A DNA stretch of 64,000 nucleotides from the NCBI GenBank assembly GCA_963809895.1, contig CAWELD010000003.1, positions 1,472,001 to 1,536,000 of the forward strand, given 5' to 3'. Positions 1 to 64,000 of the stretch are shown here, in pieces; position 1 is the first letter of the stretch, and each line of letters opens with the position of its first letter. This stretch comes from an uncultured Gemmatimonadales bacterium (GTDB taxonomy: Bacteria > Gemmatimonadota > Gemmatimonadetes > Longimicrobiales > Gaopeijiaceae). A program made the position numbers and the translations under genes. Under the pieces are notes generated by a model that was not told where the DNA came from, made no database searches, and worked only from the letters and a program-made list of their open reading frames with translations.

Positions 1-172
1 CGTAGTCCCGCAGCAGGGCGTCGAGCTCCTCGCCGAAGGCCGGGTCCCGGCGAGCGTCGGCCCAGGCCTTCTCCAGCTCGTCGAGCGCGGTCATCAGCGT
101 CTCGGGCACGTAGCGCCCACCGAATGTCCCGAAGCGTCCCGTGCGGTCCGCCGACGTCACCGATTCACTCAC
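1..172 (-). CDS. trpB: Tryptophan synthase beta chain, N-terminus (runs off the window edge)
   Basis: Hand translation from GTG at 172: [37 protein letters not shown]...LLRDY. [10 protein letters not shown] is the TrpB N-terminal motif. Start overlaps the trpF stop (GTGA). Confidence 0.93.
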
Positions 173-855
173 GTGGGGTCCTCGTCGTATGCGTTGCGTG
201 CCATGCGGATGAAGCTGCGAACCCGCCCGGCGTCCTTGATGCCCGGACGGATCTCCACACCGGAGCTCACGTCGACCACGTCGGGCCGGAGCCGGCGTAT
301 CGCTTCGCCCACGTTGTCCGGCTGCAAGCCGCCGGCCGCGATGAAGGTCAGATTCCCGGGGAACTCGTCGCGCAGAGGCGCCACCAGATCCCACGGGAAT
401 CGCACTCCCGACCCGCCACGATGCTCCGGGTGCCAGCCGTCCAGAAGAAGGCCGTCCGCCAGGGGGCCGTACAGGTCCAGCGCCTCCCGCACCTCGGCGG
501 CCGTACGAACGCGGAGCGCCTTCCACAGCCGCCAGGACCCCAGCTCCCGCAGGGCCTCCAGCACCCTTGGGGCTTCGTTGCCGTGCAACTGGAGCACGCT
601 GGCGCCCGTAGCCCGGGCGAGCTGCGCGGCCCGGGACGGCGTCTCGTCGACCAGCACGCCCACCAGGGGGCGGCCCGTCTCGCCGGGGTAGCGGGTCGCG
701 AGCCCCGGCTCCACGGACCTGCGAAAACCGGTGGACAGGATCGCACCGAGATAGTCGGCGCCGGCGTGGGCCGCTGCAAGGGCGTCCTCGAGGCGGGTGA
801 TCCCGCAGATCTTCACCTCGGGACCGAGCCGATCCTCCATCTCCGGGTCAGCCAC
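169..855 (-). CDS. trpF: Phosphoribosylanthranilate isomerase
   Basis: [28 protein letters not shown] and VDVSSGVE motifs; lies between trpC and trpB. Start could be ATG at 840. Confidence 0.95.
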
Positions 856-1675
856 GGACGGTCTCGCTGCGGGCCCGGCCGGCCAGCTCCCGGACCTTCG
901 CCCCCGGGTCCGGCGCCTTCAGGATGGACTCGCCCACCAGCACGGCGTCCACGCCGGCCTTGCCGAGCCGGGCTACGTCGTCACCGGTACGGATGCCGCT
1001 CTCGGAGACCACCACCACCTCGTCGGGAAGGCGCTCCAGCAGGCCTTCGGTGACGGCGAGATCGGTTCGGAAGGTACGGAGATCTCGATTGTTGATCCCG
1101 ATCACGCGCGCGCCCGAGCGCAGCGCTCGCTCGAGCTCGGTGGCGTCGTGCACCTCCACCAGCGCCGCCATCCCCAGACCCTCCGCCCGTTCCCTGAGAT
1201 CGCGCAGGGGGGCGTCGTCCAGGATGCGCACGATGAGGAGCACCGCGTCGGCCCCGGCGGCCCGGGCCTCATCGACCTGGATCGCTTCCAGGGTGAAGTC
1301 CTTGCGGAGCGCGGGCAGCGGCACGGCGTCGCGCACCGCGGCCAGATCGTGGAGAGAGCCACCGAACCAGGGGCCGTCGGTGAGCACGCTGACGGCGGCC
1401 GCGCCGGAGCGCTCATAGCCCGACGCCAGGTCGGCCGGGTCCAGGTCCGGACGGATGGCCCCCGCCCCCGGCGAGCGGCGCTTCACCTCGGCGATGACCG
1501 ACACCGAGTCACCCCCGGCCAGCGCCCCGGCGAAATCGCGGGCCGCCGGTGCCGCCTCGGCGCGCTCCCGGAGCTCGGCGGCGGCGGGCTTCAACGCCGC
1601 GATCTCGGTGCGCTTCGTCTCGACGATGGCCTGCAGGATGTCGCCCTGCGGCCTCGATCCTTGCGTTTCGGGCAA
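848..1675 (-). CDS. trpC: Indole-3-glycerol phosphate synthase
   Basis: IAEVKRRSPG, SVLTD, LRKDF, GINNRDL and SESGI motifs. Start placed at TTG 1675 behind AAGGA, because the ORF-track start at 1744 overlaps lexA. Confidence 0.93.
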   Translation of the reverse strand: MPETQGSRPQGDILQAIVETKRTEIAALKPAAAELRERAEAAPAARDFAGALAGGDSVSVIAEVKRRSPGAGAIRPDLDPADLASGYERSGAAAVSVLTDGPWFGGSLHDLAAVRDAVPLPALRKDFTLEAIQVDEARAAGADAVLLIVRILDDAPLRDLRERAEGLGMAALVEVHDATELERALRSGARVIGINNRDLRTFRTDLAVTEGLLERLPDEVVVVSESGIRTGDDVARLGKAGVDAVLVGESILKAPDPGAKVRELAGRARSETVRG

Positions 1676-1689
1676 CGTTCGGGTATCCT
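1661..1689 (+). promoter_or_regulatory. Putative sigma70-type promoter of lexA
   Basis: TTGCGT(1661-1666)-N17-TATCCT(1684-1689), about 40 nt upstream of the lexA ATG. Confidence 0.65.
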
Positions 1690-1709
1690 TACTTCGGTTC
1701 CTGTTCGGT
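1666..1709. promoter_or_regulatory. Two candidate LexA operators, YTTCGG-N5-GTTCGG
   Basis: TTCGG at 1667/1678 and at 1693/1704, each pair with an 11-bp period. One pair lies in the promoter spacer, the other over the expected start site. Confidence 0.6.
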
Positions 1710-1730
1710 ACCCACCGATGGAGGGCACGC

Positions 1731-2342
1731 ATGCCCCTGACCAAGCGTCAGAAAGAGATCCTCGATCACATCAGCGCGTTCATCGAGGAGTGGGGGTACG
1801 CCCCGAGCTTCGAGGAGATCGCCGAGCATTTCGGGTATTCCTCGCTGGCGACGGTGCACGAGCACCTGAGCAATCTGGAGCGCAAGGGATACATACGGAA
1901 GGCCTACAACGAGAGCCGCTCCATCGAGCTCGTGGACCGCGACGGAAGCGGCACCTCGGGCATGGAGCTTCCCCTCCTCGGAAGCGTGGCCGCGGGCCTC
2001 CCCATCGAAGCGGTCGAGGACAACGAGACCCTGAGCGTGCCACCGGACATGGTGCGGCGCAACCGGGAGAACTACGTGCTCCGGGTGCAGGGTGACTCGA
2101 TGATCGACGAGCAGATCCGCGACGGGGACTACATCGTGGTGGCGGCGCAGGACACCGCCGACGACGGGCAGATGGTGGTGGCGCTGGTGGGCGGGGACTC
2201 GGCCACCGTGAAGAAGCTCTACCGCGAGGCGGGCAACCGCATCCGCCTGCAGCCGGCCAACCCCACCATGTCCCCCATCGTGGAAGACGCCCGCAACGTC
2301 CGTATCCAGGGCGTGGTCGTGGGCGTCATCCGCAAGTACTGA
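1731..2342 (+). CDS. lexA: SOS repressor LexA
   Basis: LTKRQKEIL...GYAPSFEEIA wHTH, VAAG cleavage site, GDSM (Ser) and TVKK (Lys) catalytic dyad; GGAGG SD before ATG 1731. Confidence 0.97.
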   Translation: MPLTKRQKEILDHISAFIEEWGYAPSFEEIAEHFGYSSLATVHEHLSNLERKGYIRKAYNESRSIELVDRDGSGTSGMELPLLGSVAAGLPIEAVEDNETLSVPPDMVRRNRENYVLRVQGDSMIDEQIRDGDYIVVAAQDTADDGQMVVALVGGDSATVKKLYREAGNRIRLQPANPTMSPIVEDARNVRIQGVVVGVIRKY

Positions 2343-2512
2343 TGCCCGCCGAGACCGCGCGCCGGCGCACCTTCCTGGTGGGTCGGCTCACGCACCGGAC
2401 CCGGGAGATCCAGTGGGTGGAGCCCCAACCGTCACCGCTCCCGGGGCCGTGGTCGCTCAAGGCGGTGGTGCGGGAGCGCGCCCTGCAGCCCGCGCTCCGG
2501 CTGGTGCGCTGA
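2342..2512 (+). CDS. 56-aa hypothetical protein translationally coupled to lexA
   Basis: TGATG overlap with the lexA stop; nearly all codons end in G/C. Translation: MPAETARRRTFLVGRLTHRTREIQWVEPQPSPLPGPWSLKAVVRERALQPALRLVR. Not in the ORF track (shorter than its smallest entries). Confidence 0.6.
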   Translation: MPAETARRRTFLVGRLTHRTREIQWVEPQPSPLPGPWSLKAVVRERALQPALRLVR

Positions 2513-2555
2513 CCGCCGCTGGTCAGGGGCAATCCCGAGGATTCCCCGGCGGCCT

Positions 2556-3611
2556 TCAGGCGTTGGAGGCTGCAGCCAGCGCGTCGAGCTTGGACAGCGC
2601 AGCGCCCGAATCGATGCTTTCGCGGGCGACCGTCACACCCTCCTCGAGAGACGCGGCGGCGTCTGCCACGTAGATGGCCGCGCCGGCGTTGAGGAGCACG
2701 GCCGAGCGCGCGGCGCCCGACTCCTTCCCCTCGAGCACCCGCCGGATGAGGGCGGCGTTGTCCTGGGGCTCCCCTCCCCGCAGTCCCTCGAGCCCGTGCG
2801 GCTCCAGACCCAGGCCAGCCGGCGTCACCTCGCGCTCCACCACGCCGTCGGGGCCGAGCTCCGAGACCTGTGACGGACCGCTGGGGCTGAGCTCGTCCAT
2901 GCCCGGCGAACCGTGCACCACCAGCGCCCGCGTGTGACCCAGGGCGGCCAGCGCCTCCACGATGAGGGTCCGCAGCGCCGGGTCGGCCACGCCCACCACC
3001 TGCCGGCGCGCGCCCGCGGGGTTGGTGAGGGGTCCCAGGATGTTCATGATGGTGGCGATTCCCAGGCCACGACGGACCGGCGCCACGTGCCGCATGGCCG
3101 GGTGAAGAAGCGGTGCGAACATGAAGACGATCCCCACCTCGGCGAGGATCTCGCCCATGCGCTCGGGCGTCAGATCGATGCGCACGCCCAGCGCCTCCAG
3201 CACGTCGGCGCTGCCACTGCGCGAAGTGAAGGAGCGGTTACCGTGCTTGGCCATGCGCACCCCGGCGCCGGCGGCCACCAGCGCCGCAGCGGTGGAGATG
3301 TTGAAGGTGGTCACGGCGCCACCGCCGGTGCCGGCGGTGTCCACCAGCGCGTCGGGATCGGCCGACTCCACGGGAACCATGGCGTTGCGCAGCGCCCGCA
3401 CGCCGCCCGCGACCTCGGCAGGAGTGATGCCCTTGGTTCGGAGCCCCATGAGCAGGGCGGCCATCTCGATGTCGGTGGCCACCCCGGCCATGAAGGCGTC
3501 GAAGGCCTCCTCGGCCTCGCCGATGGTCAGGTCCGCGCCGCCGGAGACCTTGAGGAGGAGGGCCGGAAAGTCCGGAAGCGGGGCCTCGGTGGGCGGAGGC
3601 GTCTGCGCCAT
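2556..3611 (-). CDS. trpD: Anthranilate phosphoribosyltransferase
   Basis: DTAGTGG, FNIST, KHGNRS and NILGPLTNP motifs. Confidence 0.97.
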   Translation of the reverse strand: MAQTPPPTEAPLPDFPALLLKVSGGADLTIGEAEEAFDAFMAGVATDIEMAALLMGLRTKGITPAEVAGGVRALRNAMVPVESADPDALVDTAGTGGGAVTTFNISTAAALVAAGAGVRMAKHGNRSFTSRSGSADVLEALGVRIDLTPERMGEILAEVGIVFMFAPLLHPAMRHVAPVRRGLGIATIMNILGPLTNPAGARRQVVGVADPALRTLIVEALAALGHTRALVVHGSPGMDELSPSGPSQVSELGPDGVVEREVTPAGLGLEPHGLEGLRGGEPQDNAALIRRVLEGKESGAARSAVLLNAGAAIYVADAAASLEEGVTVARESIDSGAALSKLDALAAASNA

Positions 3612-3702
3612 GGAAGCGGCCTTCGAGAAGCGGAGGGTGGTCGGGAGCCAGAATGCCTAATCTCCCGTGCGCGCGGCGTCAAATCGGCACGCCCCGGCTC
3701 GC

Positions 3703-3730
3703 TTGACTTCGACCGCGCCGCCTCTACCTT
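3703..3730 (+). promoter_or_regulatory. Putative promoter of truA (probably leaderless)
   Basis: TTGACT-N16-TACCTT, ending 6 nt before GTG 3737; no SD present. Confidence 0.5.
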
Positions 3731-3736
3731 TCCGGC

Positions 3737-4567
3737 GTGTCATCCGGGGAGAAGCGCCGCTTCGAGCTCACGCTCCAGTACGACGGAACCGACTTCCACG
3801 GCTGGCAGGTCCAGCCGGGTCTCCGGACCGTCCAGGGCGTGATCGAGGCGGTGGTGGCCCGCATCACCGAACGGCACCGCACGGTGCTGGCTTCGGGGCG
3901 CACCGACACCGGCGTCCACGCCACCGGTCAGGTGGCCACCCTGGACGTGCCGGCGAAGTGGACGGGGCCCACACTGCGGAAGGCCGTCAACGCACTCCTG
4001 CCGCGCGACGTCTGGTTGGCGGGCATCCGGGAGGTACCGAACACCTTCCATCCTCGCTACCATGCAATAGCGCGCACCTATCAGTACCGGCTGGGACTGG
4101 CGCCCGAGGCCTTCTCGCCCTTCCAGCGGCCCTGGTGCTGGGCGATGGACGAGGCGCTGGACCGGTCGGCCATGGAGGCCGCCGCGGCGCTCCTTCCGGG
4201 CGAGCACTCGTTCCTCGGCTTCGCGAAGTCGGGGCAGCCGGAGCGCGGCGATCGCTGCACGGTGCACGCGGCGCGCTGGAGCGCGTGGGAACGGATGGGG
4301 CTGGTCTTCACCATGACCGCCAACCGGTACCTGCACCACATGGTGCGCTACCTGGTGGGAACCATGGTGGAGGTGGGTCGGGGCCGACGGCCGTTCGAGG
4401 ACGTGGGCACCCTCCTGGAGGATCCCGGGGGCGACCTGAGAACGTCGCCCCCAGCGCCTCCCGAGGGTCTCTACCTCGCTCGAGTGGAGTACCCTCCGGA
4501 AGCCTACGAGGCGACCCGGAGCGTTGCCGTTACCGAACCCGAGAGCCGGAGTCCGTCCGAGCCATGA
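3737..4567 (+). CDS. truA: tRNA pseudouridine(38-40) synthase
   Basis: [27 protein letters not shown] and APPEGLYL motifs. Confidence 0.97.
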
Positions 4568-5220
4568 AGATCTTTCTCGACACTGCCGACGTGAACGAGA
4601 TCCGCCGCGCCGCCGATGCGGGTCTCATCGACGGGGTCACCACGAACCCCTCCCTCCTGTCCAAGGTCGCCGGTGACCGGGATCCCCAGGACATCTTCCT
4701 GGAGATCTGCGAAGCCGTCGATGGTCCGGTGAGCGCCGAGGTGGTCGCCGTGGAGCGCGACGACATGGTCAAGGAGGGCACGCGCCTGGCCAAGATCCAC
4801 GACAACATCGTGGTGAAGTGCCCCCTCACCGAAGACGGGTTGCGGGCGTGCCGCGCGCTGACCAGCGACGGGATCCACGTCAACGTGACGCTGTGCTTTT
4901 CGCCCACCCAGGCCATGCTCGCCGCCAAGGCCGGAGCCACCTACATCTCGCCCTTCGTGGGACGTCTGGACGACATCTCGCACGACGGCATGCATCTGGT
5001 GTCGCAGATTCGCCAGATCTACGACAACTACGAGGTCGAGACCCAGATCCTGACGGCGTCCATCCGTCATCCCCGCCACGTGGTGGAGGCGATGATCATC
5101 GGAAGCGACTGCGGGACCATGCCGACCAAGGTGCTGTACCAGCTTCTGGAGCATCCGCTGACCGACAAGGGACTGGACGGCTTCCTGGCGGACTGGAAGA
5201 AGCTGGGCAAGGACCTCTGA
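4564..5220 (+). CDS. tal: Transaldolase (short TalC/Fsa type)
   Basis: [35 protein letters not shown] and HPLTDKGL motifs; ATGA overlap with truA. Confidence 0.93.
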
Positions 5221-5263
5221 CGCGGCCGGCGAACCACGACGCAGCGGCGGAGACGGATCACAA

Positions 5264-6739
5264 ATGACCTCGCGCAAGAACTTCTCGAGCACCCCCGTCG
5301 TCCTGGGTGCGACACTGATACTGGCCCTGTCTCTCGGCGCCTGTCGCGATGCCGACGGCCAGGGCGCACCCGACCAATCCCCGGCGGCCCAGACGGCGCT
5401 GGCACAGGAATCACCCTCGGAGGCGCCCCAGGCGCTCCAGGACGCCGCCCAGCAGGTGGACGCCTCGCGACGCACGGCCATCGTGCAGGCCGCCAATCGC
5501 GTGGCGCCGGCCGTGGTGACGGTGAACACCCGGCGCACGGAGCGGGTGCAGCCCCGGAGCCTGTGGGAGAGCTTCTTCCTGCCGCCCGGTGCCGCCCGTC
5601 GCGTGGCCGGGCTCGGCTCGGGCTTCGTCATCGACGGCGACCAGGGCTACGTGCTCACCAACAACCACGTGGTGGAAGGGGCCGACAGCGTCATGGTGAC
5701 CTTCCCCGACGGCCGGGACTTTCCGGCGACGGTGGTGGGGACCGACCCGGTGACCGACGTGGCGGTGATCCAGTTGCAGGGTGACGGTCCGTTTCCCGAG
5801 GCGCCCCTGGGCACCTCCGAAGGCCTCCTCATCGGCGAGTGGGTGGTGGCCATCGGCAATCCCTTCGGCTACCTCCTCTCCAACACCGAGCCCACCGTCA
5901 CCACCGGCGTGGTGAGCGCCGTGGGCCGCGACATCGTGCCCGACGCCAACAGCGGTGAGCAGGGGTCGTATCTGGGGATGATCCAGACCGACGCCTCCAT
6001 CAACCCGGGCAATTCGGGCGGGCCGCTGGTGAACGTGCTGGGTCAGGTCATCGGCGTGAACTCCTCCATCTTCTCGCGCAGCGGGGGGAGCGAGGGACTG
6101 GGCTTCGCCATCCCCATCGATCGGGCGCTCCGCTCCGCCCGCGACCTCATGGCCAGCGGCACTGTGCACCGCGCCTGGCTGGGCGTGGACGTACAACCGG
6201 CCGAGGCCGACTCCTGGGGACGCACCCGCGGCGTGCTGGTCTCACGTGTGGTGGGCGGCTCGCCGGCGCAGAAGGCCGGGCTCCGGCCCGGGCGCCGCAT
6301 CATGGACGTGAACGGCCACCGGCTGGCCGTGCCCCTGGACTGGCAGGACGTCATGCTGGACCTGAGGCCCGGCGACCAGGTGGAGCTCCACGTGGAGGGG
6401 AGCGACCAGCCCCTCCGGCTGACGGCCACCACCTCGCCCCTGGAGGACGCCGAGCGGGTCACGGCGCTGGACGAGATGCAGCTCATCTCGCTCACGCCGC
6501 AGATCCGGGGTGAGTTGGGCGTCGCGGCCGAGCAGGGCGCGGTGGTGGTGAAGGTGAGCGACGCCATCCAGGCGCAGCTCGACTTCCGCGAGGGCGACGT
6601 CATCGTGCGCATCAACGGCACCGCCATCACCAGCGCCCAGCAGGCCGCCAGCACCCTGGACGGGCTGGGGCCCGGTCGGGTGGAGATCATCCTCGAGCGC
6701 GGTGGCAGCTACGTGACCCACCGCTTCATCTGGCGGTGA
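5264..6739 (+). CDS. HtrA/DegP-family serine protease with two PDZ domains, probable lipoprotein
   Basis: GSGF, TNNHVV, DVAV and IQTDASINPGNSGGPL motifs; lipobox LGAC. Confidence 0.92.
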   Translation: MTSRKNFSSTPVVLGATLILALSLGACRDADGQGAPDQSPAAQTALAQESPSEAPQALQDAAQQVDASRRTAIVQAANRVAPAVVTVNTRRTERVQPRSLWESFFLPPGAARRVAGLGSGFVIDGDQGYVLTNNHVVEGADSVMVTFPDGRDFPATVVGTDPVTDVAVIQLQGDGPFPEAPLGTSEGLLIGEWVVAIGNPFGYLLSNTEPTVTTGVVSAVGRDIVPDANSGEQGSYLGMIQTDASINPGNSGGPLVNVLGQVIGVNSSIFSRSGGSEGLGFAIPIDRALRSARDLMASGTVHRAWLGVDVQPAEADSWGRTRGVLVSRVVGGSPAQKAGLRPGRRIMDVNGHRLAVPLDWQDVMLDLRPGDQVELHVEGSDQPLRLTATTSPLEDAERVTALDEMQLISLTPQIRGELGVAAEQGAVVVKVSDAIQAQLDFREGDVIVRINGTAITSAQQAASTLDGLGPGRVEIILERGGSYVTHRFIWR

Positions 6740-6746
6740 GGCGCCC

Positions 6747-8196
6747 ATGACCCAACCCGACCTGTCCCGCTACCGGCATCCGCTCACCGAGCGCTACGCG
6801 TCGCCGGAGATGCAGGCCGTCTTCTCGCCGGCCCGGCGCTACGGCACCTGGCGTCGGCTGTGGCTGGCGCTGGCCGAAGCGGAGCGGGAGCTGGGTCTGG
6901 ACATTCCCGACGAAGCGCTGGACCAGATGCGCGGGGCCCTGGAGCGCCTGGATCTGGACAAGGCGGCGGAATACGAGCGCCGCTTCCGCCACGACGTCAT
7001 GGCGCACGTGCACCTTTTCGGTGACGACGCACCGGCGGCCCGGGGCATCATCCACCTGGGCGCCACCAGCGCCTTCATCGGCGACAACACCGACCTCATC
7101 CTGCACCGCGAGGCGCTCTCGCTCATCCGGGATCGCCTGGTGCGCTCCGTCGCGGCGCTGGCGGACTTCGCCCACGAGCACCGCGAGCTGCCCACGCTGG
7201 CCTACACCCACTTCCAACCGGCGCAGCCCACCACGGTGGGCAAGCGCGCCACGCTGTGGATCCAGGATCTGCTCCTGGACGTGGAAGAGCTGGAATTCCG
7301 CCTCGACTCACTGCGCTTCCGTGGCGTGCGCGGGACCACGGGCACGCAGGCGTCGTTCCTGGAGCTCTTTCACGGGGATCACGAGCGGGTCGACCGGCTC
7401 GACGAGCTGGTGAGCGCCAAGATGGGCTTCGCCGACCAGTACGGGGTCAGCGGCCAGACCTACCCGCGCAAGGTGGATCAGGCGCTTCAGGCCACGCTGG
7501 CCGGCGCGGCGGCGTCCATCTCCAAGTTCGGCCACGATCTGCGCCTGCTGGCGCACCTGCGCGAGGTGGAGGAGCCCTTCGAGGCCGAGCAGATCGGTTC
7601 GTCGGCCATGCCGTACAAGCGCAACCCCATGCGGGCCGAGCGCATCTGCGCGCTGGCGCGCCACGTCATCACCCTGGCCCAGGACCCCGCCTTCACGGCG
7701 GCCACCCAGTGGCTGGAGCGCACCCTGGACGACTCGGCCAACCGCCGGCTGTCCATCCCCGATGCCTACCTCACGCTGGACGGCGCCCTGGTCCTCGTGG
7801 AGAACGTGGCCCGGGGACTGGTGGTGCACCCGGCCGTGGTGGCCCGGAACCTGGAGGAGCACCTGCCCTTCATGGCCACCGAGACGCTGCTCATGCACGC
7901 CACGGCGGCCGGGGGCGACCGCCAGGAGCTCCACGAGCGCATCCGCCGCCACGCGCACGCCGCCGCGGCGGAGATGAAAGCGGGCCGGCCGTCGGACCTG
8001 GTGGCTCGCATCGCCGGCGACAACGCGTTCGCCATGGACGCCGCGGCCATCGGAGGAGCTCATGGACGCCCGCCGCTTCGTGGGACGGGCGCCCGAGCAG
8101 GTGGACCGCTTCCTGGCCAGCCGGGTACGGCCCGTCCTCGATCGCCTGCAACCCGCTGCCGACGAACGTCTTGGGGAGCCCGAGGTCCGTGTCTGA
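6747..8196 (+). CDS. purB: Adenylosuccinate lyase (apparent +1 indel near 8052)
   Basis: HDVMAH, HLGATS and SSAMPYKRNP motifs. Removing one G in ATCGGAGGAG restores ...IEELMDARRFVGRAPEQVDRFL...EVRV* ending at 8196. Confidence 0.92.
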
Positions 8197-9136
8197 CACC
8201 GTGATCCGCACCGATCTCCCCCTTCCCCGCGTGCATGAGGGGAAGGTGCGCGACGTCTATGCCGTGGGCGACGACCGCCTGCTCATGGTGGCCAGCGACC
8301 GCGTGAGCGCCTTCGACGTCATCCTGCCCCAGCCGATTCCCCGCAAGGGCGAGGTGCTGACGCAGATCACCGGCTGGTGGCTCCAGCGCCTGGAGCGCGA
8401 CGAGGGGGTGCGCCACCATCTGCTGGCCGTGGACTCCGATCACATCGTGGAGCTACACCCGGAGTTGGCCGCCAGCCGGCCCGGCTGGGAGCGTCGCGCC
8501 ATGCTGGTGCGCCGTACCGAGCCCATCCTGGTGGAGTGCGTGGTACGGGGCTATCTGTCGGGCTCGGCGTGGCGCGAGTACCGGGTGTCGGGTACGCTGG
8601 CCGGAGAGCCGCTCCCTCAAGGGCTCCAGGAGAGCCAGCGCCTGCCCTCGCCGGTCTTCTCGCCGGCCACCAAGGCGCAGGAGGGGCACGACGAGAACAT
8701 CACCTTCGCCGAGGTGGTGGACGTGGTGGGGGTGGAGCGCGCCACGCGCCTGCGCGAGTTGTCGCTCCGCATCTACGAGCACGGTAGAGCGACCTGCGCC
8801 GCCCGCGGTATCCTGTTGGCGGACACCAAGTTCGAGTTCGGCGTCAGGCCCGACGGCACACTCCTCCTCATCGACGAGGTCATGACGCCGGACTCCTCGC
8901 GCTTCTGGCCCGAGGCCGACTACATGGTGGGCCGCGGGCAGCCGTCGCTGGACAAGCAGCCCATCCGGGACTGGCTCGACGCGCTCCCCGACTGGGACAA
9001 GTCGCCGCCTCCGCCGGACCTGCCGCCCGAGGTGGTGGGCGCCGCCTCGGCGCGCTACCTGGAGGTCTTTCAACGCCTCACGGGACAAGCGCTGGACGCG
9101 TGGACCCCGCCCCGCTTCGAGGTGGCCGGCCCATGA
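8189..9136 (+). CDS. purC: SAICAR synthetase
   Basis: GKVRDVY, SDRVSAFD, ECVVRGYLSGS, DTKFEFG and DEVMTPDSSRFW motifs; GTG at 8189. Confidence 0.95.
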   Translation: MSDTVIRTDLPLPRVHEGKVRDVYAVGDDRLLMVASDRVSAFDVILPQPIPRKGEVLTQITGWWLQRLERDEGVRHHLLAVDSDHIVELHPELAASRPGWERRAMLVRRTEPILVECVVRGYLSGSAWREYRVSGTLAGEPLPQGLQESQRLPSPVFSPATKAQEGHDENITFAEVVDVVGVERATRLRELSLRIYEHGRATCAARGILLADTKFEFGVRPDGTLLLIDEVMTPDSSRFWPEADYMVGRGQPSLDKQPIRDWLDALPDWDKSPPPPDLPPEVVGAASARYLEVFQRLTGQALDAWTPPRFEVAGP

Positions 9137-10059
9137 CGCCCCAGGGCCGCGACGACGACGTCGGCGGCGCCACCCCGGGCCGCCGGCGCCCGTCCCTCCA
9201 GCGTGGGGTCATCATCCTGCCCTCGGCCTTCACGCTGGGGAACCTGTTCTTCGGCGTCTACGCCATCGTGGCGGCCACCCGCGGCGATTTCGAATGGGCG
9301 GGCTGGTTCGTGGTCATCGCCGGCGTGCTGGACATGCTGGACGGTCGGGTGGCTCGCTTCACGCGCACGGGCACGCGCTTCGGCGCCGAGCTGGACTCGT
9401 TGGTGGACGCCATCTCCTTCGGCGTCGCGCCTGCGCTCATCATGTACGAGATCTTCTTCCACGATGCCTCGTGGAGCTGGACGCTCTCGTACGTCTACGT
9501 GGTGGCGGCCGTGGTGCGGCTGGCGCGCTTCAACATCGAGCAGGGCGGCGAGGCCAAGCGGGTCTTCCACGGTCTCCCCTCGCCCGCCGCGGGCATGACG
9601 CTGGCCAGCTACTACCCGTTCAGCCAGACGCCCTTCTATCAGACCTATCTGGCCGCCCTGCCCTGGCACCAGATCATGGCCATGGCCATGGTGCTGCTGG
9701 CGGTGCTCATGGTGAGCCACGTGCCCTACGCCAAGGTGCCCCGCATCGGCTTCCGCACGCGCAAGGGCCAGCTCACCACGCTGTGGATCCTGCTGCTGGT
9801 GGTGCTCGCCTTCACCGTGCCCCGCTACTACTTCTTCACCGCCCTGGTCCTGTACATGGCGTGGGGACTCCTGCGCTCCGTCCTCCTGGGCCTGCTGGAT
9901 CGGCTCCCCGAGCGGGACCCGCTCCTGGACGAGGACGAAGACGAGGACGACGAGCTGCCCACCCGGGCCATGGACTACAGAGAATTGACCCCCTCCCGCC
10001 CCCGTCACGGGCCGAAGGCGGGATCCCACCACCCGGACCACCCGGAGACCGACGCGTGA
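9133..10059 (+). CDS. pssA: CDP-diacylglycerol--serine O-phosphatidyltransferase (class II)
   Basis: [12 protein letters not shown]-alcohol motif DMLDGRVAR...[24 protein letters not shown] and GLPSP; several TM helices. Confidence 0.88.
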
Positions 10060-10319
10060 GCCGTTTTCGCCTGGAGATTCGCGTGACCCCCCGCCCCGGC
10101 ATCCTGGACCCCGAGGGCAAGGCCATCCACCACGCCCTGCACCAGCTCGGCTGGAGCGGCGTGGACGACGTGCGCGTAGGCAAGTCCATCCACCTGGAGA
10201 TCGGCGCGGCCTCCGCCGCCGAGGCCCGGGCCGAAGCCGAGGCCATGTGCCGCAAGCTGCTGGCCAACCCGGTGACCGAGGACTTCGAGGTCTACCAGGT
10301 GGAGGAGGCGGCCGTATGA
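10056..10319 (+). CDS. purS: FGAM synthase subunit PurS
   Basis: [14 protein letters not shown] and [14 protein letters not shown] motifs; GTG at 10056. Confidence 0.95.
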
Positions 10320-11014
10320 AGGTCGCCGTGGTCACCTTTCCCGGCTCCAACTGCGACTACGACCTCTACAAGGCCGTGCAGCAGGTAGGGGGCGAGCCCG
10401 AGTTCCGCTGGCACCGCGAGCGCGGCCTCGAGGGCATGGACGCGGTGCTGCTCCCCGGGGGATTCAGCTACGGCGACTATCTCCGCGCGGGGGCCATCGC
10501 CCGCTTCAGCCCGATCATGGACGACGTGGTGGCCTTCGCCGAGGCCGGGGGCCCGGTGCTGGGCATCTGCAACGGGTTCCAGATCCTGTGCGAGGCCGGC
10601 CTGCTGCCCGGCGCGCTCATCCGCAACGCCTCGCTCCGCTTTCAGAGCGAGGACGTGCGCATCCGGGTGGAGCGCACCGACACGCTCTTCACCCGCGACT
10701 ACCAGCGCGGTCAGGTGCTGCGCATCCCCATCGCCCACGCCGAAGGCAACTACCGGGCCGACGACGAGACCCTGGCCATGCTGGAGGGCGAGGACCGCAT
10801 CCTGTTCCGCTACGTGGACCGCGACGGGCGCCCCGCGCCCGAGGCCAACCCCAACGGCTCGGCCCACAACATCGCTGGCCTGCTCAACGAAGCCGGCAAC
10901 GTCATGGGGATGATGCCTCACCCCGAGCGCGCCATGGAAGACATCCTGGGCTCCACCGACGGCCTGGGCGTCTTCACCTCGCTGGTGGCCAGCCTGGCCG
11001 CCGCCGCCGCCTGA
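10316..11014 (+). CDS. purQ: FGAM synthase glutaminase subunit
   Basis: [27 protein letters not shown] and MMPHPER motifs. Confidence 0.97.
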
Positions 11015-11039
11015 CCCTCGAACGCCGACGACCCACGAC

Positions 11040-13368
11040 GTGAGCGCCGACACCACTACCGAGCGAAAGACGCTGACCCCCGCCGCCGTCCAGCCGCGTG
11101 ACGGAGATCCCGTGGTAACCCCCGAGGTCGTGGCCGATCACGGACTGTCGCCCGAGGAGTACGAGCGCGTCCGCGCCCTCATGGGCAGGGATCCCACCTT
11201 CACCGAGCTCGGGATCTTCAGTGCCATGTGGTCCGAGCACTGCGGTTACAAGAACTCCAAGCGGGTGCTGAGGCTGCTGCCCACGGAAGCGCCCTGGGTG
11301 ATCCAGGGTCCCGGCGAGAACGCCGGCGTCATCGACATCGGCGACGGCTACGCGCTGGCCTTCAAGATCGAGTCCCACAACCATCCCTCGGCGGTGGAGC
11401 CCTATCAGGGCGCGGCCACCGGGGTGGGCGGGATTCTGCGGGACATCTTCACCATGGGCGCCCGCCCCATCGCCGTGCTGGACTCGCTCCGTTTCGGCGA
11501 CCTGGACACGCCCCGGGTGCGCTACCTTTTCGGCGGCGTGGTGAAGGGGGTGGGCGACTACGGCAATTGCGTGGGGATTCCCAACATCGGCGGCGAGGTG
11601 CAGTTCGACCGGGGCTACGAAGGCAATCCCATCGTCAACGCCATGTGCCTGGGGCTCATGAAGAAGGAGGAGCTCATCACCGGCGTGGCCGAGGGGGTGG
11701 GCAACACCCTCATGGCCGTGGGCGCCCGTACCGGCCGCGACGGCATCCACGGGGCCACCTTCGCCTCGGAGGAGCTCAGTGAGGATTCCGACGAGGCCAG
11801 TCGCCCGCAGGTGCAGGTGGGGGATCCCTTCACGGAGAAGCTGCTGCTGGAGGCCAGCCTGGAGCTCATCGCCAGCGGCCACATCGTGGGCATCCAGGAC
11901 ATGGGGGCCGCCGGCATCACGTCGTCGGCCTCGGAGATGGCCGGCCGGGCCGGCAACGGCGTGGAGATCGACACGGCGAAGGTGCCGGTGCGCGAACCCG
12001 GCATGACGCCCTACGAGATCCTGCTGTCCGAATCGCAGGAGCGCATGCTGGTGGTGGCCACGGTGGGCCACGAAGCCGAGGTGCGCCGCATTCTGGAGAA
12101 GTGGGAGCTCGAGGCCGAGGTCATCGGCCGGGTCACCGACGACGGCATGTTCCGCGTGCTGGAGAACGGCGTGCACCGTGGCCGAGATCCCCGCGCTGCC
12201 CCTCACCGACGGCTGCCCCACCTACGAGCGCGAGGGCATCGAGGCGCTTGAGATCGCCGAGCTCCGCGACCGGGAGCTGCCCGAGGCCGAGATGCCCGGG
12301 CGTGACCTGTCCGAGGCGCTGGTGACGCTCATGGGCTCGCCCAACCTGGCGTCGCGCCGCTGGATCTACCGGCAGTACGACTCCACGGTGCGCACCGGCA
12401 CCGCGGTGCGGCCCGGCGGCGACGCCGGCGTGGTGCGCATCCGGGGGACTGAGCGGGCCGTGGCGGCCACCACCGACTGCAACGGCCGCTACGTCTACCT
12501 GGAGCCCCGCACCGGCGCCATGGCGGCAGTGGCCGAGGCCGCCCGCAACCTGGTGTGCGTGGGCGCGCTGCCCACGGCCATCACCAACAACCTCAATTTC
12601 GGCAACCCGCTCAAGCCGCACATCTACTACCAGTTCCGCGAGGCGGCGCTGGGCATGGCCGAGGCGTGCCGGCTCTTCGAGACCCCCGTGACCGGCGGCA
12701 ACGTGTCGTTCTACAACGAGACCGACGGCCGGGCCATCTATCCCACGCCGGTCATCGGCATGGTGGGCGTGGTGGACGACGTGGCCCACCTCATGGGGCA
12801 GGCCTTCCGCCGGCCCGGCGACGCCATCGTGCTGCTGGGCGACAACACCAACGAGTTGGGCGGCTCCGAATACCTGTACGTCTTCCACGACCTGGTGGCC
12901 GGCCGGCCGCCTTCGGTGGACCTCATGGCCGAGCGCAGCCTGCAACAGGCCGTGCTGGCGCTCATCCAGAAGGACATGGTGGCGTCGGCACACGACTGCG
13001 CCGAGGGCGGCCTGGCGGTGGCGCTGGTGGAGAGCGCGCTGGGCGACGGCGAGCATCCACTGGGGCTGGACGTGACGCTGGAAGACGCCCTGCCCGCCGT
13101 GCCCCTGCTCTTCGGTGAGGCCCAGGGTCGCGTGGTGGTGTCCTGCGCCCCGGACCGGGTCGACGACGTGCTGGAAACGGCGCTGCGATACGGGGTGCCC
13201 GCCCGCCACGTCGGCACCGTGAAGAAGGCCGCCGAGGGAGTGCGCATCGCCGGCGGCGGCCACGAGGTGCGGGCCGAGGTGGCAGCGCTGCTGGCGGCGT
13301 GGCGCGACGGACTGCCGGCGCGCATGGACGCCGGCGCGGATGCGGGCGGCGCCGGAGGAGCGGGCTGA
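11040..13368 (+). CDS. purL: FGAM synthase subunit PurL (apparent +1 indel near 12173)
   Basis: [18 protein letters not shown] and QDMGAAG in ORF 11040-12251; [14 protein letters not shown] and GGNVSFYN in ORF 12178-13368. Removing one base in GTGCACCGTG joins them. Confidence 0.93.
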
Positions 13369-14756
13369 TGTGCGGCGTCGTGGGGATCACGGGCATTCCC
13401 GACGCCGCCGAGCTGGCGTTCCTGGGACTGTACGCGCTCCAGCACAGGGGCCAGGAGTCGGCGGGCATCGTGGCCGTGGACGAGCGGGGCGACGCTCGGG
13501 CCCACAAGGGTCTCGGGCTGGTGGCCGACGTCTTCGGCGCCGAGCAGCTCAAGGCGCTGCCCGGCAGCACCGCCATCGGGCACGTGCGCTACTCCACGGC
13601 CGGTGGGGGCGGCGCGCGCAACGCCCAGCCCATCATGGTGCGCTACGCCGAGGGCGACCTGGCCATCGCCCACAACGGCAACCTCACCAACGCCCACGAC
13701 CTGCGCTCCTGGCTGGTGCGCGAGGGCTCCATCTTCCAGTCCACGTCGGACTCGGAGGTCATCGTGCACCTGGTGGCGCGCTCCCGGCACGAGACCGTGG
13801 AGGCGCAGATCGACGATGCGCTGCTCCACCTCGAGGGCGCCTTCAGCCTGGTCATGTCGGTGGGCGAGACGCTCTATGCCGCCCGGGATCCCCGGGGATT
13901 CCGGCCCCTGGTGCTGGGCCGCAAGGGCGAGGGCCACGTGGTGGCCAGCGAGACCTGCGCCCTGGACATCCTGGGCGCCGAGTACGTGCGCGACATCGAG
14001 CCCGGTGAGGTGCTCCGCATCCGGGGACCCCGGGTGGAGCGACTGCGCTCGCTGCCGCCCGCCGATCAGCCGGCGCCATGCATTTTCGAGCTGGTCTACT
14101 TCGCCCGCCCCGACTCGCGCCTGTGGGGAGTGAGCGTGGACCGGGCCCGGCGGGCCTTCGGGCGCCAGCTCGCCCGGGAGCACGCGGTGGAGGCCGACTG
14201 CGTCATCGCCGTGCCCGACTCGGCCAACTCGGCGGCGCTGGGCTTCGCCGAAGAGAGCGGGATCCCCTTCGAGCTCGGGCTGCTCCGCAACCACTACGTG
14301 GGCCGCACCTTCATCAAGCCCAGCCAGGCCGACCGTGACTTCGGGGCCCGCATGAAGTACAACCCGGTGAAGGAAGTGCTGGAAGGCAACCGGGTCGTGG
14401 TGGTGGACGACTCGCTGGTGCGGGGCACCACGTCGCGCAGCCTGGTCAAGTTCCTGCGCGACGCAGGCGCCACCGCGGTGCACTTCCGCATCGCCTCGCC
14501 TCCCGTGCGCTTTCCCTGCTTCTACGGCATCGACATGCCGAGCAAGGAAGAGCTCATCGGCTCCCAGATGAGCGTGGACGAGATCCGCGCCGAGCTGGGC
14601 GTGGACTCGCTGGGCTACCTGTCGCTGGAGGGCATGGAGGGCGCCGTGGAGGAGCGCGGTCCCTTCTGCAACGCCTGTTTCTCGGGCAACTACCGGGCCC
14701 CGCTGGTAGACGTCGAGAAGGGCTACGTGCCCGGCAACGCCCCGGTGGGCTGCTGA
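13368..14756 (+). CDS. purF: Amidophosphoribosyltransferase
   Basis: MCGVVG N-terminus, LQHRGQESAG, HVRYST and VDDSLVRGTT motifs, plus Fe-S cysteines (CIFE, PCFYG, CNAC). Confidence 0.97.
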   Translation: MCGVVGITGIPDAAELAFLGLYALQHRGQESAGIVAVDERGDARAHKGLGLVADVFGAEQLKALPGSTAIGHVRYSTAGGGGARNAQPIMVRYAEGDLAIAHNGNLTNAHDLRSWLVREGSIFQSTSDSEVIVHLVARSRHETVEAQIDDALLHLEGAFSLVMSVGETLYAARDPRGFRPLVLGRKGEGHVVASETCALDILGAEYVRDIEPGEVLRIRGPRVERLRSLPPADQPAPCIFELVYFARPDSRLWGVSVDRARRAFGRQLAREHAVEADCVIAVPDSANSAALGFAEESGIPFELGLLRNHYVGRTFIKPSQADRDFGARMKYNPVKEVLEGNRVVVVDDSLVRGTTSRSLVKFLRDAGATAVHFRIASPPVRFPCFYGIDMPSKEELIGSQMSVDEIRAELGVDSLGYLSLEGMEGAVEERGPFCNACFSGNYRAPLVDVEKGYVPGNAPVGC

Positions 14757-14772
14757 GGAGCGGGAAGCGATC

Positions 14773-15774
14773 GTGGCAGAGGTCACCCGCGAGCGCGTGA
14801 GGGCGCTCCCCAAAGCCGAGCTGCACGTGCACCTGGACGGCAGCCTGCGCCCCGGCACCATGCTGGAGTTGGCGGACCCGGCCGGTGTGGTTCTGCCGGC
14901 CGACACTCCCGAGGGGCTGGCCGCGGCGCTCCGGGCCGACGAGGCCACCAGTCTGGTGGACTACCTGAAGGTCTTCGAGCTCACGCTGTCGGTGCTCCAG
15001 ACGGCCGATGCCCTGGAAAGGGTGGCCTACGAGCTGGTCGAGGACCACGCCGCCGAGGGCGTCACGGTGGTGGAGGTGCGCTTCAGCCCGGTCCTGAACG
15101 TGAAGGCCGGCCTCAGCCTGGACGCCGTCCTGGAGGCCGTGACCGCCGGGCTGGAGCGGGGGCGCCGCGATTTCGAGATCCTGCCGTCGGTCATCGTGTG
15201 CGCCCTCCGGCACCTGGACCCGGCCGTCTCCATCCGCCTGGCCGAGCTGGCGATCCGTTGGCGGGAGCGGGGCGTGGTGGCGCTGGACCTGGCCGCCGGT
15301 GAGGCCGGCAATCCGGCCCGCAGCCACTCGGCGGCCTTTCGCCTGGCCACCAAGGGCGGCCTGGGCCGCACCGTGCACGCCGGCGAGGCCTGGGGACCGG
15401 ACTCCATCCGTCAGGCGTTGGTGGACGGCTGGGCCGAGCGCATCGGCCACGGCACCCGCCTCTACGAGGATCCCGAGCTGGAGGCCTACATCCGGGACCA
15501 CCGCATCCCCCTGGAGGTGTGCCTCACCAGCAACGTCCAGACCGGCGCGGCCCCCAGCCTGGCCGAGCACCCCGCCCGTCGCTACTTCGACCTGGACATC
15601 CCCCTCACCTTCTGCACCGACAACCGCCTCGTGTCGGGCACCACCGTGACCGACGAATACATGAAAGCCCACGAGCACCTGGGCTTCACCTGGGACGAGC
15701 TGGTGAAGGTGGCGCGCATGGGCTTCGAGTCGGCGTTTCTGCCGTGGGACGTGAAGAGGGAGTTGGTGGGTTAG
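14773..15774 (+). CDS. add: Adenosine deaminase
   Basis: PKAELHVHLDGS, HAGE, RIGHG, EVCLTSN and CTDN motifs. Confidence 0.93.
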   Translation: MAEVTRERVRALPKAELHVHLDGSLRPGTMLELADPAGVVLPADTPEGLAAALRADEATSLVDYLKVFELTLSVLQTADALERVAYELVEDHAAEGVTVVEVRFSPVLNVKAGLSLDAVLEAVTAGLERGRRDFEILPSVIVCALRHLDPAVSIRLAELAIRWRERGVVALDLAAGEAGNPARSHSAAFRLATKGGLGRTVHAGEAWGPDSIRQALVDGWAERIGHGTRLYEDPELEAYIRDHRIPLEVCLTSNVQTGAAPSLAEHPARRYFDLDIPLTFCTDNRLVSGTTVTDEYMKAHEHLGFTWDELVKVARMGFESAFLPWDVKRELVG

Positions 15775-15786
15775 CACGGCCCCCCC

Positions 15787-15814
15787 TTGCCGTTCCGCGA
15801 TCTCGGCGTAAGCT
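15787..15814 (+). promoter_or_regulatory. Possible promoter of the BTAD/STAND gene
   Basis: TTGCCG-N16-TAAGCT in the add-BTAD gap. Confidence 0.35.
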
Positions 15815-15859
15815 ACGCGACGGAGGTAACCCGCCAGCCCTCCGCACAAACGAGGTCGC

Positions 15860-18800
15860 ATGTCGTCCCACAGGTTCCGGTTTTCCCTGCTCGGGATGCC
15901 GCGGGTGGTCGGAGTCACCGACGGTGAGTCCGTCGAGCTCCCCCTCGGCAAACCCCTCGCTGCCCTTGCGTACGTAACCCTCGCGGAAGGCCCGGTCACT
16001 CGCGAGGATCTGGCCAATCTCCTGTGGCCATCCAGTCCCCTGGATCGCGGGCGGGCGTCCGTGCGCCAGGCGATCTGGCTGCTGCGCAAGCAGATCCATC
16101 CCGACGTGCTCATCGACACCGAGGGCCGCCTGGCGGTCGCGCCTGGAGTGCTGACGCACGATCTCGTCGAGCTGGGAGAGCTCATCAGCCGTGGTAAGCT
16201 CGATGCGGCGTGGTCTCTATGGAATGGCGGGCCCCTGCGCGGCCTCGCCGTCTCCGACGCTCCCGCGTGGGAGACGTGGGCGGACGAGCTCCGTACGCGC
16301 TGGGAGCGCCGCTTCGGTGAAGCCCTTGAAACGGCCGCCGCGGGCCTGCCCCCGGAGGAGCGACTCACCTGGTTGGACCGGGCCCTGGAGGTGCGGCCCT
16401 TTCGCCAGACCGTCCATACCTCGCGCGTGCGCACCCTCATCGAGCTGAGGCGCGAGGAAGCTGCGGAGGAGGCCCTGCACAGACTCCGCTCGGTGGTGGA
16501 CGAGCCTGATCCGGAGCTCGTGCGCGAGTTGGAAGAGGCCCTCAGGGGCCTCAAGCGACATATCGTCGACGCGGCCACCGACCGCCTGGTCCCCGAATTC
16601 GTGGGCCGGTCCGAGGAATTGGCCGAGCTGGGCACCCTCTGGCAGTCGGTGCTCTCTGCTCGACCCCGGATGGTCGCCATCATGGGGCCGGCGGGAATCG
16701 GTAAGTCCCGCCTCGCCGCCGAACTCTTGCGACGTGCCAGTCTCGATGGAGCCGTGGTGGCCGACGCTGCGGGTCTGGACGTGGAACGGGCCCTCGAGCT
16801 CGGCGTCCTGGCCACGCTGGTCCGTGATCTCCTGACCCTCCCCGGGGCGGCTGGGATCAGTGCCGGCTCGATCGAGGCTCTCCACACGCTCCTGCCGTCG
16901 GAACGGCGACAGGGGACCCCACTCCACCCTGCGACGCCAGCGGCGCTCTCGGACGCGCTATTGGACCTTCTGGAGGCCGTCTCGCACGAGGCCCCGCTCG
17001 TGCTCCTGGTGGAGGATGTCCATTGGGTCGACCCCGCCTCCCGCACGCTGCTGCTCAGGGCCCTCCGGACCCTTCGAGGCGCGCGGGTCCTGATCGTGTG
17101 GACCTGCCGTACGGAGGAAGGTGATGCCTCCACGCTCCACACCATCGAGGGCCTGGAGCGCACGCATCGGGCTGCTGTTCTTCACCTCTCACCGCTCTCG
17201 TTGGCCGAGGTGCGTGAGATGGTCACCCTCATGGTGGACAGCTCTTCGGCGGACAGCATCGAGCGGCTCGCACGGGCGCTCCACGACACGTCGAACGGCA
17301 ACCCGCTCCACGCCGTTGAATTGCTGCAGGGCCTCAGGGAGGAGGGGGTCTTCGTTCAAGAGCCCGGCCATGGGTGGCTGCTGGTCGAGGAACGGATACC
17401 GGCAGCGCTGCAGCTGCCTCCGTCGGTGCGCCAGGCGCTGGAGAGGCGACTGGCGCACCTGTCACCCGAAGCGTTCACTCTCGCCCGCGAGTTGGCCAGC
17501 CACGACCGGCCTCAGGCGCCAAGGACGCTCATGGCGTCCTCAGAGCTGTCTCCGGCGCGCGAGGCAGACGCGCTCCACGAACTGCTACAACGCAATGTCG
17601 TCCACTGGACGCGAGACGATCGGCTGGACTTCGCGCACTCGGCGATCCGCGAGGCGGTGGGACCGCCGGCGTCGGTCACGAGCCCCAAGCGGCGATGGTT
17701 GGCCTACGCCCTCGCGACCGCTGCGGTGCTCGTCATTGCCTTGGTGACCCAGGCCAACCACAAGAGCGACGCCCCCCCGCCCTTCGGCGGTGGGACGATA
17801 TGGGTCGTCTCGGGCCGCACGTTGCACGGGTACCAGGTGTCACCAGGGACGCCGGTGTCTCTGCACGAGTTGGATTCGATCTCGCTGCCGGCTGGCTTCC
17901 AGGGCGGACACGCACCCCGACAGGGCCCGGACGGAAGCCGATGGGTCCCTGGCTACACAGATCTCGATCCGGTAGAAGCTCCAGACGCCGCGATTCTGCG
18001 GAACGGCCGCATACGCAAGGTCTTCTCTTCTGACGGCGACGACGCAGTGCGGGCATTCGAGCCGAATCTACAGGCGGCCGTGCTCTCGGTGCAGGCCCCA
18101 GACACCGGCCGGTATCACCAGACCGTGGCGCGCCTGAACCTTCGCACGGGCGAGGTCACCACCATCGCCACCGCCGAGCCGAGCATAACTGCGTCGGAGT
18201 GGGCTTGGGATGGTTCTCTGATTCTCGCGAAGATCGACGCCGCCTGGGACACGCTCGTGGTCCTCCGGCCCGACGGACGACGTATCGCCTCCAAAGCGTC
18301 TCTGGACCCGGACATCTCGACCCCGACGCTGTGCGCGTCGCGTGGCGTCCTGGCAGCATCTCTGCCGCGCGGAGGTCTGAGCCACTCCTGGTACTGGAAC
18401 CTGGCCACCGATGAGGTCGTGAACGTGCGGTCTCCGACGGCGATGAAGGGCACGATGGTGTGCTCTCCCGACGGCTCGGCCGTGGCCTACCTCGTGGATG
18501 GACCTGACGGAGACCAACTGGAGATCAAGGAGTTGCAGGGAGCCATCGTGACGACCCTGGACCTTCCGTTCCCGGCCATGCGCGTGCTCTGGAGCCCTGA
18601 TCCGGCACCGGCACCGGCACGGGTCGTCGTGCAAACGACGGACACGGTGCTGGCGCGCGGTGCGCGCACCCGAATTGCAGCGCGAGTGCTGGACGCGGAC
18701 GGGCGCGACATGGATCTGCCCGTGGAATGGAGCTCCAATGATCCGGCCATTGCATCGGTGGCGGGGGAAGGCCAGATCTGGGCCAACCGCGCCGGCACGA

Positions 18801-19582
18801 CCGTGCTGCGGGGCGCGGTCTATGGGTGGATCCGGGACTCGGTGCGAATCAGGGTCACCGACAATGGAACCTCGCGCTCGATCCTCCTCTCGGACTCTTT
18901 CCCGACGCTGGACGAGTCACGCTGGCAGATCCTGGGCTATCCAGCCCCTCAGGTAGTCACCGACGAGACCGACCGCCCCGCCCTGGACATGCGCGGTGAT
19001 GGACGCTCCGCCGACGGCATCGTCTCGATGCGGGACTTCGCCCTCGGGCAAGGCGCGACCCTGGAAGCCAACTTTCGCCTGCCCCTTTATCGCGTGGACC
19101 GCGAGTCCATCGCCGTCTGTTTGTTGCAGGCCGAACCGGGCTCGCAACCCGAGATCTTCGGTACCTGGGAGCGCACGGAGCAGTGGTGCGCGGGGTGGCC
19201 CGCCAGGGAACTGGCCGACTTCGATCCCGATCTGGTGATGCTGCACGAGTTCGGCACCGACTTGGGTCCGGTCGATGCCGGAGCCTTCCTGAATCAGGAC
19301 GACTGGAATCGCTTCGCGCTGCAGATGCGGCCCGACGGGCGCGTGAGCCTGTTCGTGAACGACCGCTTTCTGGTGTCCCACCCGGTGCGGGCCGACAATT
19401 CAGCCGACACCCGCTGGCGGGTGCTCATCGTGGACCGCGCCGCCGACACGCGCCTCTTCCTGCGCGACGTGACCCTGTGGAACGAGGCGCGTTATCCGGT
19501 CCCGGACGTGGGGATCGCGCCGGAGGCAGCTCCGCACGCCGACGACGACGGTCAGCCAGGGGGAGAACCGCGGCAGCCCTGA
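15860..19582 (+). CDS. Membrane-anchored SARP/BTAD + STAND (AAA) ATPase regulator with extracytoplasmic beta-propeller-like, Ig-like and LamG-like domains
   Basis: N-terminal wHTH/BTAD (REDLANLLWP...SVRQAIWLLRK; LWNGGPL), FVGRSEEL, Walker A GPAGIGKS, Walker B LLVEDVHW, GNPLHAVELL, TM WLAYALATAAVLVIALV, TolB-like repeats (WAWDGS, CSPDGSAVAY), Big_2-like VEWSSNDPAIASV, and C-terminal WNRFALQMRPDGRVSLFVND. Confidence 0.8.
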   Translation: MSSHRFRFSLLGMPRVVGVTDGESVELPLGKPLAALAYVTLAEGPVTREDLANLLWPSSPLDRGRASVRQAIWLLRKQIHPDVLIDTEGRLAVAPGVLTHDLVELGELISRGKLDAAWSLWNGGPLRGLAVSDAPAWETWADELRTRWERRFGEALETAAAGLPPEERLTWLDRALEVRPFRQTVHTSRVRTLIELRREEAAEEALHRLRSVVDEPDPELVRELEEALRGLKRHIVDAATDRLVPEFVGRSEELAELGTLWQSVLSARPRMVAIMGPAGIGKSRLAAELLRRASLDGAVVADAAGLDVERALELGVLATLVRDLLTLPGAAGISAGSIEALHTLLPSERRQGTPLHPATPAALSDALLDLLEAVSHEAPLVLLVEDVHWVDPASRTLLLRALRTLRGARVLIVWTCRTEEGDASTLHTIEGLERTHRAAVLHLSPLSLAEVREMVTLMVDSSSADSIERLARALHDTSNGNPLHAVELLQGLREEGVFVQEPGHGWLLVEERIPAALQLPPSVRQALERRLAHLSPEAFTLARELASHDRPQAPRTLMASSELSPAREADALHELLQRNVVHWTRDDRLDFAHSAIREAVGPPASVTSPKRRWLAYALATAAVLVIALVTQANHKSDAPPPFGGGTIWVVSGRTLHGYQVSPGTPVSLHELDSISLPAGFQGGHAPRQGPDGSRWVPGYTDLDPVEAPDAAILRNGRIRKVFSSDGDDAVRAFEPNLQAAVLSVQAPDTGRYHQTVARLNLRTGEVTTIATAEPSITASEWAWDGSLILAKIDAAWDTLVVLRPDGRRIASKASLDPDISTPTLCASRGVLAASLPRGGLSHSWYWNLATDEVVNVRSPTAMKGTMVCSPDGSAVAYLVDGPDGDQLEIKELQGAIVTTLDLPFPAMRVLWSPDPAPAPARVVVQTTDTVLARGARTRIAARVLDADGRDMDLPVEWSSNDPAIASVAGEGQIWANRAGTTVLRGAVYGWIRDSVRIRVTDNGTSRSILLSDSFPTLDESRWQILGYPAPQVVTDETDRPALDMRGDGRSADGIVSMRDFALGQGATLEANFRLPLYRVDRESIAVCLLQAEPGSQPEIFGTWERTEQWCAGWPARELADFDPDLVMLHEFGTDLGPVDAGAFLNQDDWNRFALQMRPDGRVSLFVNDRFLVSHPVRADNSADTRWRVLIVDRAADTRLFLRDVTLWNEARYPVPDVGIAPEAAPHADDDGQPGGEPRQP

Positions 19583-19593
19583 CCAAGCCCCCC

Positions 19594-20601
19594 CTAGAAC
19601 GCCTCCGACCCCACCTGACAGGGCAACCTGGGATCGTCGGTGGTGCGCACCGCCCAGCGGCCGTCCACGGCCACGCGCAGGGTGATGTCGCCGTGCTGTG
19701 GGGTGCAGAAGAGCTCCACGCCCACATGTGCCTCGAGAAGGGCCAGGGTGCTGCCGTGGGGATGCGTGGTGCCGTTGGCGCTGATGAGAGCGGCTTCGGG
19801 CGTCACCTGGGCGAGCCAGCCCTCGCTGGTAGCGTCGGAGGAGCCGTGGTGGCCCACCTTGAGGACGTCCACATCGACCAACGCCGGATACTGGTTTCCG
19901 AAGCGGGCGTTGGCCTCCATCTCGGCGTCGCCGGTGCTCAGCAGGCTGAAGGAGCCCAGATCCAGCCGCACCGCCAGCGAGCCGTCGTTCAGCTCCTGAC
20001 CGTCGTCGGTGTCGTTGGCCAGGTACGTCGTGAGCGGCGGTAGCACCGTCACCTCGACCCCGCCCACCGGTCCCGCATCGAGCACGCTGCTCACCAACTC
20101 CACGTCCAGCGCCCGGTCGGCGTCGGACAGGAATCGCTGCCAGGTCACGTTGGTGCGGGTCTGGCCGTTGTAGAGGAGCCGGCGCACCACGATCCCGCTC
20201 TCCAGGATCGGGATGGCGCCCCCGAAGTGATCGTAGTGGGCGTGGGTCACCACCAGGAGGTCCAGGGTGTCGACCCCGGCCGCTTCGAGCGCCTGGAGCG
20301 CCCTCGGTCCGTCGCCGGCGTCCACCAGGCCGTACCACGGCCACACCCCTGACGAATCGGCCACCAGGAGCGCATCGCCCCCACCCCCCTCGGCGTCGGG
20401 ACCCAGGTCCAGCAGGGTCAGCGTGAGCACGGCGTCGGACACCGTGCGCTCCGTCGAAGGCGGCGTGTCGCGCAAGGTGTCCGGGCCCACCGGCGTGGTG
20501 TCGTCGCTGGACGCGCACGCCGTGGCGATGAGCGTCGTAGCCAAGGCCATGGCCACGAGGGCGGCGCGTCTCGGGAGCCGGGTCGGGAGCTGTCGTCTCA
20601 T
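19594..20601 (-). CDS. ComEC-type metallo-beta-lactamase-fold hydrolase, lipoprotein
   Basis: Lipobox ATAC; GDALLV, THAHYDHFGG, LNDGSL, TGDAE, LKVGHHGS and HPH motifs. No competence membrane domain. Confidence 0.85.
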   Translation of the reverse strand: MRRQLPTRLPRRAALVAMALATTLIATACASSDDTTPVGPDTLRDTPPSTERTVSDAVLTLTLLDLGPDAEGGGGDALLVADSSGVWPWYGLVDAGDGPRALQALEAAGVDTLDLLVVTHAHYDHFGGAIPILESGIVVRRLLYNGQTRTNVTWQRFLSDADRALDVELVSSVLDAGPVGGVEVTVLPPLTTYLANDTDDGQELNDGSLAVRLDLGSFSLLSTGDAEMEANARFGNQYPALVDVDVLKVGHHGSSDATSEGWLAQVTPEAALISANGTTHPHGSTLALLEAHVGVELFCTPQHGDITLRVAVDGRWAVRTTDDPRLPCQVGSEAF

Positions 20602-20658
20602 ACCGGGACGCTCGCCAAAGCCACCGGGCGGATCAAGGGCTCGTGGGGACACCCGGAA

Positions 20659-20710
20659 ACGGCGAAGCCCCCGCCCCGCACGAGGCGGGACGGGGGCCAG
20701 ACTTCGCCGT
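20659..20710 (-). terminator. GC-rich hairpin after the TBDT gene, probable terminator
   Basis: 13-bp stem 20667-20697 with one G.U pair on the minus strand, outer arms ACGGCGAAG/CTTCGCCGT, followed by a short U run. Confidence 0.65.
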
Positions 20711-20722
20711 CAGGCGACGGGC

Positions 20723-23438
20723 TCAGAAGATAACCTGGAAGCCCAGATTCACCGTACGCGGGAAGCCCATGAAGATCTCGGCATCGTCCGCGTTGTGGTC
20801 GCCGTCGAAGCCGTTGAAGGACGAATTGTCCGTGGCGTCCTGAACGTACTCGGAGTCGAACAGGTTGTAGACGTTGGCGAAGAGCCGCACGTCACCGCCG
20901 TTCCACGTCCGGATCAGGTTGTTCAGCCGATACGAGGCGTGGGCCTCGAAAACGCTGTAGCCCGGAGCCTTCCAGGACTGCTTGCCGGCCTCGTCCTCAC
21001 TGGTCCGATCGAAGGGCTCGAAGTCGGCGTAGTTCTTGGCGTAGCTCTTACCCACGAGCTGGATATTGAGCCCGGCTATGGGGAAGACCGACGCCGAATA
21101 GGCCACCTGCATCTGCGGCGCATCACCCACGTAGAGGCCATCGAGATAGAAATCGTAGGTCTCGACGTCGCCGCTGCCCTCGTCGGGCCGGTAGGTGCCG
21201 GTGACGTCGTTCAGGTACTTCCAGTCGCCGATGGAACCCGCCAGGTCGAAGCGCAGCAGGTCGCTGGGCTGGAAGGCCGCCGTGGCCTCGATGCCCATGT
21301 GGCGGGCATCCACGCCCAGCAGGTTCACGAGGCCGTCCTGGCCCGTGCCCTGGAGGTTCCGGATGAAGAGGTTGTAGGTCCGGTCCTTCCAGGTCGTGTG
21401 GTACACGTTGGCGTCGAACGACCACATGCGGTCGAGGGAGCGGTACTTCACGCCCGCCTCGAACGACAGGAAGGTCTCGTTCTTCGGATCCGGATTCTTG
21501 ACGCCGGCGCCGTCGTCGATGACGCCGTCGAAGATCGGCACCTTGGACACCCAGCCCGCGTTGCCGAACAGCGACCACTCCTGGGTCACGTTCCGCACCA
21601 CGCCACCCTTGATCTGGTAGCCGGTCAGCGCGCCGCTCTTGAGCTTGAGCGTCTGGCTGGCGTTGTCGGGATCCTGCTTGAAGAAGTCCTCGAAGTTGTA
21701 CGAGATGGCCGACACGCCACCCATGGCGTACACGGAGCCGTTCTCGGTCGACTTCTCGGCCTGGGCGTATCCGCCGATCCAGTTGACCTTGTTGCGGTTG
21801 TAGTAGTCGACCTTGTCGCCGAGCTTCGCCTGGATCTCACCGGTGAACGCGTTGGCGTCGTCCAGGAAGTAGGAGCCGCCCAACAGATCACGGACCTCGC
21901 GGTAGTGATCGATGGCCGCGGTGCGCCAGTCCAGGCCCACCTCGCCGGTGATCCCGGAGTCGAAGTCCTTGCGGAGCTTCGAGATGGCGCCGATGGTCCA
22001 CTGCTTGTTCACCGAGTTGCGCAGGATGCCCCGCGAACCGGTGGCGTTGGTCTCGTTGCGATCGATGGTCGCGTTCCAATCGGCGAAGCGCTGGGTGTAG
22101 GTGTAGTCCCAGGCTACCGATCCCAGGGTGCCTGTCCCGCCGCCGGAGCCGCCGGAATAGTAGGCCACCGTGGACAGGGTGAGCCCGTTGCCCAGGTACG
22201 AGTACCAGTTGAGGTTGACCTGGGGCTTGTGGTAGTAGTTCTCCCGCTCGTTGATGAAGTCCGCGGAATGCCGGTCGAAGGTGCCGGTCTTGGGCCCGGT
22301 GCTGGCGTACTGCTCGCCCGTGTAGGACGAACTCACCGTCCCGTAGTTCGGGTTCCAGTCCTTGCCCGCCTCGGGGAACTCGCTGAGCGCCGCAGGATCA
22401 TAGCCGTCGAGGCCCGCTGCGAACTCATGGCTGTAGGTCGCGGCGTTCAGCGCGTAGAGCCGCTGCCCGTGGCGCGTGGGCGCGCCCAGCGCGTAGAGCT
22501 CCAGGCGGTTGCGCGCGTTGAGCTGGTACGACGAGGCGATATAGTAGGCCAGCCCCTCGGTCCAGAGCCCATCGACAATGCCGTCGCCCGTCTTGCGGAC
22601 GAAGGCACCGGTCAGGGCGAACTTGCCCTGCTCGCCCGTGGATCCCGTCGCGGTCGTCTTGAAGAAGCTGCCCGAGCCGAACTCCTGCTTGACCTGGACA
22701 CCGGGGTCGTTGGCCGTGGGATCGGTGATGACGTTGAGCGTGCCACCGATGGAAGGCGTGGCCAGGTTCACGGCGCTCAGACCGCGCTGGAGCTGGATGC
22801 TGGTGGTGGCGTCGCCGACGCCGTCCCAGTTGGACCAGTAGACCCAGCCGTTCTCCATGTCGTTCACGGGCACGCCGTTGATCATCACGGCGGTATTCCG
22901 CTGGCTGAAGCCACGCACGTTGATGCGCGCGTCACCGGCGCCTCCACCTTCGACGGTGGAATACACGGAGGGCGTAACATTCAGGATCAGGGGCATGTCC
23001 CGTGATCCCAAGCTGGTTCTGGATCTGGACCTTGCCCACGTCGGTGTAGGCCACCGGCGTCCTGCGCTCTTCGGCCCGTGACGCGAACACCTCGATGCCT
23101 CCCAACGAGACCGCCTCGCTGGTGAGCTCGAAGTCCAGCGTAGTGGTCTGCCCGGCCGTGACGCGCACCCCGGTCTGGCGACCCGTCGCGTACCCGATAC
23201 TCTGGGCCTGCACGTCGTAGGTGCCCGCGCGGACGGGCACACTGAAGCGGCCGTCCGTGCCCGACAGCGAGCCGAACTGGGAGCCCGACGCCAGGTCTGT
23301 CACAACGACCTGCACGCCGCTGAGCGGCTGCCCTTCGCTGGTTACGCGCCCGGCCACCGTGCCGGTCTGCGCAAGCGAAGGAGCGGCGCCCAGAGCCAGA
23401 AAGGCCACGAGCGCGGTGAGAGTTCGAACGATCTTCAT
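20723..23438 (-). CDS. TonB-dependent transporter with N-terminal carboxypeptidase-regulatory-like domain (apparent +1 indel near 23008)
   Basis: Signal peptide MKIVRTL...SLAQ, GTVAGRVT...PLSGVQV, plug motif INVRGFSQRNTAVMINGVPVNDMENGWVYWSNW, barrel strands and terminal Phe (GFQVIF). The two ORFs join at LGSRDMPL after removing one G. Confidence 0.88.
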
Positions 23439-23525
23439 AGTCGACCTTCCCTCCGTGGTCAGAGAGAGACGGAATGAGGGCTTAAGCGAAGCCTCCTTCA
23501 GCCCGGAAGTTGCCCGGACACGGTA

Positions 23526-23586
23526 AGGATAAGGACTTCCTGTAACAGCGCCAATGGCTATCGGTAACGGTGTGGGGGATTGGCGC
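23526..23586 (-). promoter_or_regulatory. TBDT promoter with direct and inverted repeats
   Basis: TTGGCG-N17-TATCCT; direct repeat GTTACCG-N15-GTTACAG ending 8 nt before the -10; inverted repeat GCGCCAAT-N23-ATTGGCGC. Confidence 0.55.
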
Positions 23587-23675
23587 ATGGCACGGGGCCT
23601 CCGCACCTTCTGAGCCACCCTTGCGGCGCCACCGCCGAGCGTGCGCGGCACGAACGCACCACCTGAATGCGCGAA

Positions 23676-23703
23676 CCCCCGCCCGGCTTGCGCCGGACGG
23701 GGG
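23676..23703 (-). terminator. Hairpin after the surface-lipoprotein gene
   Basis: CCCCCGTCCGGC-GCAA-GCCGGGCGGGGG on the minus strand (GNRA loop), with a weak U tail. Confidence 0.6.
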
Positions 23704-23749
23704 CCGCGTTTCCAGCTACCCGACCGAGGTCGGGCTCAGCTACGGGTCA

Positions 23750-26700
23750 TCAGTTGGTCGTACCATCCCAGATGAGGCCGTGTCCGGCCTTGGAACCCGT
23801 GAGCTTCAGGACGAAGAAGTAGCTGCCCACAGTACCGTTCGTGAGCGCTTCGTCGTTGATGTCGGTCGGGAGCGGACCGACGTACGTGTACTCGTACGCC
23901 CGACCGAAGGCACCCGTACCGGTGTCGCTGACCACCAGGCTCCAGTTGGAGCTGTCACCGGTGTCGAGCAGGATCGCCCGGCCCGCGGTGTCGAGGTAGT
24001 ACATCGCAACGTTGTTGAAGTCGACGTTCGGCACGAAGGTGGCCGTCGTCCCCTTCAGGACAATCATCGGACGGCTGTTCGAATCCAGCAGGAACAGCCA
24101 GCCGAACTCGTCGTCAATGGTGCCCAGCGTGTTGTCGGCACCATCCGGATCCGCACCCTGCGTGCCGATACCCGGCACGATGCCGTCCTCGAAGCTACCC
24201 GAGGTGAACGGCGCGGCACCACCGTCCGCCGCAAGGCAGGTCGGCAGGCTCGTGGGCACGAAGGTGTTGAACTGCGTGTTGACCTGGCCGTAGTTGTGGC
24301 CGTAGTCCCACGACCGCCAACGCGGACCGCGAGGACGCTGCACCGTGCCGGCCCCGTCACTACCCACTTCGTCGAAGCGGAGCAGGCAGCCCAGGAACTG
24401 GGTGTTGGCGCTCAGGTTCGCACCGCGAACGATGCTGGCCGAGCCCCACGGCGCATGGCTGATGTTGACCATGGGAAGCTGCAGGGACTGACCAACGTAG
24501 GCGTTGGCGTCCACGTCAGCACCGGGTCCACCGGGCATGCCGGCGGCCGGATCGACGTACTCCTGCAGCGTCGTGATGCCGTTGAAGTCGAACGAGAAGT
24601 CCGTCTTCCGCAGGTCGGCCTGATCGAAGACCTCACCGTTGAAGGTGTAGGTCTGCAGCGGATCGAAGGTCACGACCGTGGGCATCTGGACGTTACCGAC
24701 ATCGGGACCGTCGTGGTCCGCGATGTTCTCGTCCACCGGCGAAACGTCCGTCGGGTTACCGGCACGGTCCCAGCTCGTGAACATCTGAGTCCGGTATCCG
24801 TCCGCTCCCATGGGAGCGTCCACCGTCGCCACGTAGGCGTGGAAGTCCGGCTCCGTCGGGTACGCCGCCAGATCACTCATGAAGTCGTCCACGCCAGCGG
24901 CCGGAATGGCCACCATGCCTTCACCGTCGAAGGTGAAGGGCAGGACGGTCGTCGCTCCACCCGGAGCCACGGCCTGGAGCTTGTAGCCCCAACGATGAGT
25001 GGTGGTGCTGAAGCAGCTCAGCTCACCCGCACCCTCATCGCAGCCCTGCTCGTAGTCGTCGACCACGACGCCCGCGACACCGGAGAACCCGTTGCCACGA
25101 TCGGTCGTGTAACCAGCGGCCGCGCCAGGCGCCTTGCCACCGAGCACGAAGGTCTGCTGACCGTAGTCCACATCCTCCGTACCACCGTTGGCCAGATCCT
25201 GAACCACGTGCTGGTCATCGTCGTACGAATCCCACTTGGTTCCACCCACGGGCACTGTGTCGGCCGCGTTGGAGGGATCCTCTGCACGAGGCCCGTGACG
25301 TCCGAATAGATCGGGCCCTTACCGTCCACACCCAGCAGCAGGTAGTTGGCCGCGTTGGTATGTTACCGAAGAGGTCCCAGTGACGGGCCGTCATGGCGTA
25401 GTCCAACTCGGTGTCCGAGAAGGGCGTGCCAGGCGCAGAACCCGCGTCGATGAGGCCGGGGGAATCCGTCTCCTCGGGGAGATCGGCACCGACCATCGTC
25501 AGACCCATCGCATCGGCGCCCGAGATGATGGTGGACACCGTAGACAGCGTGTTGTCAGGACCGTTGACGTACAGGAGGTTCGGCACGCCGGACGGCAGAC
25601 CGATTCCCATGAGCGTCGTGCCGGCCAGACCGGCCAGGGTGCTTCCACCCGGCCAGGCCGCACCGTTCTTGTCGATGCCCGGATAGACGTTCGGGTTGTC
25701 CGACCCCGGATCGTCCACCAGACCGCCGATGTTGTCGGTCCAGTTGACCCAGCCCAGGTTGAGGCAGCAGGCACAGGAGGACACGTCGGACCGCCGATGC
25801 CGGTGCGGCTGAACCCGGAGATACCTCGGTGGAATTGTTGGCCGGGTGCGGGCAGGTTGGAGGCGATCCATCATACCGGCCACCGGACCCTCGTTGTCCA
25901 CGCGCAGCACGTCGTTGATGACGGCCGTGCCGGACTGCAGGTCGGTACCGAAGAGGGTGATCGCCTTCACGTTGGCCAGCGTCGGGCCGAACTGCCCGAA
26001 CTGGGTCTTCGTCACCAGGGCGACGTTGCGCGCACCGATGCTGCCGGTGTTCAGCCCCGCGATGGAGGCGTAGCAGGTCGCGCCGTTGGTGGCGGTCGTT
26101 CCACCGTTCTCACAGAAGGAGAAGGTGAAGGTGTTGTTGGCGTTGTTCGGAGCGGTCAGCTCCGTGCCGCCGAAGCCCATGTCCGCGCCGCTGACGAAAC
26201 CGTCGAACATGAAGGCGGCACGCTGCAGGACCGGAGCGTTCGGATCGTACGGCGCCGAGTAGATGATCGGGTACACCGTGACGTGGATGTCACCAGACAG
26301 CCAGCGCAGACCGCTGGAGGCGCTGATGATGAAGTTCGGGAACGGATCGCCGCTCACCGGATCCACCCAGTCGGTGTTGTCCGCGATCACGCCGAGGTTC
26401 ACCGCGTCCATGTTGATGGTCGTGGCCTCGACGATAGCGTCGAACGTCTCTTCGAACTCGGTCACCGTCACACGCCCGATGATCTCCCAGTTGCCGTTCG
26501 TGAACAGCGGATGGTAGGGGCGCATCGGATCGGCGGCGATCGCCTCGAACTCGTCCGAAGTCGAGTTGTACATCTTGATCGAGGACGAGCCGTCCCGCAT
26601 CCGGATCAGATCGGAGTTCCAGGAGAACGTCACGTCGATGGCATCGTCCGCGTTGCCGGCGGCCAGCGGCGCGCCCTGCGCGAAGGTCTGACGACCGACG

Positions 26701-27491
26701 CGGAACATGTCACCAGTGTCCACGTCACGCACCAGCAACTCGATGGACTCCACCGCGTTGTCGTTGGGACGGACGTTCACCGTGATGTCGACACGACCCA
26801 TGATCGAATCGGGATCGACGATGGCGCCACCAGAGGTGATGTTCTCGATGACGATCTCCGGCTCCACCAGCTCCTTCTCACCGGTGAAGTTCACCTGAGC
26901 GGACTGGCCCGTATTGAGCTGGACCTGCTGCTCGGTGATGTCGAAGCCCTCCGGCGGGTTGGTCAGGGTCACCGTGTAGGTGCCCGACCGCAGGCCGGTG
27001 AACTGGACCTGACCGTTGGCGTTGGTGCCGAGGGTCTGATCGACGCCCATGCCCGTGAGCTGGACGCTGGTTGCGATGCCCTCGCCGCCGTTGCGCGTCA
27101 CCGACACCAGAACCGAGGCGGTGCGCACGTACTGGCCGTTGAAGTCGGCCTGGGCGACCTGACCGTCGGTGGTGATGCCGACCGACTGGGTCGTCTGAGA
27201 GAAGACCACGTCCGCGGGGACCGCGGACAGGGTCACAGAATAGTTGCCCTCCAGCACGTTGCTGAAGGAGTAGCTTCCGTCGGCTCCGGAGGTGGTCGAC
27301 TGCGCCGACGCACCTGCCAGAGCCACCGTGACACCGGCGAGACCGGTGCCCTCAACGGAAACAGTACCCGAGACGGTGCCTACCGCAGGCGGCGTCTCCG
27401 TCGGGCCCACGCTGTTGTTACCCTCGTCGCAGGCCGCGACGGGGATGGTGAGAACCAGCGCGGCGATGAGTAGCTTGTGGAGCTTTCTCAT
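23750..27491 (-). CDS. Large (~1,245 aa) acidic multi-Ig-domain surface lipoprotein, S-layer-like; several indels at ~25280-25870
   Basis: Lipobox VAAC; two prealbumin/SdrD-B-like repeats; recurring VDNEGP/VDGKGP/ADHDGP and WDLFGN/WDRAGN Ig-boundary motifs. ORFs 25215-27491, 25018-25329 and 23750-25255 can be stitched with small indels. Confidence 0.72.
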
Positions 27492-27592
27492 GCTGCTGCG
27501 TCCAGGTGTGGATGAGAGTGATTGCCCGGTCCGGGTCGGGAACTCGGCCCCGGGCTGCGCCGAGAAGGCGCACTAAACCGTACGGAGGAACC

Positions 27593-27607
27593 GCAATCAC
27601 CGTGCCA
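27593..27607 (-). promoter_or_regulatory. Sigma54 (-24/-12) promoter
   Basis: TGGCACggtgaTTGC, an exact TGGCAC-N5-TTGC match about 100 nt upstream of ATG 27491. Confidence 0.85.
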
Positions 27608-27669
27608 TTCCGGAGGGTCTCCGGAACTCACTGAGACGGCAAGAACTTAGAAGGACACGCCAGACCTCC

Positions 27670-27705
27670 GAAATCCCTCGGATTTCTGAATTTCGATCAG
27701 AAATC
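27670..27705. promoter_or_regulatory. Candidate enhancer (UAS) for a sigma54 activator
   Basis: Overlapping palindromes GAAATCC-CTC-GGATTTC and GATTTCTGA-N7-TCAGAAATC, about 90-125 nt upstream of the predicted start site. Confidence 0.6.
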
Positions 27706-27739
27706 TGACCCTTCGCGGTCCTTTGGGGGCGAGCGGCGC

Positions 27740-28734
27740 TCAATCCCCGTCCCGCAAGGCTTCTCGGGCTCTTTCCACAAGGTTCGCGGACCCCAGATAG
27801 AGGGGCGTGCGCTGGTGGAGCTCGCTGGGCTCCACGTCGAGGATGTCCACATGTCCGTTGCACGCGGCACCTCCGGCCTGGTGGAAGATCATGGCCATGG
27901 GCGCCGCTTCGTAGAGGAGCCGTAGCTTTCCGCGAGGATTCCGGGAATCTGCCGGATACATGAACAGCCCCCCCTTGAGGAGCGTGCGATGGGCGTCCGC
28001 CACCAGGGAGCCGATGTAGCGCGAGGAGAAGCTCTCGCTCTTGAACCCGTCCACCAGCGACCGCTGACCCGCCGACCAGCGGGCGTAGTAGGCCTCGTTG
28101 ACGGAGTAGCTCATGGCCGGGGGCTCGGGAATGCGGATGATCGGGGTGGCTCAGGAGGAACTCGCCGATGGAGGGGTCCAGCGTGAAGCCGTGCACGCCG
28201 ACGCCGCTGGTGTAGACGAGCATCGTAGAGGACCCGTAGACGACATAGCCGGCGGCGAGCTGGCGCCGGCCGGGCTGGAGGCAGTCCTCCAGACAGCCGC
28301 GCTCGCCGGCTGGAGATCTTGCGATGGACCGAGAAGATGGTCCCGATGGAGACGTTCACGTCGATGTTCGAGGAACCGTCCAGCGGGTCGAACAACAGCG
28401 CGTAGTCCCCGGTCGGAAAGCGCTCGGGGATGTCCAGGACGTCGGGGTGCTCCTCGGAGGCCATGCAGCACAGGTTTCCCGTATGGTCCATGGCGTTGAA
28501 GATCACGGCGTCGGCGAACACGTCGAGCTTCTGGACCGACTCCCCGTGCACGTTGGTATCGCCGGTGCGTCCCAGCACGTCCACGAGCCCGGCCTTGCTC
28601 ACCTCTCTGGAGATCACCTTGGCGGCGAGGGCGATGTCCATGAGGATGTTGGTGAACGCCCCCGTGGCCTCGGGATGGCGGCGCTCCTCCTCCACGATGT
28701 GGCGGGCGAGGGTGACGACGCTGGTCTCAGGCAT
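27740..28734 (-). CDS. fbp: Fructose-1,6-bisphosphatase class 1 (indels near 28311 and 28140)
   Basis: [49 protein letters not shown] and GKLRLLYE motifs, spread over three frames. Confidence 0.9.
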
Positions 28735-28814
28735 GGCGGATCCGACGCTGGGTGGTGAGGAGGGCCGGGAGGGCATCCTGGTTCCGGCCAAGTAACCGCC
28801 CCGGGCCGCGCACG

Positions 28815-31181
28815 TCAATCGCCGGACGGGCGGTCGCCGTGCACCTCCCAGCGCCCCGACGGCTCGACCCGCACGTGGACCGATCCCGCGCGGTCGGTCC
28901 GGTACACGCGAACCCCGTTGTCACGCAGCCTCCGGAGGACGGCCGGCGAGGGATGCCCGAAGCGGTTGTAGCGGCCCACCGAGATCACGGCCACCTCGGG
29001 CTGCGTGGCAGCCAGCAGGGCCGCCCCGGTCGAGGTCCGGCTCCCGTGGTGGCCCACCTTGAGGAGATCCACGACACCGGTCAGGGGTGCGAACTCCGCC
29101 TCGGCTGCCAGGGGGGCGTCGCCGGTGAGGAGGGCCCGGAAGCCGTGCCACGACACGCGGAGCACCACGGAGCGGTCGTTGGGTGACTGCGCGGCGTCCG
29201 CCGCATCCGGCGGTACCGGGCCCGGATGCAGCACCGCCACCTCGACCCCGTCCAGGACGAGCCGGTCCCCCCGGACGAGGATCCGCCAGCGAGCCGGCTC
29301 CTCGGCCGCGGCCTCCAGGACCTCCAGGTAGGGCCCGGAGCCCCGCGCGGTGCCCGGATCGCCGATCTCGGGCACCTGGAACGCGTCGAGGATCTCGGCG
29401 GCCCCGCCCAGGTGATCCAGGTCCGGGTGGGTCAGCACCAGGAGGGCCACCCGGGACACACCCAGCCGGCGCAGCTCCCGAACGACCCGGTCGCCCGGAT
29501 CCGGACCCGTGTCCACGAGGAGCCATCGCCCCCCGGGCGTGCGCAGCGCGATGGCGTCCCCCTGCCCCACGTCCAGGATGTGGAGCTCCATGGATCCGTC
29601 GCGGATCGCCGCATCCGCCAGCGGCGCCACCACCAGCGCGGCGGCGCAGCCGGCGGCCACCGCCGCCACCCGCACCGGCCGGCCCACTCCCCGGGCGGAC
29701 CGCAGCAGTAGCCAGGCCAGCGTGGCTCCCACGCTGGCGGCCAGGACCTGCGGCCGGGTGACGGGCACGGCGGCCCACCGGAACGACGCCAGCACGAACA
29801 CGACCCAGCGGGCCGCGGCCAACAGCGCGCCCGCCCCGGCGGCGGGAAGCGCCGCGGCGGCACTACCGGTGAGTCCCAGGGCCACGACCAGCAGGAGGCC
29901 GGGCAGCGCGGCGGCGACCAGCGGTCCGGCCAGGAGCGTCGCGGGGATCCCCACCAGCGACACGGCCTCGAAATGCCAGGCCACCAGGGGAAGCGTGAAG
30001 GCGGTCGCCGCGGCCGACGCCGCCACGCCCTCCACCACCACGGACGGGATCCCCCTGAGCCACCGGAGCCCGGAGCGCCGAGCCCACTGGCCCGTCTGCT
30101 GTCGTATCCACGCCGCCACGGGCCGCGCGCCCATCACCAGCCCGAAGGCGCCGGCGAAGGAGAGTTGGAAGCCCACCCTGCCCAGGGCCAGCGGATCCAG
30201 GAGCGCGAAGCACAGGAGCGCGGTGGCGAGCACGCCGGCTCCCAGCACGGGACGACCCAGCAGGCGTCCCGAGGCCACCAACGCCACCAGGAGGGCCGCT
30301 CGCGTGGCGGCGTCCGGGAAGCCGAGCAGCGCCACGTAGCTCCACGCCACGCCCGCCCCGACGCAACCCGCCACGCCCAGCGTCGCGCCGGCCGCGCGGG
30401 CCAGCGTCACGGCCAGCAGCGCCAGCACGCCCACGTGGAAGCCGGAAATGGCGAGCAGGTGCGCCGTGCCGGAGCGAACGAAGGCCTCGCGAACGCCCGG
30501 ATCCAGGCCATCCCGGCGAGCCAGGATCAGCGCCTTGGCCAGCGCCGCCTCGGAGCCCAGGTGGCGGTCCAGCGCGGCGGCCGCGGCTCCGCGCAACCGG
30601 GCGGCGGCGGCGGCGACCCGGTCACCGGCCCGCCGGGGTCCCGGGACGTGGGACCCCTGCCTGCGCAGCGACGAGGCCAGCACGATGCCCGCACGCGCCG
30701 GATCGCCTCCGGGACCCCCCGAAGGGCTCCACAACCCGCGCACGCCGATGCGCGCGCCCACGGCCACCGGCGAACTCCGCCTGGGAAGCGCCACCCGGAT
30801 CTCGCGCCGGCACTGCACGGGCCCGCCCGTCAGCGAATCCACGCGCAGCCGGGCGCGGCCCGCGGCCTCCAGGGTGGTGACGGTGCCCCAGGCGGTGAGC
30901 GAGTCGGCGGGCAGGACCCAGCGGCAGTCGCGGCGTACCCGAGCCTGTGCCGCCGCCACGTGCAGCCAGCCGGCGAGGCTGCATGCGAGAAGCCCGACCA
31001 GGACCGGTAGCCGGTCGGTCGGGCGAGTCCATGGCTGGATGGGCAGGGCGAGGGCGGCGACCATCAGGGGCGCCGCCGGCAGGGGTGCTCCCGCCAGGCG
31101 GAGGCCCGCCCCGGCCACGAAGGCCAGGGCCAGGACCGTAACGGGCGGGAGCGTCCGTGTCAGGGCACGGCCCTTCCCCAC
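28815..31181 (-). CDS. comEC: DNA internalization competence protein ComEC/Rec2
   Basis: GTAHLLAISGFHVG, GFQLSF, LDVGQGDA, THPDLDHLGG, LKVGHHGS and NRFGHP motifs. Confidence 0.93.
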   Translation of the reverse strand: MGKGRALTRTLPPVTVLALAFVAGAGLRLAGAPLPAAPLMVAALALPIQPWTRPTDRLPVLVGLLACSLAGWLHVAAAQARVRRDCRWVLPADSLTAWGTVTTLEAAGRARLRVDSLTGGPVQCRREIRVALPRRSSPVAVGARIGVRGLWSPSGGPGGDPARAGIVLASSLRRQGSHVPGPRRAGDRVAAAAARLRGAAAAALDRHLGSEAALAKALILARRDGLDPGVREAFVRSGTAHLLAISGFHVGVLALLAVTLARAAGATLGVAGCVGAGVAWSYVALLGFPDAATRAALLVALVASGRLLGRPVLGAGVLATALLCFALLDPLALGRVGFQLSFAGAFGLVMGARPVAAWIRQQTGQWARRSGLRWLRGIPSVVVEGVAASAAATAFTLPLVAWHFEAVSLVGIPATLLAGPLVAAALPGLLLVVALGLTGSAAAALPAAGAGALLAAARWVVFVLASFRWAAVPVTRPQVLAASVGATLAWLLLRSARGVGRPVRVAAVAAGCAAALVVAPLADAAIRDGSMELHILDVGQGDAIALRTPGGRWLLVDTGPDPGDRVVRELRRLGVSRVALLVLTHPDLDHLGGAAEILDAFQVPEIGDPGTARGSGPYLEVLEAAAEEPARWRILVRGDRLVLDGVEVAVLHPGPVPPDAADAAQSPNDRSVVLRVSWHGFRALLTGDAPLAAEAEFAPLTGVVDLLKVGHHGSRTSTGAALLAATQPEVAVISVGRYNRFGHPSPAVLRRLRDNGVRVYRTDRAGSVHVRVEPSGRWEVHGDRPSGD

Positions 31182-31205
31182 CCGGGACGCCGGGCTTCTC
31201 GAATA

Positions 31206-31535
31206 TCAGCTCTCCTTCTGCTCTCCCTGCTCACCGGCCTCGAAGAGGCTCGTCTGCGCCCGGTCCACGAAGATGCGTGCCCGCTCCTCGCGGTCTTCTT
31301 CGGCCAGGCGCGCCCTCAGGATGCGGCGCACCTTGAGGTCGGAGTGGATGCCCGCCGCCAGCATGATGAGCATGCCGACAATCATGGCTCCGAAGGCGAC
31401 CCCCATGAGCGGCACCCGGTAGAGGGTCACCACGCCCAGACGCAGGGTCACCCGCTGGCCGCCGTTGAGCGCGGCGAACGCCATGGACAGGAGCAGGACC
31501 AGCAGCACGCCCAGGGTGCCGGCGAGTCGACTCAC
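31206..31535 (-). CDS. LapA/DUF1049-like small membrane protein
   Basis: Two TM helices around FAALNGGQRVTLRLG, followed by a charged helical tail. Confidence 0.7.
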   Translation of the reverse strand: MSRLAGTLGVLLVLLLSMAFAALNGGQRVTLRLGVVTLYRVPLMGVAFGAMIVGMLIMLAAGIHSDLKVRRILRARLAEEDREERARIFVDRAQTSLFEAGEQGEQKES

Positions 31536-31580
31536 GGGGCTCCTCGCGTGAAGGTCATGGCCGTGGCGTTCATGGCGCGG

Positions 31581-32960
31581 CTACCGGGCCTGGAGCTCGG
31601 CCGGCTCGTGCGCCAGCCGGCCGCCGAAGGTGGCACCGGTGGTGGAGTCCAGCACGACGCGACGGTAGCTCCCGAACCAGTGGGGATCTCCGGGGAACGC
31701 CACCACCTTGTTGCGGCGCGTGCGACCCAGGACGTGGCCCGGGTCCCGCGCATCCTTCTCCACCAGGACCTCTTCGACGCGTCCCACCTCGCCGTGGTTG
31801 ATCTCCGACTGGATTCCCCGGGCCACCTCGATGAGCTCCTCGAGCCGGGCCTGCGCCACGGCGTCGTCCACGAACCACTCCCGGGGCATGCGTGTCGCGG
31901 GGGTCCCGTCGCGGGGCGAGTACTTGTAGGTGAAGGCGTCGTCGAAGCGCACCTGCCGCATGAGCTCCAGCGTATCGCGGAACTCGGCGTCGGTCTCGTC
32001 CGGGAAGCCCACGATGACGTCGGTGGACAGCGCGATGTCGGGAATGGCGGTGCGTACCATGTCCACCTTCTCCAGGAAGCTGTCCACGGTGTAGCGGCGG
32101 AGCATGCGCTTCAGGGTGCGGTCGTTGCCCGACTGCAGCGGCAGGTGGAGCTGCTCGCAGACCGCCGGCTCCCGGGCCATCACCTCCACCAGATCGGCGG
32201 TGACGTCGTTGGGATGCGGCGAGGTGAAGCGGACCCGCCGGATCCCGTCTACCCGGGCTACCGCCGACAGGAGTCGCGAGAAGGACCAGTCCCCGTACCG
32301 ATACGAGTTCACGGTCTGGCCCAGCAGGGTCACCTCGGTGACGCCCGACTCGGCGATTCCCCGGATCTCCGCCAGCAGCTCGTCGGGATCCCGGTTCTTC
32401 TCGGGCCCCCGCACGTAGGGCACGATGCAGAAGGTGCAGCGGTGGTCGCATCCCCGCTGGATCGGCACCCAGGCCGCCACCGACGACGAGCGCCGCTGCT
32501 CCAGGCCCTGGTAGTTCTCGCGCGGATCCAGTTCCAGGACCGTGAGCTGCGGACCACGCCGTCGGGATGCGGGTCGCCCGGACGTGTCGCTCCGGTCGCC
32601 GTCCAGCGCTTCCAGGGTGTCCGGGAGGCTCCGGTAACCGTCGGGTCCCATGACGAGATCCACGTAGGGTGCCTGCTCCAGCAGGGTCTCACCCATGCGC
32701 TGGGCCATGCAGCCCGTGACCCCGATGACCATCTCCGGCCGTTCCCGCTTCAACCCGTTGAGCTGCGCCACGCGGCCCAGCACGCGCTGCTCGGCGTGCT
32801 CGCGGATGGCGCAGGTGTTCACCAGCACCACGTCGGCCTCTTCGGGCGAAGTGGCGATGGCGTAGCCGCGAGCCTCGAGGATGCCTTCCATCAGCTCGCC
32901 GTCGCTGATGTTCATCTGGCAACCGTAGGTCTCGACGTAGGCGCGCTTCTTCCGGTTCAT
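31581..32960 (-). CDS. miaB: tRNA-i6A37 methylthiotransferase
   Basis: ETYGCQMN, NTCAIREHAEQR, GCDHRCTFCIVPYVRG, HLPLQSG and a C-terminal TRAM domain. Confidence 0.96.
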   Translation of the reverse strand: MNRKKRAYVETYGCQMNISDGELMEGILEARGYAIATSPEEADVVLVNTCAIREHAEQRVLGRVAQLNGLKRERPEMVIGVTGCMAQRMGETLLEQAPYVDLVMGPDGYRSLPDTLEALDGDRSDTSGRPASRRRGPQLTVLELDPRENYQGLEQRRSSSVAAWVPIQRGCDHRCTFCIVPYVRGPEKNRDPDELLAEIRGIAESGVTEVTLLGQTVNSYRYGDWSFSRLLSAVARVDGIRRVRFTSPHPNDVTADLVEVMAREPAVCEQLHLPLQSGNDRTLKRMLRRYTVDSFLEKVDMVRTAIPDIALSTDVIVGFPDETDAEFRDTLELMRQVRFDDAFTYKYSPRDGTPATRMPREWFVDDAVAQARLEELIEVARGIQSEINHGEVGRVEEVLVEKDARDPGHVLGRTRRNKVVAFPGDPHWFGSYRRVVLDSTTGATFGGRLAHEPAELQAR

Positions 32961-34285
32961 CAGGTCTGGGGCACGGAGGGGACGCGAGAATCGGACAGGT
33001 CAATATACAGACCGTCGGTGTCTCCCTGCAGCCGTCCCCGGACCAGGCCTTCCGGCAGAGGGGCGGCGGGGGCAGACACGCCCACGTGCAGGTAGTCCCC
33101 GGTCAGCGCCCGGTCGGCGCCCTCCAGGACCACGTCGGCCGCGCCGCCGAGGCGCCGACGTCGATACGCCGCGCCCTTGCCCTCCACAAGCTCGCGGAGG
33201 TCGCGGCTGCGCTCTCCGGCCACGCGCTGCGGCACGGGCATCTCGTGCTGCAACGCAGCGGCCACCGTGTCGTCGCGGGGCGAAAAGGGAAAGACGTGCA
33301 GGTAGGTGTAGGGCAGCTCCTCCACCAGCGATCGGGTGGCGGCGTGATCCTCGTCGGTCTCGCCGGGAAAGCCCGTGATGATGTCGGCCCCCAACCCCAG
33401 CACCGGCAGACGCGCGGCGATCTCCAGCGCCCGTCGCCGATACTGCTCCCGGGTGTGCCAACGGCGCATGCGGCGCAGGACGGGATCGGCGCCCGACTGC
33501 AGGGGCATGTGCAGGTGCGGGGCCAGCCGCCCACCCGAGGTGGCCAGCAGGTCCAGCAGATCGTCGTCGATCTCGGTGGCCTCGACGCTCCCCAGGCGCA
33601 GCCGGACTTCCGGAACGCCGTCGAGGAGCACGGCGACCAGGCGCGCCAGGGTGGTCCGGGGCTCCAGGTCCCGCCCGTAGTGGCCGATGTGGACTCCGGT
33701 GAGCACGAGCTCCGGGTGGCGGCGAGCCAGCAGCCGCGCCTCGGCCAGCACCTCGTCGGGCTCCCGCGAGCGACTGGCGCCCCGGGCCAGGCGCGTGGCG
33801 CAGAACGCGCACTGGCGATCGCACCCGTCCTGGATCTTGAGCCAGCCACGGGTGGCCCCGTCACGCCGGCGCAGGAGCTCGCCCCCCACCGGCTCCGTAT
33901 CCAGGAGATCCAGCTCCCGATGCACCTCGAGCTGGACGAGCCGGTCGCCGGCACGGCCCGCGGTGGCGCCCGCCACCGCGACGGGGTCGTGCCCGGGTAC
34001 CACCGCCGTCACACCGGGCATGCCCCGGTAGGCGTCGGCGTGCAGCGCCGCCGAGCAGCCGGCCACCACCACCTGCAGATCCGGATCCTCGCGGTGCAGG
34101 CGACGGATGAAGCGGCGGGCCTGGGCGTCGGCCTGGTTGGTCACCGTGCACGTGTTCACCACGCACACGTCGACCGGGTCGCCCTCGTCCGCGGTCCGTG
34201 CGCCCCGCGCTTCCAGCTCCTGGCGCATGCGCTCGGTGTCGTACTGGTTGGCCTTGCAGCCGAAGGTGTGGTAGCGGACCCTCAC
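32960..34285 (-). CDS. mtaB: MtaB-like tRNA methylthiotransferase
   Basis: TFGCKANQYD, NTCTVT, LKIQDGCDRQCAFC, VLTGVHIG and LHVFPFSPR motifs. Confidence 0.88.
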   Translation of the reverse strand: MRVRYHTFGCKANQYDTERMRQELEARGARTADEGDPVDVCVVNTCTVTNQADAQARRFIRRLHREDPDLQVVVAGCSAALHADAYRGMPGVTAVVPGHDPVAVAGATAGRAGDRLVQLEVHRELDLLDTEPVGGELLRRRDGATRGWLKIQDGCDRQCAFCATRLARGASRSREPDEVLAEARLLARRHPELVLTGVHIGHYGRDLEPRTTLARLVAVLLDGVPEVRLRLGSVEATEIDDDLLDLLATSGGRLAPHLHMPLQSGADPVLRRMRRWHTREQYRRRALEIAARLPVLGLGADIITGFPGETDEDHAATRSLVEELPYTYLHVFPFSPRDDTVAAALQHEMPVPQRVAGERSRDLRELVEGKGAAYRRRRLGGAADVVLEGADRALTGDYLHVGVSAPAAPLPEGLVRGRLQGDTDGLYIDLSDSRVPSVPQT

Positions 34286-34286
34286 C

Positions 34287-35477
34287 TCAGAACCCCGAGA
34301 CGCGCAGCGACGTGACCAGACGCCAGAAGCGCTCCTCCAGCGCGCCGGCGTCGCGGCGTCCCCGCTCCAGCGTCATGTCCAGGCGGGCGAGGGTGGCCGG
34401 ACCGCTCACGAGCAGATTCATGCCGATGCCGCCGGTGAAGGCGGACTCGGTGGGGTTCGGAGAGCTCTCGGTGCCGAAGGGCAGGTCGGTGTGACGGTAG
34501 CCCAGCCGTATCGCTCCGGGCTTGCCCAGGATGTTGGCCTGGGACCACTCGAGTCCCGCGCCCAGGCCGAGGACGGACTGCCCCGTCGCCTGCTCGAGCG
34601 CGTCGCCGGTGGCGGACCAGTCGGCACGGTGCAGCCCCGCGCTCAGCGACAGGCCCGGCGCCAGCACCGCCGCGGCCCCCACCCGGACGTCGGAGGGCAT
34701 GGAGTAACGGGCGCCCCCCGCATCGGTGTCCTGGCTGGGATCCGCCTTCAGATCGGCGGACCAGGTCCACGATCCCGCGACGTGCAGGAAGTTGGACACC
34801 TCGGCCGAGGCGCCGAGCGTCGCCGTGAGCCCGCCGTAGGTCCACTCGCCGCCGATCTGATAGGTGGGGATGTTCGTCTCCACCTCGAGCGAGTCGAAGG
34901 TCCTGGTGAAGCTCCGGGTCACCTTGCCCAGATACCGTCCCACGGTCACGCCCACGGCGAAGGAGGGCGAAAGCCTGCGGGCCAGCCCCACGTGGACGGC
35001 CGACACGCCCCCGTCCGACACGAAGGTGTCGGTCACCTTCGCCTCGGTACCGGTGCCTTCGAGGATCAGCGTCTGCGGTCGCTGCACGCGCCAACGCTGA
35101 TCCAGCACGCTGCCGATGTCCATGAAGACCGTCCCCAGGTCCGAAATCGGATACGAGGCCGCCACGGAGGGGAAGCGCGTTCCGTTGAAGGAGTCGGAGA
35201 CGTCGTTCTCGGTGGCGTCCACCCATCCAGTCTGGGTGGTGAAGGAGAGCGAGGGGATGGTCAGATCGGCCGCTCCCGCAGGGTCGGTGGCCAGCAGGTG
35301 ACCTCCGGCGAGTCCGACGCCGATGCCGCCGAGACCCCACGAGCGGGCGTCCAGCGGCGGCAGCGGGAGCCCCAGGCCGGTGGAGCTCAACAGCGACTGC
35401 GCCGCCACCGGCGACGAAGCCCCGGCCGCGCCCATCACGGTCAGGGCCAGGACGGAGAGGATGGCGCGGCGGCTCAT
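34287..35477 (-). CDS. Outer-membrane beta-barrel protein (FadL/PorV-like)
   Basis: Signal peptide ending VAAQ, S..GLG and ARSWGLGG...DPA N-terminal pattern, amphipathic strands and terminal Phe. Confidence 0.6.
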   Translation of the reverse strand: MSRRAILSVLALTVMGAAGASSPVAAQSLLSSTGLGLPLPPLDARSWGLGGIGVGLAGGHLLATDPAGAADLTIPSLSFTTQTGWVDATENDVSDSFNGTRFPSVAASYPISDLGTVFMDIGSVLDQRWRVQRPQTLILEGTGTEAKVTDTFVSDGGVSAVHVGLARRLSPSFAVGVTVGRYLGKVTRSFTRTFDSLEVETNIPTYQIGGEWTYGGLTATLGASAEVSNFLHVAGSWTWSADLKADPSQDTDAGGARYSMPSDVRVGAAAVLAPGLSLSAGLHRADWSATGDALEQATGQSVLGLGAGLEWSQANILGKPGAIRLGYRHTDLPFGTESSPNPTESAFTGGIGMNLLVSGPATLARLDMTLERGRRDAGALEERFWRLVTSLRVSGF

Positions 35478-36784
35478 GGGACCTCCACCGTGTCGGCGGC
35501 CGTGAGAATCAGGCGCAGGACGGGAGCGTCGGGATCGTCGGGGCCCTGGAATGCCCCGAAGGCCAGCGACAGCGGCTCCAGGAGCGAAAGGAGGGCGATC
35601 TCCGAGGGCGGGCGGGTCACCGAATCGGGCAGCACCAGCCCCCGGACCAGCCCCGTGAGCGGGATGGCCACCTTCTGGCCGGCCTCGTCACCGAAGGCCG
35701 ACGGCGGCACCCCCTGGCCCAGCGTGCCGATGAACGACGATCCCAGGGGTGACTTGGGCAGCCTGTCCGCCGACAACACCGAGCGCACGTCCAGCCGGAT
35801 CGTGTCGGTGGGCTGGAAGGCCGCAGGCTCCACCGCCCGGGTGTGCAGGATCAGCGAGGCCAGGTTCACCCGCGACGGCTCCAGGGTAAAGGGACATCCC
35901 ACGGCCTCGCACAGCGATGCGGGACCGTTCAGGACCCGGGGGATGGCCAGGGTGATGACGGTGCGCCACGAGGGCGTGCCTCCGATGCGGATCCCGTCGG
36001 GCGGCGGAGGCGGCACCGGGTCGTAGATGAAGGTGAGATCGTTCCCCGTAGACGTCAGCGTCACCACCGAGTCCGGGTTCACGTGGGGATGCGTGTCCAG
36101 CCGGAACCGCACCGAGGCCACGTCGACGCGATGGCCCGTGGTCTGGAGCTCCAGCCGTGCACCCCGGGCGGCGTTCAGGGTGTCACCCCAGAGCGCCACC
36201 GTGGCCGAGTCCACGTCGAAGACCACGGAGTCGCTCTCGGCGGGATCCCAGGTGGCGGTGGCCACCGGGGTCACCGGTCCGGCTCCGGGCTCGGGCCAGG
36301 CGCGCTGGTCTCCCACCGTGTCCACGGCCAGGGTCCAGGTCGCCGTCGGGGCGTGCCAGGTGCCCCCGTCCAACGCCGTGAGGGCCAGCGTCACCGGCTC
36401 GTCGCCGTTGGTGCTGGTCAGGGTGTCGAAGCGAGCCACGACACGGCCCTGGTAGTAGACGAAGTTGGAGTCCGACACCAACGTGCCCGTGGAGTCCGCC
36501 ACGGAAGCGCGGAAGGGATAGCGCCCGAACTGCACCAGGGTGCGGGCGTCGAGCGTGCCCTCGAAGTCGTTGGCCACGACCCCCTGCCCCAACTGGGACG
36601 CGGTGCCGTAGCCACCGTACACGGTGAGCCCCTCGGCGAAGTCCGCCCAGGGGAGCACCACCTCCACCGTCTTGGGGTCCACCGGTAGCCCATCGCCGTC
36701 CAGGGCGGTGGGCATGCTCTCCTGACAGGCGAGGATCCCCCACGCCGCCGCCGCCATGGCGGCCATGACCCAGCGTCGCTTCAC
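35474..36784 (-). CDS. Hypothetical beta-rich lipoprotein
   Basis: Lipobox ILAC; coupled to its neighbours by GTGA/ATGA overlaps; host-like codon usage. Confidence 0.7.
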   Translation of the reverse strand: MKRRWVMAAMAAAAWGILACQESMPTALDGDGLPVDPKTVEVVLPWADFAEGLTVYGGYGTASQLGQGVVANDFEGTLDARTLVQFGRYPFRASVADSTGTLVSDSNFVYYQGRVVARFDTLTSTNGDEPVTLALTALDGGTWHAPTATWTLAVDTVGDQRAWPEPGAGPVTPVATATWDPAESDSVVFDVDSATVALWGDTLNAARGARLELQTTGHRVDVASVRFRLDTHPHVNPDSVVTLTSTGNDLTFIYDPVPPPPPDGIRIGGTPSWRTVITLAIPRVLNGPASLCEAVGCPFTLEPSRVNLASLILHTRAVEPAAFQPTDTIRLDVRSVLSADRLPKSPLGSSFIGTLGQGVPPSAFGDEAGQKVAIPLTGLVRGLVLPDSVTRPPSEIALLSLLEPLSLAFGAFQGPDDPDAPVLRLILTAADTVEVP

Positions 36785-37218
36785 GTACGCTCCTCTTCGT
36801 CGTCCGCGGGGCCCACTCCGGCCCGGCGAAGATCCTCAAGCGCGAAACGGGCGGGGAGAAGCTCGTCCAGCGTCCAGCTTCGGACGGCGCTCCCCGCCTC
36901 GGATACGATCATCAATTCTGGCGCGAACTCGGCCAGCACCTGCCGGCACGCCCCACAGGGCGAGACCGGCTCCGGTCCCAGCGTGCTCAGCGCCAGCCGG
37001 CGGAATCGCCGCCGGCCCGCCGCCACGGCCGCCATCACCGCGCCCCGTTCGGCGCAGATGGTCAGACCGTACGACGCGTTCTCCACGTTGCAGCCCACAT
37101 GCACGGATCCGTCGACCGCCTCCAGGGCGGCGCCCACCGGGTAGCGGGAATAGGGCACGTAGGCCCGCTCCCGCGCGGCCCGCGCCCGCTCCAGCAGGCC
37201 GTCCGTGTCAGACGTCAT
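36781..37218 (-). CDS. cdd: Cytidine deaminase (homotetrameric type)
   Basis: AYVPYSRYPVGAA, NVENASYGLTICAER and PCGACRQ motifs. Confidence 0.96.
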   Translation of the reverse strand: MTSDTDGLLERARAARERAYVPYSRYPVGAALEAVDGSVHVGCNVENASYGLTICAERGAVMAAVAAGRRRFRRLALSTLGPEPVSPCGACRQVLAEFAPELMIVSEAGSAVRSWTLDELLPARFALEDLRRAGVGPADDEEERT

Positions 37219-38344
37219 CGTCCATCCATATCCTGGGAAGCCGAGGCCCGAGCCCCGTGAGCACCTCGTAGGAGATCGTCCCCGCCAGCTCCGCCACCTC
37301 GTCCACGGGGATCTCCGCGGGGCCGTCGCGGCCCACCAGCGTGGCGACGTCGCCCGGCTCTACACCGGCCAGCCCCGAAATGTTTGCCACCACCAGATCC
37401 ATGGACACCCGCCCCACCAGGGGAACCCTGCTGCCCTTCACCAGCGCCTGCCCACGGTTGCCCAGGGCCCGGGGGACGCCGTCGGCGTAGCCGATGGCGA
37501 GCGTGGCCCAGCGCTCCGGCGTCCCGGCACTGTAGGTGGCGCCGTAGCCTGCCGTGGTGCCGGCGGGTACGTCCCTGACCAGAACGATCCGCGCCCGCAC
37601 GCTCACCACGGGCTCGGGCGCCGGAAGGTCCTCGCCCACGCGTCCTCCGTAGAGGAAGATTCCCGGGCGCACGCCGCCCACCCCGCCGGTACGTCCGAGC
37701 CTCAGCGCCGCCGCCGAGTTGGCCACGTGGACGAGACAACCGGTCGGCGGATCCAGCCTCTCCAGCACGCCCCGAAACGCCGCGAGCTGCTCGTCGACAC
37801 CCGGCCCGCCCGACTCGTCGGCGGAGTGGAAGTGCGTGAAGCAGCCCTCCAGGCGGACCCGGCCCGCGGCGTGGGCCTCACGCACGGGTCCGGCCCAGCG
37901 TGCGACCTCCGCGGCCGGAAATCCCGCCCGGCCCATGCCCGTGTCCACCTCGACGTGGAACGGTGCGGGGCGGCCCTGTCGCCGTGCGGCCGCCTCGAGA
38001 GCCCGCAGTCCGTCCAGGCTCGACAGGCACACGGTGAGCTCCGCCTCCAGCGCCTCGCCGTAGTCGTCGTGCGCGAGCGGGCTGAAGACGATGATGCGCC
38101 GCCGCACCCCGTGCTCACGAAGCGCCCGCCCCTCGCTCACGGCAGCCACGCCCCAGGCCCAGGGCTCCTCCGGCTCCAGGACGTCGACCGTGCGGAGGGC
38201 ACCGATCCCGTAGGCATCGGCCTTCACCATGGGGATCATCGGCACGTCGGAGCCCACGGCCTCACGGATCCGCCGGAGGTTCCGGCGGAGAGAGGCGGCC
38301 TGCACCTCGATCCAGGCCCGGGCGGTCCGGCGATCCGTTGACAT
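37208..38344 (-). CDS. alr: Alanine racemase
   Basis: VKADAYG, VDTGMGRAG, HVANSAA, IGYADG and GRVSMD motifs; ATG at 38344. Confidence 0.95.
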   Translation of the reverse strand: MSTDRRTARAWIEVQAASLRRNLRRIREAVGSDVPMIPMVKADAYGIGALRTVDVLEPEEPWAWGVAAVSEGRALREHGVRRRIIVFSPLAHDDYGEALEAELTVCLSSLDGLRALEAAARRQGRPAPFHVEVDTGMGRAGFPAAEVARWAGPVREAHAAGRVRLEGCFTHFHSADESGGPGVDEQLAAFRGVLERLDPPTGCLVHVANSAAALRLGRTGGVGGVRPGIFLYGGRVGEDLPAPEPVVSVRARIVLVRDVPAGTTAGYGATYSAGTPERWATLAIGYADGVPRALGNRGQALVKGSRVPLVGRVSMDLVVANISGLAGVEPGDVATLVGRDGPAEIPVDEVAELAGTISYEVLTGLGPRLPRIWMDDDV

Positions 38345-38417
38345 GGTGGTCGAAAGATGCGAGAGATGCCGGGCCGAGCAAGGCCCCGCGATACGCCATC
38401 CCCCGACCCCTGCGTCC

Positions 38418-39239
38418 ATGCCCCACGACCAGCCCGACTCCGCCGGCCCGGGACCCGCGCCTGGCGCGGACCACGCCGAGACCGCGCCGGGCGAGCTCGA
38501 CCGGGCGCTGGCGCTGGTACGCTTTCTCCGTGCCAACTGCCCCTGGGACGCGGCCCAGACCGCGCGCACGTTGGTGCCCCATCTCCTGGAGGAGACCCAC
38601 GAGGTCGTGGACGCCATTCACGGCGGCGACGCAGACGCGCTGGAAGGGGAGCTCGGCGACCTCCTCTTGAACCTCGCTTTCCAGGTGGTGGTGGCCGAGG
38701 AGACCGGCTCGCTCAGCGCCGACTCGGTGACGCGCCGTCTGGAGGCCAAGATGCGCCGGCGCCACCCCCACCTGTACGGCCTCGGCGACAAGGCCGACTG
38801 GGAGACCCTCAAGGCACGGGAGCGAGACGAAGACGAAGGCGTGCTCGACGGGCTGGCGCCGGGCGTGGACCCTCTCACCAGGGCCCACCGCATGCAGGAG
38901 CGCGTGGCGGGCGTCGGGTTCGACTGGGACGACTACCGGGGCGCGTGGGACAAGGTCGCCGAGGAGATGGAAGAGGTGCGGGAGGCGCTGGAGGGCGGCG
39001 ACGGCGACGCGCTGGAGGAGGAGCTGGGCGACCTGCTCTTCGCGGTCGTGAACCTGGTGCGGCTGGCCGGCAAGCACCCGGTGTCGGCGCTGGACCGGGC
39101 GAACCGCAAGTTCCACCGGCGCTTCGGGCGCCTCGAGGTGCTGGCCCGCGAGCGGGGCGTGCGCCTGGGCGAGGCGTCGCTGGACGAGCTGGACACGCTC
39201 TGGGAGGACCTGAAGGCCGAGGAGCGCGGGGCGGGCTGA
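38418..39239 (+). CDS. mazG: Nucleoside triphosphate pyrophosphohydrolase
   Basis: CPWDAAQT, EETHEV, ELGDLL (twice), RRHPH and GFDW motifs. Confidence 0.94.
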   Translation: MPHDQPDSAGPGPAPGADHAETAPGELDRALALVRFLRANCPWDAAQTARTLVPHLLEETHEVVDAIHGGDADALEGELGDLLLNLAFQVVVAEETGSLSADSVTRRLEAKMRRRHPHLYGLGDKADWETLKARERDEDEGVLDGLAPGVDPLTRAHRMQERVAGVGFDWDDYRGAWDKVAEEMEEVREALEGGDGDALEEELGDLLFAVVNLVRLAGKHPVSALDRANRKFHRRFGRLEVLARERGVRLGEASLDELDTLWEDLKAEERGAG

Positions 39240-39266
39240 GCCGCGGGACCCGCCGGAGGGAGCGCG

Positions 39267-40301
39267 TCAGTACCCCGCGCGCTTGTCCACCACGTTGCGC
39301 ATGTCGTCGGGGCGATCCTCGAGGACACAGCGCAGGTTGTGCAGGATCAGGTCCGCCTCGCGGCGCCAGAACCGGTCCGTGACCGGCGACACGTGAGGGG
39401 TGATCAGCACGCGGTCCATGCGCCAGAGGGGGTGCTCCGGCGGCAGCGGCTCCCGGGCGAACACGTCCAGTCCCGCGCCCCGGAGCTTCCCGGACCGGAG
39501 GGCGTCCAGCAGGGCGTCTTCGTCCACGATACGGCCGCGGGCCACGTTCACCAGCACCGCACCGGGTTTGAGGCGCTGGAAGGCCTCGGCGTCCAGCAGG
39601 CCCCGCGTCGCCGGCGTGTCGGGCAGGCTCACCACCAGGGCGTCGCTCTCCTCGAGGACCCGGTGGAAGCCGGCGTCGCCCACCACCACCTCCACGCCTT
39701 CGGGCCCACCCTGATCGCGGTGGCGCCGCAGCCCGAGCACCCGGGCACCCAGGGCGCGGGCCCGCCGGGCCACTTCCTCGCCGATGCCCCCGAGGCCCAG
39801 GATGCCCACGGTGCTGGCCGACAGCTCGCGCAACGGCGCGTCGGCGCCATAGAAGGGGTCGGTGTCCCACGCCGCCCGGCCCTGGTTGCGCACGGCGAAG
39901 TCGTAGCCGCGGAAGAAGTGGAGGATCATGGCCAGCACGGCCTCGGCCATGGGCGGGCCGTGGATCCCGGCCGAGTTCGTGAAGAGCAGGTCGCGGGCCA
40001 GCATGGTGGGGCTCAGGGAGCTGCCCACGCCCGCCGAGCCCGTGTGCACCCAGACGAGGTCGGGCGCGGCCTCCAGAACGGCCTCGGCGATGCCGAAGCC
40101 CATGTAGATGCGGGCGTCGCGCACCGCCTCCAGCACCTCGGGATGGGCCGCGGTGGATCCGTCGCCGGTGCCCTCCGAGGGGGTGCGCATGACCGCCAGC
40201 GTCCAGTCCCCGGGGAGCGCGGCCCGCACTTCCCGGGCGAACCAGTCCGGCTGCGCCCACACCGAGCGCTGATCGTTGAGGTCGATGACGACGTGGGCCA
40301 C
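39267..40301 (-). CDS. D-isomer-specific 2-hydroxyacid dehydrogenase
   Basis: GLGGIG Rossmann motif, NVARG, LDVFAREPLP and TPHVS. Confidence 0.92.
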   Translation of the reverse strand: MAHVVIDLNDQRSVWAQPDWFAREVRAALPGDWTLAVMRTPSEGTGDGSTAAHPEVLEAVRDARIYMGFGIAEAVLEAAPDLVWVHTGSAGVGSSLSPTMLARDLLFTNSAGIHGPPMAEAVLAMILHFFRGYDFAVRNQGRAAWDTDPFYGADAPLRELSASTVGILGLGGIGEEVARRARALGARVLGLRRHRDQGGPEGVEVVVGDAGFHRVLEESDALVVSLPDTPATRGLLDAEAFQRLKPGAVLVNVARGRIVDEDALLDALRSGKLRGAGLDVFAREPLPPEHPLWRMDRVLITPHVSPVTDRFWRREADLILHNLRCVLEDRPDDMRNVVDKRAGY

Positions 40302-40325
40302 GGCTCCGCCTCGCTCGGCCGGGGA

Positions 40326-41621
40326 CTACGGATTCAGGCGGTTCATCAGCCGCGGGAACGGGATCAACTCCCGGATGTGGCGGCGACCGGTGATCCAGGC
40401 CACGGTGCGCTCGATGCCGAGCCCGAAGCCGGAGTGCGTGAAGGAGCCGTAGCGGCGCAGGTCCAGGTACCAGCCGTAGGCCTCCTGGGGAAGCCCCTCC
40501 TCGGCGATGCGCGCCTCGAGGCGCTCCAGGTCGTCTTCGCGCTGGCTGCCCCCGATGATCTCGCCGTAGCCCTCCGGCGCCAGCAGATCGTCGCACAGGA
40601 CGGTGCGCGGGTCGTCGGGGTTCTCCTTCATGTAGAAGGCCTTGGCGGCCTTCGGATAGTCGTGGACGAAGAGCGGCAGCTCGAAGTCCTCGGTGAGGGA
40701 CACCTCGTCGGGCGCGCCCAGGTCGCTGCCCCACTCGATGTCGCTGCCCTTCGCCTGCAGCCGCTCCACCGCCTCGGTGTAGCTGATGCGCGGGAACGGA
40801 GGCCGCACCCCCTCGAGCTTCGAGGTGTCCCGCTCCAGCGTCTCCAGCTCCTCGGCGCAGCGCTCCAGCGCCCGCTCCACCAGGTAGGAGACGTACTCCT
40901 CCTGCAGACGCATGTTGTCGTCGGAGTCGGCGAAGGCCACCTCGGGCTCCACCATCCAGAACTCGGTGAGATGGCGCCGGGTCTTGGACTTCTCGGCCCG
41001 GAAGGTCGGGCCGAAACAGTAGACCCGGTTGAAGGCCGGGCAGGCCGCCTCGACGTAGAGCTGGCCCGTCTGCGCCAGGAAGGCGCGCTCGCCGAAGTAC
41101 TCGGTCTCGAAGAGCGTACCCGCATGCTCGCCGATGGCACCGGTGAGGATGGGCGTGTCGATGCGGGTGAAGCCCCGGTCGTAGAAGAAGTCGTGGGTGG
41201 CCTGCTCGACCTCGGCCCGCACCCTGAGCCCCGCCCGCTGCTGCGAGGAGCGCAGCCAGAGGTGGCGGTGGTCCAGCAGGAACTCGACCCCGTGCTCCTT
41301 GGGCTGGATGGGATAGTCCTCGGAGGGCGCCAGCAACTCCACCGCCGTCACGCCCAGCTCGTAGCCACCGGGCGCCCGGGACTCTTCTCGGACCTCGCCG
41401 GTGAGGGCCACGGTGCACTCCTGGGTCAGGAGGCCGTGGCGCTCCCACATGGCGGGCTCCATCTGCTTCTGCAGGAAGACGCCCTGGACCAGTCCCGTGC
41501 CGTCGCGCACCACGGCGAAGGCCACCTTGCCGTGGGCCCGGGTGGTCTCCACCCAGCCCCGCACCGTGACCTCCCGGCCCACGTGCTCGGCCAGCTCTCC
41601 GATCTCGACGAAGTCCGTCAT
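40326..41621 (-). CDS. asnS: Asparagine--tRNA ligase
   Basis: OB fold (VRGWV...RDGTG), LAQTGQLY, FRAEKSKTRRHLTEFWMVEPE, KAFYMK and HSGFGLGIER. Confidence 0.95.
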   Translation of the reverse strand: MTDFVEIGELAEHVGREVTVRGWVETTRAHGKVAFAVVRDGTGLVQGVFLQKQMEPAMWERHGLLTQECTVALTGEVREESRAPGGYELGVTAVELLAPSEDYPIQPKEHGVEFLLDHRHLWLRSSQQRAGLRVRAEVEQATHDFFYDRGFTRIDTPILTGAIGEHAGTLFETEYFGERAFLAQTGQLYVEAACPAFNRVYCFGPTFRAEKSKTRRHLTEFWMVEPEVAFADSDDNMRLQEEYVSYLVERALERCAEELETLERDTSKLEGVRPPFPRISYTEAVERLQAKGSDIEWGSDLGAPDEVSLTEDFELPLFVHDYPKAAKAFYMKENPDDPRTVLCDDLLAPEGYGEIIGGSQREDDLERLEARIAEEGLPQEAYGWYLDLRRYGSFTHSGFGLGIERTVAWITGRRHIRELIPFPRLMNRLNP

Positions 41622-41713
41622 TCTCTCACTCGCTCAGCAGCGATCCCTGGATGCCGGCGTGGAGAGGCGACACCTGCGTCTCCGACGCCCGACGTGGTTC
41701 CCCGAAGCGCCGA

Positions 41714-41742
41714 ATGGTGGCCGGAGGCCGGAGGCGTGTCAA
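41714..41742 (-). promoter_or_regulatory. Putative promoter of asnS
   Basis: TTGACA-N17-CACCAT. Confidence 0.55.
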
Positions 41743-41761
41743 CGCACCGGGCGTGGCCCGG

Positions 41762-43855
41762 TCAGCCGACGCCGAACATCTTGAGGCGCTCGGCGTAGCG
41801 GGCGTCCAGCACCGCTTTCACCCGGGCGTGGGCCGGGCTCTCCAGCTCGGCGTCGGCATCCACCACGCGGCGAGCGAGCCGCTGGGCCTCCACCAGGAGG
41901 CCTTCGTCGCGGGTGAGATCGGCGTGGGCCAGGATGGGATCGCGCCCGTGCTGCTGCGCGCCGAACAGGTCGCCCTGGCCCCGGATGCGCAGATCCGCCT
42001 TGGCGATGGCGAAGCCGTCGGAGGTGTCGCGGAAGATCTTGAGCCGCTCGGCCGCCACCTCGCCGGGCTCGGCTACCAGGATGCAGTGGCTCTCGTCGGC
42101 ACCACGGCCTACGCGCCCCCGGAGCTGGTGGAGCTGGGACAGCCCGAAGCGCTCGGCGTGCTCCACCACCATGACGGTGGCGTTGGCCACGTCGATCCCC
42201 ACCTCGATGACCGAGGTGGCCACCAGCAGATCCACGTCGCCGGCCAGGAAGGCACGCATGGTCTCGTCCTTCTCCTCGCCGGGCATCTGTCCGTGCAGGA
42301 GCCCCAGGCGACGGTGTGGAAACACCTCTTCGCTCAGGCGCTCGTACTCCTGGGTGGCCGCCCGCAGATCCACCTTCTCCGACTCCTCCACCAGCGGATA
42401 GACCACGTACCCCTGACGGCCCTGGGCCAGCTGCTCGTCGACGAAGCGGTAGACGTCGTCCCGGCGTCCGGGATAGCGCAGATGCGTCTGGATGGGCCGC
42501 CGCCCCGGCGGCAGCTCGTCCAGCACGCTCAGGTCGAGGTCGCCGTACAGCGTGAGCGCCAGCGAGCGCGGGATCGGGGTGGCCGACATCACCAGCACGT
42601 CGGGCGGTGGCTCGCGTTCCGCCAGCGACATGCGTTGGCGGACCCCGAAGCGGTGCTGCTCGTCCACGACCACCAGTCCCAGGTGGGCGAGCTCCACGCT
42701 CTCCTGGATGAGGGCGTGGGTGCCCACCACCAGCTTCGCGCGCCCCGAGGACAGCCCCTCCAGCGCGTGGCGCCGCTCCGCCGCGCCCAACCGTCCGGTG
42801 AGGAGGGTGACCTCCAGTCCCAGCGGCGCCACCAGCTCGCCCAGCCGCCGTGCGTGCTGCTCGGCCAGGATCTCGGTGGGCGCCATGAGGACCGCCTGCC
42901 ATCCCCCCTCCACCGCCACCAGCATGGCGAAGAGCGCCACCAGCGTCTTTCCGGCTCCCACGTCGCCCTGAAGCATGCGGTTCATGCGCCGGTCGGAGAC
43001 CATGTCGGCGGTGATCTCGCGCAGCACCCTGGCCTGGGCCCCGGTGAGCTCGAAGGGAAGCGCGGCGTGCAGGGGCCGCACGAGCTCGTTGCTGCGCTCA
43101 TGCGAGATCCCGGGCCGGAGTCGCGTCTGGCGGTAGCGCACCTGGGCCTGCACGAGCTGCAAGAAGAAGAGCTCGTCGAAGGCGAGGCGCTGGCGGCCCG
43201 TTTCCGCAGCGGCCAGCGAGGTGGGGCGGTGCAGCGCCAGGAACGCCTCCGGCAGCGTGAGCAGGCCCAGCCGCTCGCGCTCCTCGTCGGGCAGGTATTC
43301 CTCGTGCGACGCCAGCCCCACCAGCGCGTCCAGGTTCTTCTCGAAGATGCTGCGCAGCACCCACTGGGGAACCTCTTCGCTGGCCGGATACGCCACGAAG
43401 ATCGTGCCCTCCGCGCCCTCCTCGGCACCGCCCCGGCCCGAGGCCCGGGACAGGACCGTGTGTTCCCGGGGTTGGATCTGGCGCCCGTGGAAGAACTTCA
43501 CGGGACCGGTGACGAGGAGCGTGTCGCCCTCGCGGAGCTTGCGATCGAGCCAGGGCTGTCCCGGCCAGGCCACAGTGATGCGGCCGGACTCGTCTTCGAG
43601 CACCGCCTGGAAGATGCGTAGCCCGGCGCGCGTGGGGATCACGCCCTTGGTCCGGACCCGCCCCACGGCGGTGGCGTCCATTCCCACCTCCAGCGTGGCG
43701 ATGGGGCTCACGGTGGACGCGTCGTCGTAGCGCCGGGGAATGTAGTGCAGGAGGTCGCGAGCCGTGGCCAGCCCCATACGCCCCAGGGCCTCGGCCCGAC
43801 GGGGGCCCACGCCCTTGAGGAACTGCACGGGTTTGTCCAGGAGCGAGAAATCCAT
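41762..43855 (-). CDS. recG: ATP-dependent DNA helicase RecG
   Basis: QGDVGAGKT, DEQHRFGV, MSATPIPRS and QLHQLRGRVGRG motifs. Confidence 0.97.
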   Translation of the reverse strand: MDFSLLDKPVQFLKGVGPRRAEALGRMGLATARDLLHYIPRRYDDASTVSPIATLEVGMDATAVGRVRTKGVIPTRAGLRIFQAVLEDESGRITVAWPGQPWLDRKLREGDTLLVTGPVKFFHGRQIQPREHTVLSRASGRGGAEEGAEGTIFVAYPASEEVPQWVLRSIFEKNLDALVGLASHEEYLPDEERERLGLLTLPEAFLALHRPTSLAAAETGRQRLAFDELFFLQLVQAQVRYRQTRLRPGISHERSNELVRPLHAALPFELTGAQARVLREITADMVSDRRMNRMLQGDVGAGKTLVALFAMLVAVEGGWQAVLMAPTEILAEQHARRLGELVAPLGLEVTLLTGRLGAAERRHALEGLSSGRAKLVVGTHALIQESVELAHLGLVVVDEQHRFGVRQRMSLAEREPPPDVLVMSATPIPRSLALTLYGDLDLSVLDELPPGRRPIQTHLRYPGRRDDVYRFVDEQLAQGRQGYVVYPLVEESEKVDLRAATQEYERLSEEVFPHRRLGLLHGQMPGEEKDETMRAFLAGDVDLLVATSVIEVGIDVANATVMVVEHAERFGLSQLHQLRGRVGRGADESHCILVAEPGEVAAERLKIFRDTSDGFAIAKADLRIRGQGDLFGAQQHGRDPILAHADLTRDEGLLVEAQRLARRVVDADAELESPAHARVKAVLDARYAERLKMFGVG

Positions 43856-43874
43856 GCCCCGCCTCGGCGGCCAC

Positions 43875-44798
43875 TCAGCCGGTGAAGATTCCCTGGACGA
43901 AGTCGTCCACGTCGAAGGTCTCCAGGTCGTCCACGCCCTCGCCGCGCCCCACCAGCTTCACGGGCAGGCCGTGCTCCTCCTGCAACGCCACCACGATGCC
44001 GCCCCGGGCCGTGGAATCCATCTTGGTCAGCACGATCCCGCTCAGCTCCACCACCTCCTTGAAGGTGCGGACCTGGCTGAGGGCATTCTGGCCCACCGTG
44101 GCGTCGAGCACCATGAGGGTCTCGTGGGGCGCCCCCTCGATCTTGCGCCGGATGACCCGGTCCACCTTGCGCAGCTCCTCCATCAGGTTGCGGTTCGTGT
44201 GCAGGCGGCCGGCCGTGTCCACCAGCACCACGTCGATGCCTCGGCGCACGGCGGCGTCCATGGCGTCGAAGGCCACGGCCGCCGGATCGCCACCCTGCTG
44301 CCCGCGGACGAAATCCGCGCCCACCTTCTCGGCCCACATGCCGAGCTGCTCCACCGCGCCGGCCCTCCAGGTGTCGGCGGCCGCCACCAGCACCGACCGG
44401 CCTTCCTGGACCAGCCGGCTCGCCAGCTTGGCGATGGAGGTGGTCTTGCCCACGCCGTTGACGCCGACGACGAGGTACACGGTGGGACCGCTGTCCGCCG
44501 CATGAAGATAGGCATCGGCCATGGGCGCCAGAATGCTCCGAAGTTCCTCTTCCAACGAGGCCCGCAGCTCATCGCCCTTCCGCACCTTGCCACGGCGCGC
44601 CTGGCCCTCGACGTGATCCACGAGCCGGAGCGTCGCCTTCACCCCGAAGTCGGCCGCCAGCAGCTTCTCCTCGAGGGATTCCAGCGTCTCCTGGTCCATG
44701 CCCCGGGCCAGGACCCGGACATCGGTGAGCGCCAGGTCCACGGCGCGCCGCCAGAGGGACTTCTTCTTCTCGGCCTTCTTCTTGAACAGGCGAGCCAT
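43875..44798 (-). CDS. ftsY: SRP receptor FtsY (no acidic A domain)
   Basis: GVNGVGKTTSIAKLA, DTAGRL and TKMD motifs. Confidence 0.96.
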   Translation of the reverse strand: MARLFKKKAEKKKSLWRRAVDLALTDVRVLARGMDQETLESLEEKLLAADFGVKATLRLVDHVEGQARRGKVRKGDELRASLEEELRSILAPMADAYLHAADSGPTVYLVVGVNGVGKTTSIAKLASRLVQEGRSVLVAAADTWRAGAVEQLGMWAEKVGADFVRGQQGGDPAAVAFDAMDAAVRRGIDVVLVDTAGRLHTNRNLMEELRKVDRVIRRKIEGAPHETLMVLDATVGQNALSQVRTFKEVVELSGIVLTKMDSTARGGIVVALQEEHGLPVKLVGRGEGVDDLETFDVDDFVQGIFTG

Positions 44799-44948
44799 GG
44801 CACACGGGTCTGAGCGATGGGAACCCCGCAGGAGCGGGGGATCTGGGCCCGGGGCCCGCGCGGACCGTCCGCGCAGCCGCCCCGGGTCTCGAAAGATGGG
44901 GATTGGACCGACGCTGTGAACCCTCGACCGGCCGTGGGCGACTCGTCG

Positions 44949-46904
44949 CTAGCGCAGGCCCGACCGGCGCCGCCCGATCCACTCCAGCGACAGCAGACCC
45001 AACAGCAGGAGGAAGGGCCACGGGCTGGTACGCAGAGGCCGCCCGCCGCCGACGTCGCCCGAGCCCGTCGGCGCCGCCACCGACGCGAGCGCCGCCCGCG
45101 GGGGACGCAGCTCGTCGGTCCACGGCTCGCTGACCAGCCTCCCCTCCCAGGAGCGGTCCCCGGCGGCCAGCGAGTCGGGTCGCACCACGCGCGCCCTCCA
45201 GGCCCAGGTCCCGGGCGGGAGCGCCGGCTCCAGGGCCCGCCCGTCGCTCTCCACGGCCAGGGTGTCGGTACGCACCAGGGTGTCGGCCCGGGTGAGCGCG
45301 ATCTCCACGGCGCCCCCCGGTGCCTCGGGTGCGCGCCAGGTCACGGGCGCGCCGGCGGCCACGACCACCGCGTCGGGCGCCACCCCCGCCAGGGCGCGAC
45401 CCTCGCCCAGCTCGAGCAGCCAGCCCGTCGCCCCGGACCAGAGCCGGCGATAGGCCTCGGCGGGCTCGCCGGGACGAAACGCCCAGCGCCAGAATCCCCG
45501 GGCCAACCCCAGCGCGAGGCGCCGGGTGCTCCGGTCCACCAGCCACAGGGCGGGTGTGGTGGCGCCGCCGCCGGGCCGCTGCAGCTCCAGGGCGGGGACT
45601 CCCGGCCCGTCGCCGGTGGGGGCCAGCGGGTCCGACAAGGGGGGCAGCTGAGCCACCGGCAGGCTCGACAGGAGCGAGGCCAGCGGAGACGGGGGCGGCG
45701 GCGCCGTGGCGTACCACTCTCCCGCAGGCGCCGGGCGCGCCGACACCCCCGCCAGCTCCGTGGCCGCGGGGTCGCCGGCGAGGATGAGCACGCGCCTGGC
45801 CCGGGACACCACGTCGGCCAGCCAGGGGGGCGCACCGGCCGCGGGTCCCTGCACCACCAGGATGCGCGCATCGCCGAGCTGGGGACGAAGCTCGTCGCCG
45901 CTCACGACCTCACCGCCCCCGGTGGGGAGGAAGCGATCGGGGCCCACGCGCAACCACCCGCGGGTGGGAAGCCCCGACACCTGGTTCAGTACCGGCAGGA
46001 GGAAGCGGGATTCCCAGTCCGGCGCCAACGCCAGCAGCGCCACCACGCCCACGGAGGGGTCCACCTCCGTCACCACGGTGCGCGCATCGTCGTCGGGGAA
46101 CTCGTCGCCGTCCAGCGCCACGTGGGCGCGCCAGAGCACGGCGCCCGCCTCGTCGGGGAGATCCACGTCCAGGGTGCGCCGCACCACGGTGCCCGGACCC
46201 GGGAGCAGCACCCTCCAGCTCGCGAGCCGCGTTCCGTCGCGATCCAGCGTGAGCGTCGCCGAGTCCCCGGCGGCACCCTCCGTGCCGAAGGCCGACACGG
46301 CCAGCGTCACCGGGGCGCCGGCCCGCTCGGTGGCGGGGGCTTCGACGTCGGCGACGCCGGCGCTGCGGAGGGGCGTGCCCACGTCCTCCACCTCCAGCCC
46401 CAGGCCCAGGCGATCGAGCTCCGCTTGCGTGGCCACCGGGTCGGCCAGGCGCAGGTCGGAGACCAGCCGCACCTCGCGGGCACCGGCCTCGGCGGCCCGA
46501 CGCAGCAGGGGGGCCAGCACGCTGGCGTGGCCCGACGCCCCGAGACCCTGCAGGCTGTCCACCGGTACCGGGGGGTCACCCAGCAGCACGACTCGCTCAC
46601 CCCGGGCCCGCGCCTGGCCGGCCAGCTCCGACGCGCGCTGCCACGGTGTTCGGCCCGAGTCGCCGCCGCCGTTCATGGAGGCCGACGCGTCCAGCGCCAG
46701 CCAGGTGCGCTCCGCCCCACCACCGACGGCAGACGGGAGGCTCGGATTCCAGAGCAGGAGGACGAGGAGCACGAGGATCGCCGCGCGCAGCGCCGCCAGG
46801 AAGCGACGCCCTGCCACGGGGAGCTCGCGCCGCAGGTACATCCAGAAGGCGAATGCGGCCAGCAGGACCGACGCCAGAAGCGCCGGCAGGACGGACGTCA
46901 GCAC
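44949..46904 (-). CDS. vWA-domain membrane protein of unknown function
   Basis: Two N-terminal TM helices, MIDAS-like LDASASM and SD motifs, and a C-terminal TM ending LEWIGRRR. Confidence 0.7.
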   Translation of the reverse strand: MLTSVLPALLASVLLAAFAFWMYLRRELPVAGRRFLAALRAAILVLLVLLLWNPSLPSAVGGGAERTWLALDASASMNGGGDSGRTPWQRASELAGQARARGERVVLLGDPPVPVDSLQGLGASGHASVLAPLLRRAAEAGAREVRLVSDLRLADPVATQAELDRLGLGLEVEDVGTPLRSAGVADVEAPATERAGAPVTLAVSAFGTEGAAGDSATLTLDRDGTRLASWRVLLPGPGTVVRRTLDVDLPDEAGAVLWRAHVALDGDEFPDDDARTVVTEVDPSVGVVALLALAPDWESRFLLPVLNQVSGLPTRGWLRVGPDRFLPTGGGEVVSGDELRPQLGDARILVVQGPAAGAPPWLADVVSRARRVLILAGDPAATELAGVSARPAPAGEWYATAPPPPSPLASLLSSLPVAQLPPLSDPLAPTGDGPGVPALELQRPGGGATTPALWLVDRSTRRLALGLARGFWRWAFRPGEPAEAYRRLWSGATGWLLELGEGRALAGVAPDAVVVAAGAPVTWRAPEAPGGAVEIALTRADTLVRTDTLAVESDGRALEPALPPGTWAWRARVVRPDSLAAGDRSWEGRLVSEPWTDELRPPRAALASVAAPTGSGDVGGGRPLRTSPWPFLLLLGLLSLEWIGRRRSGLR

Positions 46905-46947
46905 TCGATGGCGGAGGTCCGGCGCGGAGCATGCGCCAGCGATCGGC

Positions 46948-48321
46948 TCACCGGCCCGGTCCCTCCCGGGAGCCCGATTCGGCTGCGGCGCCGTCCGAGG
47001 CGCCGGCCTTGGCCGACGCGGCGGCGCGGTCCGCCTCCTCCTTGGCGGCCTCGGCCTGGGCGCGGGCCTGCGCCAGTCGGATGCTGCCCACGGCGGGCAG
47101 GCTCTCCAACAGCGCCATGCGGGGGGTCAGCTCGGCCCGCCAACGTCCCAGGTCGTCGCTCGGGATCGGATCGCCGGCGGGCAGCTCCACGGCCAGGGGA
47201 TCCACGTTGCTGCCGTTGCGGATCATCTCGTAGTGCAGGTGCGGGCCCGTGGCCAGACCCGTCATCCCCACGTAGCCGATGATGTCGCCCTGATGAACCC
47301 GGGTGCCCACGTGCACGCTCGACGCGAAACGGCTCATGTGCCCGTACCGGGTCACGAACCCGTTGGCGTGGCGAATCACCACCGCGTTGCCCAGGCCACC
47401 CAGCGGCCCCCTGTGCTGCACGACACCGTCTGCGGTGGCCATGATGGGCGTGCCCGCATCGGCAGCGTAGTCGACACCCTTGTGGGCGCGCCACTTCTTC
47501 AGGATCGGGTGGTAGCGGCCCGTGGTGAAGCGCGACGAGATGCGCCGGAACTCCAGCGGCTTGGTGAGGAAGGCGCGCCGCACCGAGGTCCCGTCAAGGT
47601 CGTAGTACGAGCCGCGCCCGTCGCCGTTGGGGTCGAACCAGATGGCGTGATAGGCCGTGCCGGCGTTCACGAACTCGGCGGCGATGATGTGCCCGGCACG
47701 CATGGTGCCGTCGGGTCGAACCTGTCGCTCGAAGGCCACCCGGTAGCCGTCTCCGGGCTGCACCTGGCGGGAGAAGTCCAGCTGCCACTGGAAGACCTTG
47801 TCCAGGTGGTCCACCAGGATGCCCCGGTCGTTGTAGGGCACCTTCGACAGAAAGCGATTGCGGATGAGCGAGGTCCACAGGGATGCCTGGATGGTGCCCA
47901 CCACCAGGAGCGTGTCGGTGAAGACCGGCGTCTCCACGGTGGACGAGTGCCACCCGAAACGGTCCCTGGTGAGCCGCACGGTCTCGTCGGCGTTCAGCGA
48001 GACGTCCACGCCGCGGAGCTGCTCGTCGCCGTTGTAGCGCAGCGCGATCTCGGTGCCGACCTTCATGCGCCGCGGGCTGGCCTGCTCGCGGAAGGACAGC
48101 AGGAGCGCCTGCTGCTGCGAGCCGTCGAGGATGCCGTTGAGGACCTCCCCCAGCGTCTCGCCGGCGGCCAGGGCCCGAACCTCGGTGCGCTCGGCCGGGC
48201 GCGCCTCGATGGTGTCCAGGCGACCCACGTCGGGGGTGCGGCCACAGCCGGTGAGCACCACACCCACCACGAGGGCGGTGGCGGTCGGCCGCAAGCGAGA
48301 GCGCGTGGGTGCGACGATCAT
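46948..48321 (-). CDS. M23 (MepM-like) peptidoglycan endopeptidase, probable lipoprotein
   Basis: Lipobox LTGC; ISSRF...HPI, HKGVDY, YGHMS and TGPHLHYE motifs. Confidence 0.9.
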   Translation of the reverse strand: MIVAPTRSRLRPTATALVVGVVLTGCGRTPDVGRLDTIEARPAERTEVRALAAGETLGEVLNGILDGSQQQALLLSFREQASPRRMKVGTEIALRYNGDEQLRGVDVSLNADETVRLTRDRFGWHSSTVETPVFTDTLLVVGTIQASLWTSLIRNRFLSKVPYNDRGILVDHLDKVFQWQLDFSRQVQPGDGYRVAFERQVRPDGTMRAGHIIAAEFVNAGTAYHAIWFDPNGDGRGSYYDLDGTSVRRAFLTKPLEFRRISSRFTTGRYHPILKKWRAHKGVDYAADAGTPIMATADGVVQHRGPLGGLGNAVVIRHANGFVTRYGHMSRFASSVHVGTRVHQGDIIGYVGMTGLATGPHLHYEMIRNGSNVDPLAVELPAGDPIPSDDLGRWRAELTPRMALLESLPAVGSIRLAQARAQAEAAKEEADRAAASAKAGASDGAAAESGSREGPGR

Positions 48322-48382
48322 TGGACGGGGCTCGAGGGTGCGTCTCCGGAGCGGGACCCCGGGGCGCACCCCCGAGTCCGGC

Positions 48383-49600
<1,218 letters not shown>

Positions 49601-49724
49601 TTCTCGGCTCCTGCGTGCGTAGGGTCTTCCATGGGTGACGGTCGGCCATGCTCCCCGGGAGGAGCTCTGAGCCTTCGGGGCGGTGGGTCCGGACCCATGC
49701 CCGCGCCTGGGCGATTCCGGACCA

Positions 49725-50957
49725 TCAGAAGAACTCCTTGATCCAGGCCGCCACCCGGGAGAGGACCCCCGACGCAAGCGTCGATGCGCCCTCGCCCGTT
49801 TCGGCGTAACGTTCCGTGCCCCAAAGCGCAAGTCCGGCGGCGGTGGCGAACCGCGGACGACCCACCTTGTCGGCGAGTCCCGAGAGGCCTTCGCCAGGCA
49901 CGCCCAGGCGCACCGGCGCGGCGAAGACCTGCTGTGCCAGCTCCACCAGGCCGGGCATGGCGGCGGATCCCCCGGTGAGGACGATCCCGGCACCCAGCCT
50001 GTCCGAGTGGCCGTGTTCCTCGAGCTCGTGGCGCACCAGCCCGAAGAGCTCGTCGAGGCGCTGCTCGGCGATGTGGGCGATGAGCTCACGGGCCACCAGG
50101 CGGGTCTGGCCCGGGGCGGTTCCCGGCACCTCGACCGTCTCCTGGGGATCCACGAACTGGGCCGAGGCGGCGCCGTAGAGCTCCTTGACCCGCTGGGCCT
50201 CGGCGAAGGGCAGCGACAGGCCCTTCACCAGGTCGCTGGTCACCGAGACGCCCCCGATGGGGAGCACCCCCACATGGCGGATCTTGCCCTCGTAGTAGAC
50301 CGCCAGGTCGGTGGTGCTGGCCCCCACCTCCACCATGGCCGCGCCCACTTCCTTCTCGTCTTCGGTGAGCACCGCGCGCGCCGTGGCCAACGGCTCCAGG
50401 ACCATCTCCTGGACCGCGTAGCCCGCCCGCGTGATGGCCTTGCGCAGGTTGCCGGCGGCGCTGGCGGAGCAGGTCACCAGGCAGACCTCCGCCTCCAGGC
50501 GCGTGCCGGACATGCCCACGGGATCCTTGATCCCCTGCTGGTGGTCGACGGTGTACTCCACGGGGATGGCGTGCAGGAGCTCCCGGTCCGGCGCCAGCGC
50601 CACCGCCCGGGCCACCTCGTGCACACGGCTGAGATCGCCGGGCGCGATCTCCTCGTCGCTCACCGCCACCACGCCCATGGACGACCACGCCTCGATGTGC
50701 TCACCCGAGAGGCCGGTGTACACGCGATCGACGGTCACGCCCGCCATGAGCTCGGCTTCCTTCATGGCCGCGCGGATGGACTCGGTGGTCTCCTCGAGAT
50801 GGGTGACCCGCTCGCCCCGCATGCCACCGGTGCGCGCCTGGCCCACACCCAGGATCTTGAGACCCGGCTGCCGGCGCGGCTCGCCGATGATCTCGCCGAT
50901 GACCGCACAGGTCTTCGTGGTTCCGATGTCCAGGCCCGCGATGAGGTTGGCTCGCAT
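49725..50957 (-). CDS. ftsA: Cell division protein FtsA
   Basis: [25 protein letters not shown] and a C-terminal amphipathic helix WIKEFF. Confidence 0.97.
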
Positions 50958-50974
50958 TCGTCCGTATCCCAGAG

Positions 50975-51703
50975 TCAGTACCGTACCACGACCTGATCCG
51001 CGTACCGCAGATCCACCGCCCGGGGCACGCCCCGCCGGTCGACCTCCAACGCGTGAGCCAGCACCCGCATCCCCTCGCCCATGCGGCGGGGATCGGCCCC
51101 CTCACTCATGAGGAAGGTGATCTCGGGTTCCGCGCCCCAGCGCACCTGCAGCGAGCCGTCGCGTTGCTGGCTCACCTCCGAGACCCGACCGAAGAAGACC
51201 GGGTCCCGCCGCATGCGCTCCACCGCCCGGGCCAGCGGGCGGACGCGCGCCTCGGTGGGCCGCTCCGGCGCGCCCCGCTCCCGGAGGGGACGCACCACGG
51301 GTAGATCGAGACGGTGCGTCGCCGGGTCCAGGGGCAGGTAGTGGCCTTCGCCGTCCACCGGCTCCAACACCGGGGTCGGCACCAGGGCCACGGGCTCCTC
51401 CTCCTCCACCTCGAAGACCAGGGTGCTCGGGAGGCGGCGGTGGACCTCGGCCCTCCGCACCAGGGGATGCGCCTCGAGACGCGCCTCCCACGCCGACGGG
51501 TCGTCCCATATGCTCGCCCCCGGCTCCACGGCGGCCGTGGTCACCGCCTCGTCCAGGGTGAGGAAGCGGGCGCCCTCGAGGGCGAAGCCGTCCACCTCGA
51601 ACAGCTCGGAGCCCGCCAGCGCCTCCGGCACCTTGCGACCCAGCGTCACCAGGACCACCACCGCGAGGACGGCCACCGACCAGCGCAACACGCGCCTATA
51701 CAT
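50975..51703 (-). CDS. ftsQ: Cell division protein FtsQ/DivIB
   Basis: N-terminal TM, POTRA (HPLVRRAEVHRRLPSTL) and C-terminal VDLRYADQVVVR. Confidence 0.9.
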   Translation of the reverse strand: MYRRVLRWSVAVLAVVVLVTLGRKVPEALAGSELFEVDGFALEGARFLTLDEAVTTAAVEPGASIWDDPSAWEARLEAHPLVRRAEVHRRLPSTLVFEVEEEEPVALVPTPVLEPVDGEGHYLPLDPATHRLDLPVVRPLRERGAPERPTEARVRPLARAVERMRRDPVFFGRVSEVSQQRDGSLQVRWGAEPEITFLMSEGADPRRMGEGMRVLAHALEVDRRGVPRAVDLRYADQVVVRY

Positions 51704-53096
51704 GGACGGTCTCCAGCTCCCGCAGCAGCTCGCGGCCCAGGAGCTCGATGGAGCCCGCACCCATGATCAGCACCACGTCACCCGACCCCACCTCACCGGC
51801 CAGCGCCGGGGCCAGCCCTTCCAGGGCGGCGTGGTAGCGCGCCTGGCCACCGGCCTCGGCCACGGCGTCCCGGACCAGACGACCATCCACCCCGGCGATG
51901 GGCGCTTCGCGGGCCGGAAAGACGTCGGTGATCCAGACGACGTCCGCCGCCGCCAGCGACGTACCGAAGGCGGGTGCGAAGTCGCGGGTGCGGGTGAAGA
52001 GATGCGGCTGGAAGACGGCGACGATGCGGCGTCCGGGGTAGGCCTCGCGGGCCGCGGACAGCGTGGCGGCGATCTCCGTGGGATGGTGCGCGTAGTCGTC
52101 GACCACCGTCACGCCCCTCACGGTCCCGAGCCGCTGGAAGCGCCGGCCGACGCCCCCGAAGGAGGACCAGGCACGCCGGATGGCGTCCCAGGACCCTCCC
52201 AGATGGCGCGCCACCGCCGCCGCGGCCAGGGCGTTGCGCACACCGTGGAGGCCGGGGCTCGGCAGGTGCCCCACGCCCCGGTCGTGGCCGTCCTCGAGAA
52301 TCCGGAAGCGGGTGCCCTGGGCGTCCATGTGCACGTCGACGGCCCGGAGCTGCGACCCTGCGGCCAGGCCGTAGGTGTAGCCCGGCTCGGGCAGCCCGGC
52401 CAGCAGGGCCGAGGCGCCGGGGTCGTCGGCGCACACGATGACCCGGCCACCGGGCCGGCGTGCGGCGAGAAAGGCGCGGAAGGCCTCCTGGACGCCGGCG
52501 AGGTCGCCGTAGATGTCCAGGTGGTCCGCCTCCACGTTGGTGACCACCGCCACGTCGGGCTCCAGCGCGTGGAAGGAGCGGTCGAATTCGTCGGCCTCCA
52601 CCACCGACAGGTCCGAGGCTCCCAGGCGCAGGTTCCCCTGCCACGACGGAACCGGGCCGCCCACGAATCCCGTGGGATCCATGCCGGCCGCTTCCAGCAC
52701 CTGCACGGTGAGGGCGGTGGTGCTGGTCTTGCCGTGGGTACCGGCCACGGCCACCACCCGGCCACGGTTCACCAGAGCGCCCAGGGCTTCAGCCCGCTTC
52801 AGGAGCGGCAGGCCCCGAGCCCGGGCCGCCTCCACTTCGGGGTGGCCCATGGGCACCGCGGCCGTCACCACCAGGGCCGTGGCACCCTCCAGATGCGCAG
52901 GATCGTGTCCGGTGTGGATGCGGGCGCCCAGCTCCTCCAGGTGCCCGGTGGCGGCCGAGGTCTTGAGGTCGCAGCCGGTGACCGCGCCACCCTGCCGGAG
53001 CAGGAGCTCGGCCAGGGCGCACATGCCCGCGCCGCCGATCCCCATGAAGTGTACGGGGCCGGTGCGGGCCAGGGCGATGAGGTCCGGCGCGCTCAC
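51696..53096 (-). CDS. murC: UDP-N-acetylmuramate--L-alanine ligase
   Basis: HFMGIGGAGM, GTHGKTST, EADEFD, DDYAHHPTE and FQPH motifs. Confidence 0.97.
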   Translation of the reverse strand: MSAPDLIALARTGPVHFMGIGGAGMCALAELLLRQGGAVTGCDLKTSAATGHLEELGARIHTGHDPAHLEGATALVVTAAVPMGHPEVEAARARGLPLLKRAEALGALVNRGRVVAVAGTHGKTSTTALTVQVLEAAGMDPTGFVGGPVPSWQGNLRLGASDLSVVEADEFDRSFHALEPDVAVVTNVEADHLDIYGDLAGVQEAFRAFLAARRPGGRVIVCADDPGASALLAGLPEPGYTYGLAAGSQLRAVDVHMDAQGTRFRILEDGHDRGVGHLPSPGLHGVRNALAAAAVARHLGGSWDAIRRAWSSFGGVGRRFQRLGTVRGVTVVDDYAHHPTEIAATLSAAREAYPGRRIVAVFQPHLFTRTRDFAPAFGTSLAAADVVWITDVFPAREAPIAGVDGRLVRDAVAEAGGQARYHAALEGLAPALAGEVGSGDVVLIMGAGSIELLGRELLRELETVHV

Positions 53097-54247
53097 GGGC
53101 GGCCTCCCGCGAGGTGGGCCGGAGGAGGAGGCAGCAACGTGGCCAGTTGGCGCGCGATGTCGGCGGCGGCGGCGGGGTGCGAGCGCTCACGGGCCGCGCG
53201 GGCCATGGCCGCCCTGCGGTCGTCATGGTCCACGAGCCCCCGCACGGCGGCCAGCAGCGACGAGCCGTCCATGGCCGACTCGGCCAGGAAGACCGCCGCC
53301 CCGGCCTCGGCCAGCGCCCGGGCGTTGTGGGTCTGGTGGTCCGCCGCCGCCGTGGGCAGGGGTACCAGGACCGCCGGCAGGCCCCACGCCAGCAGCTCGG
53401 AGGTCATCATGGCGCCGGCCCTGCTCACGGCCACCGTGGCCACCGCCAGCGCCGAGGGCATGTCGTCCAGGTAGCCCACGGGATGGACCCAGGCGGGGTC
53501 GCCGAACTCGGCCAGCCGCGCCCGCACGTCGTTCTCGTGGGCCGGCCCCGTGGACCAGAGCACCTCGAAGCCCGGGTCCTCGCCGCCGCACGCCGCCACG
53601 GCCGCCAACATGCCCCGATTGAGCGCCGCCGAACCCTGGCTCCCACCCACCACCAACACCACCGGGGGCTCGGGGCGCAGCCCGAAGGCGCGCCGGGCTG
53701 CGGCCGCATCGCCGGGCTCCGGCACACGAATCGGGTTTCCGGACATGCGCACGTGCCGGCGCCCCGGGCGCGGGAGCCGCCCAGCCGCCTCCGGAAAGGC
53801 CAGGTGCACCTGGCGGGCGAAGGACGACAGGCCGCGGGTCACGAAGCCCGGCACGCTGTTCTGCTCCTGGAGCGCCAGTGGAACCCCCGTGAGGGCCGCC
53901 ACCAGCCCGGCCGGCGCGCCGGCGTAGCCGCCCGTCACCACGACCAGGCGGGGCCGGAGGGCGTGGACGAGGCGGGCCGTGGCCGCCAGCGAGCGGACCA
54001 GGGCCGGAACGACGTCCAGGTTCTGGCCGAGGCCGACGCCCCGGGCGAAGCCCCGCACGGGCAGCAGCAGGTGCTCGGCGCCACGCCCGGGCAGCACCCG
54101 CGCCTCCACGCCCCGCCGGGCACCCACGAAGAAGGGGCGGACGTCGGGCCGGAGCGCCGTGAGCGCGTCGGCGAGGGCGAGGGCCGGGTAGAGGTGTCCC
54201 CCCGTGCCACCGCCGGCGAACAGCACCACCGTGCGCTCCTCATGCAC
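53093..54247 (-). CDS. murG: Lipid II GlcNAc transferase
   Basis: GGGTGGH, EQN, GNPIR, GGSQGS, SRAGA and HQTHNA motifs; GTG at 54247 after GGAGG. Confidence 0.96.
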   Translation of the reverse strand: MHEERTVVLFAGGGTGGHLYPALALADALTALRPDVRPFFVGARRGVEARVLPGRGAEHLLLPVRGFARGVGLGQNLDVVPALVRSLAATARLVHALRPRLVVVTGGYAGAPAGLVAALTGVPLALQEQNSVPGFVTRGLSSFARQVHLAFPEAAGRLPRPGRRHVRMSGNPIRVPEPGDAAAARRAFGLRPEPPVVLVVGGSQGSAALNRGMLAAVAACGGEDPGFEVLWSTGPAHENDVRARLAEFGDPAWVHPVGYLDDMPSALAVATVAVSRAGAMMTSELLAWGLPAVLVPLPTAAADHQTHNARALAEAGAAVFLAESAMDGSSLLAAVRGLVDHDDRRAAMARAARERSHPAAAADIARQLATLLPPPPAHLAGGRP

Positions 54248-55484
54248 GGCTCCTCCCCGCCGTGGCCAGGCGCTCCGTCCGGGCCAGATCCGGCACCTTG
54301 CCACGCTCCACGTGCTCGGGCCGCCAGTCCCGGTCGGTGTCCCGCGCCACGGACATGAGGATGCCCAACGCCATGAGCGTGACCACCAGGTTGGAACGCC
54401 CGTACGACACCAGCGGCAACGCCAGCCCGGTGGTGGGCACCAGACCGAGGCCCACCGCCATGTGCAGGACCGCCTGCAGGGCGATGAGGTTGGTGAAGCC
54501 CACGGCCAGGAGTTGCCCGAAGCGGTCGGGAGCGCGGCGGGCGATGCGGAATCCCAGGAGAATGATCCCCAGGTAGAGGGCCACCAGCAGCACGATGCCG
54601 CGCAGGCCCCACTCCTCACCCACCATGGCGAAGATGAAGTCGTTGTGGGGCTCGGGCAGGAAGCCGAACTTCTGCCGCCCCTGGCCGAAGCCCTGCCCCA
54701 GGAGTCCCCCGGAGCCTACGGAGATGATGGACTGGCGCACCTGGAAGCCGGCGCCCGAGGGATCGGCGGCGGGATCGAGGAAGGCCAACATGCGCTGGGC
54801 GCGGAAGCCCACGTCGAGCTGAAGCTTCAGGAAGGGCAGCCCGAGAATCCCCAGGAAGATGAAGTGCCCGATGCGCGCGCCCCCGGCGAAGACCACCATG
54901 GCGCCCAGCAGACCGATGAGGCAGGCCGTGGACAGGTCCGGCTCGAGCACGATGGGCAGCAGGAGCACGGCCCAGATGAGCAGGAAGGGCCCGAGCCCCC
55001 GGCGCAGGCTCTTGAAGTCGCCCTGCTTGCGCACGGCGAGCATGGCGGTCCAGATGACCATGGACAGCTTGGCCAGCTCCGACGGCTGCAGCGTGACGCC
55101 CGCGATGCGGAGCCAGCGGCGCGCGCCCTTGATCTCCGGCGCGATGGCCTCGGTGCCCGGAAGGATCACCACCACCAGCATGATCACGCTCACCCACAGG
55201 ATGGGCCACGCCATGCGCTGCCACACCCGATAGGGAATGCGGGCGCAGCACACCATGGCCACCAGCCCGACCGCTGCGCCGCCGGCCTGGCGAACCACGA
55301 AGTACCAATCCGGAAGCCCCTGGCGCTGGGCCAGCACCGAGCTGGCGCTGTAGAGGGTGACCAGCCCCGCCGACAGGAGGAGGAGGGTCAGCGTCATGAG
55401 AGCGGCGGGCTCCCAACCCCGGCCCAAGCCCACGTCGGGGAGCGCCACGTCGGCGGGAGCCACGTCCATGGGTCGGCGGGCCAT
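54240..55484 (-). CDS. ftsW: SEDS peptidoglycan polymerase FtsW
   Basis: LYSAS, GARRW, QPSELAK, LPEPHNDFIF and PTTGLALPLVSYG motifs. Confidence 0.96.
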   Translation of the reverse strand: MARRPMDVAPADVALPDVGLGRGWEPAALMTLTLLLLSAGLVTLYSASSVLAQRQGLPDWYFVVRQAGGAAVGLVAMVCCARIPYRVWQRMAWPILWVSVIMLVVVILPGTEAIAPEIKGARRWLRIAGVTLQPSELAKLSMVIWTAMLAVRKQGDFKSLRRGLGPFLLIWAVLLLPIVLEPDLSTACLIGLLGAMVVFAGGARIGHFIFLGILGLPFLKLQLDVGFRAQRMLAFLDPAADPSGAGFQVRQSIISVGSGGLLGQGFGQGRQKFGFLPEPHNDFIFAMVGEEWGLRGIVLLVALYLGIILLGFRIARRAPDRFGQLLAVGFTNLIALQAVLHMAVGLGLVPTTGLALPLVSYGRSNLVVTLMALGILMSVARDTDRDWRPEHVERGKVPDLARTERLATAGRSRA

Positions 55485-56839
55485 CAGGACACCCCTCCCC
55501 TGGCCAGCGCGGCGAAGCGCTCGCCCCGTTCCCGGTAGTCGTGGAACTCGTCGAAGGAGGAGCAGGCCGGGGCCAGCAGGACCACGTCACCGGCCCGTGC
55601 CACGCCCCGGGCGAGCGCCACCGCCTCGGCCAGCGCGCCGGCACGGCGCACCTCGACCACGCCCTCCAGGGCGGCGGCGAAGCGGGTGCCGGCGGCCCCG
55701 TAGCAGACGGCCGTGCGCACCCGCCCGGGAAGCGCCCGTGCCAGCGGGGCCAGCTCCTCGCCCTTGTCCTTCCCACCCAGGAGGAGGACCAGAGGCCGCT
55801 CCAGGCTGCGCACGGCGCTCACGGCGGCGGCCACGTTGGTGGCCTTGGAGTCGTTCACCCACAAGACCCCGTCCACCTCGCCCACGGGCTCCAGCCGATG
55901 GGGGAGCGGGCGGGCCGTGGCCAGGCCCCGGGACAGGGCCCCGGCCTCGGCACCCGCCAGGCGGGCGGTGAGGGCGGCGGCCAGGGCGTTGGCCACGTTG
56001 TGCATGCCCAGCAGCGGGAGCTCGGTCCGAGCCAGTAGCGGCTCGGCAGGGCCCCCGGATTCCAGGCGCAGCGTCAGCGTGTCGTCCTGCACGAAGGCCT
56101 CGACGCCCTCGCCGCGTTCGACGCTGAAGGTGTAGCGGCGCCCCGGCGCGCCACCGGCCAACTCGCGGCACTCGGGCTGATCGCCCAGCACCCAGCGGCT
56201 GTCGGCGGTGGCGTTGTCGAACAGGCGCGCCTTGTCGCCCCAGTACGCCTCGACCGACGGGTAGCGGTCCAGGTGATCGGGAGCCAGCGAGGTGAGCACG
56301 CCGATGTCGGGCGCGAAGGTGTCCACGTCGGCCAGCTGGAAGGAGCTGACCTCCAGGACGTACCAGTCCGGCGGCGGCTCCACGAGAGCGAGCGCCGACG
56401 CCGCCGGCGCCAGCCCTCCTCCCACGTTGCCGCCCCAGGCCACGGCCAGCCCCGCCTCTTCCAGGAGGTGGGCCGTGAGCGCCGTGGTGGTGGTCTTCCC
56501 GTTCGTGCCCGTCACGGCGATCAGTGGACCGCGGTAGAACCGAACGGCGAACTCGGGCTCGCTGATCCAGCGCACGCCCCGGTCTCGGAGAGCCGAGAGC
56601 ACCGGAGCGTCCGGGGGGATTCCAGGACTGACCACGACGAGCTCGGCCGCGGCGATGCGGGCCAGGTCGTGTGATCCCAGCTCGACGTCGGCTCCCAGGG
56701 CTCGGAGCTGGGCTCCACGAGCTGCAGTCGGGGCATGAGTGTCGAGATCCGAGACATGAACGTCTCCTCCTTGTTGAAGGGCCAGGCGGGCGGCGGCTTC
56801 GCCGCTGCTGCCGAGCCCCAGGACAGCGATTCGGGTCAC
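55484..56839 (-). CDS. murD: UDP-MurNAc-L-Ala--D-Glu ligase
   Basis: VLGLGSSG, VSPGIP, TGTNGKTTT, EVSSFQL, NDSKATN and PACSSFD motifs; GTG at 56839. Confidence 0.96.
   Translation of the reverse strand: MTRIAVLGLGSSGEAAARLALQQGGDVHVSDLDTHAPTAARGAQLRALGADVELGSHDLARIAAAELVVVSPGIPPDAPVLSALRDRGVRWISEPEFAVRFYRGPLIAVTGTNGKTTTTALTAHLLEEAGLAVAWGGNVGGGLAPAASALALVEPPPDWYVLEVSSFQLADVDTFAPDIGVLTSLAPDHLDRYPSVEAYWGDKARLFDNATADSRWVLGDQPECRELAGGAPGRRYTFSVERGEGVEAFVQDDTLTLRLESGGPAEPLLARTELPLLGMHNVANALAAALTARLAGAEAGALSRGLATARPLPHRLEPVGEVDGVLWVNDSKATNVAAAVSAVRSLERPLVLLLGGKDKGEELAPLARALPGRVRTAVCYGAAGTRFAAALEGVVEVRRAGALAEAVALARGVARAGDVVLLAPACSSFDEFHDYRERGERFAALARGGVS
56521..56757 (-). CDS. Candidate 78-aa overprinted ORF nested in murD (+1 frame)
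   Basis: AAGGAGG (56772-56766)-N8-ATG; murD third positions are strongly A/T-enriched over the same interval. Confidence 0.4.
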   Translation of the reverse strand: MSRISTLMPRLQLVEPSSEPWEPTSSWDHTTWPASPRPSSSWSVLESPRTLRCSRLSETGACAGSASPSSPFGSTAVH

Positions 56840-57942
56840 CGGATCTTCAGCGTCGAAACGGCGACCATTGCGAACAGGATTCCCAGGATCCAGAAGCGGA
56901 TGACGACCTTGGTCTCCGGCCACCCGAGCTTCTCGAAGTGGTGGTGGAGCGGCGCCATCCGGAACACGCGGCGGCCCTCGCCGTAGCGGCGGGCCGTGTA
57001 GCGGAACCAACCGACCTGCACCATCACCGACAGGCCTTCCAGAACGAAGACGCCGCCCACGATGAGGAGCAGGAACTCGCTCTTGAGCAGGATGGCCATG
57101 ACGGCCAGCGCCCCCCCGATGGCCAGGGAGCCCGTGTCTCCCATGAAGACCTCGGCGGGGTGCGCGTTGAACCAGAGAAAGCCGATGGCGGCGCCGGTCA
57201 GCGCCAGGCCGAACACCACCATCTCGCCGGAGCCGGGCAGGTAGAACAGGCCCAGGTACGACGACGTGTCGATGCGGCCCGTGACGTAGGCCAGCAGCGC
57301 GAAGGTGGCGGCGGCGATGGCGCCCAGACCCCCGGCGAGCCCGTCGAGCCCGTCGGTGAGGTTCACCGCGTTGGAGGTGAATCCCACCAGGAGCGTGACG
57401 AAGACGACGAAGGCCGACGGCCAGAAGGCGGCCACGTAGTCCGAGAAGAAGGGCACCTGCGTCCAGCTGCCCGGATAGGGCGAGATGGGATGCAGGATCA
57501 GGAACAGCCCCAGGGCCAGCCCGAAGGTGAGCTGGCCGGCGAGCTTGGCCCGTGCCACCAGCCCCTTGGAGGACTTGCGCACCACCTTGAGGTAGTCGTC
57601 CAGGAACCCGATGGCGCCCATCCACACCAATGCCAGCAGACAGAGCGCGGTGTACCAGTTGTCGAGCTGCGCCCACAGCAGGGTGGAGATGACGGCCGAC
57701 GACACGATCAGCGTGCCGCCCATGGTGGGCGTGCCGGCCTTGCCCAGATGCGACTTCGGACCCTCCTCCCGCACCACCTGTCCCACCTTGAGACGCGTGA
57801 GCCAGCGGATGGTGGCGGGCCCCAGGAAGAATGCGATCAACAGTGCCGTCACCACCGCGCCCGCCGCCCGGAAGGTCAGGTAGCGGAAGAGGTTGAAGAC
57901 GATGTGCACGTCGGCCAGAGGCGGAAGGAGGTGGTAGAGCAT
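56836..57942 (-). CDS. mraY: Phospho-MurNAc-pentapeptide transferase
   Basis: KAGTPTMGG, DDYLK, NAVNLTDGLDGL, FMGDTGS and MAPLHHHFE motifs. Confidence 0.98.
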   Translation of the reverse strand: MLYHLLPPLADVHIVFNLFRYLTFRAAGAVVTALLIAFFLGPATIRWLTRLKVGQVVREEGPKSHLGKAGTPTMGGTLIVSSAVISTLLWAQLDNWYTALCLLALVWMGAIGFLDDYLKVVRKSSKGLVARAKLAGQLTFGLALGLFLILHPISPYPGSWTQVPFFSDYVAAFWPSAFVVFVTLLVGFTSNAVNLTDGLDGLAGGLGAIAAATFALLAYVTGRIDTSSYLGLFYLPGSGEMVVFGLALTGAAIGFLWFNAHPAEVFMGDTGSLAIGGALAVMAILLKSEFLLLIVGGVFVLEGLSVMVQVGWFRYTARRYGEGRRVFRMAPLHHHFEKLGWPETKVVIRFWILGILFAMVAVSTLKIR

Positions 57943-59348
57943 CAGTCCTCCTCCCCTTCCCCGAAGTCGGCCTCGAAGCGGGGCACCAGGCGCTCCATCT
58001 TCACGCCGCGCGAGGCCTTGAGGAGCACGACCTCGCTTCCGGTGAGGCGGTCCCGGAGCTCCGCGTACGCCAGCTCCGGATCTTCCTGCGCCAGCAGGCG
58101 CTCGCCACCCTCGCCACCCTCGCCGCGCTGGGCCGCCGCCCGCGCGAAGGCGCCGGTGGCCACCACCAGATCCAGGTCCCGGCCCAGGGCGTCGCCGAGG
58201 ACGTCACGGTGGAGCGCTTCGGAGCGGGAGCCCAGCTCCAGCATGGTGCCCAGGACCGCCACCCGTCCGGAGCCGATGGAGCGGGCTTCCAGCAGGTCCA
58301 GGGCGGCACGCACGCTCTGGGGATTGGCGTTGTAGCAATCCACCACCAGCGTGAGATCGCCGATGCGGCGGATCTCGCCACGGAGGGCACCGGGCTTCAC
58401 CGAGGCCAATCCCTCGGCGGCCCTGGCCGGACGGACGCCCAGCTCGTCGGCGAGGGCGAGGGCGAGGAGGGCGTTCTGCACGGCGTGCCGGCCCGCCACC
58501 GCCAGCCGCACCCGGACGCCCTTCCAGGTGAAGCTGTGGTAGCCCCAGGCGTCCACTTCCACCGCCTCGGGGCGCAGGTCCGGATCGGCGCCCTCGGTCC
58601 AGCCCGCCACCCGCACGCCAGGCACGATGTCACGGGCCCGCTCGGCCAGGACCGGCGGCACGTCGCCCACCACGGCCCGGCCACCCTCGGCCAGCCCTCG
58701 CAGGAGGTCGAGCTTCTCCTCCAGCACGCCCTCCAGCGAGCCCAGCTTCTCCAGGTGGCTCTCGGACACCGTGGTGACGACCCCGAGGTTCGGCCGCGCG
58801 ATCGCCGCCAGGGTGGCGATCTCGCCGGGCTCGTTGGTGCCCATCTCCAGCACCACCACCTGCACGTCGTCGGGGGTGCCCAGGAGGGTCAGGGGGAGTC
58901 CGATGCGGTTGTTCAGGTTCCCGGGCGTGGCGTGCACGCGCAGGCTACCCGACAGCGCGGCCCGCGCCATCTCCTTGGTGGAGGTCTTGCCCGAGGATCC
59001 GGTGAGCCCGACCACCGTGGCGCCCAGCGCCGACCTGCGGTGCGCCGCCAGACGTCCCAGCGCATCCAGGGTGTCCTCCACGGGATAGAGCGTGGCGCGG
59101 GCGGCACCCGCCACGGGGTGCGAGACCACCACGCCGGTGGCACCGGCTCCCACGGCGTCACCCACGAACTCGTGGCCGTCGAAGCGCTCGCCCACCAGCG
59201 CCACGTACAGCTCGCCGGGGTGCACGCTACGCGAGTCGGTGGACACGCCCTGGTAGGTCCGCTCGTCGTCGGCCTCGTCGGTCCTGAGGCCCAGGGCGAC
59301 GCGGACCTGACGGTCGGTCCAGATGAAGGGAGCGGCGGCCACGGTCAC
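57942..59348 (-). CDS. murF: UDP-MurNAc-tripeptide--D-Ala-D-Ala ligase
   Basis: TDSR, TGSSGKTSTK, NNRIGLP, DCYNANP, MLELG and KASRG motifs. Confidence 0.96.
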   Translation of the reverse strand: MTVAAAPFIWTDRQVRVALGLRTDEADDERTYQGVSTDSRSVHPGELYVALVGERFDGHEFVGDAVGAGATGVVVSHPVAGAARATLYPVEDTLDALGRLAAHRRSALGATVVGLTGSSGKTSTKEMARAALSGSLRVHATPGNLNNRIGLPLTLLGTPDDVQVVVLEMGTNEPGEIATLAAIARPNLGVVTTVSESHLEKLGSLEGVLEEKLDLLRGLAEGGRAVVGDVPPVLAERARDIVPGVRVAGWTEGADPDLRPEAVEVDAWGYHSFTWKGVRVRLAVAGRHAVQNALLALALADELGVRPARAAEGLASVKPGALRGEIRRIGDLTLVVDCYNANPQSVRAALDLLEARSIGSGRVAVLGTMLELGSRSEALHRDVLGDALGRDLDLVVATGAFARAAAQRGEGGEGGERLLAQEDPELAYAELRDRLTGSEVVLLKASRGVKMERLVPRFEADFGEGEED

Positions 59349-60820
59349 GCGGCCCCCCGGGCCGCCAGGGCGTCCCGCACCACGACCCGCTCGTCCAGCG
59401 GGCGCTTCTCGGTGCCCACGATCTGGTAGCGCTCGTGTCCCTTGCCGGCCAGCACCAGCAGGTCGCCCGGCCCGGCCTCCGCCACGGCCTCGTGGATGGC
59501 CCGCACGCGGTCCACCTGCCGGCGATAGGCGACCCCGGCCAGGCCCGGCTCCAGATCGTCGAGGATGGCCTCGGGATCCTCGGTCCGGGGATTGTCGGAG
59601 GTCAGCCACACCCGGTCCGCCCAGCGCGCCACGGCGGCGGCCATGGGACGCCGCTTGGCCGCGTCCCGGTCTCCCCCGGCGCCGAACAGGACCACCAGCC
59701 GCTTCTCGGCCAGCGGGCGCAGGGTGGAGAGGACGTTCTCCAGCGCGTCGGGGGTGTGGGCGAAGTCGATGATGACGGTGAAGGGCTCCCGCACCACGAC
59801 CTCGAGGCGCCCCGGGATCTGCGGGGCCGCGTCCAGATGGGTGGCGATCACCGGGAGCTCCATGCCCAGAACCAGCGCCACCGCCGCGGCGGCCAGGGCG
59901 TTCTCCACGTTGAAGCGCCCCACCAGCGGCAGCCGCACCGGCGCCCGCTCGCCCCGGAAGGAGAGCTCGAAGCGGCAGCCTCCGGCATCGGTGCGCACGT
60001 CGTGGGCTTCGAGGTCCGCGTCCCCGTCCAGGGCGAAGGTCGTGACGCGTGCGGCGGACACACCCTTCCAGGCCTCTTCGGCGCCGTTGATCACCGCGGT
60101 GCCCGCCTCGTCCAGCAGCCCGGCCAGGCGCAGCTTGGCGGACCGGTAGGCGGCCAGGTCGCCGTGGTAGTCCAGGTGGTCCTGGGTGAGGTTGGTGAAC
60201 ACCGCCACGCCGAAGCGCACCCCGTCGAGCCGGTGCTGCTCCAGCGCGTGGGAGGACGCTTCCAGCGCCACCACCGCGACGCCCTCGTCGGCCAGCTCCC
60301 GGAGCCAGCGCGCCACCGCCACCGGCCCGGGCGTGGTGAGCCCTTCGGTGCCGGGGCGGACGGAGCCGTCGGGGTTCACCACCCCCAGCGTGCCCAGCGC
60401 CGCCGCCGGAGCCGCCACGCCCATCAGATGGCGCACGAGGAGCGTGGTGGTGGTCTTGCCGTTGGTGCCGGTCACGCCCACCACCGTCAGCTCACGCCAG
60501 GGGGAGCCCATGACGGCGTCGGCGGCCAACGCCGCGGCCCGGCGGCCGTCGCGCACCACCAGCTGGGGCACGTCGATGCCCGCCACCGGGTGCTCCACGA
60601 CCGCCGCTACCGCCCCGGCGGCCACGGCGTCGCCCAGGTAGTCGTGCCCGTCGGCGTCGACCCCCCGCCAGGCGAGGAAGAGATCGCCCGCCTCCACCTG
60701 CCGCGAGTCCTGGGCGACCCCCAGAACGGGCGCGTCCTCCCGGCCCGAACCTCCGGTGAGGAGGTCCGCGGCCCGGAGGACCGACGCCACCTGGGCGAGA
60801 GAGACGGGCGCTCGGGTCAC
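59345..60820 (-). CDS. murE: UDP-MurNAc-dipeptide--mDAP ligase
   Basis: TGTNGKTT, EASSH, NLTQDHLDYH, DFAHTPD, DNPR (mDAP-type) and AGKGHE motifs. Confidence 0.96.
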   Translation of the reverse strand: MTRAPVSLAQVASVLRAADLLTGGSGREDAPVLGVAQDSRQVEAGDLFLAWRGVDADGHDYLGDAVAAGAVAAVVEHPVAGIDVPQLVVRDGRRAAALAADAVMGSPWRELTVVGVTGTNGKTTTTLLVRHLMGVAAPAAALGTLGVVNPDGSVRPGTEGLTTPGPVAVARWLRELADEGVAVVALEASSHALEQHRLDGVRFGVAVFTNLTQDHLDYHGDLAAYRSAKLRLAGLLDEAGTAVINGAEEAWKGVSAARVTTFALDGDADLEAHDVRTDAGGCRFELSFRGERAPVRLPLVGRFNVENALAAAAVALVLGMELPVIATHLDAAPQIPGRLEVVVREPFTVIIDFAHTPDALENVLSTLRPLAEKRLVVLFGAGGDRDAAKRRPMAAAVARWADRVWLTSDNPRTEDPEAILDDLEPGLAGVAYRRQVDRVRAIHEAVAEAGPGDLLVLAGKGHERYQIVGTEKRPLDERVVVRDALAARGAA

Positions 60821-62805
60821 CGCTCGCTCCGTCCGGTTCGCAGGCGGATGGTGTCGCCGGCGGCCAACCGGGACCCGGCCCGCGGGGCGGTCCCGATGAT
60901 GGGCCCGGGATCGTCCCACACGACGCGGAGGCCCAGCGCGTGCAGTCTGCGGACCGCCACCCGCGGAGGCAGCCCGCGCACGTCGGGCACCGGCACGGGT
61001 TGGCCCGAGGCCACCTCGACCGGTGCGTCGTCACCCGACGCGGGCTCGGCGGCGGCCTCCCAACGCGCGTCCAGCGACGCGAAGCGGACCGGGGGCGCGT
61101 CGGCGGCGGAGGCCTGGCTTTGGGGACGGCGCACCGAACGCAGCAGCGCACTCCGGTTGAGCGGGGTCTGGCGGGCGGCCAGCGCCGCCTCCATGGTGGC
61201 CCGCGTCACCGGCGCCGCGGTGCTGCCGCCGTAGTAGCTGCCCTTGGGGCTGTCCAGCTTGACGAAGATGACGAGCTGCGGATTGTCGGCCGGAAAGTAG
61301 CCCACGAACGAGGCGAAGTAGCGACCGCGAGCGTATCCGCCCCCGTTTGGGGCGTAGGCCCGGGCCGTGCCGCTCTTGCCCGCCACGTTGAAGGTCTCGA
61401 GCTGCGCCCGGGTCCCGGTGCCGTCCTCCACCACCTCTTGCAGCACGCGACCGATGCGCCGACTGATGTCCTCCTCCACGACCTGGCGCAGCACCCGCGG
61501 CTGGATGCGGCGGAGCGGCGCTCCCCGGGGATCCACCTCGCGGACCAGGTGAGCCTCCATGAGCCGGCCGCCGTTGGCCAGCGCCCCGTAGGCCAGCGCC
61601 ATCTGCAGCGGGGTCACGCCGATCTCGTAGCCCACGGCCAGCGACTGGGGCGACTGCAGGGACCAGTCGCTGGGATTGCGCAACGTGCCCCCCACCTCGC
61701 CGGGGAGCGGAAGCCCGGTCTGCATGCCGAAGCCGAAGTCCCGCAGGTTCTCGTACTGCTCCCGCGGCGTGAGGGGCTCGGCGGCCTTGGCCACGCCGAC
61801 GTTGGACGACACCCGGAGCGCATCGGCGAGGGTCATGGTGCCCGAGTGGTGCACGTCGTGGAGCACGCGGCCGTGGATGGACCACGTTCCGTTGCCCACG
61901 TCGATGCTGTCGCCCAGGCTGCCCCTCTGGTTCTTGAGAATGGCGGCCACGGTGAAGGGCTTGAGCGTGGAGCCCGGCTCGTAGGGCGTGTTGATGGCCG
62001 ACAGCCCGTCGCTGCGGCCGTCCTGCATGGAGACCAGCGCCAGGATCTCGCCGGTGCGCGGGTCGGTGACCACCAGATCGCCCCCGCGGGCTTCGTGCTC
62101 CTCGATGGCTTCGGCCAGCGCCTGGTGGGCGATCTCCTGCAGCGCCAGGTCGATGGTGAGGGTGACGTCTCCACCGGCCACCGGGGGCTCCATCTGGAAC
62201 ACCTGTCCCGGGATGGCCTGACCGCGGGAATCCTTGGCCACCACCTCACGCCCCGGTTGGCCGGCCAGCACCGAGTCGAAGGCCTCTTCGATCCCGCCCC
62301 GGCCCGTCCCGTCCAGCACGCGCCCCAGGACGCCCATGGCCAGGTCGCCGTGGGGGTGGTCACGGCGGAGCTCCCGGTCCAGGTAGATCCCCTGCACGTC
62401 CGAGAGGACCTCGCGCACCTCGGGCTCGTAGACCCCGCTCACCACGGCCCAGTTGCGCTTTGGGTCGGTGACCCGGGCCGCCGTCGACGCCGAGATGTCC
62501 AGCGCCTCGCGCAGCAGCCGACGGGCCTCGGCGCGGTCCTTCAGCTCCCGGGGGGCGACGCTCACCTTGACGGTCTCGCGCGAATAGACGAGCGGCACGC
62601 CGTTGCGGTCGCGGATGGTGCCCCGGGGCGCCGGAATGACGGTGGTCTTCCGGTGCTGCTCCCGGGCCATGGCCTCCCACTCGGCGCCTTCCAGGACCTC
62701 GAGTTGCGCGGATCGGGCCAGCACCACGGCGCCGGCCAACAACCAACCACCCAGAAGCATCTTGCGCCTGAGGGCCAGGCGCCGCTCGGTCTTCGACGGG
62801 GACAT
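60817..62805 (-). CDS. ftsI: Class B PBP FtsI with C-terminal PASTA-like domain
   Basis: RGTIRDRNG, EPGSTLK (SxxK), SSN and KSG motifs; C-terminal VPDVRGLPPRVA. Confidence 0.94.
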   Translation of the reverse strand: MSPSKTERRLALRRKMLLGGWLLAGAVVLARSAQLEVLEGAEWEAMAREQHRKTTVIPAPRGTIRDRNGVPLVYSRETVKVSVAPRELKDRAEARRLLREALDISASTAARVTDPKRNWAVVSGVYEPEVREVLSDVQGIYLDRELRRDHPHGDLAMGVLGRVLDGTGRGGIEEAFDSVLAGQPGREVVAKDSRGQAIPGQVFQMEPPVAGGDVTLTIDLALQEIAHQALAEAIEEHEARGGDLVVTDPRTGEILALVSMQDGRSDGLSAINTPYEPGSTLKPFTVAAILKNQRGSLGDSIDVGNGTWSIHGRVLHDVHHSGTMTLADALRVSSNVGVAKAAEPLTPREQYENLRDFGFGMQTGLPLPGEVGGTLRNPSDWSLQSPQSLAVGYEIGVTPLQMALAYGALANGGRLMEAHLVREVDPRGAPLRRIQPRVLRQVVEEDISRRIGRVLQEVVEDGTGTRAQLETFNVAGKSGTARAYAPNGGGYARGRYFASFVGYFPADNPQLVIFVKLDSPKGSYYGGSTAAPVTRATMEAALAARQTPLNRSALLRSVRRPQSQASAADAPPVRFASLDARWEAAAEPASGDDAPVEVASGQPVPVPDVRGLPPRVAVRRLHALGLRVVWDDPGPIIGTAPRAGSRLAAGDTIRLRTGRSER

Positions 62806-63089
62806 CAGTGGGACTCTCCGGACAGTAGAACCTGTTCCGATGCGACGGGGTTGTGCAGGCCGAGGCGTTCTGCGGCTTCCGGCACCACCCGTCCGCGGCT
62901 CTCCAGGTACTGGATGCGCCGCACGAGGGCAGCTTGTTCGGCCCGGGCCAGGGAGATCTCGTTGCGGATACGCTCGAGCTCGGTGAGCTCCTGCAGCGCG
63001 CGGCCCTGACGCCACGCCACGAAGCTCAGCGACGCGAGGAGCGCCGCCACCGACAGCGCCGCGCGCAGCGGCGTGGACAGCCGGCTCAC
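62805..63089 (-). CDS. ftsL: Cell division protein FtsL
   Basis: Single TM plus coiled coil and AAERLGL; lies between rsmH and ftsI. Confidence 0.8.
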   Translation of the reverse strand: MSRLSTPLRAALSVAALLASLSFVAWRQGRALQELTELERIRNEISLARAEQAALVRRIQYLESRGRVVPEAAERLGLHNPVASEQVLLSGESH

Positions 63090-64000
63090 GCGGCCTTTCT
63101 CCAAGCGCGCAGCAGGGCGCTGCGGGCGCGGGGATTGCGCTCCACCTCGGCGTCGTCGGCCCGCAACGGCCGGCGTGTGAGCGTCACCCCCAGCGCGCGC
63201 CCGCGGCACACGCACACCGGCAGCTCCGGCGGACACACGCAGTCGCGGCTCCACTCGCGGAACGAGTGCTTGACCAGGCGATCTTCCAGGGAGTGATAGG
63301 CGATCACCGCCATCACGGCCCCGGCGGTGAGCGCGTCGCGGAGCGCCGGCAGTGCCCGCTCCAGCGCCTCGAGCTCGCCGTTCACGGCGATGCGCAGCGC
63401 CTGGAAGATGCGCGCCTTGTCCTGCATGGTGACGGGCTTCTTGAGGACCCGGCTGACCGCGGCCATCAGGTCGTCGGAGGTGGCGAAGGGCGCGTCCTGG
63501 CGCCGGTGCACGACCTCCCGGGCCAGTGCCCGCCAACGCCGCTCCTCGCCGTAGTCGCGGAAGATCCCCGCCAACTCGTCTTCGGAGAGCCCGTTCAGGA
63601 GGTCGGCGGCGGTGGGACCCGCGGGCGTCATGCGCATGTCCAGCGGCGCGCCCTGGCGGAAGGTGAACCCCCGGCGGTCCTCGTCCACCTGATGCGAGCT
63701 GATGCCCAGGTCCAGGAGCGCGCCGTCCAGGCCCCGGTCCCGGACCTCGAGGTCGTCGGTGACCTCGTCGAAGCGCGCCTGCAGGAAGCGCACGCGCTGC
63801 TTCCACGGGGCCAGGACGCGCCGAGCCTCGTCGAGGGCCTCCGGGTCGCGATCCACCGCCAGGAGGCGGCAGCCGCCACAGTGCTCCAGGAGGAGACGAG
63901 CATGGCCGCCCCCGCCCACGGTGCCGTCGAGCCAAAGACCTTCGCCCCGGGGATCCAGCAGCTCCACGACGCGACGCGCCATGACCGGCTCGTGGTACGA
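63086..64000 (-). CDS. rsmH: 16S rRNA m4C1402 methyltransferase (start lies just beyond the window)
   Basis: YHEPVM, DGTVGGGGH, LDLGISS, PLDMRM, FQALRIAVN, YHSLEDR and NPRARSA motifs. Confidence 0.96.
   Translation of the reverse strand, partial: SYHEPVMARRVVELLDPRGEGLWLDGTVGGGGHARLLLEHCGGCRLLAVDRDPEALDEARRVLAPWKQRVRFLQARFDEVTDDLEVRDRGLDGALLDLGISSHQVDEDRRGFTFRQGAPLDMRMTPAGPTAADLLNGLSEDELAGIFRDYGEERRWRALAREVVHRRQDAPFATSDDLMAAVSRVLKKPVTMQDKARIFQALRIAVNGELEALERALPALRDALTAGAVMAVIAYHSLEDRLVKHSFREWSRDCVCPPELPVCVCRGRALGVTLTRRPLRADDAEVERNPRARSALLRAWRKAA

Follow-up and report, generated by a model that had tools for sequence, protein, structure and literature searches.

A small gene behind lexA in Gemmatimonadota may encode an unstable SOS effector with exchangeable C-terminal signals

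SspB of E. coli is an adaptor of the ClpXP protease, and the cleavage fragment that it delivers is that of RseA. Its XB peptide, given as RGGRPALRVVK in the accessible part of PMC3983244, binds the N-domain of ClpX, and His23 of E. coli ClpX is described as important for SspB binding (PMC8808172, in the sections available). Genes for small SOS division inhibitors are often found beside that of the SOS repressor, and proteases are reported to clear both SulA and YneA (PMC13689564, PMC13396833, as far as their accessible text goes). C-terminal His signals, including that of SulA and one ending in FTVH, are described as autonomous Lon degrons in the available portion of PMC11986505. The SOS response of Gemmatimonadota seems undescribed: a literature search that mostly covered journals outside subscription yielded no paper on it or on a LexA box of the phylum.

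We analyzed a window of 64,000 nt (the whole stretch of DNA under study) from an uncultured member of this phylum, in which a sequence-only reading had taken an unannotated ORF directly behind lexA for an SOS-induced ClpXP mini-adaptor or anti-adaptor, or for an unstable SOS effector. The closest records to the LexA of the window are titled Longimicrobiales or Gemmatimonadota. As that reading had stated, the ORF begins in the lexA stop codon, its ATG overlapping the TGA as TGATG, has a host-like GC3 (0.95 vs 0.92 for lexA) and ends, after 56 codons, in QPALRLVR (Table 1). The gap between the two genes was -1 or +2 nt in 25 loci, with frequent overlap of stop and start, and judging by the TGATG arrangement the small gene is translationally coupled to lexA. 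It is a real gene under purifying selection (dN/dS about 0.3-0.6; 0.34, 0.30, 0.38 and 0.63 in four clades). Differences among relatives fall mainly at third codon positions, all synonymous codons are in use for the invariant Gly, Pro and Phe, and the gene is present as a single copy in the source genome. An RNA element or an antisense shadow of trpD was ruled out by the codon pattern together with the lack of overlap with trpD here. In two expression runs (word share 0.04), coverage was confined to lexA-like sequence from other organisms and did not extend to the small gene, on which they are uninformative.

Table 1. Features of the lexA locus in the window.
Feature	Position	Strand	Basis or remark
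Small gene, 56 aa, undescribed family	2342..2512	+	TGATG coupling to lexA, codon pattern, relatives
lexA, 203 aa	1731..2342	+	Peptidase_S24 and LexA_DNA_bind domains
Conserved core (residues 8-44), a basic beta-hairpin (RxxFxVGR and, farther on, a hydrophobic strand) followed by PxPGPW and the last strand, LxAVV	2363..2473	+	Alignments, column profile, predicted hairpin
Tail PALRLVR, resembling the ClpX-binding XB peptide of SspB	2489..2509	+	Kept in genus, swapped or absent elsewhere
Inferred lexA promoter, TTGCGT-N17-TATCCT	1661..1689	+	Conserved in relatives; below consensus-scan threshold
Candidate LexA box 1, TTCGG-N6-TTCGG, between -35 and -10	1667..1682	+	
Candidate LexA box 2, TTCGG-N6-TTCGG, just past -10	1693..1708	+	
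trpC (IGPS), divergent from lexA; probable TTG start within box 1	848..1675	-	
trpD, convergent; ends short of the small gene in the source genome	2556..3611	-	

The lexA promoter region carries a direct repeat that we propose as a candidate LexA box for Gemmatimonadota, to which LexA would bind. The pattern TTCG-N7-TTCG was found in 146 of 148 lexA upstream regions and exactly twice in 130. A matrix built from these regions gave 23 sites above 17 bits in the source genome, among them pairs of sites before an imuB-like gene, dnaE2 and mraZ and single sites before uvrA, a radical-SAM gene and a GIY-YIG nuclease gene (the names imuB-like, uvrA, radical-SAM and GIY-YIG are putative assignments from the sequence); the candidate regulon beyond lexA has boxes at G000:C3:1379735, 1379752, 1384957, 1385007, 2081488 and 88970 and at G000:C10:225356. 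An independent test found the box before 19 of 19 imuB-like, 15 of 30 mraZ and 0 of 29 clpX loci; the recA site is weak (13.3 bits). Genome-wide, TTCGG-N6-TTCGG (28 occurrences) is no commoner than the same repeat with other spacers (36, 12, 33 and 10), and the box therefore rests on position, not on abundance. Since the same box precedes lexA, the imuB-like gene, dnaE2 and uvrA, LexA-controlled induction of the small gene is well supported by inference, and its SOS induction, as first proposed, appears very probable from the lexA linkage and the boxes.

Two boxes at G000:C3:1536640-1536683 (locus L372), past the right end of the window, are ~210-240 nt upstream of mraZ, and mraZ-upstream boxes lie mostly at -208 to -217, a hint that SOS may control the division gene cluster directly. 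Near-identical 516-aa ORFs at G000:C3:2236135 and 2556542 each start at a strong box and may represent an SOS-controlled mobile or nuclease gene that is repeated. The imuB-like gene directly follows its boxes (L177:1384-3032; G000:C3:1379776 onward), and no imuA was found in the source genome. A separate ~97-aa ORF behind it seems to resemble the ImuB C-terminal domain, as if the gene were split. We discarded the small gene as a replacement for ImuA in a lexA-imuA-imuB-dnaE2 cassette: it gave no RecA-like or family match, and its distribution does not track imuB, close homologues of which occur in 56 of 60 genomes of family f1 and are at most weak in f2 and f3, opposite to the pattern of the small gene.

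The lexA pair lies within the trp operon, antisense between trpD and trpC (window 848-3611), a layout found in 64 of 90 lexA-anchored loci of the class, so that a trp transcript would cross lexA in antisense. The lexA promoter (window 1661-1692) seems to double as the trpC start on the other strand, where its -10 element, read as AGGATA, would serve as the ribosome site for trpC; of 49 loci in which the promoter could be recognised, 24 have an in-frame trpC TTG within box 1.

The prediction of a conserved, unannotated gene in this position was borne out among relatives. The DNA behind lexA was scored with one profile in 93 of the 101 genomes of the relative set (8 were left out), and one of these stopped at a contig edge, which left 92 scorable genomes. 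The small gene was present in 74 (Gemmatimonadota, mostly Longimicrobiales; 69 full, 5 with the first half only). It was absent behind lexA in the remaining 18, including 4 of 20 in the source genus, and is therefore dispensable; one of the 18 loci holds a degenerate copy, as judged by eye. In other families of the class, 3 of 20 carried it (f7; one genome was retrieved via the gene itself), and it was found in 0 of 39 genomes of families f4, f5, f6, f9 and f13. A phylum-wide profile search of limited sensitivity matched 24 of 301 genomes, and a search of 1.84 billion representatives with a profile returned 281 clusters (E <= 0.001), the best 150 of which were inspected; the top match (P0003, 1809 aa, repetitive) was discarded as a repeat artefact. 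Fusion to a larger domain was likewise rejected, the six longer matches among 8000 scored candidates having low-complexity extensions only. Some short homologues (L078-L083, L088-L098, L106-L109) consist of the first hairpin only (MRxxFAVGRL...) with PGPW lost; several nonetheless terminate in TVH or similar.

What the family conserves is a basic core of ~38 residues (RxxFxVGR...PxPGPWxLxAVV), not the tail, and residues G14, G35 and P36 of the core are invariant in 146 sequences. AlphaFold2 modeled a confident hairpin at about residues 12-25 and left the remainder unpaired (pTM 0.35), which suggests that the core may fold on a partner or in an oligomer. The protein is predicted to be soluble and not membrane-like: the best 19-residue hydropathy of the window protein is 0.29, and only 2 of 219 members exceed 1.6. 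No match was found for 46 members in Pfam, NCBIfam or PHROGs (best E 0.12), for the small protein in a PDB sequence search, or for the small gene in phage genomes. Two ESM Atlas look-ups came back blank, and the fold search, run with weak models (pTM 0.29 and 0.35), gave no Z >= 2 and no Foldseek match. The idea that the core mimics the LexA cleavage-site strand was discarded because profile comparison gave a probability of 0.2%; a complex prediction with two LexA chains and two cores (score 0.01) gave no verdict either way.

The likeness of the tail to SspB holds, since the XB peptide as given above shares PALR-x-V-basic with the window protein. XB-like ends were found in 22 of 211 non-redundant homologues and in 6 of 3339 background ORFs (0.18%), and hydrophobic-His ends in 32 of 211 and 11 of 3339, respectively. 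The 211 derive from 263 sequences reduced to 219 at <70% identity, less 8 that the pattern could not split, and the background comprises long ORFs roughly called in the source genome; apparent read-through into antisense trpD, seen in some long tails of relatives, was excluded from motif counts. All tail and clamp patterns were fixed after viewing the sequences, so these enrichments are descriptive, and as a description the PALR-like ending exceeds chance. A quick LexA tree (224 rows) required 4 changes for the XB label and 12 for the His label, counts that show clustering only, since related sequences share labels.

The sequence-only reading had likened the tail to the ClpX-docking peptide of SspB and had named free variation of the C-terminal motif as evidence against its interpretation. 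Within the source genus the XB-like end is kept in 11 of 16 gene copies, which are 11 of all 12 such copies, but across the order the ending largely does vary: the 74 copies comprise 12 XB-like, 8 hydrophobic-His (Lon-type xxVH), 26 with a stop directly after the core, including 16 of 17 in family f2, and 28 others with a tail and no recognisable end signal. The window protein itself has no C-terminal His Lon degron. ClpX and two Lon homologues are encoded in the source genome; aligned by cysteine spacing, E. coli ClpX His23 corresponds to Asp17 of the ClpX found there, one point that would speak against exact SspB-type docking. Neither SspB nor SulA was found in the 61 genomes searched, and the Pfam search of the window protein and 46 members detected neither the SspB substrate-binding domain (PF04386) nor the SulA domain (PF03846).

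A further class of short motif, absent from the sequence-only reading, appeared in the relatives. QxxLF or QLxLxL words, which match the clamp-binding consensus as set out in the accessible part of 10.64898/2026.05.27.728225, occur in 17 of 211 homologues (shuffle mean 0.23, maximum 3 in 1000), at the N-terminus, at the C-terminus or within the hairpin loop, and one is identical to the Hda motif given in the same part of that source. Such a clamp-type motif is present in 4 of the 5 source-genus copies that lack an XB-like tail, and 2 of the 16 genus copies combine it with an XB tail; five longer members combine QLNLEL/F with an xxVH end. The window protein has no canonical clamp motif, and a (V/I)(L/I/V)PFP word is present in four members.

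Of the options first offered, an unstable SOS effector fits these data best, and a ClpXP mini-adaptor as the family function does not, given that tails vary. We give an even chance to the view that the small protein is a soluble, unstable SOS effector that is passed by its tail to ClpXP in the source genome and to Lon in related ones. LexA would repress the lexA-small gene transcript via the two boxes, and DNA damage would induce both genes, a step that is well supported; the basic hairpin core would bind a partner and do the work; and the tail would be a self-destruct tag, docking at the ClpX N-domain in the genus and, as an xxVH end, feeding Lon in cousins, so that the protein would be cleared once SOS ends. 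As to the target, we lean to the replisome (or translesion synthesis), favoured because relatives repeatedly carry clamp-type motifs, with a SulA-like division block second; lexA adjacency and the lack of SulA point to the latter by analogy with DdrR, YneA and SulA. The box upstream of mraZ offers an alternative route to division control and counts against the effector. The direct evidence consists of gene status, position, selection, boxes and motif statistics.

It is unlikely that the protein is instead a mini-adaptor in which the core or a clamp motif grips a substrate, be it LexA fragments or translesion polymerases bound to the clamp, and the tail tethers ClpXP or Lon to it. The close match to XB and the pairing of an N-terminal clamp motif with a C-terminal protease tag, in the two genus copies and the five long members, are consistent with such a role, which the lack of SspB would leave vacant, but the protein has no homology to SspB, and LexA carries a buried ClpXP degron of its own (PMC5742171, citing Neher 2003, in the text available). 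The premise of the sequence-only reading that SspB helps deliver the LexA N-terminal fragment found no confirmation. An adaptor would be expected to retain its protease tether, yet a third of the copies, nearly all of f2 included, are tail-less, and a C-terminal His is reported to act as a degron on the very protein that bears it (PMC11986505, in part); we therefore prefer the effector. A ClpXP mini-adaptor cannot be the general function of the family. A related scheme, in which core, clamp motif and ClpX or Lon tail, combined differently from lineage to lineage, link the replication clamp with AAA+ proteases as a minimal SOS tether, seems to us rather doubtful; if true, the protein would recruit a protease to translesion polymerases on the clamp, or to LexA fragments, and bring the mutagenic phase of SOS to a close.

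We hold it still less probable that the core binds LexA or LexA-DNA and modulates repression or cleavage in the manner of DdrR with UmuDAb, the tail limiting lifetime. The tight linkage to lexA, with its narrow range of gaps, and the basic core would agree with this, as would the precedent of DdrR, a small neighbour described as a corepressor in the part of the literature available, but profile similarity to LexA was not found, LexA and its boxes persist in many genomes without the small gene, and the clamp-type motifs would go unaccounted for. It is likewise very unlikely that the tail, perhaps a clamp-type motif that has drifted, binds some partner that is not ClpX, or that the protein has an unrelated role: intermediate ends such as QLRLL, the loose fit of QPALRL to QxxLxL and the loss of ClpX His23 would allow it, yet orthologues with an LR(I/L)VR end lack the Gln, and a single protein can bear a clamp-type motif at one end and an XB motif at the other. 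Least probable is an XB mimic, induced in the SOS response, that occupies the N-domain of ClpX and protects ClpX substrates from degradation, since selection acts on the core and not the tail and most members lack XB, even though free XB peptide is described, in the source text available, as inhibiting ClpXP degradation of FtsZ and lambda O.

The locus supplies a candidate LexA box, a candidate regulon and a new family of small, probable SOS proteins in genomes where SulA and SspB were not found. A single core that bears a tag of ClpX type or Lon type, a clamp-type motif or no addition at all looks like a natural experiment in modular proteolysis, and a core that blocked division or acted at the clamp would represent a new soluble checkpoint mechanism. 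By position and boxes, the small gene would rank as LexA-controlled and repressor-adjacent in the manner of SOS division inhibitors. Like SulA, the Lon-cleared E. coli division inhibitor, the protein is soluble and under putative SOS control, and a hydrophobic-His ending of the SulA kind recurs in many homologues, but there is no sequence match, the family is only 40-60 aa and the window copy has an XB-like end. SidA, YneA, SosA and ChiZ are likewise described, in the excerpts available, as small, lineage-restricted and beside or under the SOS repressor; unlike them, the small protein lacks a transmembrane segment and its gene is in tandem with lexA, not divergent. DdrR of Acinetobacter, a corepressor and division inhibitor beside umuDAb, is similarly a small orphan-like gene repressed by an SOS repressor, according to the accessible description, but the small gene is again tandem, not divergent, and the comparison is by description, not homology. 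The last seven residues resemble the XB of SspB, whereas the SspB domain is missing, a substrate groove is not known and the tail is not conserved family-wide. UmuD, in which a short signal tethers UmuD' to ClpXP, is, as far as the accessible source describes it, an SOS protein with the ClpX N-domain contact predicted here; the small protein differs in having no S24 peptidase domain and in carrying its signal at the C-terminus. The family is a new one in a known kind of slot, with unusual, exchangeable docking motifs.

Follow-up and report, generated by a model that had tools for sequence, protein, structure and literature searches.

In Bacillus subtilis, ComS acts on regulated proteolysis as a decoy for MecA/ClpCP. 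Its gene, comS, is described as a same-strand, out-of-frame small gene lying wholly inside the larger gene srfAB (PMC12350097, 10.1101/520783). In E. coli, gndA encodes a same-strand, frameshifted microprotein inside the housekeeping gene gnd (PMC11230408); it is reported to span 36 aa and to start at UUG, with a Shine-Dalgarno (SD) sequence that differs between strains (10.1101/520783). According to the same source, the accepted bacterial same-strand nested genes are few and most candidates are poorly conserved, most of the E. coli out-of-frame starts showing no significant conservation (10.1101/520783), and de novo gene birth in bacteria has been called unresolved (PMC12315717). The overprinted genes olg1 and olg2 of Pseudomonas aeruginosa, which are antisense, long and confined roughly to one species or genus, are reported to be under purifying selection and were shown by Ribo-seq and mass spectrometry (PMC8850804). 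Our literature search, which covered the main text of mostly open papers, returned no report of the nested murD ORF described here (a supplementary proteogenomic table could list it).

The window, i.e. the whole stretch of 64,000 nucleotides that was analysed, carries a minus-strand dcw cluster (rsmH, ftsI, murE, murF, mraY, murD, ftsW, murG, murC, ftsQ, ftsA, ftsZ), in which murD was named via Pfam and the remaining genes from our own reading of the translations. A preliminary description of this DNA had proposed that murD harbors an overprinted ORF preceded by a perfect SD and accompanied by an anomaly at synonymous sites. The features concerned are the following:

55484..56839, minus strand, murD, the host gene, 451 aa, with Pfam domains MurD-like_N, Mur_ligase_M and Mur_ligase_C
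56836..57942, minus strand, mraY, the gene upstream of murD, with 0 of 368 third-position columns fixed as A/T
56521..56757, minus strand, putative nested +1 ORF of 78 codons plus TGA, equivalent to murD codons 28-106, from the reading frame and the comparison of relatives
56766..56772, minus strand, SD sequence AAGGAGG of the nested ORF, provided by murD codons 23-25, from sequence and relatives

The coordinates were exact, AAGGAGG (56772-56766) standing 8 nt ahead of the +1-frame ATG at 56757 and the frame remaining open for 78 codons up to the TGA at 56523-56521. A recount of the murD codons ending in A/T agreed with the earlier figures (28/85 in codons 21-105 vs 6/85 in codons 106-190); from codon 106 to the end of the gene the count is 25/347, and the highest value per 85-codon block in 11 neighboring dcw genes is 15. 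The codon anomaly has a Fisher p of 6e-9 over the codons originally delimited and of 1.5e-5 over the ORF proper (22/78 vs 33/373). Within the 3870 crudely called genes of the genome there are 525 nested ORFs of at least 40 codons with ATG and SD, and the latter p value would be the fifth among them, at least two of those ahead being real genes miscalled by the script. In the source genome alone, the open +1 frame and the ATG are unremarkable under synonymous recoding (P = 0.24 in each case), and therefore it is the relatives that decide the matter. The 16S tail of this genome is canonical, and folding of the nested start region is weak, at -10.6 as against -19 to -21 kcal/mol. On the strand opposite to murD, a terminator-like hairpin at 56751-56766 (+) overlaps the nested SD and start (one found, 0.1 expected in the source genome). 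Elsewhere in the genome, beyond the limits of the window, the reading frame of a leucyl-tRNA synthetase-like gene (G000:C10:364999-369480, minus strand) passes from 0 to +1 around codon 534, the KMSKS motif lying in +1; the frame change is probably an assembly indel.

The murD gene starts at a GTG at 56839 that overlaps the mraY stop, and this upstream start is used because the protein encoded by codons 3-20 is conserved, at 83% pairwise identity, and their synonymous divergence is an ordinary 0.37. The same conservation led us to reject a MurD start at the nested ATG reached via a frameshift. Our crude gene caller placed the murD start at 56575 (window 56575-55484), thereby leaving out the greater part of the overlap, and MurD may likewise be truncated by automatic annotation across the family. 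The annotation cost is that gene finders sometimes call the nested ORF, and that the crude caller shortened murD.

The murD DNA was read in 51 genomes of the family (f1) and in 33 outgroup genomes. Those relatives that bear names assign the source organism to Gemmatimonadota. The best 30 murD loci among 61 genomes (60-75% MurD identity, source included) all keep the ATG at codon 28, the +1 frame open for 77-78 codons and the TGA. Alignment of the related murD genes revealed ATG, open +1 frame and TGA together in 44 of the 46 family genomes outside the genus g6, the ATG alone in 45 of them, an SD match of at least 4 nt in 43 (vs 13/33 in the outgroup) and both SD and ATG in 42 (vs 3/33). Over all 51 family genomes the ATG occurs in 48 (expected 11.0) and the open frame in 49 (expected 16.3), whereas in the 33 outgroup genomes the ATG occurs in 7 (expected 4.3), the open frame in 7 (expected 8.7) and both together in 1, bearing in mind that kin are not independent and that such ratios of observed to expected overstate significance. 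The 44 family genomes hereafter called carriers were defined on the feature itself, which set aside g6, L058 and L074; in all 44 of them the third position of murD codon 24 is A, and in 7/38 non-carriers it is A or T. The stop is a cheap one, as the common Leu-Ile codon pair coincides with the nested TGA, which is present at that place in 16/38 non-carriers. The five g6 genomes that were read show background codon use in the overlap and a +1 frame that ends in Arg or reads on; they still have an open frame in 4/5, the ATG in 3/5 and an SD-like word in 4/5 cases.

A profile made from the 44 carrier peptides matched, by hand count, 293 of the 301 family genomes (258 at E <= 3e-18, 35 at >= 1e-15, 8 with no match), and matches were obtained in 80 of the 81 genera searched. 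In the sister families the same profile matched in 3/51 and 14/50 genomes, none better than 3e-8 and 14 of these 17 with stops, a tally that includes the unpublished G037, G056 and G486, on none of which any claim rests singly. In the low-GC genus g120 (GC 0.45, 1.7-2.0 Mb), 5/5 genomes keep AAGGAGG, ATG, the open frame and an M-V-H-stop end, with P(open) between 0.0003 and 0.022 for each genome, and all 3 of the g162 genomes read keep the nested ORF, so that a weak profile score does not always mean loss. A free-standing homologue was sought and discarded, second profile matches in 5 genomes being second or partial murD copies in 3 and weak matches with stops in the others. As for murD copies, G372 has two divergent ones (L093 and L097), both with the nested ORF, and the second copies of G229 (L098) and G416 (L099) are cut by contig ends; duplication or bin contamination would account for these cases. 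The carriers L075 and L055 differ from the others in spacing, one having a five-residue insertion before the Leu11 motif described below (83 aa) and the other having the L-Q-P-V word two residues later with no gap in murD.

The +1 frame of the carriers also bears the marks of selection. Analysis of 18 non-overlapping carrier tip pairs gave a synonymous divergence of murD of 0.268 in codons 28-105 vs 0.446 in codons 110-440, lower in the overlap in 17/18 pairs, whereas in 13 outgroup pairs the values were 0.391 and 0.382, lower in the overlap in 5/13. The constraint sits mainly in nested residues 1-15, with a divergence of 0.147, and in the final 11 codons, with 0.093, and residues 55-68 are free of it (0.456 vs 0.446). 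The +1-frame dNN/dNS, computed only from changes that alter MurD, was 0.475 in the overlap of the carriers (bootstrap 0.28-0.77), with control values of 1.11 downstream in the carriers and 0.87 and 1.04 in the outgroup. A or T is fixed in at least 70% of the carriers at 14 of 85 codons, all but one of them T-specific or A-specific, and such codons number 0/358 in the rest of murD, 0/368 in mraY and 0/385 in ftsW. The situation that the preliminary description had set against its own reading, i.e. relatives devoid of SD and ATG, with scattered stops and normal synonymous divergence, was looked for and is not what the family displays. Comparison of the relatives shows that the putative nested gene is under protein-level selection.

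That an RNA structure, a promoter, a binding site or chance accounts for the codon anomaly is highly improbable. Of the two alternatives that had been put forward at the outset, the embedded RNA element finds no support, the consensus fold of 42 sequences reaching -4.2 kcal/mol with a covariation of 0.04 and a compensatory change in 0/7 pairs, and no Rfam family reaches threshold at the locus; as for the internal promoter, no sigma-70 site was found, and both mraY and murD codons 3-20 are devoid of fixed A/T positions. A single weak helix of five pairs is predicted to cover the C-terminal codons of the nested ORF and the opposite-strand hairpin mentioned above overlaps the SD in the source genome, and both would fit a non-coding element; against it, the signal is frame-specific and confined between start and stop. 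The nested ORF is very probably a real gene, and a hidden small protein inside murD is the favored option, by virtue of the kept SD, ATG, frame and stop and of the frame-specific purifying selection.

The product appears to be made of two short motifs and a linker whose length is set by the host gene, and a third motif is found in some of the carriers:

56713..56757, minus strand, N-terminal motif, residues 1-15, M-S-R-I-x-x-L-x-P-x-L-Q-L/P-V-E/Q, with Leu11 fixed and a divergence of 0.147 vs 0.446
56599..56628, minus strand, middle motif, residues 44-53, V-L-E-S-P-R-T-L-R-C, with Glu46 and Leu51 each in 35/44 carriers
56521..56550, minus strand, C-terminal motif, residues 70-78, S-P-F/H-G-S-x-x-V-H plus stop, the candidate Lon-binding end, with a divergence of 0.093

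Leu11 is present in 44/44 carriers via CTG, TTG or CTC codons, while the MurD residue at that place is T, V, A or I, and the N-terminal motif is kept in the low-GC g120 as well. The middle motif is conserved only in high-GC carriers and is not kept in g120. At the C terminus, His78 occurs in 43/44 carriers, while the MurD residue there is P, A, S, E or T; Val77 occurs in 35/44 and the TGA in 44/44. In the widest sample only M1, S2, L11, V77 and H78 exceed 90%. AlphaFold2 gave a pTM of 0.15, a mean pLDDT of 60 and no secondary structure, and the product looks disordered in this model.

Pfam contained no family matching the window protein at E values up to 10, 1 of 31 members had one NCBIfam match (E 0.049), and PDB yielded no sequence match. 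The database homologues, among proteins of 42-146 aa, were only 17 proteins of 78 or 83 aa that correspond to the nested ORF called by gene finders. One database protein, P0017, follows the nested frame at both ends and switches to the MurD frame in between, over about residues 29-65; it occurs on one contig only and is probably due to two sequencing indels. The clusters obtained from ESM Atlas were all of Mur ligases, a result that according to the tool can arise from a wrong frame over a real gene. A scan of the proteome for mimics of the N-terminal motif gave nothing usable (best score 13.0 vs 19.7 for the motif itself and 10.2 in the reversed proteome). As a ClpX-binding (SspB XB-like) element, for which the consensus L-K-x-h is given (PMC7226468), the motif does not fit, its second position being mostly Q (L-Q-L-V in 24/44 and L-Q-P-V in 6/44 carriers); SspB was not found in the source genome. 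The predicted complex of the ClpX zinc-domain with residues 1-32 scored 0.02, which speaks neither for nor against an interaction.

The act of translation itself, through damped murD elongation or mRNA protection, could be what matters, the peptide being waste that its Val-His end routes to Lon-B, one of the two Lon proteases considered below. A strong SD and a weakly folded start in a gene that relies on the overlap with the mraY stop (26/44 carriers match the pattern of such a murD start) would suit this mechanism, as would the unconstrained residues 55-68 and the absence of a fold. It is nevertheless distinctly improbable, since Leu11 is held by synonymous +1 codons at the cost of a MurD amino-acid change, each fixed site keeps T or A specifically and not just either of the two, with one exception, and dNN/dNS is below 1. 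A restart in the murD frame after the nested TGA was also discarded, as murD codon 109 varies and is not a conserved start, which again speaks against the act of translation. The preliminary description had left room for a translational control element, and a purely translational-control role would not explain the residue-specific constraint.

The C terminus of the predicted protein led us to Lon. A Lon degron class that includes SulA and has the consensus x-L/I-L/I/V-H, which is the Yersinia degron consensus, is described as being determined chiefly by its terminal His, and one working degron ends in F-T-V-H (PMC11986505); the 89-aa Lon activator LarA ends with V86, V88 and H89 (PMC10665427). 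The 44 carriers have a terminal His in 43 and a penultimate V in 35 or L in 1; the third-last L/I of the consensus is seen as L in 3/44, the residue being mostly R, M or A, and 5/44 end in A-R-H. Chance +1 nested ORFs in the source genome end in His in 5/413 cases and in V-H in none. From the likeness of the Val-His end to Lon degrons and LarA, a link to Lon was predicted ahead of the co-occurrence tests. A LexA-domain protein encoded outside the window (G000:C3:644646-645290, plus strand) also ends in His and is a possible further Lon substrate.

The two Lon genes of the source genome share 46% identity; Lon-A stands alone and Lon-B lies between clpX and engB:

C3:1736064 onward, outside the window, Lon-B, adjoining clpX

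Lon-B was scored as present when an N-domain match reached 1e-27 or when either the N-domain or the protease domain was matched twice. The 293 scored genomes out of 301 in the family comprised 29 ORF losses (19 g6 genomes, 5 of them read and 14 classed by profile score alone, plus G018, G173, G243, G288, G327, G340, G362, G417, G311 and G371) and 264 carriers, of which about 180 were seen stop-free in listings or reads and about 85 were assigned by score alone. By hand tally, Lon-B was found in 0/29 ORF-loss genomes vs 254/264 carriers, although G173, whose clpX locus is unassembled, and G422, which is 67% complete, are uninformative in this regard. The 10 carriers lacking Lon-B include 8 genomes that are less than 90% complete, and G285 and G451, which are without clpX in the assembly too. 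G311 and G371, the first apparent exceptions, have a TAG at nested codon 18 of an otherwise nearly intact ORF, and their clpX abuts engB; a stop can therefore hide behind a carrier-level profile score. Synteny gave the same picture, with clpX next to engB in 9/9 loss genomes whose locus was recovered and clpX next to lon in 4/4 carriers. On a quick MurD tree built outside the overlap (83 rows), 6 losses are needed, at least 3 of which are forced by well-supported branches. A link between the nested ORF and Lon-B is thus probable.

It could be argued that the gene is real and acts elsewhere through its product, its loss with Lon-B being the outcome of a change of lifestyle common to both, and the small number of independent events (3 to 6) is consistent with this possibility. 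We consider it improbable, since the Lon link had been predicted from sequence first, the loss genomes measure 1.8-4.8 Mb while the g120 genomes, of 1.7-2.0 Mb, keep both ORF and Lon-B, and the three control genes HslV, LexA and MraZ are kept in 12/12 loss genomes, as is Lon-A in the loss genomes; one carrier lacks HslV.

Outside the family, the sister families f2 and f3 are without the ORF and without a lon gene beside clpX (7/7 loci), and Lon-B orthologues occur without the ORF in f5 (7/9) and f13 (3/3), a tally that includes the unpublished G037, G536 and G537, none of which is among the ten Lon-B holders; the 9 of those with murD read have no ORF. It follows that Lon-B is older, that the ORF arose beside it in f1, and that Lon-B is not everywhere dependent on the ORF. 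In two genomes of family f4 (genus g52), the N-terminal domain match of a second Lon-like gene (G094:C57:62629-63357 and the G100:C144/C214 region) contains an in-frame TAG.

The ORF was never seen dead while Lon-B was present, and its decay after the loss of Lon-B is graded, from one stop, through a lost start with a Val-Arg end, to a full return to host codon use. Co-occurrence is what speaks for the putative dependence on the Lon protease, and it does not separate a modulator from a substrate. The product might be a short-lived SulA-like effector that uses its N-terminal motif to block a protein of division or of the cell wall and is cleared by Lon-B, so that the loss of Lon-B would force inactivation of the ORF. 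The selection and co-loss data are equally compatible with such an effector, SulA is reported to have a terminal-His degron of this kind (PMC11986505), the ORF sits in the dcw operon, and both recent Lon-B losers share the premature stop at codon 18. However, the death of the ORF should then come before that of Lon-B, and Lon-B is kept in 0/29 dead-ORF genomes; Lon-B persists without the ORF in f5 and f13, no Pfam or NCBIfam relation to SulA was detected, and the motif scan of the proteome gave no target. An effector is therefore rather unlikely. A modulator of Lon-B fits somewhat better than a toxic substrate, because the ORF is never dead alongside Lon-B and decays gradually afterwards.

We give about an even chance to the overall proposal that the ORF encodes a de novo overprinted modulator of Lon-B, made from the dcw mRNA in a family of Gemmatimonadota. 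According to this proposal, the same-strand overprinted gene arose inside murD in the ancestor of the family, as the comparative evidence shows, and ribosomes would load at the internal SD and ATG on the dcw mRNA to produce a 78-aa disordered protein. Its Val-His C terminus may dock on the clpX-adjacent Lon-B, and the N-terminal Leu11 motif may contact a second site or a partner. The product would then modulate Lon-B, either as an activator or adaptor in the manner of LarA, HspQ and SmiA or as a decoy in the manner of ComS, and would itself be turned over, the activity of Lon-B being thereby tied to the expression of the cell-wall and division operon. Inside murD the ORF could not be deleted, hence its presumed decay by point mutation once Lon-B is gone. 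The more specific version, a regulator dedicated to one Lon paralogue through which dcw translation sets Lon activity, with a mutual dependence that would underlie the several joint losses, falls just short of an even chance and is put forward tentatively.

The locus offers a datable birth, as the ORF is absent from sister families and present in most of one family, together with repeated deaths in graded decay, a partner gene that can be named and a selection signal that each frame shows separately. The building of a new protein in an essential gene and its recruitment into proteolysis thereby become open to testing, and the locus suggests an unrecognised link between the expression of cell-wall genes and protein destruction. 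The Lon regulators named in PMC10665427 are SmiA, HspQ and LarA, and few have been described (PMC10665427).

Among these regulators, LarA (DUF1150) is reported to bind and activate Lon via its V-x-V-H end (PMC10665427) and, as the murD ORF product, is a small protein with a V-H end; LarA, HspQ and SmiA, however, are encoded by free-standing heat-shock genes, whereas the murD ORF is overprinted, has no Pfam match and no predicted helix. The terminal His and penultimate Val are shared with the SulA degron class, from which the product differs in its third-last residue, mostly R, M or A, and in having no SulA homology. It is no member of the LarA, HspQ (YccV) or SulA families, and may be similar to them in its working. 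In contrast to most E. coli out-of-frame starts, the nested murD ORF spans most of a family. It was tested for selection in much the same ways as olg1 and olg2, but it is sense, short and family-wide, and, unlike them and unlike comS, it is a gene predicted from sequence. With comS it has in common being same-strand, out-of-frame and wholly inside a host whose frame is intact, although here the host is an essential peptidoglycan ligase, the protease would be Lon and there is no sequence relation. Like gndA, it is a same-strand, frameshifted ORF inside a housekeeping gene, with 78 codons and an ATG start as differences. By sequence criteria, the murD ORF belongs with the same-strand nested genes represented by comS and gndA.
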